Positions 1-64,000 of a stretch of DNA of 64,000 bases are shown one piece after another. The translations under genes and the position numbers were made by a program. This DNA comes from Octopus bimaculoides. Its lineage: Eukaryota. The stretch covers positions 19,175,296-19,239,295 of the forward strand of contig NC_068998.1 of NCBI RefSeq assembly GCF_001194135.2, in the 5' to 3' direction. The notes beneath the pieces were generated by a model, which was not told the DNA's origin, made no database searches, and worked only from the letters and a program-made list of their open reading frames with translations. Each line of letters opens with the position of its first letter. Position 1 is the stretch's first letter.

Positions 1-159
1 AAACGAGGCGCGATGCACACGACCAGTCTTCGGGAGTTGTTATTTCCGTAGAAGTGACATTTTTTTTGTAGAGAGGCACGGCTGGTCTCCTGACTGCGTA
101 CCGGTCGCGAGTGTGTGTGTGTCCATGTGTTACGCATGCGGCCGATGCGGCAGTCAACT

Positions 160-690
160 CCTTGGCTCACAAAACCAGGGATGCTCTCGTTTTGTTGCCA
201 GTTGCAGTACACTGCTGTCAAGACGTCTCCAAAGAAGTCTGGCATACAACTGTAAAACTGGTAGGGTAAACCATCCAGACCTGGTGATTTGTCCCTCAAG
301 CATTCTGCCACCATGATGGCACCTTCGCATCACCTTGCCTCTCTTGTCGAGAGTCGTGGCAGTCTGTGAATGTAGGCACTGAAGTCTACCGTGTGTTCTT
401 GCTCGTCGCTTGTCCCGAACAGTCGGGCAAAATGTTGCTGAAAGGCCTCACACATTTTACTTGGCTCGAGTAATTCGCGCCCTTGTTCATCTACCAGAGA
501 CCGAATGGTGGCTTTGTTGCCCTTTTGTGCCTCTGCCACCCGGGCCTCTTGCGCAGCTCCAACACCCTCGTTCCTTAGAGCACACATCCTAGCCTTGACA
601 ACACACCCTTCGTGTTTGGCGTTGAAGTGTTGGTCGAGGGCCAACCTCGCCACTAAAACGTCGGATGCGATGCCACTTCTAGCTTCTTAA
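160..690 (-). mobile_element. Tx1/L1-clade LINE ORF2 fragment (EN-RT linker and start of RT)
   Basis: ORF 330..653 (IRSLVDEQGRELLEPSKMCEAFQQHFARLF) is followed on the - strand by KSPGLDGLPYQFY...VYCNWQQNESIPGFVSQG, the L1/Tx1 KSPGPDG motif. Confidence 0.8.
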
Positions 691-717
691 CTAAGTCACC
701 CTCTACTCTGTTTCTAT

Positions 718-876
718 CTATGGCTAGTAGATAGAAAGAGATAGATAGATAGATAGATAAACAGATAGATACATACATAAACAGATAGACAGACAGATAA
801 ACACATAGATAGACAGATAGATAAACAGATAGATAGACATACAGACAGACAGATAGATAAACAGATAGATAGACAT

Positions 877-909
<33 letters not shown>
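718..909. repeat. (GATA)/(GACA) microsatellite abutting an assembly gap
   Basis: Direct inspection; gap at 910-1156. Confidence 0.95.
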
Positions 910-1156
910 NNNNNNNNNNNNNNNNNNNNNNNNNNNNNNNNNNNNNNNNNNNNNNNNNNNNNNNNNNNNNNNNNNNNNNNNNNNNNNNNNNNNNNNNNNN
1001 NNNNNNNNNNNNNNNNNNNNNNNNNNNNNNNNNNNNNNNNNNNNNNNNNNNNNNNNNNNNNNNNNNNNNNNNNNNNNNNNNNNNNNNNNNNNNNNNNNNN
1101 NNNNNNNNNNNNNNNNNNNNNNNNNNNNNNNNNNNNNNNNNNNNNNNNNNNNNNNN

Positions 1157-1190
<34 letters not shown>

Positions 1191-2209
1191 TTATACTTCC
1201 ATCCTTGAATACGTACATAAAACTAAACACAGGCACGCATTGGAAACATAACGATAGTGTTGGGGTGGAGTGAGAGATGGAAGAGAGAGAAATAGAAAGA
1301 AAAATGAGTAGATCGTTCGTCAAACAATACATTAAAGCTTCCTAACATTTAAAGTTTTGACTATACATACATGAAACACATGTTAATATGATTGGAGAGA
1401 AGTATTGAGAGTTATGTCGGATATCTTTGAACCAAACAAACGAAAAAACATCGGTGAAACTAACATTGTTTTGAAAATAAATTTATGTGAGAAAGAAAAA
1501 GGAAAATTTAGAAATTAAAACTAGTAATACGAAATATTTCATAATTGCCCAAACTAAGAAGTGTAGTAATCAAGAATTCGATGGTCTGTATGTTATTATG
1601 GTGAATTTTTTTCTTAAATAACAATGATAATACTAATAAAAACAGGGTGGATGATTCTAGAATGATCTGAAATCAATATGAATAGCATATTAAAAGTATT
1701 ATTGTTGATTTTAGTTGGTAGTCAAATAATTTTAGATTTTTAAAGATGTTTAAGTTTTATCTGACTAACACAAAGTATGAACATCAATGAAAATATCTGA
1801 TGGTTCGTTCAGACTCTTCACATAGCTGTGAGGTGTAGATTTTATCAAAGAACAAAAGGAATGGTATTTTGGTAATATATTAATAAAGAATGAAAAATGT
1901 ATTATTATTATTACACATTGTGCCCTTAAAAAATATGTTGTGAGATGATGTAGAAGTTAGTGTGTCATAATTAGAGGAAATAACTGCCAAAATAAAAATA
2001 AATAAAGATAAAAAATATAAAGTTTCTCAATACAAAATATTTTCAGACTCACCAGGATTTAAACAGCGATACAAGGGAAATAATGCAAGTTTAATGTAAA
2101 AATTGAAAATATAAATAAATATAAACAAGGGAGATAATCAGTAATAGAGTCTACTATCAGATTACATGTGGTTAGTAAATAAACTTTTTAACGAGCAGAG
2201 CACTAACGA

Positions 2210-2419
2210 TACTCTTTTACTTGTTTCAGTCATTTGACTGCGGCCATGCTGGAGCACCGCCTTTAGTCGAAGAAATCGACCCCAGGACTTATTCTTTGTA
2301 AGCCTAGTACTTATTCTATTGGTCTCTTTTTGCCGAACCGCTAAGTTACGGGGATATAAACACACCAGCATCGGTTGTCAAGCGATGTTGGGGAGACAAA
2401 CACGGACACACAAACATAT

Positions 2420-2461
<42 letters not shown>

Positions 2462-3115
2462 NNNNNNNNNNNNNNNNNNNNNNNNNNNNNNNNNNNNNNN
2501 NNNNNNNNNNNNNNNNNNNNNNNNNNNNNNNNNNNNNNNNNNNNNNNNNNNNNNNNNNNNNNNNNNNNNNNNNNNNNNNNNNNNNNNNNNNNNNNNNNNN
2601 NNNNNNNNNNNNNNNNNNNNNNNNNNNNNNNNNNNNNNNNNNNNNNNNNNNNNNNNNNNNNNNNNNNNNNNNNNNNNNNNNNNNNNNNNNNNNNNNNNNN
2701 NNNNNNNNNNNNNNNNNNNNNNNNNNNNNNNNNNNNNNNNNNNNNNNNNNNNNNNNNNNNNNNNNNNNNNNNNNNNNNNNNNNNNNNNNNNNNNNNNNNN
2801 NNNNNNNNNNNNNNNNNNNNNNNNNNNNNNNNNNNNNNNNNNNNNNNNNNNNNNNNNNNNNNNNNNNNNNNNNNNNNNNNNNNNNNNNNNNNNNNNNNNN
2901 NNNNNNNNNNNNNNNNNNNNNNNNNNNNNNNNNNNNNNNNNNNNNNNNNNNNNNNNNNNNNNNNNNNNNNNNNNNNNNNNNNNNNNNNNNNNNNNNNNNN
3001 NNNNNNNNNNNNNNNNNNNNNNNNNNNNNNNNNNNNNNNNNNNNNNNNNNNNNNNNNNNNNNNNNNNNNNNNNNNNNNNNNNNNNNNNNNNNNNNNNNNN
3101 NNNNNNNNNNNNNNN

Positions 3116-3196
<81 letters not shown>

Positions 3197-3535
3197 ATAT
3201 ATATGTCTGTGTGTGTGTGTATGTATGTATACATGTATATATATGTATATATATATGTGTGTGTGTGTGTATATATATATTAAAAATGGAGAAGGCCGAC
3301 TTATGGGATTACCTTAAGTTTCTCGTCCAAAAAGGGTTTAGCTTTATGGCGTATTGTCAGATCCCAAAAACATATATATACACGACGGTCTTCTTTTAGT
3401 TTCCGTCAACCAAATCCCCTCACAAGGTTTTGGTCAGCCGAGGCTATAGTAGAAACCCAAGGTGCCAAATTAAGTCCCATGCAGTGAACCTGAAACCATG
3501 TGGTTGGGAAGCACACTTCTTAGCAACAGAGCCTA
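2210..3535 (-). mobile_element. Abundant tRNA-derived SINE (family A) with an internal CA/TA microsatellite containing gap 2462-3115
   Basis: The 3' part (cagtcatttgactgcggccatgctggagcaccgcc) and the tRNA-like head (ccatgtggttgggaagc) flank the gap. More than 12 similar copies occur in the window. Confidence 0.8.
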
Positions 3536-5611
3536 ATTTTCAAAAAAATATTTTCAATCTGTAACTCTGTATAGGTACCATCTGGTAATAGTTACTGGTC
3601 GAAGTGTTTTGACATTTCAAGTGTCATGTCGACAGGTGTATTTATGTTAAATTGTAGCAAGGGAACTTTGGGAAAGGTGTTAATAAAATTCAGGGCGTGA
3701 TAGTTAAAAAAGGAAAAAGTGAAAAGCACTGCGTTAGAATGCTTTTTTGGAATTCTGTATTTTCGCTATTTGTTATATTTATTAAAGCATTCTTTATATC
3801 GAAGGAATGCATCATTATACTGATAAATTTTTTTAAGACCGATGTATCGTGTAACTTATTCTGTTTTTATTTCATATATAAAAAAATAAAACTGTGGTTC
3901 TAAATTAGTACAGTATTAATTTATTGATGCTTAGTTGTGAATAGTTATTGTTAATCACTGGACATTCAGAAATGTTTGCAGTGATTACTGGTTTGTCGAA
4001 TTCAGCTGTTCCCTTGGAAATGTGCCAATATTCTCTGTGTTATTGCGTAAACGTCAATATAAAACAGTATTAGAAAATAGATCGTGTATCAATCTGACGC
4101 AACCTCGGAGAACAAACATGAAATCATGCTCTAGTTATTTAACGTTTATACTTGTATTCATTGTTTACATTTTACATGTTTTAACAGGAATATTCCATCA
4201 GTTCGTTTCTGTGCATGAAATTAAAGATATGTTTAAACCATATTTATATATATATATAAATAAAGTTTATTTCAACCTGCTGTAGAATAGAAACCGAGTT
4301 TATTGCCCCGAATACTTAACAAGTCAAACGAATTACTGTGAATTGTGATCTTAAGTTCTTCGGCCCACTTTGAGATTTACACATGTACATGGAAGGATAG
4401 TTTAGAACTACTAAACCCAAACTGGAAATCAGTGTAAAACTGACAACCAATACACGTAATTATGTAAGAACTAAAATAGCAAGGCAATATATTAGTTGCA
4501 TGTGTACAGCCTAAATGTTTTATACATTTCCATGTACGAAACTAATTACTTCAGTTTTGATTCTTACTTATAATAATTTTCATTTATAAAGTCGTAGATT
4601 GTATTTACATTGGGTTAATCCTTTCTACAGATAGAGTTCTTGAAGGATTATATCTTTTAAGAGATAATCGTGCTTTGCTGCTATTTCTAACCCGCGGCGG
4701 ACATCTGATATTTTATCTACTTGTCTCTATCTCCCTCCTTTTAAAGATATTTATAGTAACTATCTTTTGTTTTGAATAATAAGTGTTAGCATTTACAATT
4801 AGAAGTAATGTAGCAAGTATTCATCCAAAATAAGGTACTCACTTCATCTAACAGAGGAATGAAATTCTATTTTTCTCCCTGATATGTCTAGTATATCTCC
4901 TCCAGAAATTTATGTGGACTGGTTGCTCTAAACTTTCATGAAAGCATAATCTTCTTCCAATTATTTCTGGAAAATTTACTGTTGTTATTTTCACCAGATG
5001 TTAAAGAACGTTTCATATATGCATTCCTAGTTCTTGAATGGCACTGCTCAAAACTATCTAGACTAGATTTATTAGTTTTTGTTTTGTTTTTATTGGGTCT
5101 GTCGTTGTTACACTTCATATGACAATTATCAGTATTCATCTTGGTTTTCTCATAATGCAAAACTTCTTTGAGTAATGGAGCAAATATGCGAAAAATGTTG
5201 ATGATGATATTGATTTGTCATACTAGCATTATGCCAAATTTGTAGGAGAAGGGAGAGGTGTATTGATTGATACAACCTTCAGTATATAACTGACCTTTAT
5301 TTTATTAATACTAGAGTGATGAAAGGCAAAGTTGATCTCACTTGGATTTGAAATCAGAATTTAAGGAACATGATTAAGTACTGCAAGGCATCTAGCTGAG
5401 TACTTTACAATTAAAATTATCATTGCTAATCTTTTGTTGATTAAACCTTTTAATACTAACCCACCCAGGGCCAGTTTGAATCTATGATACAAACGTCCTA
5501 TTTTAAAGTGATCTAAATCAAATCCTCCCATCAAACTTTTATATCAATTTACATGTCAAACAACTAAGTAATTTTACTAAATTCTTCATGATTTTTCAAA
5601 TATTTCAATCA

Positions 5612-5900
5612 ATATTTTTCTCAGTGGTTGCAATTGTAGGACATCCAGACCTTGGGTCATCTTCAAGACTCTGCCTTCCCTTCCTAAATTCAGCTGCCCA
5701 TTTTTGCACTGTCAATAAAGCTGGAGCATCATCTAATGTAGCAACCATGTCAGCATGAATGCCTTTGGGGGCTTAACTTTTTTTTTCTGCAGGTATTTGG
5801 TAACACCATGATGCCAAATTTTGTCCATTTTCAAGAGAAGTCGCTAGTAGTTACATTTAAAGTCATCTTTGCACAGTCAGATGTCAGTTTACATTATTAA
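5612..5900 (-). mobile_element. Decayed mariner transposase 5' fragment
   Basis: The minus strand from ATG 5828 reads MDKIWHHGV.KYLQKK...HADMVATL.DAPAL.TVQKWAAEFRKGRQSLEDDPRSG.P, a mariner HTH region with frameshifts. Confidence 0.8.
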
Positions 5901-6664
5901 TAATAAGAAGTGTTGAAATTAATACATGCAAGATTTCACATCTCTAGCATCATTCCTTCATAGTAGTTTGCTTCCCAACCACATGAAATTAAGGCTGTGT
6001 ATTTCAACAAAAAATTGGTAATAAAAGGGTTTAATAGCTTAGCCATCACTCACAAATGAGTTTGATCTGATATCTCATGCCATGATTTCACTTCTTGCTT
6101 TAGATGCTTATGGAGTCATGAACAGATATAGATACCCTCTCAGTCTTCCTACCCATTTGTGGAAAAATTTGTGGTGGTGTATTGAACAGCTTTTTTTTTT
6201 TCACCAAATTTGGCAAAAATGCTCATAAAAATAACCCTAACCCTAACTCTAAAACCCGAACCCTAAAGCTAAAACCACTACAAACGCACGAACGATGTCA
6301 TAAATAACAGTACCGCTGATAGTTGTTGTTGACAAACAACAGCACTAATTTTATTCAAGGGAAAAGATCCCATCACACCGCACAACGTTTTGTTGATAAT
6401 CCATAGCAGTAATTGTTTTCACCTCAATAGGTGTCAGTGATTGGTTGAAATTACCGAAATACTTTTAACATGAAATAACTTCGAATATAAAAATTTTTCT
6501 CTGTTCTATAAGACAAAATATACAAGTATACGAAATTTTAAAGTGTTTCGGTAGAAAACACACTAAATAAAACATAAATAAAAAATGGTGCCCACCAAAT
6601 CAGAAAGATCCGAAAATAGTGAGAAAAACCACTAAAGACTAATAAGTCTAATACATCCGTCATC

Positions 6665-7045
6665 CTTTACTTTTTTCAGTCATTAGACTACGGCTATACG
6701 GGGCACTGCCTCAAAGAGTTTTTAGTCAAATGAATCAACCCCAGTACTTATTTTCTTTTGTTAAGCCTAGTACTTATTCTATCAGTCTCTTTTGCCAAAC
6801 CACTAAGTAATGGGGACGTAAACATACCAACACCAGTTGTTAAGCGATTTTGGGAGGGAGAATCACAGAACTCAAACACACACACACACATATATAAACA
6901 ACAGGCTTCTTTCTATTTCCATCTACCAGATCCACTCACAAGGCTTTGGTCAGCCTGAGACTATAATAGAAAACACTTGCTCAAGGTGCCACACAGTGGA
7001 ACTGAACACAGAACCATGTGATAAAGAAGCAACCTTCTTACCACA
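6665..7045 (-). mobile_element. Family A SINE copy
   Basis: Same head and tail modules as the 2210-3535 copy. Confidence 0.75.
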
Positions 7046-7479
7046 CAGCCATGCCTGTGCCTATTTTAAAAGAAAACAAAAACATTTCTCTACTCCTGAC
7101 AAGAAAACAGAAGTTAAACAAAATTGCCATGCTATGTTTGGCACTTCCCCAAACACATACAGTACATGAATGAGGTAGATTAATTCTATTCAGATACTGA
7201 GTGTGTTACCATTTGTCTGTTGGAAATGGCTGGATGCCATTTCTTGTATAGAACCAAGTGTGTGTATACACACAGATATGAAACATAGAACAAGGCAGTA
7301 GGGTAACAATCTAACTACTTACAAACAACATACTGCTAAACCTTACATACTATCTCTGATAACCTTTCATATTAACATAGCCAAGGATACTTCATATAAA
7401 GGGTTTTCTTTTCAGATTTTGAAAATACTTCAGATCTGAATAGCTGCTAATTCCATGTATAACTTACACAAATGGTTAT

Positions 7480-7885
7480 ACATGGCTGTGTGGTAAGAGG
7501 TTTTCTTCCCAACCACATGGTTCATGGTTCAGTTCCACAGCACAGCACTTTGGGTAAATGTCTTCTACTATAACCTCAGGCCAACCAAAGCCTTGTGGGT
7601 AGATTTGGTAGATGGAAACTGAAAGAAGCCTGTTCTATTTGTGTGTGTGTGTGTGTGCACATGTCTTTATGTATGTATTTGTCCCCCACCTCTGCTTGGC
7701 AACCGGTGTTGGTGTGTTTACATACCCATAACTTAGCAGTTCAGCAAAAGTGTCCAATAGACTAAGTGCCAGACTTTACAAAAAATTATATGTACTGGGG
7801 TCAATAAGTTTGACTAAAATTCTTTAAAGCAGTGCCCCAGCATGGCCACATTGTAATGACTGAAACAAATAAAACATAAAAGATA
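7480..7885 (+). mobile_element. Family A SINE copy
   Basis: Runs from ggctgtgtggtaagagg...cccaaccacatggtt to gactgaaacaaataaaacataaaaga. Confidence 0.8.
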
Positions 7886-8319
7886 TTTCTTACAAAAAAA
7901 AAAGAAAAGATGTTTATCTAATAAATATGTCTTCAGTGTAATTAATTGTCCCTGCATATTCTACAGCTGTTTCTTTTCTGAACTGCAAACTATTGTAAAT
8001 GGTGAATATAGTTGTAATAGAGACATTAGTCTCTCTCTATCACCTTTCAACAGCATTATATATTAAGGAACAGTAGAACAATTTAACAACATAATAAAAA
8101 TAAGTTTTATTTTTGATGATGCTTGGTTATATAAATCCTGTGTCACTCAGCTTAGCAGCCGCTGATTGATTTGTAATCGGTATTGGAAGATTAAGAGCTT
8201 CCTTGATGCCTGCCAGAGGAGCAAATAGCTATCATATCGATAGCATCATGGTGAAGAGTGCTTCAATGAGGAGTGAGGTGTTGTCACGTCGAAGGTCTCT
8301 CGCTCAACTCACTTACAAA

Positions 8320-9360
8320 GTGAAACCAACTCTAGAACTGACAGTACCATGGGAAGAGAACATCGACAATGCAGAGAAACGAAAGGAGAAGAGATACGAG
8401 AAACTAATCGAAGAGTGCAGAGAACAGGGATGGACTGTCGAGTGTTACCATCTGGCAGTGGGGGCTAGAGGCTTCATTGAAAGAAAAATGACAACGCTAT
8501 TCAAAAGAAGATTTGCGTTTTCAGGTTCAGAACTGAGAAAACTGATAAGGAGGATACAGGAGGCGGTCAAAAAAGCCAGCTTCTATATATGGCTGAAGCG
8601 GGAAGACCAAATATGGCTTGAAAGTCATAACATGCCGGCAGGAAAATAACATCATTAGGTGAGACAGGCTGACACTGAAGTGGCTTCGCTGATTGACAGG
8701 TGACAGTCTCAGTTAGAGCATGCGTGGGCTAAGATTACGCGCCCTCCATTGTCAGTCAAAGTTTAGACAGTGTCATGTGACAACTTGCTGGGGCTACTTG
8801 CTGGAGCCTAGCAGTGGGAAATTTAGACAGTGTCACGTGACAACTTGCTGGGGCAGCCTGCTGGAGCCTAGCAGCAGGTATAAAAAGGGGAATTTGACAA
8901 GACAGTCAGTCGGATGCTGACACTCATTGATGCTGCATCGAAGAGGCCAGGGAATAGAAGAAAGAAGACATGCACCCAACACCAGAGCTGAAGACACCTC
9001 CGAAAGGGGAGGCCCCGCCATGTCAAAATGGTAGAGGAGTAGGGGCCGAAACCGGACGTGGTTCCTCCTGATGATGTCTTGAGCTAACTGGATCCTATAA
9101 AGGAGCTGTTGTGGTAGCAGACCACGAAACGTGGTTGAAATTCCTCAGTACTAGTTTTACTATGCATGCGCACTCGAGGGACTTCCGGTGGTGAAGTCCC
9201 TTGCGCATGCACAGAATAGTACTTCCCCAATGGCGGCTATAATTTCGCGCCATTACACTATATACTGCTTTCATTTGTCTCAGCTTATATAACAGACCAG
9301 TGAGTGTTAGAGTGTAACATGTGGTCCTCAGCAAAGCCATCTAATGCACTGATAGTGGTG
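8320..9360 (+). mobile_element. 5'-truncated R2/Hero-like non-LTR element: restriction-like endonuclease C-terminus and 3'UTR
   Basis: ORF 8203..8649 contains ELTVPWEENIDNAEKRKEKRYEKLIEECREQGW.VECYHLAVGARGF...ASFYIWLKR, typical of Hero-type REL domains. A GC- and CpG-rich tail follows. Confidence 0.75.
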
Positions 9361-9479
9361 GTTGGTAGAATCATTAGAGCATCAGACAAATGGCTTGTAG
9401 TATTTATCCTGGTTCATTCTATTCTGAATTCAAATCAAGTCAAAATCAACTTTTTTCCAGGATTTACAAAAGTGAAGTA

Positions 9480-9705
9480 AAAAGAACTGGTGCTGGTGCC
9501 ACTTAAAAAGTACTGGTGATAGTATGACATAAAAAGTACAGGGTACACTCTGTGGAGTGGTTGTCATTAAGAAGGGCATCCAGCTATAGAAACCAAGCCA
9601 AAACAGAATATGGAACCTGGTGTGGCCCCTGACACCTTACCAGCTTGTCAAGCCATCCAACCCATGCTAGTATGGAGAACGGACATTAAATGGTGATGAT
9701 GATGT
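9480..9705 (+). mobile_element. Family B interspersed repeat with (GAT)n tail (SINE or LINE 3' end)
   Basis: gaagggcatccagctatagaaacc...ccaacccatgctagtatggagaacggacattaaatggtgatgatgat; about 10 copies in the window. Confidence 0.7.
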
Positions 9706-9970
9706 GGAGGAGGAAATCAAGGAGTCAATTTACTCAACTAATCTCTTCCACAGATTTTTGCGGTCTTGTACTTTTGTAAAAAAATTATCATATCTACAGT
9801 GCTAGAGCTGTAAATTACACCTAGTTATTCAACCAACTAATTTTGTACCATAGATCTGCTTGATCGAGATTGCCTAAGGCTATACAACAACTGAACACAA
9901 CTTCTGCCAAAAATCACTGAATGCCCTAGCTTGTTATTCTGTTACCCAGCTTGTATATTACACATGTATC

Positions 9971-10198
9971 TTAATTCTTTGGCATTTAAAACGGCCGTAT
10001 TAGGCACAAATATTTAACCTGGTTTATGCTCAAATAAGCCAGATCCAGCCTCTTACACCTACCCTACAATGTCATTTTAAAAATAAACAATCATATAATC
10101 AAAATTTGAAAGTTTCAAGATAATGCATAATTAATTCAAAACAATGTGAATATATACGCATTACATTTGACAAACTAATCTGAATGCTAAAGGGTTAA
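9971..10198 (-). mobile_element. piggyBac-like MITE
   Basis: TTAA flanks and terminal inverted repeats related to CCCTTTAGCATT; homologous copies at 20507, 20800, 47174 and 63086. Confidence 0.7.
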
Positions 10199-10479
10199 GC
10201 CATTTTTTTCTAGAAACACATCCCTTTCAAACTTATTCCTGTACAGGAATTTCCTCTTCCAGCCTCAAATAGATAACACTTCAAATATATCATTATCTAC
10301 TGTAACTTCAACTACCCCTTTACTTCAATCTCAGAGAGTCTGTAAAGTCTACTGGGACATCTCCATTCTCTTCAGACTCATTAGTGAAAAGTACACCAGA
10401 ATATACAGAGAAACAGAGAAAATTACACAAGGATATATGTTTTCCTACTTTTGTTTTTGCTGTGGGATAAATTGATGGA

Positions 10480-10863
10480 GTGGAGGCACAATGGCCCAGT
10501 GGTTAGGGCAGCAGACTCGAGGTCATAGGATCGCGGTTTCGATTCCCAGACCGGGCGTTGTGAGTGTTTATTGAGCGAAAACACCTAAAGCTCCACGAGG
10601 CTCCGGCAGGGGATGGTGGCGAACCCTGCTGTACTCTTTCATCACAACTTTCTCTCACTCTTACTTCCTGTTTCTGTTGTACCTGTAATTCAAAGGGTCA
10701 GCCTTGTCTCACTGTGTCATGCTGAATATCCCCAAGAACTACGTTAAGGGTGCACGTGTCTGTGGAGTGCTCAGCCACTTGCACGTTAATTTCACGAGCA
10801 GGCTGTTCCGTTGCTCGGATCAACTGGAACCCTCGACGTCGTAAGCGACGGAGTGCCAACAAC
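10480..10863 (+). mobile_element. Young full-length tRNA-derived SINE (family D) with 11-bp TSD
   Basis: A/B-box-like head (tggcccagtggttaggg...ggtttcgattccc) and (caa) tail. TSD aaattgatgga at 10469-10479 and 10864-10874. Confidence 0.9.
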
Positions 10864-11149
10864 AAATTGATGGAATTAGTAATGGTTCTAGCAAAGTACA
10901 AATTATCAGAGTATTTCATCATTCCTGTGGCCATTACCAAAGTTTCTGTGTTTAAGTTAAAATACATTGTGTTTTTAGAAAATACAATAAGAATAGCAGT
11001 ATTGATTTTGATACCTGACAGGTCAAGTCTGGTCAGGTGGGGGCCATGCACTATTGCAGTGTATTGCTGCATTCACTATTGCTGCTGTCTTCCCAGGCCC
11101 TCCCATTCAGCCCATCAAGCAGAGTCCCAGTTAGTTCCCATCTCCACGA

Positions 11150-11960
11150 GATACCTGTTCATCTGCTGTGACCATGTAGCATGTAGTTGATCAACATGAA
11201 CCATCAACCCAGCCAGATCCTCAGAGAAGAGAACACAGTAAGCAGGGTCTAACTCAGAAAATCAAGCAACATGACCAAACAATCTCAGCTGACACTCCTG
11301 AATCATATAGGATGTATCCCAATTTCTGAGTAGAGTTCTTGTTTAGATACAAAATTCAACCAACGGTAGCCCATAATACTATGAAACATCCTGGTACTAA
11401 ATGATTTTAGGCAGCTTCTAAGGGCCACAGACAGTATCCAAGTCTCACAATTATAGAGCAGAACAGGAAGGACCAGAGACCTCACTGACAAGATAAGTGA
11501 AGCAGTCAACAACTTCGGCATTCTCACATGCAACACAGACAGACAAGGTAGAGTCCTCCAAGAAGCCATTGAAGGACTGGATCTTTGTCTTGATTCAAGA
11601 AAATTTAAAGCCAAGTGGTTCCACTTTCTCACTCAGTGAAAGGAGAGCACTCTTTAAGACATCCAGGGACTCTCAGCAAGAATAACTGCACCGTCAGCAA
11701 AATCTAAGTCTGTAATCCTAGATTCACCAATGAGTTCACCACAACTCACCTGAGCCACCATTCAGCCAAGTACCCAATCCATGCAGGCATTGAACAGAGT
11801 GGGAGCCAAGACACAACCCTGATGGACTCCCCCAGATTTGACTGAGAAAAATTCAGATGTTGAGCCCCCAATCTGAACCACGGAGACTGTTCTGGCATGC
11901 AAGGTCTCCATTAGTCCAATCAGTTAAAGAGATATACCTTGCAGCTCCAGAATCACCCAA
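11150..11960 (-). mobile_element. Decayed RTE-clade LINE, RT and C-terminal region
   Basis: The minus strand reads GVHQGCVLAP, ITDLDFADGAV and VLPVLLYNCETW (ORF 11303..11632). Confidence 0.8.
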
Positions 11961-12499
11961 AGCACGTCCCTGTCCACCAAGTCAAATGCTTTCTGGAAGT
12001 CAACATTGGCTGCAAGCAGCCCCTGTTCAAAGGCACATATCTTCAAATTTATGAGGAACAAGATTTGGAAATGGCATGATGCTCACACACATACATGGAT
12101 GTTTGGGGAGTGTGTGTGTGTGTGCAGTACAGTAAACTCCCTCTTATACAGTTCTCAAATAACCACTCTCAAGCAACTAGTACCCAGAAAAAAACAATCA
12201 TGTTGCTAATTACAGTCAAAAGAATTTGTATTAATTAATTGTCATTAAAAGAAAGGTTTTGCTGTATTTAAAATGGATTGTTGTTTCTCAAAGTACAGTA
12301 TTTCATTTTACTACATCCGCAGTAACTGTATTTTATTAGGTGAATAAAACTTGTTCTTTACTTTTATTTCTTCAGAGTATAAATGACATTACTGATATAC
12401 ATATAGACTTTTAATGAGTTTTGTGAGGTGCTATGGTAATTTAAAAGGTGATGATCAGATATCCAAAAAATTCAGTTCTCCAACAAACCTCCAGTCTCA

Positions 12500-13900
12500 G
12501 TGAGTGATGAGGAGAGAGTTTACTGTACATCCTTCATACCTCCAATCATTATGGTAGGATGAATAATATTTTTGTTTGATATATGTTGCACTTCACTTGA
12601 CCAACAAATGCTTGTTTTCCTTCAGACATTCTCTCAACTTGCCAAATGCCAAATTATCCAAACTCATTCTGCAATCTAGTTCATCATAAAGCCTACCATT
12701 ATTATTTATTTTATTACCCAGATAGTAGAGTGGTTTGCGCCTACGAAAAATCCTACCTTTTCATTTTGATGGGCTCAAGTTGTACCACTTACTAATAAAG
12801 AATCTCAGTCTTTCAGATGTTAAACTTTCAAGCCAAACATAATAGATGCACAATAAAACACCCCACCACCCAAACTTGGCTTGGCTTATCCTTTGCAAGT
12901 CATTAGTGAACATCTCTCTCACTGGTCTTGCTCCAGTTAGGAGATGTGACACATGAAACAAGTAAACATCTAGTTTTTTCTGTATATACACCTTCAGTTG
13001 AGTAGTAGAAAACATCACTGTCAGTGAGAATAACATTAGTGCTAACATATAGCCCTGCTTGACTCCCACTACATCATCAAACAATTCAGTGCTAGAGTTC
13101 ATATGCATGACTTGAACCTTCATACTTCTGTGTATCAGCCATGGATTCAGTCATGTGTTCTTTATAAAGTTGATGAAAACTGGATAGAAGCTTTTATTAT
13201 ATTCTACATATTTCTTCTGGATCTTGTCATAGGCAGAACACCATATCCATGGTGTTTCTTTCCTTTCTCAATCCCATGTTGAATTTCAGATAATTTTTCT
13301 CTGACTCTAACAAGTAAAGAAACCTAATAGTTTCTGCATTCGTTCCTGTCACCATTTTGGAATATGAAACTAACAAGTTTTATGCATTGTGGGACATTAA
13401 CAGCCTTCCTGATGGAGATAAGTAATGAAATTGTCTCCATTCTTTCCACATTTCTGCTGGTAGATTTTCTTCAGACTTTCTATCTTTCTGAAAATGATCT
13501 CATTACAATCAACACCTCTTCACTGTCAATAAAGTTTCCCAATAATCATATTCTGAGCAATTGCTCTAAGTACTCTGCAAGCAGTCAAGTATTTGTCCTT
13601 CTTCCTGGAATATTGTTGATCCACCAACTTGCTACAGATGAGTGTCCCTTTTTTCTAAGTCTGAATACATCCTTCAATCCAGTATAGAAGCTGTGCATGT
13701 CATTACAATCAGCCCCATGGATTGCAACTCAGTCACATTGTTTTCCAATCACTTCACCTTCATTGTCTGGATGTACTGTTGTAATCTCCTCTTGGCTTCT
13801 CTGAATCTAGTAGAGCTTGATATAGAGTACTGAGAGTCTGAAGACATTTCTGGAATGTTTGCTGTATTGTTTTAGTGAGGAGTGGAAAGCATCATGTACT
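12500..13900 (-). mobile_element. Decayed RTE-like LINE fragments
   Basis: GVKQGYMLALMLFSL in ORF 12761..13123, a degenerate GVKQGCVLAP motif; boundaries are approximate. Confidence 0.6.
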
Positions 13901-14189
13901 ATTTTTTTAAAATTCTGAGTACTTGTAGTTGCAGTTACTTTTGGAATATGGTATACACTGTTTTCCTCTCTAAATGTTGTATTTAGCTGTATATATTTTG
14001 AAAAATTATTGATATAATTATTGCAACTTTAGTTAATTATGGAACATAATGTATACCACTGTTTACTCCTATTATGACTAAACTAGCTAAACCAATATCC
14101 TTAAGGAAGCTGCTTTTCTTGAAAATTATCTTTAGATGGTCATGGAGTGGGGTAATGACTGGTTCGTGACAACACTAGCAAGATAAAGC

Positions 14190-14890
14190 TTTTGTTAATT
14201 AATCATTATAGGTAGCCATTCCCTCCCTCCATTGCTAAGGGTAGGGTTGATCTTCCAAAAAGCTACAGTATCCATCTTCTTGGCTTGACTTGGAACAAAT
14301 ATGTTCAGTCCATTACCATGGCAGTCACCAAGAAGGTTGGATCTCTCTTCTGTGCTTGAAAATTTCATACACCTGAGAGTACCTTGTATCTCTATAGGGC
14401 CACCATTCAACTTTGCATTGAATATTGCTGTCATCTTTGGGCTGATGCCTCCTTTGAGTGTCTTAACTTGCTTGATCAAATTCAAAATCAAATTAACATG
14501 ATGAGTCCTTTTCTTTCCACTAGATTGGAGTCTGTGACTCATTGTTTAAACATATTTTCATTGTGTCTTTTCTACACATATTTCCATGGTCATTGCTCTG
14601 ATGAGCTTTCTGATCAGATATCCTCTGACAAGACCTTTAAAATGTCACTTGCTTCTCTTCCTATGTGCATTGATTATAATAATTATTTCACTATTAAACT
14701 TCCAGTTAATCAGAAGCCCTTTTATGATAATAGTTTCTTTCCTCAAACTGCTGTTCTCTGAAACTCACTATCAGCTTCTTATTTTCCTCTGGCCTACAGT
14801 TTTCAGTTTTGACAGCCTTTGAATGCATCGGCCTCTTCTTTTCCTTCTTTGTAGTCCCTTATGCTTCAGTGGTTTCAAGCTTTGTTTCGG
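14190..14890 (+). mobile_element. Decayed CR1/Jockey-like LINE 3' end
   Basis: ORF 14384..14761 reads LYRATIQLCIEYCCHLWA...LLDQIQ...LFYTYFHGHCSDEL. Confidence 0.75.
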
Positions 14891-15049
14891 ACAAATCATA
14901 TACAAAATATCCTTCCCATTTTATGTTATCCTAAATATACAAATTACATTCACTATGAGCTGCCAAATCTCCAGAATTATTTTTCTTCCTTTTTTTCAAA
15001 TTTCCCTCGGTGAGCTATATTGTACAGCAGACAAGTACAATGAAACGCG

Positions 15050-15869
15050 TTCCCGTCTTCTCCAGGTGATATAACGGAGTGCCTATTTAGCATTTAATGG
15101 CCGTTGACTCACCTCTGAGTTCATTTACCTTTCTGGACAGGTTTCGATATTCATCTTGTAAGATATTCGAATTTTGGTAAGATTTCCTGTTTCACTGTTG
15201 ATAACCTAACTATGCACGGGTTGCATACGAATATTAGTCGCCTATCTGAACAAATTCATTTTCAGAATAAGACAAATGAAAGGTGTGACAACTATAGAAA
15301 TTTCCATTAGTGACGTAAATAAAACAAATGATTATAACCGGATATCAAATGTGGTCTTGAATGGAAAGCTAACTATACTTTCATATTACACGCGGTAATA
15401 GTTAATGAAAGAGATTATTGTGGCGTCGGGAAAAAAGAATCAGTAAAATCTATCAGCTGTCCGTTTATTAAGTATCCACGTCACTGACAACAAACATACT
15501 TTGACCTTTTGTTACATTAATTCGTACTCACACTACAACTCACTTCTATTACAATTAACAAAAGGAGGAGAGAGCGTTTAAGTAGTTTTCAAAAATTATT
15601 TATAATTCTGATTTTTTTTTCTAATTAATAGTCACAAAAATAATAAGGAACGTTTTTAAAAAATTATATAAACATTCAGAAAAGAAATTAAAGAGATATA
15701 ATTGGTTTAGATTAACGATTAATATAGTTCCAAACTAACATTTACTAGCTTTACAGTTTTCGTCGAGATGTCGCGATTTTCATGAGTTGTAGTTAGCATT
15801 GTTCCGAATGATATTAATCTTTCTTTGAATTCTTATCGAACATATTCACACTGAGACATTAAAATCGAA
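15050..15869. promoter_or_regulatory. CpG-retaining promoter/5'UTR region of HBS1L, possibly bidirectional
   Basis: CpGs are visibly denser here than in the flanking introns (e.g. cgtcgagatgtcgcga at 15761-15776). It lies directly upstream of the ATG and contains minus-strand consensus donors (15112-15107, 15531-15526). Confidence 0.55.
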
Positions 15870-15912
15870 ATGGCACGACATCGAAGTGTAAGGACGATGA
15901 ACTATGAAGACG
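15870..15912 (+). CDS. HBS1L: HBS1-like protein, coding exon 1 (MARHRSVRTMNYED)
   Basis: ATG at 15870. The translation matches the conserved HBS1 N-terminus MARHRNVR..NYDED. Donor G|gtaagt at 15913, phase 1. Confidence 0.93.
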
Positions 15913-16095
15913 GTAAGTTGTGGATTCAAGATCCAGTTTTGTTTCTGTCATCATTACTACACAGCGCGAACCTTGCGACATGAAAACGGTTCACCAGCTA
16001 TAAATAACTTCTCTCAAGCACAATTCTTTTTTCTTTACCTTTTCAAGCATTTCTCTTCAGTTATACTTATTTATTTCACAAGAACAACTTAATGT

Positions 16096-16100
16096 ATGTC

Positions 16101-16198
<98 letters not shown>

Positions 16199-16250
16199 CA
16201 CACACATATATATATACTTATGTGTGTGTGTGTGTGTATACACACACACG
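16096..16250. repeat. (TA)n/(CA)n/(TG)n compound microsatellite in HBS1L intron 1
   Basis: Direct inspection. Confidence 0.95.
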
Positions 16251-16679
16251 CAAACACAATGGAAGCCGTTTATTGTGATCAATTTGGGACGTAGGTTTTT
16301 CTTGATTTCAGTACTCATCTGATCGTGTATTTTAAATGAAGAGTATGGTACACTAATACTAAAATCATTTACTTTCTAATAACCTTGTAAGAATATTAAC
16401 CTATATATATATACGTGTATGTGTGTATATATACTTATGTTTATGTACATGTGTATATGTCGATGTGCGTACATATGTATTATATGTGTATATATATTAT
16501 ATGTTGTATATGTAGATGAATATTTGTGTGTGTGTAAATATAAAAGGTAATTTTTATATCCAACTTAACGTGGATGGTTTGTTAGAATACTGGATATTGC
16601 GTTCTTATAGACGCCAGGGGCATAAAAGCACGCACATAGATGGATAGATCGTATCAGACGAGAACTATATATGTGTGTG

Positions 16680-16992
16680 TGTGTGTGGTAAGAAGCTTTC
16701 TTCCCAACCACATAGTTCCGGATTCAGTCCCACTGTGTTGCACCTTAGGAAAATGCTTTCTTCTATAGCCTGAGGCTAACCAAAGCCTTGTGAGTAGATT
16801 TTGTGGACCATCGTGTGCGTATATATATGTGTGTGAGTGTTTGCCCCCATAACTTAGCGGTTTGGCTAAAGATACCAATAGATTAAGTAATAGGTTTTAA
16901 AAAAAGAAAGTCCTTGGGTCAATTTGTTCAACTAAAACCATTCAAGGTGATACCCCAGCATGGCCACAGAAATAACTGAAACAAGTAAAAGA
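16680..16992 (+). mobile_element. Family A SINE copy
   Basis: Runs from gtggtaagaagctttcttcccaaccacat to actgaaacaagtaaaaga. Confidence 0.75.
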
Positions 16993-18094
16993 TATATATA
17001 CATATATATGGGTATATATGTATGCACACACAACAAACCGTTGGTGTACTGAGAGAAAAATAGGTATAAGAGGAATCATGTAGTGTGCATGATGTGTCTG
17101 CACTACTGTGGTCATGTGATGCATATGGATGAGTGCTGGTCACAGAACTTGTAAAAGAGGAAAAGCCAGTAAGACAGGCAAAGCAGTGAAAGCTGATCTC
17201 AAAACGTTGAGCCTTGTGGATTTGATGACAAAGTACTGAGACAATTGATGAATTGCTGTCCTCAAGAAGCATTTTGTCTATGCTTGTACATGCTGGACAC
17301 TGTCTGTACACCCACTCTACCCCCATCAAGTATTCATTTCATCTCCCTGTGCTCCTAACATCCATCCCCTAACTCTTTGCATTACCAGTTACTGCCTCTA
17401 CCTCCCCCCTCCCCAGCTATCCTTCATTCTCATCATCTCTTCCCAGACACTTCTTGTATCTGCTATCATTCTTTGTGGCCTTTCGTATCTGCCACCAGGT
17501 CCCCTCCCTATAGCCACCCTTCAGGACCTCTACATCTCCCTCATCACTGCACCCACACCTTGCTTATTATCTCCTCCCTGATCTATCATTCCTAAGCTAC
17601 TTCTGTCTTCACCTTCCTCACCATACCAATATTTTCCATGAAGCTGCACCCACCACTCCTATTACTCTCCCCTCACACCCTTATAATTGCCTCCCTCTTC
17701 TAATCCATTCTCTGTATCATCTCTTGTCCCTTGAGGGTTTTCTCTAGCACCTCATCATTACCATCTTCTTTACTTCCTAGGTATTCCCTTATATAATGAG
17801 GTAGCCACTTCTCACCCCTGTCAAATATTCCCTCCTCCCCTTGCTCAGTCACAATTTAGGGCTTTTTTTCCTTGTTCTTTCTTGTCTTGCAAGTACTTAG
17901 TGACATCGCGAGTGCTGGTGGTACAAAAAGGTACCCTGTACACACTATAAAATGGTTGGTGTTAGGAAAGGCATCCAGCTGTAGAAACCATGCCAAAACT
18001 GACATGAGGCGTTGGAGCCTGTCAAACCATCATGGAGAATGAATGTTAAATGATGAAGATGATGATGTATCTATATATATATATATATATATAT

Positions 18095-19250
18095 GGTAGT
18101 TGTGGAAGCCAGAGGTTGAATGGCTGGTGAGAGTCATCCAAGTCATGTACATGGGTGCTGTCTGTAAGGTTAAAGTTGGCAATGAATACAACAGTGAACT
18201 TAGTTACAGGTAAGAGTTTACCAGGGTTTGGTTTTCAGTTTCCTCCTGTTTATCATAGTTCTTCAGGCTATAACAGAAGAATTTAAGACTGGTTACCTAT
18301 GGAATGTCCTCTACAATGACCTTGTTCTTATAGCTGAATCTGAAATGGAATTAGAAAAGATATTCCAAGTGCTGATGCAAAACCTGGAATCATAGTGCCT
18401 TAAAGTTAACTTAGCAATGACCAAAGATCTAGTAAGCAGGAAAACAGACAGTATACTAGTCCCTTCAGAAAACTGGTCTTGTTCAATATGTAGAAAAGGT
18501 ATAGGTAGAAATTCCTTACAGTGTACCCAGTACAAACTATGAGGTACCGTAGAATCACAGGAAGATTAACAGACTTTGTTTGTGGCAGATGCACAGGAGC
18601 AGTAAACACTTAACAACATACAAGAAATAGATTTTCTTCAATACCCAGGAGTATCCTTAGAGGTAATAGATAGTTCCTGATACCTAGGTGACCTAATTAG
18701 CAGTGGAGGAATATGTTCTGAAATTATAGTTGCCAGAATACAAAACAGCTGCAAAAATTTCAGAGAGATGTTACCTCTGTTGGCAGCAAAAGGCCTCTCT
18801 TTCAGAGTGAAGGGCAGATTATATGAAGCTTGTGTAAAAACAGCAATGCTGCATGATATTGAAACATGAGCCATAAATGCAGAGGATACATGAAAGCTTA
18901 AAAGAAATGAAGCTAGTATATTCCATTGAACATGCAACATCAATGTGCATGTATGACAATGTGTAAATATGTTGAGAGAAAAACTGGGTATAAGAAACAT
19001 CAGGTGTAGTGTAAAAGAGAGAAGACTATGTTAATATGGTTATGTGGTGTATATGAATGAGGACGGCTGCATAAAGAAGTGCTAGTTCCTTAAAGTGGAT
19101 GGAACTTGTAGAAAAGGGAGACACTGGAAGACATGGGATGAAGTACTGAAGACTGACCTCTGGTTGTTGAGCCTCACAAAAGAAATTACTAAGGTAGTGA
19201 GATGATTGGTGATTTGCTGTGCTCAAGAAGACCCATCCATAAAGGCATTT
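18095..19250 (+). mobile_element. Decayed RTE-clade LINE (RT to 3' end)
   Basis: Frameshifted EWLVRVIQVMY...FIIVLQAITEEFKTG...DLVLIAESE...LKVNLA..., CSICRKGIGRNS and LYEACVKTAMLH. A related 3' piece lies at ~17040-17300. Confidence 0.8.
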
Positions 19251-20506
19251 TGTCAATTGTCTATACCACTGAATTCAGTCTATGTCTCTTACATCTTCCC
19301 CACAGCTCATCTTCTTAATGGGTTTTCCACATTGATTTAGAGGTGTACTGAATCTAGACAGATCTGGGGCTAAGCTACAAGAACAAGGAAGGACACATTA
19401 GATAATGTCCTAGGTACACTATGTCTGAATGAAAGATAAGATGCTCATAGCTTGAATACCTTTGATCAAAAACCTGGATCAGGACTGACTGGTACTAAAA
19501 CACAAGGAGGAGCACATTAGATAATGTAGTTTTACATCCACATCATCATCAGTTTTCACATCCACTTTTCCATGAAGGAACAAAACAATTTAAAATCTTT
19601 GTAATGATATATACACACACAAAAACATTGCATTACTGAAAATCTTGCCATAATGTGGAATTCTGAAATATTTTCCCATTGATTTCCATGGAAGCTATTG
19701 CGAATATAGGTTTCACATCATAGAATTACACATGACAACATTTTTTAGGAATGCAATCCCTTCATAATGCAAGGAGTACGTGTATGTACTTATGGACTTA
19801 CACAAAAAAATGTAGTTTAGTAACTTTATTGAAAGGCTGGATGAACCATTGATTTCATCTGGTGATTTGTATGTGTGTCGTAAGCAATATAGTCATGAAA
19901 GACTTACAAGATTTTCCCCTCTAAACTGTTCTATTTTCATATCTTTTCTTTCAGCTCTACCTGCAATAAATCTTTTACTGTCTCTCTTTATCTTCTGTCA
20001 TCTTTTATTAGTTTCCTGTGTTATCATGTGTGGAATGTTTATTTGGAGTGTGGGGAGCAGTTGTTTAGCTTCAGGTCAACCCTGATCAAGCAGATTTATG
20101 ATTAAGAACCATCCCCTTTTTTAATAAATCAGTGTTATTTTGGACTACATTATCCAAATTTGCCCTTTCTTTTTAAAAATGGCAGTATAATTTGAGGGAG
20201 ATTTGGTTGAATAACCATATGGAGGGTCTCTCATTTGGGCAGTTGTTTCCTCAACTAGAAGCTCTCTTTACTGCTGACTGCTGTACTGTGAGATAGTGGT
20301 AAGATCTAATTCTGTCATCCAGGCAAGCTAGAACAGTTATGAACTTTGTCCAAAAGGTCAGTAGTTTAGAAAGTTTAAAGTCCAGACCATGTAGTTAGTG
20401 GTAGTCATTGTTTTGTCCATCACAAATTACCGGCTGCAATGAGGGAATCTCTGTGCAGTCTTTAGACTGCTAGAACTAGCAGATAAATCTGCCTCATATA
20501 CCCTAC

Positions 20507-20712
20507 TTAACCCTTTAGCATTCAGATTATTCTATTAAAATATAATGCTTATTCAATCATTCTTTTGAATTAATCTTGCATTATTTTGTAATTTCAAGAT
20601 TGTGATTGTTTAGTTTTAGGATAGATGTGGGAGGCCTGAACCAGTCAGTTTGAACATAAAATATATAGAATATTTGGGCTAGATATGGCCGGTTTAAATG
20701 CTAAAGGATTAA
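20507..20712 (+). mobile_element. piggyBac-like MITE
   Basis: TTAA-CCCTTTAGCATT...AATGCTAAAGGA-TTAA. Confidence 0.75.
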
Positions 20713-20799
20713 AGAAAAAGGAAAATCATATTGGCATGCTTTGCATGCAAAAAAAGATGAGATGGTCACAGCCAGTTGTTTTGATATTAGGTCTGGGTA

Positions 20800-20995
20800 A
20801 TCAAAACCAGCCACATCTGGCCCAGATGTTGTTTTATGTTCAAACTAACCAGATCTGGCCTCACACCTACCCTACAATGTCATTCTAAAACTAAACAATC
20901 TCATCATTGAAATACTGAAGTTGCAAGATAAATTCAAAAGAACTGAATGAATAAGCATTACATTTGATAGAGTAATCTGAATGCTAAAGGATTAA
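20800..20995 (-). mobile_element. piggyBac-like MITE, inverted relative to the 20507 copy
   Basis: Reverse-complement homolog ending ctgaatgctaaaggattaa. Confidence 0.7.
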
Positions 20996-21007
20996 ATATT
21001 CTTGGTT

Positions 21008-21430
21008 ATTTCATCATCATCACTTAATGTCCGTTTTCCATGCTGGCATAGATTGGATGGTTTGACAAGAGCTGGCAAGCCAGAAGACTGCACCGAGCCT
21101 CATTGTTTTGGCATGGCTTTTATGGCTAGATGCTCTTCCAAATGCCAACTACTTTACAGTGTAGACTGGATACTTTTTACATGGTACCAGCACTAGTGAG
21201 GTCTGTTTTGGCATGGTTTTTACAGCTGGATGTCTTTCCAAATGCCAAACACTTTACATTGTGGACTGGATACATTTTATGTGGCACCAGCACTGGTAGG
21301 GTCATCAAGTAACTCCACAAGACAAAGATTTTTGAGAGGGTGGGGAGGCATTGGAGGAGGCAGCCTTGTGCCAAGTGATGAGAGGTTAGAGTGTGACAGA
21401 GAAACAGAAACAAGTGTCTTGCTGTAGAGG
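21008..21430 (-). mobile_element. Family B repeat with internal duplicated module
   Basis: catcatcatcacttaatgtccgttttccatgctggca..., with the ggatg..ttccaaatgccaa..actttaca module present twice. Confidence 0.7.
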
Positions 21431-21640
21431 AGATACATGGTTGTTTATATTTTTTTCATTTGTTGTTCATATCCAACCCATGCCAGCATGGAACATGTAT
21501 GTTAAAAAATTGTCATAATACTGTTTCTCTGTTCTACACTATTTTGTTTCATTGCTATAAACTATTTATAAAACCTGCCTTTAGTACAAAATTTTATTTA
21601 AAAACTAATCAACTCATATATTTTTAATTTCTGTTTCCAG

Positions 21641-21718
21641 AGTTTTTTGATGACGATGATGTTGAAGATTGTTATGGCCAGTCATTTGATGATAAATATT
21701 GCATCTCTCCTGGAACTG
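21641..21718 (+). CDS. HBS1L: HBS1L coding exon 2 (EFFDDDDVEDCYGQSFDDKYCISPGT)
   Basis: Acceptor tttctgtttccag|, donor G|gtatgc, 78 nt, phase 1/1. Matches the HBS1 motif YGQSVEDDYCISPST. Confidence 0.95.
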
Positions 21719-22945
21719 GTATGCTCTTTATCTGTTAATGTTCACTTCACTGAAGATCTTATTCTTTATTATTTATAATCACATGATCAGCTCTACTTAG
21801 AATAAGACATAGTATCATTAAAATAATTTGCTTCATTTAGTAGCTTACAGTTCAGCTAAAGTAACTGATTCCAATGCTTCTTCAATGACCTTTAGCTATT
21901 TATTATCAGTAAAATTCACATAGGCACAGATGTGGTTGTTTGGTAGGAAGTTTGCTTCCCAACTACATGCTTTCAAGTTCAGTCCCATTGTGTTGCACTT
22001 AGGGCAAGTGTCTTCTACTACAGCCCCAGGTTGACCAAAGCTCTTTGAGTGTATTTGGTAGACAGAAACTGAAAAGAAGCTTGTCATGTACATATTTATA
22101 TATGTGTGTGCATTACTGTCCCATTATCACAACATCACATGACCATTATAAACAAGTGTCACCATTGTACAAGCAGTGTCCTTTGTTCCATTCTTCTCTG
22201 AAACATATCTGGCTTTGGGGAAAAATTACCTTAATTAGAAATAGGTGAGGGTTGACAACAGGTAGATGTTAAAGAGTGCTCTTTCTTCAGTCCATTTCAA
22301 TTATAGGTAACAACAGAAGAATTCAAAATAAGATATTCTTGGGAACATTTTTATATTGATGACTTGATTCCCAGAGCAAATTTTTCTCAAAGAACTAGAG
22401 ACAAGTTCCAGACTTGGAAAGAATGTTCAAGGCCCTAAAAGTCAATATAGAAAATACCAAACAACTAACTAGCAACAGAGAACACAAAATCCTTACTTGA
22501 TACATAAGGGAGTAGGTTGAAACTTGGTATTTAGTTCACAAGTGCAAGCATTAACCCATTACCTCCCATAATCCTATTAACTGGAATTTTTTTTATGAAA
22601 CTTTGATTTCTAGCATAAAACAGCCTTAGAAACACGCTGGAATGATCAAAATAACATTTTGAATAGAAATAAGCAAGATATTGGGTGAAGAATTAGCAAA
22701 CCTCATTTGAATATCAGAGAAATATACCTAGTAGATATAGCAAAAAGGTTAGATATGTGTAAATATTGATAGATAATTACGAAATTTGTAATTTTTAAGT
22801 GATCTCATATGAGATCACTGGTAGGTAATGGGTTAAGTATACAAATAATGAGTGGTATTTCTGGCAGATTGTCTGAGAACCAGGATTTCAGTTGCACTAT
22901 AAGAAGTCCTGTTGTTCAGATAGTACGATAGACTATTATTTAGGT

Positions 22946-23190
22946 CAGTGGTTCTTAACTATTTTTGGCTTATGGACTCCTTTGATTCTTATTTTACTTA
23001 TTTTACTTGGGGGACTTTCGTAGTCATTCAATGTCTAAAAATTATATTTTAATGATTAAATATTATTTGGAATTGTATAAAGAATTTTGTATATTGTAGA
23101 AATATAACTAGTTTACCACACATAACTTTTTAACAACGAAATCTTATATGGACACCCAAGGACCATGTGAACCGTGATTGAGAACCACTG
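22946..23190. mobile_element. hAT (Charlie-like) MITE
   Basis: TIR CAGTGGTTCT...AGAACCACTG. 8-bp TSD atttaggt/atctaggt with one mismatch. Confidence 0.75.
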
Positions 23191-23517
23191 ATCTAGGTGA
23201 TGTAATTATTACCAGAAGTGGTCATAGTAAAAGTATGGTAGCTAGAGTCAAAAGGAAGTGGGGGAAAAATGTTTAGCGAATAAAGCCTTGAACATTCTTT
23301 CCAAGTCTGCAACTTGTCTCTAGTTTTTTGACAAAATCTGCTATGAGAACCAGGTCATCAATATAAAAATGTTCCCAAGCATATCTTGTTTTGAATTCTT
23401 GTGTTATCTTTTACATCCATTGACAATGAAAAATTTTTTTGAGCAAAAAGCTAATTATGAATTGTGTGAGGGATGTATGGAAGTGAGGTAGGAGCATTGA
23501 ATGTGGAAGGTCTACAG

Positions 23518-23792
23518 CAGGGGTTTTCAAACTTTTTGACTTGCGGACCCCTTTATATTTCAGGCTTTACCTTAGGGACCCCCTTATAAACGCTTATGAA
23601 ATTTATACATAAATATTTGCTTGAAATAACATATATTTTTACATTTATTTATTTAACAGTATTTAACAAATAGGTTTATTGTCAATTAAAAGATTTCAAT
23701 TAAAAACCATATATAAAATCAAATTGCCCATAAAAAGTATTTGCTGTTCACGGACCCCCTGTGGTCCGCGGACGACAGTTTGAAAACCACTG
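23518..23792. mobile_element. hAT (Charlie-like) MITE with perfect 8-bp TSD
   Basis: TIR CAGGGGTTTTCAAACT...AGTTTGAAAACCACTG. TSD gtctacag at 23510-23517 and 23793-23800. Confidence 0.88.
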
Positions 23793-24039
23793 GTCTACAG
23801 AGTCTTGGGAATTTGGATATGGAACATCAGCTTGCATGAATGGCAGAGTGCAAGTGAGTTGAAAGTATGGTTGGACATTAAAAGTAGTGGCTGATGTACA
23901 CGAGATGACTGCTAATATGTACCTGTGGTGTGAATGTTGCATGAGATGGCTATGTACAGAAAAGTAGAAAAATATATTAAATAATGATTAAAACAAATAT
24001 GTTGTTTAATCCACAGTAACAAATTTAAGATACTTTTTT

Positions 24040-24410
24040 TTTTTACTTGTTTCAGTCATTAGATTGTGGCCATGCTGAGACACTGCCTTGAAGAATTTTT
24101 AGTCGAATGAATCAACCCCAGTACTTTTTTTTTTTCAGCCTGGTACTTATTCTGTTGGTCTTTTTACTGAACTGCTAAGTTATGGGGTCATAAGCATCGG
24201 CACCAGTTGTCAGTGGTGGTAGGGGACAAATGCACACACGCACACAACAGGTTTTTTTTTTTACTCTCTGTCTACGAAATCCACTCACAAGACTTTGGTC
24301 AGCCTGAGACTATAGTAGAAGACACTCACCCAAGGTGCCATGCAGTGGGACTGAACCCAAAACCATGTGGTTGGGAAGCAAGCTTCTTACCATACAACCA
24401 TGCCTGCACC
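24040..24410 (-). mobile_element. Family A SINE copy
   Basis: Head and tail modules as above. Confidence 0.75.
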
Positions 24411-24579
24411 CATTTTGATATTTTTCCAAATGAAAATCTTAGAAAAGAATGAGAAAAGTCTCAAATTATAACAATTAAATCTGTGTGTAATAATATTCTA
24501 ACTTTTTGTTTATTTTAACATTTCAGAAATATTCTTCATAAATTTCTTACCATTTATTTATTTATTTATTTACTTTCAG

Positions 24580-24729
24580 TGGCCCAGTTCACATTTCCCA
24601 GGAAGTCCAATCTTGACCTTGGTTCTTACATTAGTAGTGATTCTCCATCAAATGTGGAACCGCCAATCATTACCCCAGATTCACCAAAATGTTCTTCCAA
24701 GAAAGTGACATACAATAGTTTTGATGAAG
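24580..24729 (+). CDS. HBS1L: HBS1L coding exon 3 (VAQFTFPRKSNLDLGSY...YNSFDE)
   Basis: Acceptor tttactttcag|, donor G|gtaaga, 150 nt open in phase 1/1. AQFTFPRK corresponds to HBS1 AQFIYSRR. Confidence 0.9.
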
Positions 24730-24799
24730 GTAAGACTGCATAAAAAAGAGATCTGAAACTACTGAACCAGATCATTTAGCATAAAGCCATACTTACACT

Positions 24800-25560
24800 A
24801 AAGTTTTAACATAACTAATCTCAATAAGAGCAAGGAAGAGAGTCCTGCTGGTATACATAGAACCTATCCTTATATATGGCTGTGTGACCTGGAACATTAA
24901 GATACAAATACTAAAGCAGAGATGTAGCCCCTTAAACAAATGTTGATTATATAAAATAAACAGACATTGAAATTCTTGGATAAACAGAAATGTTGTTGGC
25001 ACTCCGTCGCTTACGACGTCGAGGGTTCCAGTCGATCCGATCAACGGAACAGCCTGCTCATGAAATTAACGTGCAAGTGGCTGAGCACTCCACAGACACG
25101 TGTACCCTTAACGTAGTTCTCGGGGATATTCAGCGTGACACAGTGTGACAAGGCTGGCCCTTTGAATTACAGGTGCAACAGAAACAGGAAGAAAGAGTGA
25201 GAGAAAGTTGCGGTGGAAGAGTACTGCAGGGTTCGCCACCATCCCCTGCCGGAGCCCCGTGGAGCTTTAGGTGTTTTCGCTCAATAAACACTCACAACGC
25301 CCGGTCTGGGAATCAAAACCGCGATCCTATGACTGCGAGTCTGCTGCCCTAACCACTGGGCCATTGCGCCTCCACAAACAGAAATGTAGAAGCTACTAAT
25401 AAACTTTTTAACAACATAAAGATACAACAAGTTAAGTTCATTGGACATCATATGGGAAGATACAGCCTTGGATACTTAGTGACAGTTGAAAAACTGAAAG
25501 GAGCAGTCGGGGAAGTAGAGAAAATACCTGATGACTGACTTTGGAAAGACTGATCCAATA
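24800..25560 (+). mobile_element. Decayed RTE LINE C-terminal fragment interrupted by a young SINE
   Basis: YIEPILIYGCVTWNI before the insertion and VKFIGHHMGR after it. Confidence 0.6.
24994..25375 (-). mobile_element. Young full-length family D SINE with 12-bp TSD
   Basis: Near-identical to the reverse complement of 10480-10863. TSD aaacagaaatgt at 24982-24993 and 25376-25387. Confidence 0.9.
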
Positions 25561-26908
25561 GCTTGATAAGTTATCAGTGGAACAGAAGCAGGGATGAAGG
25601 CCCATGATCACCCACATGACACATAAAGTATCTTGATACTTTGTTACTGCATGGCTGAGCCAACTGCAGAATTAACAGTTGTCCCCATCCCTCATAAGGC
25701 TGTGTACCCATTGCTAAGATACATGTCTATGGTTTCCACCCCATTTAACCATAATACATTCACAATAAGTTGTGAATTAACTCTAATACAACAATTTATA
25801 TTTTCATTTTCTCAAATATATATTTCTCCTACATCTATGAAAGTTTAAAATTTTTTTTCAATTAAAATAACCTACTCCTGATAAGTTACTTCATTTTGAT
25901 ATTCGCCACTTTATTTCTTCGTCAGTAAACTTAGTTTTCACAAATGTGAGGGCATGCTTGCAACAAATAATATAATGTAAGAATGTTCATAGAGGTAAAA
26001 TAATACTCTCTATTAGAGTGTGCATATGGTTATGCATGCATACTGATGTATTTAAAATCAATGATATCATCAGTTGATGACCAGTCATTCTGAAAATCAC
26101 ATTTGCAAGGAACTTGCAGTAATGATGTTGTGAAATAATTAAACTTCAAATACATTAATGTCTGTATTGTTTAAATTCTTTAAGTTTATTTTAGCCATCA
26201 TTGGCAAAGTCCATGCTGTATAATGCCTTCATATGGTTATATAAGTTTCTCATGTTATATGGAATATCATTCCCGTTTCTTTCTTGTCCATTACTATAGT
26301 TACACATCAAAACAAAGTAGCAGTTAATAACACTGTAACAATATTTTTATTTAATTTTTTTTTTTTTTTTTTTTTTTTTTTTGTCTTTGGTCAATAAGTG
26401 TTATTTCCTATTTGCTTTTATCTAGAAATCAAAGGGAAAATACTACTATTCTCTTCAAACTTTGCTTTTATTGACCTGGACATCAATGTTTTGAAAGTGA
26501 TCTATTTTTCATTACATTTCAAACAGAATCAGCATTGAGTTGCTGAAGCAGAAATATCGTTATAGCAAATATTCTGCTTGATGCCACAGATTTGTTTGTC
26601 AGTTGCTTGACCATAACCACTTGAGCATGTACTTTAGTGGCTGACAATATGTGCATCTCTGATCATGAGCAGGAGTAATGGGGGAGCATTAAAGCTATGC
26701 ATTGAGAGGGATTCTTTGTCGTATGAATAAATGTAACAAAAGCAAAGTTTGAAGGAAATATTAGCGATTTTTCATACTTTCTAGGGATAAGCAAATGGGA
26801 AACAAGTTACTGCCCAAAGACAAAAGTTGTGTTACACAGTGTAATCATAATATATACAAATGAGTTTTTATTTGATTCGTTTCTCTTTCTTTTGCCACTT
26901 TTATTCAG

Positions 26909-27043
26909 CTCGTTTAAACCACTGTTTGGATAAGATTCACGAGGTGCTTGGGGACATTCATCAAGATGATATACTTGTGGAGTGCATTAAAAGACATAAA
27001 TATGACACGGAAGCTGCTTTAAATGAATTACTTGCCACACCAG
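26909..27043 (+). CDS. HBS1L: HBS1L coding exon 4, HBS1 N-terminal helical domain (ARLNHCLDKIHEVLGDIHQDDILVECIKRHKYDTEAALNELLATP)
   Basis: Acceptor ttttattcag|, donor G|gtaatg, 135 nt, phase 1/1. Strong similarity to HBS1 ARLYSCLDHMREVLGD...KFDVQKAL. Lies within ORF 26860..27120. Confidence 0.95.
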
Positions 27044-27104
27044 GTAATGAGATATGTATATGGGTGTGCATAACATGTTTATATGTTTTAGTTTTTGTGT
27101 CTGA

Positions 27105-27477
27105 AACAAGTAAACGATAAATGATACACACAGTCATTGAACTGCAGCCATGCTGGGGCACAACCTTGAAGGGTTCAGCTGAACAAATTAATCCCAGTAC
27201 TTGTTTTTTAAGTCTGGTACTTATTCTGTCGGTCTCTTTTGTCATACCATGAAGTTACAAGGGCTTAAATGAACCCAACACCAGTTGTCAAATGATAGGA
27301 AGACGGGGATACACACACACACACACAACCGGCTACTATACAGTTTTCATCTAGCAGACTCACTTGTAAGGTATCAATTTTCCTGGGGCTATATTAAAAG
27401 ATTCAGTGAAGGCACTGCACAGTTGGAGTGAAGCCAATACTGTAGTTGCAAAGCAAGCTCTTTAACCACACAGCCAG
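27105..27477 (-). mobile_element. Family A SINE copy (diverged), just downstream of exon 4
   Basis: cagtcattgaactgcagccatgctgg...ctctttaaccacacagcc. Confidence 0.7.
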
Positions 27478-28545
27478 AAAGAGCACTTATATGAGTTTCT
27501 ACTAGATACAGGTATTTAATCTTCCTCAAAATCCAAACCAGACACATAAGATAATGTAGTTTGGGTTACACTAGGCCTGAAAAAAGACAAAGAAGGGTCA
27601 TGACTGGAATGCCTTTGATGACAGGTCTGCTCTATCAAAGTTAACCTGGGGCTAAACACAACAGATGTTATTTTGAAGAATATTTTTAGTCAATTAGGAT
27701 ATGAGTTACTGGGAGAGTGTGCGGATCACCACTATACATGTTATAGCATCTGTATTCTATGCTGGCTTAGGTTGGATAATTTAACAGGATCCAACAAGTT
27801 AAGAGTCTGCTTCAAACTCTAATGTCTGCTTTGACAAGATTTTTATGGCTGGATGCCCTTCTTAACACCAACCACTTTACAGAGTGTACTAGATGCTTTG
27901 TTTTTTTCATGTCACCAATTCTAGTAGCCATGAAGTTGCTTGTAAGACAAGACCCTTTGATTGAGTTGGGGATGGAAGCAACTAATATTAAGGGGGGGGG
28001 GCGTTGCCAGATGTTTGAGAGGCATGAGTATGATAGAAGGACAAGAACAGGTGTCTTGCTGTAGAGGAAATATATGGATACCCAAACTGGAAAAGGAGAG
28101 ATGATAATGATGATGAGATGTCAAGACATGCCATCAAAGTACAAGAGGATGAATGTGAGAGCATGTCTTAGCCATTGTACTGTTATTTCAGAAACGTCTC
28201 ACTCTTTTTTTCTTATTATTCACATGAGAAAAATTAAGCAGTACAGTTCACTGTAGAATTTCCCCAATGTATCTTTTAGTATAGCTACTTTGATAAACAG
28301 TTTCAGATATCTAATCTTTCAGACCTATCCATCACACTACATGCTGAAGTGTATGTAATACTTTTTTTTAAATGTATTTTATTCATGTATGTTATTTAAG
28401 ACTGCAGTATGTCATATATGTATCTGTGTGTGTGTGTGAGTGAGAGAGACCTAATTGAGCAAACCTATGATCAATGGCATGCTAACTGTCCATACTTTTA
28501 TTTTATTCAGACTAGAACTACAATATTCAATGTGTCCCTACCATT

Positions 28546-28584
<39 letters not shown>

Positions 28585-28734
28585 TTCAAATAAGGATCTA
28601 ATTTGAGGAATATTTGGCTGTTAGTTCTAGTAAGTCAAGCAACCACATAGTGACTCTGTTGTTGGCTTGTGTGTGTATGTATGTGCACATGCATGCACAC
28701 GCACACATACACACATATAATTCTTTTTTGGAAT

Positions 28735-28905
28735 GGTGGATCTCTGAGTGGTTGGCGTTAGGAAGGGCATCCAGCTGTAAAAACTCTGCCAAATCAGATT
28801 TGAGCCTGGTGTAGCCATCTGGTTTCACCAGTCCTCAGTCAAATCGTCCAACCCATGCTAGCATGGAAAGCGGACGTTAAACGATGATGATGATGATGAT
28901 GATAA
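28735..28905 (+). mobile_element. Family B repeat, 3' part with (GAT)n tail
   Basis: ggttggcgttaggaagggcatccagctg...ggaaagcggacgttaaacgatgatgatgat. Confidence 0.75.
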
Positions 28906-29394
28906 ATTTATAAATAGTGTGTAATAACAATGTGTAAATATTGGGTTAAAAAAATCTTTTGGACAGAAAAAGTCGAAGGACATGTATATGTAGTTGATAA
29001 TAATTTCTCTAAAATTCAAAAATTTGAAAACCTCCAAAATCCCAAATATTTTCCAAGTGAGAGAAATGTTGAATAGAAAATTTCAGAAAGTTCCTTGGAA
29101 ATGCACAGCTGTTGTGAGCTAAACCATCATAGATTTGTTTTGGTAGAACACAAAACTTCTCAAAGTGAAACTGAACTAGCATTAAATTTATATAAACTGT
29201 CTTCATAACATATGTAAAAGCTTTTATTATGTAATGTGAATGAAGAACATATTTAGTCTTTGGTTCCATCCCCATCCTATCCTACCTTAAAGATGAAAAA
29301 TATACAGTCTTGCTGAAATCTGAAATATTTTCAGTCCCAAGTATTTTGGGTGAAGAGTTATCAGATATATCATTACTATCGTTGAATTCCTTTT

Positions 29395-30160
29395 ATTCTT
29401 TTAACTTCTTACAGTAATTTGACTGTGGCCATGCTGGAGCACCACCTTGAAGGGTTGTAGTCAGTCAAACAAATTGACCACAGGGCATTTTTTTTTAAAG
29501 CCTTGTACTTATTCTATTGTTTTTTTTTTGCTGAACTGCTAAGTTACGGGGGCATAAACACACCAACTCCGGTTGTCAAGAGGTGATGAGGGGACAAACA
29601 CTGTCACAAAGTCACACACACGTATATATATACACGACAGCTTCTTCTACCAAATCCACTCACAAGGCTTTTGTTGACCCAAAGCTATAGTAGAAGATAT
29701 TTGCCCAAGGTCCCACGCAGTGGGACTGAACCTGAAACCATGTGGTTAGGAAGCAAGCTTCTTACTTCACAGACACTTTTCCATGCTTGCATGTGTCAGA
29801 CTGAATTTGTTCAGGGAAATTTTCTCCTGCTAGCCATCCTTCTTGTTGCCAGCCCCACATGTTTCCAAGCAAGGTGATATTTCCCCATGGCCAGACATGT
29901 TTTTCACAGAAGACTAGAAACAAACAATGTTCCATGTATGATAGCGACACTCATTTACAGCCATCACATGTTGTCAAGAAAAGGGTATACACACACATGC
30001 AATGGGCTTCTTTCAGTGTCCATCTACCAAGTCCACTCACAAGGCTTTAGTCAGTTGAGGCTATAGTAGAAGACATTTTCCCAAGGTGCTGCACAGTGGG
30101 ACCAAACTTGAGACCACATAGTTGAGAAACAAGCTTCTCAACCACACAGCCATGCCAGCA
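29395..30160 (-). mobile_element. Cluster of family A SINE copies and other repeat fragments upstream of exon 5
   Basis: Two tRNA-like heads (29640-29775, 30000-30160) and one tail module. Confidence 0.65.
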
Positions 30161-30257
30161 CCTTATATATATGTATATAAGGGAAAATTAGACATGTTAT
30201 AAATTCTTTATTTTCATCCATTATTGTTACTGTTACGATCGTTTGATATTATTTCAG

Positions 30258-30305
30258 GTGCACCAAAACCACAGAGACAACCTAGAGAGGGACGTAAATC
30301 ACAAG
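30258..30305 (+). CDS. HBS1L: HBS1L probable coding exon 5 (GAPKPQRQPREGRKSQ)
   Basis: Acceptor attatttcag|, donor AAG|gtgaat, 48 nt, phase 1/1, open. The sequence reads as protein-like within AT-rich intron. Confidence 0.75.
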
Positions 30306-33300
30306 GTGAATATCTTTTTCAGCTCTTCTTTCAATTAATCTTGTCTTTAGTCTTCATGTTAAATAGAGGATATCTACTTTACATCGAGAATTGGTATTTT
30401 GCTAATAATGTAAATTATCTTGCATATCTTTAAGTATTTCAGTCTAAGTTAGAATTTACCTTAGATTTCTTGTTATCATTAGTTGAACTGATAAACTAAG
30501 CTGGTCATTTTTAGTCCCTCCTTGGATTTCAGTCTCTGTTAAAATGATATAAGTATTGCTAAGAAAATCTGATGTTGCATTTGGTTTTTCAAAATTTAAT
30601 ACTCATCTTTCTATAGACTTCTAAGTGATTGATTACAATAGCATAAAGGAAATTTTTTTCTTAGAAAGAAAACTACTGCTGTTAGCTTTACTTTTTTAAT
30701 CTCTAAAGAATATTTAGTAGAAGATAAATGCTTATGGATATAGTTGGCCAGTCAGCTACACTGTAGATGTTTTATTTTACTGACTATGAGGGAGTAGGGA
30801 AGTGTTGTCACCTTGAGGCTGTAGCTTTGATTACACTGTTGCTTCAGTTTTATCTCATCCTTTTATATAATCTGATAAAGCTCCTTCATTGTTGTCTGAG
30901 AATCAATGTGCCAGCATTGAGACACATGGTAACTGTAAAGGAAGTGTCTATAGTATTTTCAGGGAAGAATACAGCATAATGGGGTTCCTGTTGCCGTTCT
31001 TCTAGTTCATAGTATTTGACTCAGTATCAATACTGCAAATAACGAAATAGTCATCCATTACTCTCAAGAAACTGGCTTTTCTATCCTCTAGATAGAAAAT
31101 CCAGTTGTTTTACATCTGCAGCAAATGTACATTAATTAAGAATGATAGTATCTTCGCACATTAGCTAAAGTTTGATAAGGACACATATTGTCATGATGTT
31201 GATTATGTAAATGAATTGTTTACTTACATTACACCTTGCTTTAATGCTCACTGTATCTCCTGTTGATATGGGTTAGTCAGTTCTGCAAATTCCAAGATTT
31301 ATGTATGATTATGTTGTTACATATTTCTCAGTCTAGAATGATGGAGTTTTTTTTTTTTCACTCTTTTCCCATTAAAAAAAGCAATTACATTAATTGGTAC
31401 ATTTTTACTAATTTATATCAAATTATATATTTTTTTTTTATCAAATTTAACAAAAGTCATTTTTTTTTTTGTCCAAGACACACATACAGTAGCATACAAT
31501 CTTGTGGTAGTTGTTCAAACTAAATAGTAATAGTGTTTTGTTTTTTAATTAGTGAATTCAATATCATCATTCTCATCATCATTATTTCAATGTCTGCTCT
31601 GAATAAATTTTAATGTTATTTAATGAATAAAATTGTCTTACTTTAAATTTCAAATCTTTAAGATAAAAATTAAACCTAGCAACCTTATACAGCATACCCT
31701 GTAGATGAAAGGCTCAAGTTGGTAGAATACATTGAATTCAACAGTCAGTTACAATTTTGGATCTTTGAATTATATATTTCGTCACCCCTTGCTTACAAAC
31801 ATATGAAGAATAGAGTGAAATTTGATGATGTATGTTTTCACAAAAAGTTTTAGAAATAACAATAGCATGTGGGTGAGAACTTATTCAATCTAGAAATTAT
31901 ACATTGAGACAGGAGCAGCCAGATACCAGACTGTTCACTGTACCCAACATCATGGTTAGAGGTTTGTCTATTGTTAACTTATATTTTTTTATTCTATTTA
32001 AATGAATGCTGCTGGATTAACCTTGTTGTTAATATGGGTAGATAGTTAAACTTAAAAAAAATTAATAAAAAATTCCTGAATTCGTTTTTTTTTTTAAATA
32101 AGTGTCATGACCAAAAGGATCAATTAGTAATTGTTAATAATAATTGTGAATCAACATAATCCAATTTTTAATACGTCTTTCCTTATTCACTTACATAAAT
32201 AGTTTAAGCAATTCCTCAGCCTCTGTGAAGTTCTTCTCATGATTTTGTTTCACAGGTGAATCTGTTGAGCTTTCTTCCTTTAGATATCTTGGGATTATTT
32301 TTGATCAGAAATACTTCAGGTTGTGTTTAACTAAATAGCACCACCTGATTAGCTACACAAAAAATAAAAAATACTTTCCTCTCTCCCTTGCCTGTGTGTG
32401 TAGTTTACATAAAGTTTCTTGTTGACAGTTTGAATATAATTAAGGAAAATGTCTGTCGTTGTTTATGCTTTATAATTACCCTTTTTATTAATTCTTATGG
32501 AAAAGATTATATTGTTTAAGGATCATTACATGCATATTATAACTAGTTGTAGATATATTTAAAAATTAACTATTTAGTTTCATTCAATTTGGAGAATGTC
32601 ATTGCTTGTTGATTTGGTGAAGCCCAACCCAACTATATGAAAAGTCTGCATTTTCCATTAGATAAAACATGAGAAAGAAGAGTCAATTCAGTTGATATTT
32701 AGCTGTAGGTGGCATGAAGTGGGTTGCAGTTTTAGATATGTTCTACATATTTGGTCATAATTTTAAAAAAACCCATCAGAGATTATAATGGTTAACATTT
32801 ATAGAGAATGGATTAGTTTTTAGATGTTTGTTCGTGGATGTGGGTGGGTGGTAATATGTGTAGTGTATGTGTCTTGGTACTTTTAAATGAGGTTAGGATA
32901 TTTCAAGAACCTTTTTGGATGTAATAGATCTACAAGTTGTTATATGAGTGATGCCAGTGTGAATGGTTAAGTAGGTATGGACGGTGATATTGTGTGTGTG
33001 ATTAGCTGTAACAGTGAGCATGTAATTTGTGAGAAAGAAGGGTGGATTAGATATAGATATAATTGGATCCTAAGGCACAACTGAGATGGTAGAATTCAGA
33101 AAGAACTCCATTTACACTATTTGACAGAGTTGTCTATTTAGAATTCTTAAATTTTATGTGAGATAAGTGCAGTAAATAGGCAACTTTACCAGGGCGTTCT
33201 CATGTCTCGTGGTTTAAGGTTCTACTGATGTGTTGAGGCTTACATGTAAGAATAAGAGCAATAGACAACTGATGTGTGACATTAGAGAGCATATTGGAGG

Positions 33301-35000
33301 TATTCTAAGAAAAACTTATGTGGGATTGCTGAAGTTGATAATGAGAAGGCTGCTTGTAACTGTTTCTACTGTTGTTAAAATATTGAAAAAGAGAGTCATA
33401 TTTAGTTACAGAGCTTTCTCATTTTTGGTCTGGAAAATACTGTTGTATGTTTCCATTATTTGCTACTTATGCTGATGTAGAGAAAAGCTGTTTGATGAAT
33501 ATAAAGGTCAGATTGAGAGTGATAGTATCACAGAATCAAGACGGGCTCATTGTTGCATGGATATGATTACAGAAGTTTCTGCATTTGACGTCTTTTTGCA
33601 CATGGTAGAGTGTGTGGAATAGAGGCAAATATTGTGGGTTTGTCTGCACGGGTACACATCCATTTGGATTGAATTGTGGCAAACAAAAGGATTTATGAAG
33701 TTGATTGAGATCTTATAGGCAAGTGACCAGTAAGTCCATTTGCAATTCAACAAAGAAGACAGTGTGCAAGCTGCATCTTTTTGTATATCTGGCACTACAT
33801 TGTCCAATGTTTCCTTCCTGTTTTAAGATAGTAGGGTGTAATGTGAGGGAGATTAGGTTGTTATTTCTAATAGGTTAAATGACAATGCAGAGGTTCATGT
33901 TTAGGGTGAATTCTAAAAATGGGTAGACATTTCCAAAGTGGTGACTGAGTGATTTCCTCCAGGTATTCTAGGCTGGGTTTTTTTTTTGCTGCATGTGACC
34001 CTATTTGAGATTCTTAAGACTACAATTATTTGGACTTTCTTACATACACCGGATTATATCCTGTGTTTAGAAATATATAGTATTATCATTAGGAACTAGA
34101 GCTGCATTGTGTTCCTGGCAAAAAACACCTAACACTTAAATCAGCATTCGTAACTCTAAATGATAGCTGACTGTTGTGAGTAGTAACATTTCTATATATA
34201 TATCTGAGTTTTTCATCAGCTTGTAATGTGGTACTCACATCCTTTCATGACCTACTGAAATGAAGATGAATTATACTTGTAACCAAATTAAATTAAAAAT
34301 TGTGCCCCAGATATTTGTGGGTATGTACTATCAATTGAAATCAATTTACAGGTTAGTTTTAGTTTATTCAAATTAGTCTAAACTTCTTATTTACATGTGT
34401 AATATATATAAAAAAAAGGAGGTTTATAATGTTTTAGGTTTATAAAATTGTAAATTTTCTTTGATAGATGTGTGTAGCTTTTGTACACTTTATGTAAACA
34501 GCTCTTGGAAGTTGATACCTCTTTTTAACTATAATTTTACATGTAGCATCTTTTGTTTTTATCTTGATTTTACTATAAATTAAAATTTTGGTATTTGCAA
34601 AATTTTGTGGGTTTTTTTCTTTTGTTTTTGTTTTTTTACGAGTGAATGTTGTATTTGATAACCAGTTAATGGACTGATGCAGGTGTTGTGTGCCTTGACT
34701 AGGATTGCAGTGGTGTAAATATTTTCTATGTCACCCCTGTTGGTGTTCATGGAAATAAATACTAAATGTTTTTGGTTATTTAGTTGGAATTTTAAAATAA
34801 TAATAAACATTCTAACGAGAGCCTTTCTTTTTTTCTTTTTTTTTCTTCTTTTCTTTCATGACATCTCCCTCTTGTCTCCTACTTATACCATCTAAAATTT
34901 TTGGTAATGTGTGGAATATGCTGCCATCATCCGGTTTTCTGATTGGTTGAAACTTTTGCTCCTACTACTTCATATTAATTTTTGGCTTTTGTAAGGTAAG

Positions 35001-36775
35001 ACTTTCCTCTATGTGAATTAGATGATAGTTTTTGTAATCAAAATTACTGTACAAGTCCTACAGATTGTAATCAGTTTTCAGACAGGAATTTGCAAGCATT
35101 TGCATGTCGAAGAATGAATAGTGTAGGAGAAGAGGAATGCTCTTCGTATGAAAGTGCAATTTCAGACAACTTTGAAGTTGAGATCTTCCAGCGAAAAACC
35201 TCTGAAAGTGAAGATAGTCAGGAAGATCAGCTAGTATCATTAGATCAAAAAATGAGCAAGAATTCCATTCAAGAAGAGAATCAGGAAATGGAAGGCGATT
35301 TTGAGACACACACGGTAGGGAATTCGTCACCCTCACTTTGTCAGAAGCTTTCAACTGATAGCACCCCTGCTGCAGTAAGTAGTGTAACAAAGCCAAAATT
35401 TAAAAATGGATCTAATAAGCAGGAACTTATGAATTTGTTTGAAAAGGCAAAAAAGAATAAAGAACAAATGGAAAAAGATGCCAAATTTTCGTCAGTCAAT
35501 AAATTTGGTCATTCTTTGTCTGATGGAATTGAAAAAAATACATGGCTAGGAGATAGTGAAGACAGTTTTGATATTGGAGATAAACCAATTAGCTTGTCTT
35601 CATTGATTGAACAGGAAAGTGGTTTTAAGTCTTCACTTGCTGATCTTAATAATCAGAGACACCAGAAGACAAATAATGATAAACAATGTATAAAAGATCC
35701 ACCTAAAGATAAAGGTAGTTGTGCTGAAACCTGTCCACAAGAAACTTGTAAAAACTGTTCCAAAAATAGAAAATTTTCTCCCAAGAACACAGATAAGACA
35801 AGTTTAGCCGACTTAACAAAAACCCGTTTTAATCTCGATTCAGATGTTTCTCTGTTTGGTACTGAACTGGTGAAGAAAGACATAAAGCTTAAAACTTCAC
35901 AAAAACAAACTCAGAAACTTATTCAGTCTTCTTCAGATATTTCAAAAAGTAGTTTTGCAAAAACGTTTGATTTTTCAAGACCATCTAAAAATAAGAGTAC
36001 CTCTAAGCATCTTGATTCGCTTAAGAATACATCTGAGAAGAATCCCTTGCAAAATCCAAAGGAGATTTTCTCAAATATAAATAGTTCACCTCCTCCTCAA
36101 ACTGTTACGGGATTTTCATTGTGTGATCTCACTAATCATAAAATTTCTACTTTTCCTAAGAAAGAAAATGGCACTACTTTCCCTTCTCACCTCAATGACT
36201 CTAAATACAATCTAGAAGTTAACGAGGAAGAAGAACTCAAAGAATCATTATTCAAAGATGACGACTGTTTGGATTCTGCATTATCTCTAGGAAGTTTGAT
36301 TAGTCAAGTAAACCTTGAACTTAGCCCCAAGTCTGATTACATTGCTGAAAATAGGCTTGAAGATTTATGCAAGAGACCTAAGGAAACTAAGCCCAGTCCA
36401 GAAAGTACTCCAGTTCACAAAACTAATAATGATAATCTTAGTTGTTCCGAGAAAGAAAACAACATATATTTAACTAAAGAAGATCCTGATATGCAAATCC
36501 AGAAAACTGCATTCAAAGAGCCTGTTTCCTTATTTGGAAAAGTAATTTCCTACAGAGCACAGAAGTATTCCAGCAATTCTACTAAGAAGCTGAAATATCC
36601 AAAATTTTCATATAAGGTGCAAATGAATGGAATATCTACAGACTGGGAGTCAACTTTATTCCATCATATCACACCATTCGATTTCTCTACACCATCACCA
36701 GATGATATTGTAAAAACACGACAGAAGCAAGCTTATCACCATCGAGCGCCAATTGCAGTTGAAGCAAATAGCTGA
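35001..36775 (+). CDS. HBS1L: HBS1L alternative terminal exon encoding the Ski7-like (HBS1LV3-type) C-terminus; 5' boundary uncertain (in-frame phase-1 acceptors give starts at 35001, 35064 or 35082)
   Basis: The 561-aa ORF 35090..36775 extends upstream in frame to 35000 and stops at TGA 36773-36775. The C-terminus KEPVSLFGKVISYR...KFSYKVQ...ITPFDFSTPSPDDIVKTRQKQAY matches the PFDF..SPDDIV motif of Ski7/HBS1LV3. Phase fits exon 5; exons 1-5 plus this exon from 35001 give 2229 nt (742 aa plus stop). Confidence 0.88.
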
Positions 36776-36928
36776 TAAAAATTTTAATGGTTTCTATTCA
36801 TGTTATTTTCTGTTTGTTACTGGGAAAGTCTGTTTTAAGTTAAATCACATGCATAAAACCCTGTCATATTTGTAAATAGTTTACTTTTATATTTTTTTAT
36901 TTAACTACACCACCGTAATTTTTTAACA

Positions 36929-36934
36929 AATAAA
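36929..36934 (+). terminator. Candidate polyadenylation signal for the Ski7-like short isoform
   Basis: AATAAA ~155 nt after the stop codon. A second AATAAA occurs at 37420-37425. Confidence 0.5.
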
Positions 36935-37057
36935 AAATTCTCATGATGTTATTGCATTTAGCACTGAGAGGTTATCTGGGGGACCAAATATTTGATTTAA
37001 TCGCTATTGTATGTTTGAAATTAACCAACAATAACACACACACAATCATACTCACTT

Positions 37058-37061
<4 letters not shown>

Positions 37062-37129
<68 letters not shown>

Positions 37130-37152
37130 TCTCTCCCTCTCTCCCCCTCTCT
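37062..37152. repeat. (CT)n microsatellite downstream of the short-isoform polyA signal
   Basis: Direct inspection. Confidence 0.95.
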
Positions 37153-37819
37153 CATGAAACTGAATTAAACAGAAGTGTATTTTGTTTTGATGTAAAAAAG
37201 TTTGTTCAGAGATATGCACAGACATATATTTTATACTGTTCAATAATTTTAAAATTTCCATTTAATTATATTTATAATTATTTATTGGCATATTTTTATA
37301 CTTTCATCATTTTCATGGTCACACTAATTTCATCCAAAATTGTTTAACCCTCCAAAGAATTATAACTTGTTAAAGAATGGTAGCTTGGGGGAATCATTCA
37401 ACTTAGTTACTTGTTCATGAATAAAGTCTTAATTGTGATACTTTTTTCTTCAGTTTACTTATATTTTTTTCGTCATATCACTTACTATAAAATATGGTAG
37501 ACATCAATGACTACACCTAGTCGAGTTCAATTTATAGCTCTACTTCAGAGAATGGTGCTAGTCATTTAAAATCTTAGAAATAACCCAGTGGTCTTGCACA
37601 ATATTTATACCATAATTCAGTTCAGTGGGAAATTCATTGCATACTCTATTGTCCAGTGTAAAAAATCCTGTGACTAGCAGGACATGTTCCATCCAATTTA
37701 TTGCTTAACTTGACTAAGTATGTCCTGGGATTTAGGAGGTTATTGCTTCAGAGATGATCAAAAGGAATACACTAGATGTGTTGTTGTCCTTACTATTTAA
37801 TATTTATAAAACAGTAAGT

Positions 37820-38105
37820 ACTGGTGGCATGTAAAAAGCACCTTTGCCACTATGCAAAGTGGTTGGCATTAGTAAGGGTATCTAGCCATTAAAACCATGC
37901 CAAAGCAGACCTTACCAGTGCTGGTGTCATGTAAAAAGCACTTGTTCCACTCTGTTAGGTGGTTGGCATTGGGAAGGGCATCCAGCCTTAAAAACCATGC
38001 CAAAACAGACAGTGAAGCCTGGTGCCGTCTTCTGGCTTACCAGCTCCTGTCAAACTGTCCAACCCATGCCAGCATGGAAAACAGACATTAAATGATGATG
38101 ATGAA
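37820..38105 (+). mobile_element. Family B repeat
   Basis: Duplicated ggttggcatt..aagggcatccagc modules and a gatgatgatg tail. Confidence 0.7.
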
Positions 38106-38133
38106 TAGCAACAGAAGCAGTATTAATACCAAC

Positions 38134-38416
38134 AGGTAATATTTATCTCCCATTTAATGTGGGTGTTTTAGAACACAAAATGATGTGTTATTTACCATGG
38201 AAGGACCTCTCATATGGACTTGGGTGTATAAAGGCACTAATGTTTATATCGCCAACAAACGATAACCATCGGCTACAGTTGCCACACCTGTCAATGATAT
38301 AAACACAAGTGATTTTATGCACCATGAGTTCATGTGAGAGATCCTCTCATGGTAAGCAACATAGTATTTTGTGTTCTAACACAATACCTACATTAAGTGG
38401 GAGATAAACATTACCT
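38134..38416. mobile_element. MITE-like element with ~48-bp terminal inverted repeats
   Basis: The left arm aggtaatatttatctcccatttaatgtgggtgttttagaacacaaaat pairs with the right arm attttgtgttctaacacaatacctacattaagtgggagataaacattacct. No clear TSD. Confidence 0.65.
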
Positions 38417-41400
38417 TTCAGTATTTATTGTTGAAGATAAGAGGGTGAGAAGGCAAAATGCTTAGCAGCATTTCATTCATCTTTGCATCCTATGTTCAAA
38501 TTCTGCCAAAGTCAACTTTGCCTTTCATCCTTTCGGGGTAAATAAAGTAAGTACCAGTTAATCACTGGAATTGTTGTAATCAACCATTCTCCTCTCCAAA
38601 ATTGCTGGCCTTGTGCCAAAATTTGAAACCAATATTTATTGTTGAAGATTAACAGTTCAGCTTAAAATTTTAAGCCAGGAAAGAAAACAGATATTACAAC
38701 TGTGATGTCTCATTCATTTTAATTATTCATCTGCCATGCAACCATAAGTTTCTGATTCTTGCTTCTGACTTTATCCGTGTACATTCTAACAATAAATAGT
38801 TTGTTGTATCAAATACAATCAAGTTCATACCCCATGTGTATCTAATCTTATCAGAAATCATGTGCTATTGACCTAAAGTTTGTTTCCTTTAGACTTTCTA
38901 ACTTGGAAAGCAAGGCACTTCAACTTAATCTGCTATAACATATACCCAAGAAATCATCCCAACATTGCAACATTTGGTCATAAATAAGGCTCAGTCTTTG
39001 GATAACATCAATAATTCTTGAAAATAATCCACTCTGTTTTTGAAATGCCTACAGATTGTCTTTCACACTAGTTTCTGAAAGCTACACTTTTTACTTTGCT
39101 CTTTTGTTTGCCAGTTCAAAATTTTACTAACTTATCTTCATCTAGTCTCAGTTCATTCGATATGTTAGTGATATACATTTTCACATTTTATATGAGTGAC
39201 TATCATCATTGCTTTAACATCTGTTTTTCTCTGCTGTCATAATGGAATGGAGTTGCAGACATGTTATCGATTGGTTAAGTGGACTTCCTTGCTTCTTTGA
39301 GATCAACTGTCCAATAAGGCTATTGTTCACAAAAGTATGCAAAAAAAAAATTTCAGTTCTGAGTTATCTCTACTTTGACACTTGAAGTCTTGTACTGTAA
39401 ATAACAATTGTCATCATATCCTAAGTTGCGCATTTAAATAATGTCATTGTTTGGGAGGCTGAAAAAAAGTTTAGCCTCATTTTTAGAAAGAATTTGCTGT
39501 TGAAAGACAACTTGTTTACATCACATACATTTGTATTTTTGTTCAGTGAATTTTTTTCATGTTCTTTTTTCTTTCTTAATTCAGTTTTTGAGTGGCTTAG
39601 CGGTTAGGGTGTTGGACTCATGACTGTAAGATTGTAGTTTTGATTCCAGGACCAGGCAATGCATTGTGTCTGTGAGCTAGTCCACTCGGCTAGCAAGAAT
39701 AAGTAATATGGTGAAGTTGCAACAGGCCTGGCAAGCCAGCAATGGATGGTGGATCTGCCTAAAAACAAATAGAAGGGAACTTCTGGACTGGCAGGACATA
39801 GGCCTATCCCGGTGTTGGGTATTGCCTTTCACCAAAAATTAAATCATGGTAGATCCTACCTTAAATAGTGAGTTAGAATTCAGTGATATTATTAATTATT
39901 TAATTAGAGAAAGAGAGCTTGGACTTGGAAGAAGATAATCAGTAATGTTTCAACTGTTCTGACTGGAATTTATGTGTGGATTCATTGAGCAGTGATGACA
40001 AACTTGATCCTGAGTAGGCGAGTACTGGAGTGATGACATAGTTATTATTGCTTTGATGCTTTCATGAGTAATGTGGACCCTTCAAAAACCTTTAAACTTA
40101 GTAGCAAAACCTATTGAGTGTTTTCTTCAACTTTTACCTGAAGAAATGTTTGTCAGAATGAACGATGAAACCATGAGATATATGTATCAACAAGGCATGG
40201 TTACTTTCATTGTATGAATGAAGATGATGATAGCATATCTTGGAATGCTTTTTCTGATGGGAGATGCGCAGCCTCCAGAGATTATTGGTTCATAACAAGT
40301 TCAGCTCTGTAAACCATGCCAGTGCCATGTAGAAAGTACCCAACTCACTCTGTAAAGTGGTTGGCATTAGGAAGGATATCCAGCCATAGAAACCAAACTA
40401 AATCAGACTGGAACCTGATTTGGTTCCAGTCTGATTTGGAACCAAATCAGCTCTCCTGCTTGCCAGCTCTGGTCAAACCATGCAACCCATGCCAGCATGG
40501 AAAATGGACATTAAGTGATGATGAATCAATATCTTGTAAATATATGTAAACACACTACTTGTAATCAACTTCTCTGGGCAGGTGACAATGATATGACAAT
40601 AGGTAAAAATGAAGTTCACAATGCACACCTACAATTTATTACATCCTGTCGCTAAGTTTCATCTAGATTGATGCAGTTGTTATATTTTTATGAATTTTAT
40701 ACTGGAATAACTGCATTATCATCAAAATTTCTAGTTTTTAAAGCAAGATTAGCAAATTTACATAATGAAAGCCCTCCAGGAATTTAAGAGTTAAGAGCCA
40801 CTGTTATCAAAGTTGATCTCATCATATTTGAATTCCTCCACCCTGATTTCCTCCTTTGTCAATTTCACAACAGTGTTTTTAATGGAATATATTCAACACA
40901 CTCGTATACTTTAATCAAAATTTTTGATGTTCAACCATCTTATTTGTTTTCAGCTTTTTTTTTGTTGTTTATTTTTATTTTTTTGTATTCAAAACTGTCT
41001 GTTGAATAAACCATACTGGACTCATTTCTCTCCAGTAGTTACAGATATTCTATTTTACTGCCATATCATATTTCATTGTGTTCGTCAAACTTGCACATTG
41101 CTAACCATCCTTTTTACATGTTGTATATTTGAGAATGGATAGACTGGGTGAGTCTATCCATTTCCAAACAAAAACAATCCAGATGATAGGTAGTTTATGA
41201 AAGTTTGAGTGAGATGATAAGGTATAGCAGAGGCACCAATTCTCTGCAGTTCTTCTTTTCCATTCTTAGCTTAACTATTACTCTATTTTCACTACGTATT
41301 TTTTCATTACATTTCTGTAGTATTTTTGTACATTTTGAATTTCCTATTGCCTCTAAGTAATTTCATCAAGATTTTACCTTCTTTTTTATTCTATATATAT

Positions 41401-41849
41401 GTAATTTCTTGGCAATCAGTTGTCTTTATAATTACTCTCGTAATTATGAATACTTGATAATTCTCCTGATTTGCATAAACTATATCATGTAGATGTTGTG
41501 TACTGGGAAATGAATAGACTAGAATAGTTCCTGATAACTTTTTCTAATAAGCAATAAGTTTTAAGTGCTTCAGAAGAAACAAAATGAGAATTGTGATATT
41601 TGTATCTTTCCTGGTGTTGGTGACGCAAAATTAATATAGTTGGGAATCAAAATCAAATCATAATAACTTCTTTAAAACTTAAAAACAAATTCTGTTGCAC
41701 AGTGAAATACTACCAGGTATAACACATGCATTGTTTCTTCATTATTCTTGAATCATTGCTGTAAAATTTGTTCATCATTTTAAAATTTTTGACTAACAAA
41801 AATCATATAAATACATACAAGTACATGTGATAACATTTTCATCATCTTC

Positions 41850-42055
41850 TAAGGCAGTGGAGCTGGCAGAAGCATTAGCAATCCAGACGAAGTGCTTGGT
41901 GGTATTTTATCCGTCGCTACGTTCTGAGTTCAAATTCCACCGAGGTCAACTTTGCTTTTCATCCTTTCAGGGTCGATAAATTAAGTGCCAGTTGATCGAA
42001 TCAACTGGCCCCCTCCCCCAAAATTTCAAGCCTTGTGCCTAGAGTAGAAAAGAAC
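41850..42055 (+). mobile_element. Family C SINE (taaggcagtggagctggcaga...ttctgagttcaaattcc...)
   Basis: B-box-like gagttcaaattcc. Related copies at ~38435-38640, ~45243-45430, ~49655-49780 and ~5215-5400 (-). Confidence 0.7.
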
Positions 42056-44019
42056 ATTTTCATCTTCTAATAAAAAAAGGTTGTTGACTTTTTTTTTTTT
42101 TTTTTTTTTTTTCACAGATGCAATAAGTGTGTAAAATTAATGTGTGATATATTTAGCAATATCTAGTTACTGGAAAATCAGAAATTAATATATAATTTAA
42201 ACTAGCGCACATAGAGACACTAAGTGGCTACGTGGCGAGGTTATATCTTGAGTGATGACTACATATTTACTTAAGGTGTTTCATTGTCATTAAGAAATTA
42301 ATACATTACTGCACATGATGTACATTAAATTAGGCTTTTATACATACATAATAGTAAGTAGTAAAGACTCCCTTTGGTCACAAATGACCTTGGGATTGCA
42401 CCTAGAAAGTTCCTCTCTTTGGCACAAGTTCAGGCAAGGTTGTTTGTAGGAGACCAGCAGTTGCCCATCCATGCCAGTCTCCCCTCTCCATGCCACTAAT
42501 GTTATCCAAGGGAAAGACAAAGGCCGATACAGCTTGGCACCAGTGACGTTGCAAGTCATTTCTACAGCTGAGTGAACTGGAGCAACATGAAATAAAGTGT
42601 TTTGCTCAAGAACAACACACAGCCTGGTCTGGGAATCAAACTCACAACCTCACAATTTTCAGCTGACACTCTAACCACTGAGCCATGCATGTATGTATGT
42701 ATATATATATGTGTGTGTGTGTGTGTAAATGTTTGTTTTTATGTTCAGTTATAATAAAAACAAGTTTATATTAATCTGAAGAATTACTCCATACTTTTGT
42801 AGAGTACAAATTTATTATTCTTTAGCAAGAATATTATTGACAGTGACTTCGAACTTTTAGCCAGCTAAGCCATTATTGGACTGTCATACATATATGTATT
42901 TTCTCTTAAATTTTTTTAAATACATCACAGATTACCTCCAACTTCCATTAATAACACACCTATATCCCATCCTATGCATTCAACAAAGGTCTTGATAATG
43001 AAATCATCAGAACATGTGATGTTAAAACCAGTGTAGATGTGAACAAAACCAAATGTATCTCAAGATCCATTGATAATATTTTATTAATCTATTGAGAAGA
43101 ACACCGCATTCAGGGTCTCCTTAAATATAGAGAATTATGGAATTAGTTGTAAATTTACAGATGCTTAACTCACCTGTCTATGACTTATAGGTGTTGTAAC
43201 ACCCAATGCCTTAATGGAGTCATCTCCACTGTGCCAAATTTGCAGCCTACTGGCAAACAAGCAATGCACATACATTGAATATGTGTGTTCAGTAATGTTT
43301 ACAACATTAGTGCTGCTTCTAATTAATATCTGAATTTAATTTTACATATGCATCATCTGGGCATACCAGCAAATGTTTTTTTTACACTATTTGTATATAG
43401 TGTAATTGGCAATTCAGTTCAGGTATGTGATGTTGATAAGCCACAAAAATGGTGAAACATCAATGTCCATCACTCTTGGATAGGATTTGTGGTGAGTTGT
43501 CTCACCTGTCTATGACTTTCATGTATTTTAACACCCAGCGTTTTGAAGTCGTCTCCGCCATGCTAAATCACAGCCTACTAACAAACAAGCAATGCACATA
43601 CATTGAGTATGTGTGTTTGATAATGTTTATATATATATATATATATTAAATACTTAAATGTGTCACAGTAAGTGTTCTCTTCTTCTCATCCCTTTAACAT
43701 TTCACCTACACCCAGTCCTATTACAGTTTAACATGGTTTTGGCAATGAAATTAGACTTACATATGTTACCACCAGTGTGTATTTTAGAACAAAGATGAAT
43801 ATATCTCAGAGACTATTGATAATCTATTAATTTCCCAACAAGAGCACTCCACTGAGGTCTCCTTCGATATTAAAATAACTTGCAGATATAGTTACAAATA
43901 TAGGGGATCTATATTTTCTAAAATGAATATACCTATATATTTACATAGATACATACATACATATACGTAAGGGGAGGGAGCATGTAAATATATGTTTGTA
44001 TATATATACATTTTTATCT

Positions 44020-44390
44020 TTTACTTGTTTTAATTGTTGGACTGCTGCCATGCTGGGGCACCACCTTGAAGGGTTTTTAATCAAGCGAATCAACTTCAAT
44101 ACTTATATTTTCTTTTAAAGTCTGGTACTTATTTTATTGGTCTCTTTTGCCAAACTGCTATGTAATGGGGACATAAACAAACTAACACTAGTTGTCAAGT
44201 GGTAGGAGAGGGACAAAAACACACACACACATACACACAACAAGCTTTGTTTAGTTTCCACTCACAAGGTTTTGGTCAACCTGAGGCTGTAGTAGAAGAC
44301 ATTTACCCAAAATGCCATACAATGGACTGGACATGGAATCGTGGTTGGGAATCAAGCCTCTTACCACATAGCCATGCCTGTCCTCATATG
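44020..44390 (-). mobile_element. Family A SINE copy
   Basis: Head and tail modules. Confidence 0.75.
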
Positions 44391-44437
<47 letters not shown>

Positions 44438-46386
44438 CGACTACTCTTAGACAAGCCTTGGCTATTGCTGACAGAGTGTCAGCAATGTTTGTGCAAGGAT
44501 TTTAAATTGAGCACGGCTTGCACAACTCCACAACAGCTGTCACTAGCAATACTAAGAAGTCCAGAGACAAGAAAAATGTAAAATATCCAACTCGGTTGAT
44601 CAGTGGGTTTTATATACGAGTTTGCCTTCTCCTAGAGGGATGCCTTAAAAACTAAGGACTCCCTCATTCCCAGTGGACTTATTGCATCTTCAGACACTGA
44701 CCTGAGTATTTCTAAATCCTGGCACATATACATGCAGGCATACATACAGAGATAGAATGAAAGGAAAAAAGATAGAAACAGAGAAAGTATCTTGTATATT
44801 CTACTTCATTCTGATGCATCTGACTGTAACTGAAAATTCTACGTGTTACCCAAAGACATTTTTACAAGAGGCTAAAGTGAAGATATTTCAAGCTCCAGTG
44901 AACATAACTGGATAATCCTCTGTAAAGAGTTCGATAAAGCAAACTAATTTGACATTATAATTAAGATAGCAAGTTCACAGGGATTATCTAACTGTTACAA
45001 CACCACCAGTGTTATGTTTTTGTATCTTTGTTCTTGGTGGCGATGGTGGCAGTGATTTGTGTTAATAATGAAGAGATAAAGGAGCAGGTCAGTGACTTAA
45101 ATAATTGACACAACCTCCATCTAGTGCCTCTAATTACTCCTTTCTAACAATTTTTTTAAATGCATACAAACTTTTAACATGAATCATCTTACACAGATTA
45201 CTAACCTTAGTTTTTGTTTATTAATCTCTGTGGTTAAAAATAAGGTGTCAAGCTGGCAGAACCGTTAGCCTGCCAGGCAAAATGTTTTGCGGCATTTCCA
45301 CCATCCTTGCATTCTGAGTTCAAATTCCACTAGGATCAATAAAATAAGTATCAGTTGAGCACTGGGTTCAATGTAATCAACTTAGCTTCTCCCCCGAAAT
45401 TCCTGGCCTTGTGCCAAAATTTGAAACCAGTATCTGTAGACATATTGAGCTATCCAGTGGAGTTACAGTATAAACAAGAAGAGTTTGAGGGAGATGAAAT
45501 AAGAATTGTATCAATATTATTATGATCACTTCAAAAGTGATCAAAATAATATCGATCTTTCTAGGGAGTATTGCTCTGTGTATTCATTTTAGATAAAATT
45601 ATTTTCACTCTTTCTATATATATGTTTACAAACACAATATACATTATCATCATCGTCATTTAATGTTCATTTTCCATGCTGGCATGGTTTAAACAGCTTG
45701 GCAAAGCCAGGGGCCCCACCAGGTTCCATAGTTTGTTTTGGCTTGGTTTCTACAGCTGGATGCCCTTCCTGACTCCACAATGTACTGGGTGCTTCTTACA
45801 TGGTATCATCACCAATGCTTTTTATGTGACACCAGCACCCACACCACTACTTTTACATGGCACCTTGGCTTTAGGATTTCATTTCTGTTGTGGTGGGCAG
45901 GTAAGGTTCTGCATTTTTGAGATCGGTCTCCAATACTTCATTCCATGTCTTTCTGGGTTTCCCTCTTTCACAACTTCCCTTCACTATACAGTTAATTATT
46001 TACATATAACATTAAATTTTAATTGTATTTTTTTCAAAATGTTCAATATTGCTTTATCATAATGGTCAGATCCTGTTTTATAGTTATGATGCTGTGTATT
46101 TATTATATTCAGTCAGATACCCCTTATCACACTCCATTGTCCCAGAAAAGGAAAGAATACATTAGATAATGTAGTTCTGTGTCTAAGAGAGAGAAAAAAA
46201 CAATTGAGATGGTTATGGGTAGAATGCCTTTGATTATGTATCACTTCGATGAGAATTGATCTTAGGCTAAGCAACAGCAACTTCCTATTGTAAGAGGCTA
46301 TTTCTGCCAGTGAACTACATATTACCATTTACAGTTATGTAAAGATTTGGGTCAGGAATTTTGACAGTTAAATATCTTTACCAGTG

Positions 46387-46574
46387 ACCAGTCGATGTTT
46401 AGCTCCAGGTCAACCCTTACCCAGCAGACTTATGATAAAAGACATTCCAGATATGACCATCCCTTTTGTGTGGATTATCTACCAGTCGATGTTTAGCTCC
46501 AGGTCAACCCTTACCCAGCAGACCTATGATAAAAGACATTCCAGATATGACCATCCCTTTTGTGTGGATTATCT
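46387..46574 (+). repeat. Near-perfect 94-bp tandem duplication
   Basis: 46387-46480 and 46481-46574 differ at one base (gacttatg/gacctatg). Confidence 0.9.
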
Positions 46575-47173
46575 TTTATCTATCAATTGTTCCAGTCATT
46601 ATACTGTGGTCATGTTGAAGAATTTTAGCCAAATGAATCAACCCCAATATTTTTTTTTAAGCTTGGTATTTATTCTATTGGTCTCTTTTGTTGAACTGCT
46701 AGGGTACAGGGACATAAACACACCAACACTGGTTGTCAAACAGTAATGGGAAGACAAACATAGACACAAAGATGCACACATATAGATATGTATACAATGG
46801 GCTTCATTCTTATTTAATAAATTAGAGTATGATTTGAGGAAGACTTAATTGCCCTTTCTAGCAAGTTATTCTAATGGTATATTGAGTTAGAAACAAGCTT
46901 TAAAAACACAAAACTGTTAAATTCGACACGTTTAGAGTTTCATTAGAATATCCTGCCTTCAGACAAAACAAGCATCTGTTAGTATCTGAGCCTCATAATT
47001 TAGATCAGTATTTAACGAACCCTTCTATGATAAGTGGGCAGAGAAAACAAACATTGAGACATCTTTATAGTAGTCTCTTTGTAAACAGAAGACTTGTTCA
47101 AATGTTATCATTTGTTTCCTGTTCACCATGTAACTACGCCTGGGCTGTTCATTGTTTGATAAACTGGAGGTTA

Positions 47174-47401
47174 TTGACCCATTAGCATTCATATTATTCT
47201 ATCAAAAGTAATATTTATTTATTCACATTGTTTTGAATTAATCCTGTATTATTTTGTTACGTTGAGATTTTGATGATGTGATAGTTTATTTTTAGAATAA
47301 TCTTATAGGATAAGTGTGAGAGGCTGGATCTGGCCAGTATGAACATAAAACAGGCAGAATATTCAGGCCTGATATTGCCAGTTTAAATGTTAAAGGGTTA
47401 A
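47174..47401 (+). mobile_element. piggyBac-like MITE
   Basis: Homolog of the 20507 copy; ends aaagggTTAA. Confidence 0.7.
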
Positions 47402-47639
47402 CTTGCTTGGAAACAGGAGGGGCATTTAGCCATAGAAAATCTGTCTCAGTGAATTTTGTCTGACCCATTCAAGTATAGAGAAGTGGAAGTTAACATGATG
47501 ACGATGTTAATATTATTATTGTGCATGAATAGTATAACAGTGACATCTATAACCTGTTGTTAAATATAAGATTGATAGTAACTTAGACCTAAAATATTTC
47601 ATGACACTGACTAATAGAACTAATGGAATAGGGTATTCA

Positions 47640-48120
47640 TTGTGTCCAGCAGATTGGAGTCAGGCATTAATGGCACTGATTGTCTCAATCAATTTCAGTG
47701 TTGACGTATCTGAATCTGTTAGTGAGAGTTGTTTCTTCACTTAATATTATCAAGAGCTAAATGGTGTGTCCACAAGATTCTGCCCTATCACCTATCTTCT
47801 TCAATCTCTCTCTGCACAACCTCATTACTGTTTTGTACACTATGCATGTAACAGCTTATACTGATGACACTACAATTACATAGTCCTTACAGCTTACACC
47901 TCCATAATAAATTAACAGCAATATTCAATAATGATCTGTTACGGTGGCAAACATGCATCATCTTACACTCTGTGTTACACTCAACAAAATTAATATCATC
48001 ACACTCACACACAAAAAAGCTGAAGCATCACATTTAATAATCTCAAAGATTTTCACACAGCACATTGAGCACAATGAACTAACCTGCTAGAAACAACAAC
48101 CAGATCTTACTCACATTATT
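47640..48120 (+). mobile_element. Highly decayed LINE RT fragment
   Basis: ggtgtgtccacaagattctgccctatcacct resembles GVPQGSALSP; gcttatactgatgacactacaatt reads AYTDDTTI, similar to YADD. Confidence 0.6.
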
Positions 48121-48464
48121 GTTGTAAAAAAATAAAAAAAAAGACAGAGGAATGGTACATTAGAGAATGTAGTCCCAGATACTTCCAATAAGACAGGCTG
48201 GTTAGGGTTGGAATGCCTTTGATCACAGGTCTTTTTGATTAAAATTGCACTGTAGCTAAAGAACAACATAGAGGACAACCAAAACCCACTTCAAACATTC
48301 AGTGGTCCAGTTCTGCCAAACTGAAAAAACCATGGTACTAGGTTCCAAGTAATATATAACATCCATTGTAGACAATGTATACAAGCTCTGCTTGGATTCC
48401 TTAACTTTTCTATATCAAGCAATTTATAAACTACCCTAAACGGTATTCTCCACATTGTTTATAG

Positions 48465-49020
48465 GCACAGGTTTGGTTGTGTGGCTAGAAAGCTTGCTTT
48501 GTAATCATGTGTTAGGTTCAGTCCAACAGCACAGTGCCTTGGGCAAGTATCTTCTACTATAACCCTGGGTTGACCAATACCTTAAGAATGAATTGGCTGA
48601 TGGAAACAGTGTAGAAGCTTGTCATTCATATATATGTTAGTATGTGTGGCCATTTATTATCTTTTACCTTTTACTTGTTTCAGTCATTGGACTACGGTCC
48701 TGCTGGAGCACTGCATTGTAGGGTTTAGTCAGACAAATTGAACCCAGCACTTATTTTTTAAGTCTGATACTTATCCTATCAATCTCTTTTGTTGAACTGG
48801 TAAGTTTCAGGGATGTAAACTGACCAACACGAATTGTCAACAAACATGAACACATACACATGTACATATGTATATGATGGATTTTCCACAGTTTCCATCT
48901 ACCAAATTCACTCACAAGACATTGGTTGGCCCAAGGTTGTTGTAGAGGAATGCTTGCCCAAGATGCCATGCAACAGTAATTACAAAGCAAGCTTTTTTCA
49001 TGCAGCCACACCTGCACCTA
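48465..49020. mobile_element. Two family A SINE copies in opposite orientation (+ 48465-48640, - 48660-49020)
   Basis: tRNA-like heads at both ends point inward. Confidence 0.7.
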
Positions 49021-49126
49021 ATATCAAAAATTGATTTAACAAATATATAGCACAGTGGCTAAAGTTTAAATGCTGAAAATGAATCATTTGGTTATAAGTT
49101 TCATTTCAAGCACTACTCAGGACTAA

Positions 49127-49498
49127 CTTGTTGGCACTCCGTCGAGGGTTCCAGTTGATCCGATCAACGGAACAGCCTGCTCGTGAAATTAACATGCAAG
49201 TGGCTGAGCACTCCACAGACACGTGTACCCTTAACGTAGTTCTCGGGGATATTCAGCGTGACACAGTGTGACAAGGCTGACCCTTTGAATTACAGGCACA
49301 ACAGAAACAGGAAGTAAGAGTGAAAGAAAGTTGTGGTGAAAGAGTACAGCAGGGTTCGCCACCATCCCCTGCCGGAGCCTCGTGGAGCTTTAGGTGTTTT
49401 CGCTCAATAAACACTCACAATGCCCGATCTGGGAATCAAAACCGCGATCCTATGACGGCGAGTTCGCTGCCCTGACCACTGGGCCATTGTGCTTCCAC
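49127..49498 (-). mobile_element. Young full-length family D SINE with 12-bp TSD
   Basis: Near-identical to the other two copies. TSD actcaggactaa at 49115-49126 and 49499-49510. Confidence 0.9.
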
Positions 49499-50525
49499 AC
49501 TCAGGACTAAATATAACTCTGCTTATCTCAGTTTGCCTGACTTTTAAAGTTGGTTCCAGTCTTTACTTTTAGATGTAAAAGCAATTTAGCATGGAAAATA
49601 GATGTCAATCAAAATAACACCCCTCCTCCAAAACCTGTAAATATATTCAAATTAATTTACCATCCTTACATTCTGAGTTCAGATCTTACTGAGGTTGACT
49701 TTGCCTTTCATCCTTTCGCAATCAATAAAATAAGTACCAGGTGAGCACTGGAATCGATGTAATCAACTCAACTACTCCTGAGTAAGTGTATAAAAACTGT
49801 ACCCCTCTACCAAGCCATGTTGAGCCTGTGTGGCAGAGTAGGCTCATCAAACCAGTATCATCTTGAGTATCTTGAGCTTAAATTCATGGCCTTCATATCA
49901 GACCATTGTTGGTGGAGAGAACATGCTGAGGCCTTCATCCTGCTGTGAACTGAACATAGGCAATCCAATCCAATTTGCCATCATCTTTGTCATATTTTTA
50001 TTATAGTTGTATGGATGTGCAATATGTCATATCACTATTCATCTATAGTAATTGTTCTCAATGTTTTGTAGTTCAGCTTATCGCTTTAACATCCACTTTT
50101 CCATGCTTACATGGGTTGAATGGAATTTATTGAGGTAGATTTTCTTTAGATGGATGCCCTTCTTGTCACCAACCCTCATCAGTTTTCAAGTGAAGTAATA
50201 TCCCCCACCTGTGAGTGAAGGCATGTGGCTTAGTGGTTAGGGTATTCTGCTCACAATCATAAGATTGCAAGTTCAATTCTCAGTAGGGCACATTGTGTCT
50301 TTGAGCTAGACACTTTATTTCTCACTGCTCCAGTCCACTCAGCTGGAGCCCTCTGTGTCATAACTGACAGAGTGCCAGTAATATTTCCCCATGGCTGGAC
50401 ATGTTTTCTCAGTAGTTTGAAGGACACTTCCTGTATGATGGTGACACTCATTTACAACAATCATGCGATGTGAAGATGAAAAGACACTAACACTTACACA
50501 CACACAGATACATATGCACATGATG

Positions 50526-50571
<46 letters not shown>

Positions 50572-52374
50572 AGAGTTTGTATGTGTGTGTATATGCGTAT
50601 GCATTTGAAAACTGAGCTGCCGATTTTGACGTATGGCGTATCAAAAGAATCAGTAATCTACCAAATATACTTTATTTTCACTTACATATTTTCTACATTA
50701 TCTCAACAACCGGCTATAGTTATTTGAAATACACTGCTCTACAACAACTGGGTTTCATTAGAAAGTGAAAATAGTTTCACACTTTCAATTTGAACCAAAA
50801 TTACAAAGTGTTGCATTACGAGAGTGACGATGTGTGAACAATGAAAGTAATGTTTTTCCGAATGAGTCACATCTGTACTACAATAAAGAAAGCTGCTTAT
50901 CATCTATCTACCAAATAAACTATGATTTTAGCACAACAACTCTTTTTTACTACTATAATAACCTTGGAATGAGGTCAGGTTGCACAATTTTGAGGTCATT
51001 TTGGGGCAATATTTTGATTTGCTTCTAATATTTCACTTTTGTCCGATGTTTCATGCTTGCATAGAATTCTACTCAGACAAACATCTATGAAAATGTATAC
51101 GTAAATATTGTATTAAAATAAGCCACAACCAAAAAATTTNNNNNNNNNNNNNNNNNNNNNNNNNNNNNNNNNNNNNNNNNNNNNNNNNNNNNNNNNNNNN
51201 NNNNNNNNNNNNNNNNNNNNNNNNNNNNNNNNNNNNNNNNNNNNNNNNNNNNNNNNNNNNNNNNNNNNNNNNNNNNNNNNNNNNNNNNNNNNNNNNNNNN
51301 NNNNNNNNNNNNNNNNNNNNNNNNNNNNNNNNNNNNNNNNNNNNNNNNNNNNNNNNNNNNNNNNNNNNNNNNNNNNNNNNNNNNNNNNNNNNNNNNNNNN
51401 NNNNNNNNNNNNNNNNNNNNNNNNNNNNNNNNNNNNNNNNNNNNNNNNNNNNNNNNNNNNNNNNNNNNNNNNNNNNNNNNNNNNNNNNNNNNNNNNNNNN
51501 NNNNNNNNNNNNNNNNNNNNNNNNNNNNNNNNNNNNNNNNNNNNNNNNNNNNNNNNNNNNNNNNNNNNNNNNNNNNNNNNNNNNNNNNNNNNNNNNNGTA
51601 CGAATTATGTTATTTCTTGTTGTGTGCACACACAAAAATTACAGCTCAAATCCAATTGAAATTACCTTTTTCTATTCTGTAATTTGTTTGTAATGAACAT
51701 ATCTTTGATATAAACTTAAAGGAAGTTTTCCCAGAAATCCTGTCCTTTACCTGTTGTTTCTAGCATGTCCGAGGTGACACTGGGATGCATTGCTTGTATA
51801 TATATAAAAACAAGTTTCTTTCAGTTTCTATCTACCAAATCCACTCACAAGGTTTTGGTCAGTTCAGAGCTATAATAGAAGGCACTTAGCTGAGAGGTCA
51901 TACAGTGGGACTGAACCTGAAACGAAGTGGTTGGAAAGCTAGCTTCTCAGCCTCACATCCATACCTACACCTATTAAGTAGGTTTTTTAATCCCTATTTT
52001 CTTTGCTCACATATCCAACGTGTGCTTTTTGATATATATATATGTGGATGGATGGACGGACAGACGGACATGGGTTAGTGTCTCCTGTGTTAAAATTCTT
52101 ATGAAACTTCGTAAAATTAAAGATTTATATCATGAAATTATATTGGATCTTGGTGCATCATTAGTGAAGTTTCTGCCCATATTTCTTTCTTTCTTGAAGA
52201 AACTTGTAGGGGATTACAGTAATGTCCAACTCATGTTGCATTCCTGATAAAGATTTCTTTTGAAAAGATGGTTTAAATATTTTATTTCTAAGAAAAATAA
52301 CAAACACCTCTAAACACCAAGCATCCTTCTTTCGTTCCTGTAATTTCACAACACCCGCAAGAGGGCACTACTCC

Positions 52375-53130
52375 CTCATCATCATTATCATCATCAAACA
52401 CCTGTTTTCCATGCTGGCATGGGTTGGATGGTTTGATAGGAGTTGGCCAGCTGAAGAGCTGCCCAGGCTCTATGTCTGTTTTAGCATGATTTCTAAGGCT
52501 AGATTACCTTCCTAATGCTAACCACTTTACAGAATGTATTGGGTGCTTTTACACACCACCAGCACAGGTGCATTTATGTGGCACCACCACCCACAAGGTT
52601 AGGAATGCTCAGCTGGTGAGGGATGCAGGGAACAGCCTGTATACAAGGACAACCATGCTTTTATTTAGCTTGACGTGTCTTTTTAAGCACAGCAAACCGC
52701 CAGGAGCCTCAGTCACCTGTTGTCCTCTCTGTGAGTCTCAACATCCTAAGAAATAGAAGTTGTTTCAATTTTTAAAAATATCATCAAAAAGATATAAAAC
52801 ATGCATCGTTGCCTCATTTTCTTTAGTTTATCACACATTGTAGGCATATGCATGGCTGTGTGGTTAAGAAGCTTGCTTTGCAACCATGTCGTTTCAGGTT
52901 CAGTCCCACTGCATGGTACATTGGGTGTCTTGATTGTAGCCTTAGGCCAACCAATGCCTTGTGAATGAATTTGGTTGTAGGAAACTGTAGAAGCATGTGT
53001 GTGTGTGTCTGTGTCTGTTCTCACACAACCACCACCATCACCACCACTTGACAACTGGTATTTATTTAAGTCCCTATAACTTAGCAAGTCAGCAAAAGAG
53101 ACCAATAAAATAAGTACCAAGCTATATAAA
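52375..53130. mobile_element. Family B repeat (-) followed by a family A SINE (+)
   Basis: Shared modules as above. Confidence 0.65.
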
Positions 53131-54286
53131 AAAATAAGTAGTGTGGATAAAGATTACAGTTGTATTAGATGATGATTGACACATTGCGTAAGTTGCATCG
53201 TTTAGTTAATATTAAAAAAAGTACTTTATATGTAGTTACCATTGAAAAAAGAAATTTCCTCCTATTTTTACTTGTTCCTTGAGCCAAGAAAGAAATCTCT
53301 AGATGGATGCAGCAAATATTGTCTTCAGTAAGAAAATAAAGGTATCTTCCTTGGTTTCCACCATGAATATACAATTGTTCAATCAGCTGAATTACCTACT
53401 CAATGAATTACCTTGTAAGTGGTTGAGTATTCCACAGATCTATCCTTTACATAATTCTCAGGTAGAATCAGTGTGACAAGGTTAAACCTTTAAATAACAA
53501 GTACAATCCATTCATTGGTTTTTCACACAGTTTCTGTGTACCAAATTTCACCCACAAGGCTTGAGTTAACCAAAGATTATGGTAAAAAGCTACTTTGCCA
53601 AGATACCATGGGATCAAACCTGGAACCTCATGATTGGAAAGTAAACTTCTTAACCACTTGACCGTGCTGTATCCATAAGAAAGTACATTTTAGGAAGACA
53701 GGTTGGTCATGTCTGGAATGCTTTTGATCATAGGTTTGCTCAGTCAAAGTTGACTTGCAGCTGTACAGCATCCTCTTTTTCCTTTTTTATTCCTTTCTAC
53801 CATTTACCATGAAGGGTGCTGAAAAGAAGGAACTGATGATCTCATAAATTCAGAATCTCTTGAAGAATTTACTGAGGTGCTTCTCTTGGTCTTTTCCAGG
53901 CATGTAACAGAACATGTACTTTGCACTGGCACTCTGTCAGTTACAATGACAAGTGTTCCAATTGATCCAATCAACAGAACAACCTGCTCATGAAATTAAT
54001 GTGCAAGCGGCTGAGCAGCTCACGAACATGCATAATCTTAACATAGTTCTCAGGGAGATTCAGCATGACACAGAATGTAGCAAGGCTGGCCCTTTGAATC
54101 ACAGGTACCACTCCTGGTGGATTTTGCATTCCAATCCAACAAAATATTGATTACAGCATTAGGCTGTATATTCACTCAAATTCATATTAGAATTTGGTGG
54201 CCTGATTGAGTAACAATTAAGTGAATGCATGTTCTCAACATTTTGGCTAATAGTTCAAATCTTGTAAAGTCATTAAACTCTCTTTT

Positions 54287-54343
<57 letters not shown>

Positions 54344-55584
54344 TAAGATGATGTTGTTAACTTCATTCTCTGTTTCATATTGGTGGGCTGAAAGGATTTC
54401 AATTCAGCCATGATTCATTAAACAGCTTGTTAATGGTGAGAAAGCCGTAAAAATTTTTAAGGAAAAAAATTGGTCTTTTCTACTGACCACTGAGTCATCA
54501 TCTGACTTTTTAGTCCTATTTACATGTTGTTTTCGCCTTTTCTCTCTTGGGGTAATGTCCATGTATGGTGGCTGTAGAACCTTAAAAAAAATGCAAAGAG
54601 GTTTTGGCTGTGATTTATCTAGTCAAGCACTTGAAGTAAAATTACTCTCCAAAGCATTTAATACCCCTGTTGCCACCTTCAAAAAAGGATTCAGTTTGAA
54701 TTCTTGTAAGTTAGTGACTGAAGGGGGGAAATATGGGTAGAAAGTGTTCCAGAAATTTGCAAGTCTTGTGGCAAACCTTTGCAAAAAAGGGTTTATTATT
54801 TTGTAAGTTGAGGGTAAGGGGGAGAGGTTTTGGGCATTGCATGAATCAGTCAGTCAGCAAACTCAAAAGAGCAGAAGATGATGTTTGCAGTAGAAGATAT
54901 AAAGCATGTTTGAATATCTTGACAGAATGTTGTTATTGTTTAGCTCCATGTCAAGCTTCTAGTTAAAGATGTTCCAGCCTTGATCATCTCAATTTGTTGT
55001 ATATTACTAGCTGAAATCCCCAGCGTTGCCTGAGTTAACAACTCAGAGAATTAACAGTAGCATCGCAAAGCTCTTTATCTAACTTATAGTAAATCTTTTC
55101 AGGAAAAACACTCAGTGAAATTTCGGTCTAAGAACACTTTGTAGACATTTTCATTTTTTTTCTTTTAAAATGCTAAAAGCTAAACATGTTGGGATGTCAT
55201 GAAGAGAAAAATATTAAATTCTGGGGTCCCACAAGATGAGAGGAGTGTTTTGATAAATTTCATTAAAGATTGTATCCACCTTTTTAAATGTAATATGTTT
55301 TTTTAATTTTTTATGAGTATATTCACCCTCTAAAATAATTTTTGTTTCATTTAATGTCTAATTCAAATTAGCATAGCAAAGTTTGTCCACAAAATATAAC
55401 TAGCGTTTCCATGATTTTTAAAACATCATATAAAGTTTCCATGACAAAATGTTTAGGAACTACTACTCTAATTCACTGTACTGTGATCAAGTTTATATGT
55501 ATAAAATGAAAGATTTTGAAGCTTAATTTTATATAGCTGGTATCAGAAAATAATTGTAAAATAAAGTGAAAATAACAGCTTGTG

Positions 55585-55955
55585 TAGTTAAAGAGCTTGT
55601 GTTGCAGCCACATGGTTGTAGATTTAGTCCCATTGCATAGCACCTGTGGCAAATGTTTTATATTATAACCCTGAACCAACCAATGCCTTGTGAGCAAATT
55701 TGGATGATGGAAACTATCAAAAGCCATCATTGTGCGGGGTGGGGTGATTGGATTTGACCCCTACCTCCATCACTTGACAATCAGTGCTGGTTTGTTCACA
55801 TCCCCATAACTTAGTAGTTTAGCAAAAGAAACTGAATAAATAAGTTCCTGACTTTAAAAAAAATACATTAGGGTTGATTTGTTCAACTAAATCCTTTGAG
55901 GTGGTGCTCCAGCATGGCTGGAGTTCAATGAGTGAAATAAGTAAAAGATAAAAGA
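55585..55955 (+). mobile_element. Family A SINE copy (diverged)
   Basis: Head and tail modules. Confidence 0.65.
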
Positions 55956-57324
55956 TATCTACCACAGAGCAAATGGTTTATTTACATAAAAATCTCTACA
56001 AATTTCCTTTCTCATTAATTCCCTCAAATCTAATTTAACCTTGTTTACAATAAATATATCAATTGAAAGTCCATGTGAGTAGATCTTGCCTTGGACTGTC
56101 TCATTGATGTGTAAACTAATCAAAACATTTTCTTGATGCATTTTGTACCTAAAGATTGAGGAAGAGGAGTAAATGACTTTGGATTTTTAATTTAAGAGCA
56201 AATTTTATGTTGTTTGAGATTTAAATTTGAATTAATACTCGGCTACCCATTACCCGTTGAGTCACTGGGAACCTCTGAGTTTCCCAGCAATAGAGTTTTG
56301 TTTTGTGGGCTTTTTCTTTTCCAGGTTATTTCGCATGTTTTCAATGAATGTGAAATTGAAATCACATGTAAACAACTCCTTTCCTTAGAAAAGGATAGAT
56401 TTGGCTGTTATTTCTTGCACACCCTGCTACCATGTAACAGGTATTTCGGGTCCTTTATCGCAAATAGCTGTTATGTGATAGCAGGGCATGCTAGAAATAG
56501 CAGCCATTTTTTTGGAGGTGAGATACGTTGAATGCACTCAAAAACCCTATGGAAAAAAGCTATTTCACACCAAGGTTACGAACAGGTCTTTTACAAAATA
56601 TTTACCGTATTTTTAAAGTCATTTACTTTGAAAAATTTTTTAAATATGCCAAAAAAAAATTTTTGTAATGGTATTCACTTGAAAGTAATTTTAAAAAACA
56701 TTAAAATATTGTCTGTTTAAAGAAAGCTAAAATATAAATACTTACTGTTCAAACAACTTACATTTTTGAAATCACATTCTAAATGATTAAAATATTGTGT
56801 TTAACAAAAGCGAAAGCAGAAACATTTACTGTAAAAAAAACAAATCATATTTTTTGTTGTAAAATCACTGTCTAATTGAAAGGTTAGAGCTTCTTCCCAT
56901 TTAAGATGAAGTTATATTCAGAACATTTTCCCATTATGCACCATTTTGGGTATTTATAGCCCCCCCCCCCCNNNNNNNNNNNNNNNNNNNNNNNNNNNNN
57001 NNNNNNNNNNNNNNNNNNNNNNNNNNNNNNNNNNNNNNNNNNNNNNNNNTGTTTCATTCCGTTCGTATTAACATTTCAGGGTAAACTTCATTGTGTTTTC
57101 CTATTATGTGCCAGTTTGGCTGGGTAACATTGCAAGCAAGCAAGCAAGATTCAAACTGACTTTTAATGTATTATAGATAACAAATATCTCTACAAGAAAA
57201 AGTAATTTGTTTTTAAATTACTGTATATTACTGGTTGTCTATGAAACTGAAAAGGAATGTAAGGTTCAGTTCACTTGTGAAAAAGGTATTTATACAATAG
57301 TTTATAAATACTATAGAGAATAAT

Positions 57325-57494
57325 CAAGGCTCTCTTAAGGCATATATACATTGAGCAGTTGCCCAGGAGCCTCACAGGTCTAGGGGCCTGATTCTGATTT
57401 ATGCTTGCTGTGGCTTGCTGTCAATAAATCAAAACTATGGGGCTCAGTGCATTGATTTGCCTGAGAGACCTATAAATCTGCTAAGAGAGACTTG
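57325..57494. mobile_element. Small hAT-like MITE (old)
   Basis: Imperfect TIR caaggctctcttaag / ctaagagagacttg. Possible degraded 8-bp TSD agaataat/acaatagt. Confidence 0.45.
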
Positions 57495-57769
57495 ACAATA
57501 GTACTAACATATTTGTAGGAAGACAAGAAACTTTAATATAATTTACACACACAATGTTAAGCAACAAATCATTACTCAAAAGATTAGTTGTGATTAAGAA
57601 GCTAAGGGAGACAATTCTAGAATTTAAATTAAACTATCTTAGAAATAGAATGCATTGGGAATGTGTCTAATTTTTGGCAGTACAGTAACAACACTATGTA
57701 TGTTTTGGTCTTATTAGACCTCATCAATGAAGCAAAGTCTACCGCTCAGTAGAAATAAATAATTTATGC

Positions 57770-59010
57770 ATCATTATCATCAACATTTAATGTCCATTTT
57801 CCATGCTGGCATAGATTGAATGGCTTGACAGGAACTGGCAAGGTCAGGGGCTGCACCAAGTTCCATAGTCTGTTTTCACTTGATTTCTACAGCTGGATGC
57901 CCTCCCTGACACCAGCTACTTTACAGAGTGTACTGGATGTTTTTTTTTTTATGTGGCACCAGCACCTACAGCAATGCTTTTTATGTGGCACCTTGGTTTG
58001 AGGATCTCAGTTCTCTTGTAGTGAACAGGTCCAGTTGTTTGACTTATCATCACCATTATTTTGTTTGCTTTCCATGTTAGTATGGGTTGGATAGGTTGGC
58101 ATGTCACATCTCGTGTTTCATTTTCATTTTTGGCTTGGTCTTTATGGCTGGATACACTTCCTCTCTTCAACCACTTCACAGAGTATACTTGGTACAGGCA
58201 CTACCTTTATTGTTTATACTTGTAGAATATAGCAAATAGATTGAAGAGTAGGTGGAGAAAAGATGAATGATGGGCAAAAATGTGAACGAGTGATTGACAT
58301 GAGCAATAGAAGGACAAGAATGTTTCAAAGACCAGGAAAGTGGCAGATGCAAACTTGACAAGGACATATCTGGCTGCAGAGTCAAATCTGTATACATGCA
58401 TACATATACATACACATTATATCCTCCTATTTCTGTCACTACCACTATTTTCAACATCAGTTTTGCCATGCTTTTATTTGTCTGGGTCTTCTGCAGCAAT
58501 TTGTGTTGCCAATCAACATGGTCATTGTCATCTCTTCTGTGAGGCTCACCATCATTAGACCAGTCTTCAACACTTCCTCCAATGACTTCTTAGGTCTCAC
58601 TCTACTTTAATACTCTGCACTTCCTTATGCAGTCTTTATCTTCTACAGGCATCATGTGTCCATACCATTAGTCTTTTCTTTCATACACTGCAAGTGACTC
58701 TTCCCTACTCCCAGTTTTTCTTTCAGTCCCTTTGTATTTTGTCATTCATGCACACTGTCATTACACATCCAGTGGAGAATGCGTGCTTCATTTCTTTCTA
58801 GTCTTCACAAATCCTCTGTCTAACTACCATACAACATTACAATTTGTACACAAGCATCATAAAAATCTGCCATTCATTCTAAGAGAGAAGCCCTATGTTA
58901 TCAACAGAAATAACTCCCTGATCTTTCCCCAGCTAATTTTTACTCTTGCCTACAATACTTTTGGAACACCCACCTCCACTGTTAATTAGACCACCAAGGG
59001 AGCCTTCCTA
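57770..59010 (-). mobile_element. Family B repeats and decayed RTE LINE 3' region
   Basis: catcatcaacatttaatgtccattttccatgctggc... followed by the reverse complement of RTE 3' sequence resembling 18900-19200. Confidence 0.55.
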
Positions 59011-59419
59011 TAATTTTTAAGATTTAATTTCTTCTTGTATATATATATATTTCTTTTTGCTTAAGATAATGAGTTCTTATTTTTACTAGTCTTTTTTTGT
59101 TGGGAAAGGATATGCTTTACATGATAAAACTCTAATCTGCAGTACTATGGGTATAGGTGTTGTATGTAACCTAACAAACATTTTTATTGCCATCAAATGC
59201 TCAGCAGTAACCAGTCACAAGATGTCATCATCACTGTATGTTTTTTTGTTTTCAACTTACCATGGTTTGGACTAGACTTCAGGTAGCATTCTACAGACAG
59301 ATGCCCTTTTTGATACCTACTGTTACTTATTCTTAGAGTATGGTACTTTACTCTTGGTCTTCACATGTTGCAGTACCAAATATATTGTTTATGTGGAACA
59401 TAAACATTACCAATGCCCA

Positions 59420-59459
<40 letters not shown>

Positions 59460-60779
59460 AGTCTTCCCTACAGTTTCTGTCCACTAGATTTTATTGAAAG
59501 ATATTGATCAGCTCAAGGTTATAGTAGAAGACATCCAAGGTGGCATAGTAAAATCTAATCCAGAATCGTGGTTGCAAATTGAATCTCTTCTTGATATAGT
59601 CATCCCTATATGTATGTGTATATAACATGTCTGTGTGTGTTTATATTTTGTTTAGGCATTGCAAATACTAATAACCTGGTGTAGAACTCAGTATACATAT
59701 GCTTCAGAACAAAGTGCTAGTCAAGTAAAGAGCAGTAACAAGAAGAGATGACAAAGGAATAAGTGCTTCTGTTATAACCTTCATTAGCTTACAACTGTTT
59801 CTGCTGTTAGATGCAGAGGACTAATAGCTGAATGTCTGAGTAAGCCTCAAATGTAAAGTTCATAAGATAATCAGTTATTCCTTTGTCATCTCATTTCTTT
59901 ATATATTTATATATANNNNNNNNNNNNNNNNNNNNNNNNNNNNNNNNNNNNNNNNNNNNNNNNNNNNNNNNNNNNNNNNNNNNNNNNNNNNNNNNNNNNN
60001 NNNNNNNNNNNNNNNNNNNNNNNNNNNNNNNNNNNNNNNNNNNNNNNNNNNNNNNNNNNNNNNNNNNNNNNNNNNNNNNNNNNNNNNNNNNNNNNNNNNN
60101 NNNNNNNNNNNNNNNNNNNNNNNNNNNNNNNNNNNNNNNNNNNNNNNNNNNNNNNNNNNNNNNNNNNNNNNNNNNNNNNNNNNNNNNNNNNNNNNNNNNN
60201 NNNNNNNNNNNNNNNNNNNNNNNNNNNNNNNNNNNNNNNNNNNNNNNNNNNNNNNNNNNNNNNNNNNNNNNNNNNNNNNNNNNNNNNNNNNNNNNNNNNN
60301 NNNNNNNNNNNNNNNNNNNNNNNNNNNNNNNNNNNNNNNNNNNNNNNNNNNNNNNNNNNNNNNNNNNNNNNNNNNNNNNNNNNNNNNNNNNNNNNNNNNN
60401 NNNNNNNNNNNNNNNNNNNNNNNNNNNNNNNNNNNNNNNNNNNNNNNNNNNNNNNNNNNNNNNNNNNNNNNNNNNNNNNNNNNNNNNNNNNNNNNNNNNN
60501 NNNNNNNNNNNNNNNNNNNNNNNNNNNNNNNNNNNNNNNNNNNNNNNNNNNNNNNNNNNNNNNNNNNNNNNNNNNNNNNNNNNNNNNNNNNNNNNNNNNN
60601 NNNNNNNNNNNNNNNNNNNNNNNNNNNNNNNNNNNNNNNNNNNNNNNNNNNNNNNNNNNNNNNNNNNNNNNNNNNNNNNNNNNNNNNNNNNNNNNNNNNN
60701 NNNNNNNNNNNNNNNNNNNNNNNNNATATATATGTATATATATATAACCTGCCCACTTATGAGTACTCGTCATACATTG

Positions 60780-61285
60780 GACAATAAACTTTACTTGCGA
60801 AAACCTGTTGAGGCAAATGAGATCAAAATTGCTGACATGGCCTGATTGGCACTCGTGGCAGTGGAACGTTAAAACCACCATCCAAGCGTGATCGTTGCCA
60901 GGGCCGCTGATTGGCTCACGTGCCTGTGGCACGTAAAAAATGCCATTCAAGCGTGATTGTTGCCAGTGTCGCCTTACTGGCACGTGAAAAACAACATTCG
61001 AGCGTGGTTGTTGCCAGTGCCGCCAGACTGGCTCCTGTGCAGGTGGCACATAAAAAACACCTGTTGAGTGTGGTCATTCACAGTACCACTTGACTGGCCC
61101 TCATGCCAGTGGCACATAACAGCACCCACTACACTCTCGGAATGGTTGGCGTTAGGAAGGGCATCTAGCTGTAGAAACTTTGCCAGATCAGATTGGAGCC
61201 TGGTGCAGCTGTTGGCTCTCCAGACCTCAGTCAAACCGTCCAACTCATGCCAGCATGGGAAGTGGATGTTAAACGATGATGATGA
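60780..61285 (+). mobile_element. Family B repeat with internal degenerate tandem units
   Basis: Repeated ggcacgt.aaaa...caagcgtgatcgttgccag units, then the common 3' module and (GAT)n tail. Confidence 0.7.
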
Positions 61286-63085
61286 ATGTATATGTATATA
61301 TATGAGCAGCCCATGATAGGTATTAAAAAAAATACATTTAGAAACAATAATTTATTGGCAAGGATTGTAGGCTTTTCCCATATTGAGCATTGGTAAGCTG
61401 AAAAAAATTTTTTATAGCTCCCAGTTAGCAACTTGAGTTGCGTTGAATGCGAAATGTATGTATTGTATGTACATGTTTGTAATATGTATGTATGTGTGTG
61501 TTTGTGTGTAATTTAACAAATGTCCATCCATCTATCTTCACCACTTGAGGATAGAATCCTCAAGTACCTCTACCATAGAGTTCTATCAGAAGCAGCCATT
61601 GTTAGACTTTCTGGCTGGATTACTAAGCATGACCAACTGAGACTATAGATATTATCCTACCATATAATTCATGTTCTACCCCTAGGTCTCCTGCTGGTTG
61701 GCTCAGCATGAAGAACATGTCTTGCAACTCTTCACTGTGACATTCTTATGACATGTCTGTTGTGCCAGAGCTGTGACCTCTTATTGAAGAGAAGTTGCAG
61801 CTCAGCCAGGAGAGACTTCCATGATGTCTTTATATATAATTTTACTCTTTTAGTGGATTATTATAATTTCACAACAGTACTGAAAATACTCTGCACTCTG
61901 CCATTACCACTAATATTGAACAAGCCTGTAGCTATGAACCATTGAAGGAGCCTCTATGTAATTGCTCAACTTGCTTGAAATCGTAGCCCAAATCTTCCTC
62001 ACCTCACTTCTTACCATTTTAAACAAAAAGGTCATACTGGATAATGTGATGACAAGTTCCTTGCATGTAAGAAAAACGCAGGATAGTCATAGCTGGAATG
62101 TCTTTGATCATAGGTTTACTCAGTAGTATCTGACTTAGGGCTAAGAAGCAACAACAATAATAGTTGTTTTATGATATATCTTGATCAAAAATGTGGATAA
62201 AATAATAAATGAGTGGTTGAAGACTTATTTGAATATGAAGGAAATAAGAACACAATTTTTGGTCCATAGAATCATTGGCATTGCTACATTATAAGTTTGA
62301 TTTCCTGTGGCATAGACTGAAAGTATTCCCTGCATTTCATTTGTACAGGAGAAAGGGTCTGTGCCCATGAATTTCACAGGTCCTGTGAGTTCAACATAGT
62401 CCATGTTCCTTCTCAACAGCTGCATGATTATTGAGGGCAAGGAGGTGGTGGGAAGTTTCCAGTGGGCTGACACCCTGAGGGAGAAGGATTGGTTAAAAGT
62501 GGTTTGTATAGGGAGGTGGCTTGGAGAAGAGTGAGCACAATGTGAGTAATGAGTGAATCAGGATTACCTGGAAGTGGCCTCAAAACCAGACAACCCTAAG
62601 GAGTAGAAAGCATATATTGGTGGCACAGTGAAAGGACAACATATTTATCAGTCAGAGATTGAATATGTTGGCAAAAAACTTCATATCAATTAATCAATTG
62701 GGGTCTATGGTGGGTGTATGTATCACAGTATAACAGTCCTGTAAGTGGTATCAGTATTCCATTGTGAGTCTTGCCTGAACTTTGTAAAGCATTAATGCAT
62801 GTTGGGACTGAATTATTTTTGTAGTCCTACAGAAGGAGACTTGTCTTTGCTATGTTGAAGATGTGCAACCAGCAAAAGAGATCCTCAATGATGGTGGGGC
62901 CTGGCATTGATAGTAACCTTGAGGATTCTACTTGTATGTTGTTCATGTTTAGAGAGCATAGGGTACAATATTGTTCTCTTGAGGTGTGGTGTGATTGTTC
63001 ATGCTGTTGAAAAAGATAAGATTGGGCTTTGGACATTAGTAATGTCACTTTAAGGTGGATTGACTGCTTCACCATCTGTTATTTA

Positions 63086-63313
63086 TTAACATTTTAGCAT
63101 TCAGCTTACTCTGTCAAACATAATACTTTTTTATTCATGTTGTTTTGAATTAATTATGCATTATCTTATAGCTTCAAGATTTCAATGCTGCAATTATTTA
63201 TTTTTAGAATGACATTGTCGAGTAGGTGTTAGAGGTTGGATCTGGTCAGTTTGAACATAAAACAGATAGAAAATTTAGTCTGGATATGGTTGGTTTAAAT
63301 GCTAAAGGATTAA
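63086..63313 (+). mobile_element. piggyBac-like MITE
   Basis: TTAA-cattttagcatt...aatgctaaagga-TTAA. Confidence 0.7.
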
Positions 63314-64000
63314 GCAAGCTGTCTGTAGCAATTGCCAAATCACATCCTTTCTCAACTCTAGCAAATACAAAATAACTGAGGAGATATGATAATGGACTAC
63401 CAATTCTGATATATTGAGTTGAGCTGTTTTGTTGTTTTAAGCAGAATATTTAATAATACTTACCTCAATTGACTTTGCAGTTAGAAATAACAATCAGCTT
63501 CTCTGAAAATACTACCTGAAGTAGAGTTATATCTTGTCCAAAGGAAGATTTGTTTATTCTGTTAAAACACTATGAAACTGGAGCTTTAATCCTTTAAAGG
63601 TTTTTGGGACTCTTTTAAAAATTTTTTACACATTTACTCTCTCCCTCTGTTGATCAGGTTTGATGCTATTTTCCTGTTAGTCACATGACATTGGATATTT
63701 CCATTTCCATCTACTGTTAATTCAGCAACCAGTTAATACTTGATTTTATTGATTATTCCCATTATTTTAATATCATTTATGATGTATCGTGGATTGTAAT
63801 ATTACTGCTAATACTTATCTTCTTTCCAGATATTATTCAAACTTATAAAATTCACCTGAAGTTCAGATGTGAATATATGGAATTATATGACAAAAAAAAG
63901 CCAGAGTTAACCACAAATCACATTCTTATTTTATATTTCGATGTTTAGCAATAAACATATAAGCTCTAGCAATATATAAATGTCATTCAGCTGTAGGTTG

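What the first reader, a model, noticed from the sequence alone, without database searches (positions are those of the whole stretch)
34976..35005. Overlapping acceptor-donor-acceptor (AG|GTAAG|) at the Ski7 exon: candidate recursive-splicing isoform switch
Seen: the polypyrimidine tract ends ...tttttggcttttgtaAG(34995)|GTAAG(35000)|ACTTT. The first AG is out of frame for the Ski7 exon (GGT AAG ACT TTC CTC TAT GTG AAT TAG). It is immediately followed by a consensus donor; joining exon 5 there regenerates CAAG|GTAAGA, stronger than exon 5's own gtgaat. The second AG, 5 nt later, is exactly in frame. An upstream phase-1 coding exon ending at 34995 is excluded by TAA at 34992-34994. Inference: using AG34995 makes a zero-length ratchet point that skips on to downstream GTPase exons (Hbs1), while using AG35000 commits to the Ski7 exon. 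That would be a 5-nt binary switch between two mRNA-surveillance factors.
Basis: partly seen in the sequence, partly recalled or inferred. Interest (0 to 1): 0.72.

Follow-up and report, generated by a model that had tools for sequence, protein, structure and literature searches.

The report
Conserved acceptor-donor-acceptor site in HBS1L/SKI7
The odd splice signal in front of the octopus Ski7 exon is real, is letter-for-letter the same from molluscs to fish and snakes, and RNA data suggest it works as both an acceptor and a donor, which may decide whether the gene makes Hbs1 or Ski7.

Summary
The motif is at the stated coordinates: AG 34994-95, GTAAG 34996-35000, and an open frame from 35001. 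AGGTAAG alone is no commoner in the window than chance (5 found, 7.5 expected). Its position is not chance.

The gene is Octopus bimaculoides HBS1L/SKI7. RNA-seq joins exon 5 (ends at 30305) to 35001, so the second AG is the Ski7 acceptor. The same exon start in ten non-redundant taxa carries yGGCnnnnGnAAGGTAAG| immediately upstream. These are two further cephalopods, two bivalves, a chiton, a gastropod, a teleost, a snake and two unnamed. All also have a 102-190 nt AG-free stretch behind a CTAAC-like branch motif and a pyrimidine tract, and a weak exon-5 donor.

One RNA contig (run X39) joins 34864-34995 directly to the exon that follows exon 5 in the non-Ski7 mRNA. GT 34996 is therefore used as a donor while upstream intron is still attached.

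Best reading (about 0.55): a zero-length recursive or nested splice site shared by both isoforms. I found no paper describing this. It is a new variant of a known kind, and interest is high.

The parts
30257..30305 (+). Exon 5 of the HBS1L/SKI7 gene (...APKPQRQPREGRKSQ, ends TCACAAG, phase 1).
   Evidence: tblastn of P0001, sequence, splice joints and loose ends at 30305.
30306..30311 (+). Native exon-5 donor gtgaat, which is weak. The equivalent donor is non-consensus in all 7 taxa where exon 5 was located.
34812..34816 (+). CTAAC branch-point-like motif, inferred to be a distal branch site. The last AG before the AG-free stretch lies just after it, at 34820-21.
   Evidence: A CT(T)AAC/TAAC motif lies 4-5 nt before (T)GCC in most of the taxa. 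Use as a branch point was not tested.
34821..34860 (+). GCC followed by a ~35-nt polypyrimidine tract ending TTTCATG. It is the low-complexity part of a region that also attracts reads from elsewhere.
   Evidence: GCC at the start of the tract is present in all taxa.
34822..34993 (+). AG-free stretch of 172 nt (AG exclusion zone) ending at the first AG of the motif.
   Evidence: the stretch is 102-190 nt in every taxon. Per-taxon chance is 0.0007-0.04.
34984..34991 (+). Conserved GGC (34984-86) and G (34991) upstream of the core. Their function is unknown.
   Evidence: Invariant in 10 non-redundant taxa. No conserved helix was found.
34993..35000 (+). Core AAG|GTAAG|. It holds the upstream AG (34994-95), the consensus donor GTAAG (34996-35000) and the Ski7 acceptor AG (34999-35000).
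   Evidence: Sequence. Invariant in all taxa. The 30305|35001 joint is seen. A 34995|next-exon contig is seen in X39. A contig in X34 ends exactly at 34995.
35001..36775 (+). Ski7-specific alternative terminal exon, coding part. It encodes 591 codons with the SKI7-like motif (KEPVSLFGKVI) and the Patch-4 motif (ITPFDFSTPSPDDIVK). The stop is at 36773-75.
   Evidence: PDB match of residues 510-732 to HBS1L 'isoform 2' in 9g8m. Motif definitions are from PMC6143672.
36776..36955 (+). 3' UTR of the Ski7 isoform, with AATAAA at 36929-36934. The end coordinate is approximate.
   Evidence: Sequence. RNA depth continues to at least 36900. The cleavage site was not mapped.

Best explanation
The 8-nt core AAG|GTAAG| is a dual-use, ratchet-type splice site shared by both products of the HBS1L/SKI7 gene. 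One strong distal branch site and pyrimidine tract (about 34812-34860), followed by a long AG-free spacer, serves the intron downstream of exon 5 in both isoforms.

Ski7 route. Exon 5 is ligated at the second AG (35000). The GTAAG leaves with the intron, no donor remains, the exon's own poly(A) signal is used, and Ski7 mRNA results. This route is shown.

Hbs1 route. GTAAG (34996) acts as a 5' splice site that removes the whole Ski7 exon, with its poly(A) site, by splicing to the next Hbs1 exon. The first AG (34995) acts as the acceptor for exon 5. The two reactions can occur in either order. In the nested order, 34996 splices to the next exon first and leaves ...tgtaAG| abutting that exon as a regenerated acceptor. 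The net result is a zero-length exon and an exact exon 5-exon 6 join.

Shown: donor use of 34996 with the upstream intron still attached. Inferred: acceptor use of 34995, that this route carries most Hbs1 production, and that U1 bound to the retained or regenerated donor also holds the Ski7 poly(A) site silent.
For: (1) The 30305|35001 junction has 16 raw reads in 3 runs and junction contigs in X10, X15-18, X34, X38, X39.
(2) X39 has a 152-nt contig (depth 3.7) equal to 34864-34995 followed by CTGCCAAGAAAGATGTATTA. Those are the letters that follow 30305 in the non-Ski7 mRNA (39 loose-end reads; contigs).
(3) An X34 intron contig stops exactly at 34995, as expected at an assembly-graph branch there.
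(4) AAGGTAAG| is invariant at this exon in 10 non-redundant taxa from molluscs to teleost and snake, although the exon proteins are only 17-35% identical.
(5) The AG-free zone of 102-190 nt ends at the first AG in every taxon. The summed log10 chance over 8 taxa is about -20.
(6) The exon-5 donor is weak everywhere, while the ratchet donor always has 7 contiguous consensus matches.
(7) The proximal branch site and tract are strong and transcribed first, yet the non-Ski7 product is about twice as abundant (39 versus 16-21 reads). A re-splicing route would explain this.
(8) Established knowledge: ratchet points are juxtaposed acceptor|donor motifs that are ultraconserved (PMC8605326), and recursive sites can be used in nested order and can regenerate either a 5' or a 3' site (PMC5126111; bioRxiv 10.1101/159350).
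Against: Donor use rests on one low-depth contig in one run. It was not seen again in X34, X36, X38, X10, in three other octopus species (X44-49), or in the sampled raw reads. A reverse-transcriptase template switch at the shared AAG cannot be formally excluded. The exon5|34996 junction is at best 1 read in 21. No lariat or nascent RNA data were available. The upstream intron segment is only 312-669 nt outside octopus, so the usual rationale of subdividing a long intron does not apply. Both AGs are AAG, a poor acceptor context. Conservation of the first AG is equally explained by its being positions -2 and -1 of a U1 binding site.
Confidence: 0.55

Rival explanations
1. Non-catalytic U1 snRNP docking site. 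U1 pairs with AAGGTAAG on the pre-mRNA, masks both AGs and suppresses the Ski7 poly(A) site (telescripting). Exon 5 can then wait for the distal Hbs1 acceptor and splice to it directly. When U1 is absent, AG 35000 and the poly(A) site are used. No splicing chemistry at 34995|34996 is needed.
For: There are 7 contiguous U1-complementary bases, invariant in all taxa. The site overlaps the acceptor, so occlusion is sterically plausible. Only AG 35000 junctions are seen in mature mRNA. U1 suppression of intronic polyadenylation is established (PMC3826338, listed).
Against: The X39 contig shows the site actually used as a donor. The exact 5-nt register held across bilaterians is more than occlusion needs. 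The poly(A) signal is about 1.9 kb downstream of the site in octopus.
Confidence: 0.2
2. Alternative distal 5' splice site of an 'extended exon 5'. Transcripts keep the upstream intron segment and splice from 34996 to the next exon, giving a stop-containing, decay-prone Hbs1 transcript. This would be unproductive splicing used for dosage control, not an intermediate.
For: The X39 contig has at least 132 nt of upstream intron attached to the next exon. TAA lies directly before the junction in most taxa, so the product would be non-coding there.
Against: In octopus this would retain 4.7 kb. There is zero poly(A)+ read depth upstream of 34990 in three runs, against 39 Hbs1 junction reads. An intact branch site, tract and first AG abutting the next exon should be spliced efficiently. 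It also does not explain why the donor must overlap the Ski7 acceptor.
Confidence: 0.1
3. Ordinary acceptor with a fortuitous upstream AG and donor-like letters. This would be a plain 5-nt tandem acceptor in which the distal AG wins.
For: AGGTAAG is not enriched in the window. Only one acceptor is seen in mRNA.
Against: The 8-mer is invariant, at identical register, in 10 taxa whose surrounding intron and exon are otherwise unalignable. Donor use was observed.
Confidence: 0.02

Closest known systems
Drosophila intronic ratchet points / zero-nucleotide recursive splicing (Burnette 2005; Duff 2015; Joseph 2018, 2021, PMC8605326)
   Same: A pyrimidine tract followed by a juxtaposed acceptor|donor (AG|GTAAG). 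The motif is strongly conserved. The donor is stronger than competing donors. The net product carries no inserted bases.
   Different: Here a second AG, formed by the donor consensus itself, opens a long coding terminal exon. The companion 'RS-exon' is defined by a poly(A) site rather than a downstream donor. The upstream segment is short in most taxa. Conservation spans protostomes and deuterostomes. The only clear intermediate is of nested order.
Ubx microexon resplicing (Hatton 1998, as described in PMC8605326) and vertebrate RS-exons (Sibley 2015; Blazquez 2018)
   Same: An expressed alternative exon whose 5' end carries a donor, so that joining can be followed by removal of the exon. Isoform choice depends on what happens at that donor.
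   Different: In those cases the same AG serves both outcomes and the GURAG stays in the included exon. Here inclusion uses an AG 5 nt further on, so the Ski7 mRNA carries no donor and cannot be re-spliced.
Intrasplicing in protein 4.1R (Parra 2008) and nested splicing in DMD (Suzuki 2013; Gazzoli 2016), as cited in PMC5126111 and bioRxiv 10.1101/159350
   Same: An internal splice removes a downstream intron segment first and regenerates a 3' splice site that the upstream exon then uses. This matches the X39 intermediate.
   Different: Those cases are not tied to an alternative terminal exon with its own poly(A) site. They are not known to be conserved beyond vertebrates (my recollection; the primary papers are not held).
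Dual-specificity splice sites, consensus AG|GURAG (Zhang 2007, cited in PMC5126111)
   Same: One short sequence is used as either a 3' or a 5' splice site.
   Different: Described there as mutually exclusive alternative uses in different isoforms (from memory), not as a three-boundary AG|GTAAG| unit with two acceptors.
HBS1L-V3 / SKI7 alternative splicing (Marshall 2013, 2018; Kalisiak 2017; Brunkard and Baker 2018, PMC6143672; zebrafish PMC7924785)
   Same: The same gene and event: an alternative 'exon 5' followed by termination encodes the exosome-binding Ski7, and skipping it gives the Hbs1 GTPase. Mollusc orthologues were already listed there.
   Different: None of the accessible papers mentions the conserved AAGGTAAG acceptor, the AG-free zone or any recursive route. 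Marshall 2018 could not be read.
NAGNAG and other short-distance tandem acceptors
   Same: Two AGs a few nucleotides apart lie behind one branch site.
   Different: The spacing is 5 nt, which shifts the frame. Only the distal AG appears in mRNA. The spacer is a consensus donor.

Membership tests
Recursive splice site (ratchet point, zero-length exon) | Juxtaposed 3' splice site AG and 5' splice site GT(A/G)AG behind a pyrimidine tract | tested here: met
   tgtaAG|GTAAGa at 34994-35001. A pyrimidine tract at 34822-34858 and a CTAAC lie upstream.
Recursive splice site (ratchet point, zero-length exon) | Evolutionary conservation of the acceptor|donor motif beyond that of the surrounding intron | tested here: met
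   Invariant in 10 non-redundant taxa while the flanks are unalignable.
Recursive splice site (ratchet point, zero-length exon) | The GT of the site is used as a 5' splice site onto the downstream exon | tested here: met
   One contig, X39, shows 34864-34995 joined to the first 20 nt of the next exon. It is a single sighting at depth 3.7.
Recursive splice site (ratchet point, zero-length exon) | The upstream exon is joined to the site (intermediate exon5|GTAAG) | tested here: inconclusive
   No joint reached the reporting threshold. Depth arithmetic suggests 1 of 21 reads reaches back to 34993, as such a join would.
Recursive splice site (ratchet point, zero-length exon) | Lariats beginning at the site's G and saw-tooth intron coverage in nascent or total RNA | not testable with these tools
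   The raw runs are poly(A)+ with no intron depth. The next exon lies outside the window. Contig depth is too coarse.
Recursive splice site (ratchet point, zero-length exon) | Location in a long intron that the site subdivides | tested here: inconclusive
   In octopus the exon 5-to-next-exon intron exceeds 33.7 kb, unless the exon hides in an N gap. The site lies only 4.7 kb in, and only 312-669 nt in for other taxa.
HBS1L/SKI7 alternatively spliced gene | Shared N-terminal HBS1 domain exons | tested here: met
   Residues 1-133 match HBS1L in PDB 5lzw with E 2e-20. Pfam HBS1_N scores 25.5 bits, just under the 26.4 cutoff.
HBS1L/SKI7 alternatively spliced gene | Alternative terminal exon encoding the SKI7-like and Patch-4 (PFDFxxPSPDDIV) motifs, ending in a stop and poly(A) signal | tested here: met
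   Translation. Match to the HBS1L isoform in exosome complex 9g8m. AATAAA at 36929-34. Motif definitions from PMC6143672.
HBS1L/SKI7 alternatively spliced gene | Both junctions from the same upstream exon are present in RNA | tested here: met
   30305|35001 has 16 reads. 30305|CTGCCAAG... has 39 loose-end reads.
Tandem (NAGNAG-like) alternative acceptor | Both AGs appear as exon starts in mature mRNA | tested here: not met
   Only 35001 starts are seen in reads and contigs of about 17 octopus-A runs.
U1 telescripting / decoy donor | U1 occupancy at the site and a change in poly(A) site use when U1 is blocked | not testable with these tools
   Only sequence complementarity could be scored.

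The most novel reading that the evidence does not exclude
A single 8-nt acceptor|donor|acceptor unit, fixed since before the protostome-deuterostome split and presumably also present in human HBS1L, is the mechanical switch between the ribosome-rescue factor Hbs1 and the exosome adaptor Ski7. Ligation at the first AG, or prior use of the donor, forces a recursive or nested route to Hbs1 and keeps U1 on the RNA to silence the Ski7 poly(A) site. Ligation 5 nt later discards the donor and commits the transcript to Ski7. If so, it would be, to my knowledge, the oldest recursive splice site yet described and the first to govern an alternative-last-exon choice.
Probability: 0.4. Interest if true: 0.9.

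Novelty: new variant of a known kind. Interest (0 to 1): 0.8.

Why it matters
HBS1L/SKI7 is a textbook case of one gene giving two mRNA-surveillance factors, but how the cell chooses between them is not described in the papers I could read. Intronic sequence conserved letter-for-letter between molluscs and vertebrates is rare and marks a constrained mechanism. If the site is a ratchet, recursive splicing gains a role in alternative-last-exon choice in short introns as well as long ones. It would also give a precise, mutable handle (two bases) for shifting the Hbs1:Ski7 ratio in zebrafish or human cells. The Ski7 isoform matters for oocyte and embryo RNA clearance in zebrafish (PMC7924785) and for cytoplasmic exosome function.

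Tried and rejected
Hypotheses tested and rejected:
- Chance occurrence. Rejected on conservation, although the raw 7-mer count is not enriched.
- Acceptors at 35064 or 35082. No junction support in any run.
- A cassette exon ending at 34995. There is no AG anywhere in 34822-34993 to start one, and TAA precedes the boundary.
- A conserved RNA helix linking GCC and GGC or sequestering the site. Single-sequence folds disagree between taxa, the helix extension shows no covariation, and RNAalifold gives no consensus.
- A known RNA family. Rfam returns nothing.
- Extended pairing of the conserved G and GGC with U1 nucleotides 12-20. I considered this by hand and dropped it, because that part of U1 is not free (my knowledge).

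Dead ends:
- Two of three word-indexed protein searches returned nothing useful. Relatives came from the exhaustive HMMER search instead.
- Marshall 2018, Zhang 2007 and Parra 2008 are not held.
- SRA accessions of the Logan contigs were not found in any paper, so L001, L002, L011 and L012 remain unnamed.
- A second sighting of the 34995|next-exon junction was sought in 12 more runs and not found.
Full report
OBSERVATION

The window reads ...catattaatttttggcttttgtAAGGTAAGactttcctc... with AG at 34994-95, GTAAG at 34996-35000 and TAA at 34992-94. Exon 5 ends TCACAAG|gtgaat at 30305. With its phase-1 G, the frame from 35001 is open for 591 codons to a stop at 36773-75. From 34996 it stops after eight codons. 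AGGTAAG occurs 5 times in the window against 7.46 expected from shuffles, so the 7-mer on its own means nothing. One of the other copies (24728) is simply the donor of exon 3.

WHAT THE GENE IS

- The exon translation is 100% identical to Octopus bimaculoides LOC106882204 isoform X1 (P0001, 742 aa). Its annotated junction ...GRKSQ|D|FPLCEL equals 30305|35001.
- Residues 1-133 match mammalian HBS1L (PDB 5lzw, E 2e-20). Residues 510-732 match the HBS1L isoform present in the human exosome-ribosome complex 9g8m.
- The exon ends with KEPVSLFGKVI and ITPFDFSTPSPDDIVK. These are the SKI7-like and Patch-4 motifs defined for metazoan SKI7 (PMC6143672).
- An AATAAA follows at 36929-34.
- This is therefore the known HBS1L/SKI7 arrangement: an alternative 'exon 5' followed by termination.
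- Exons 1-5 lie at about 15870, 21670, 24576, 26890 and 30257.
- No GTPase motif, and no copy of the next exon, is in the window. The Hbs1 intron therefore exceeds 33.7 kb, unless the exon hides in one of the N gaps.

RNA EVIDENCE IN OCTOPUS

Mature junctions:
- Three 2026 poly(A)+ runs (about 6% of each was read) give 16 reads for a joint that the tool places at 30302>34998. Three letters are ambiguous, and the canonical GT..AG form is 30305|35001.
- The same runs give 39 reads in which 30305 is followed by CTGCCAAGAAAGATGTATTATTA..., the next exon of the non-Ski7 mRNA.
- That this other product is the Hbs1 GTPase form is inferred from the gene family, not read here.

Narrow view of the site:
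- On a 161-nt stretch there is zero depth upstream of 34990.
- The bin arithmetic fits 20 normal junction reads, plus one X21 read that reaches back to 34993. An exon5|34996 join would look exactly like that, because AAG is shared. It is a single read that I could not display.

Assembled contigs of older runs:
- The 30305|35001 junction appears in X10, X15-18, X34, X38 and X39.
- X38 and X36 have unspliced contigs running through the site.
- X34 has a low-depth intron contig that stops exactly at 34995.
- X39 has a 152-nt contig (depth 3.7) consisting of 34864-34995 followed directly by CTGCCAAGAAAGATGTATTA.
- The X39 contig means GT 34996 was used as a 5' splice site onto the same acceptor that exon 5 uses, in molecules that still carried at least 132 nt of upstream intron.
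- A de Bruijn mis-join is not possible with only 3 shared bases. A reverse-transcriptase switch at AAG is conceivable but would be a remarkable coincidence with a consensus donor.
- I did not find the junction again in X10, X15-18 or in three other octopus species (X44-49). In those species, unspliced contigs run through and the Ski7 junction is at the same place.

CONSERVATION

An exhaustive HMMER search with the exon found 25 relatives, mostly through the C-terminal motifs. Eleven genomic loci could be read. Relative to the exon start, each shows the following.

| Taxon | Locus | Sequence at the exon start |
|---|---|---|
| O. bimaculoides | window | ttGGCttttGtAAGGTAAG\|AC |
| Second Octopus (92% identical DNA) | L001 | same as the window |
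| More distant cephalopod (exon 34% identical) | L002 | ttGGCtttcGtAAGGTAAG\|AA |
| Ruditapes | L004 | atGGCtcatGtAAGGTAAG\|AA |
| Ylistrum | L005 | gtGGCttttGtAAGGTAAG\|GC |
| Chiton Liolophura | L006 | tcGGCtacgGtAAGGTAAG\|GA |
| Littorina | L007 | acGGCtcttGtAAGGTAAG\|GC |
| Teleost Triplophysa | L008 | ttGGCcatcGcAAGGTAAG\|GA |
| Snake Erythrolamprus | L009 | ttGGCtgttGtAAGGTAAG\|GC |
| Unnamed ENA assembly | L011 | ttGGCatctGtAAGGTAAG\|GA |
| Unnamed ENA assembly | L012 | atGGCtgttGgAAGGTAAG\|AA |

- In the six annotated species the protein continues only if the second AG is the acceptor. Using the first AG shifts the frame.
- Between phyla the rest of the intron and the exon are unalignable.
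- Every taxon has an AG-free stretch of 102-190 nt ending at the first AG.
- In most taxa that stretch begins just after a CT(T)AAC/TAAC motif. In all taxa it begins with (T)GCC and a pyrimidine tract, often ending TTTCATG.
- Per-taxon chance of such AG-free runs is 0.0007-0.04, and the sum of log10 over eight taxa is about -20.
- Where exon 5 was located it ends AAG, followed by a poor donor (gtgaat, gtagga, gtaaac, gtgtga, gtacca, gtacag, gtacgt). The internal donor is always GTAAG.
- No conserved secondary structure emerged, and Rfam has nothing.

INTERPRETATION

The conserved layout is a strong distal branch site and tract, a long AG-free spacer, then AG|GTAAG|. That is the anatomy of a ratchet point as described for Drosophila and vertebrates (PMC8605326). 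It has one twist: the donor consensus supplies a second AG that opens a coding terminal exon.

Because the proximal branch site is strong and transcribed long before the Hbs1 acceptor (more than 29 kb later in octopus), first-come-first-served logic predicts mostly Ski7. Yet the other product is about twice as abundant.

A zero-length exon resolves this. Alternatively the donor may first remove the Ski7 exon and leave ...tgtaAG| abutting the next exon, which is the nested order seen in X39. Either way the Hbs1 mRNA is made through the proximal branch site. Ligation at the second AG removes the donor and commits the transcript to Ski7.

Both orders of recursive splicing, and regeneration of either a 5' or a 3' site, are described in the literature (PMC5126111; bioRxiv 10.1101/159350). 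I add as inference that U1 on the retained donor would also silence the Ski7 poly(A) site.

I put this model at about 0.55. The main rival, at about 0.2, is a purely regulatory U1 docking site. It explains the conservation equally well, but not the X39 junction or the fixed register. A poison distal donor (0.1) and coincidence (0.02) are less likely.

KNOWN OR NEW

Recursive, nested and dual-specificity splice sites are known kinds, and HBS1L/SKI7 alternative splicing is well known. A full-text search found no paper linking HBS1L with recursive splicing. The SKI7 papers I could read do not mention the motif. Marshall 2018 could not be checked. I therefore class it as a new variant of a known kind, with high interest. 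The basis is mainly the bilaterian-wide invariance of an intronic 8-mer and the direct testability in zebrafish or human cells.

LIMITS

- There is one sighting of donor use.
- There are no nascent RNA or lariat data.
- The next exon lies outside the window.
- Four of the compared loci have no species name.
- Junctions in the other species are annotations that I checked only against the genome.
- The human sequence was not examined.

Noticed in passing
window 34615-34860: This T/C-rich low-complexity stretch attracts reads and contigs from elsewhere, with many loose ends at 34620, 34824 and 34844-52. In run X38 it reaches a contig depth of about 3,500. It overlaps the conserved pyrimidine tract and breaks most assemblies at about 34860.
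   Followed up: partly
window ~34865-37080 (run X36): A single 2,216-nt contig at depth 58 runs unspliced across the acceptor and through the whole Ski7 exon. No spliced contig is present in that run. It could be strong intron retention, nuclear RNA or an intron-internal start.
   Followed up: no
outside the window (exon after 30305): After the first 23 nt of the next exon (CTGCCAAGAAAGATGTATTATTA) the reads split into two continuations, TCTAAGA... and AAGAACA.... This suggests a further alternative splice or a microexon in the Hbs1 branch.
   Followed up: no
window 30276-32630 vs 32603-33200 (run X34): Intron contig depth drops from 13.8 to about 2.5 near 32630. Several runs also have extra depth at 31280-32180. 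This might be an unannotated transcript, a repeat or uneven nascent coverage.
   Followed up: no
window 34984-86, 34991, 34821-23, 34854-60 and the same places in L002-L012: Besides AAGGTAAG, the letters GGC (-17..-15), G (-10), GCC at the start of the pyrimidine tract and often TTTCATG at its end are conserved across phyla. No helix or known binding site accounts for them.
   Followed up: partly
window 37058-37150: A long (CT)n microsatellite lies just after the Ski7 3' UTR.
   Followed up: no
window 35081, 35670, 35904, 34831, 34845, 34619: Polymorphisms are seen in RNA reads and contigs, for example 35081 G>A in the Ski7 exon in X21 and X35.
   Followed up: no
run X49 (octopus species F), equivalent of window 30303: Exon 5 of this species ends ...TCACTAG instead of ...TCACAAG, so a regenerated donor would read TAG|GTAAG. 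The AAG at the exon end is therefore not invariant within octopods.
   Followed up: no
window 910-1156, 2462-3115, 51140-51597, 56972-57049, 59916-60725: The window contains five runs of N (assembly gaps). A small Hbs1 exon could be hidden in the three downstream ones.
   Followed up: no
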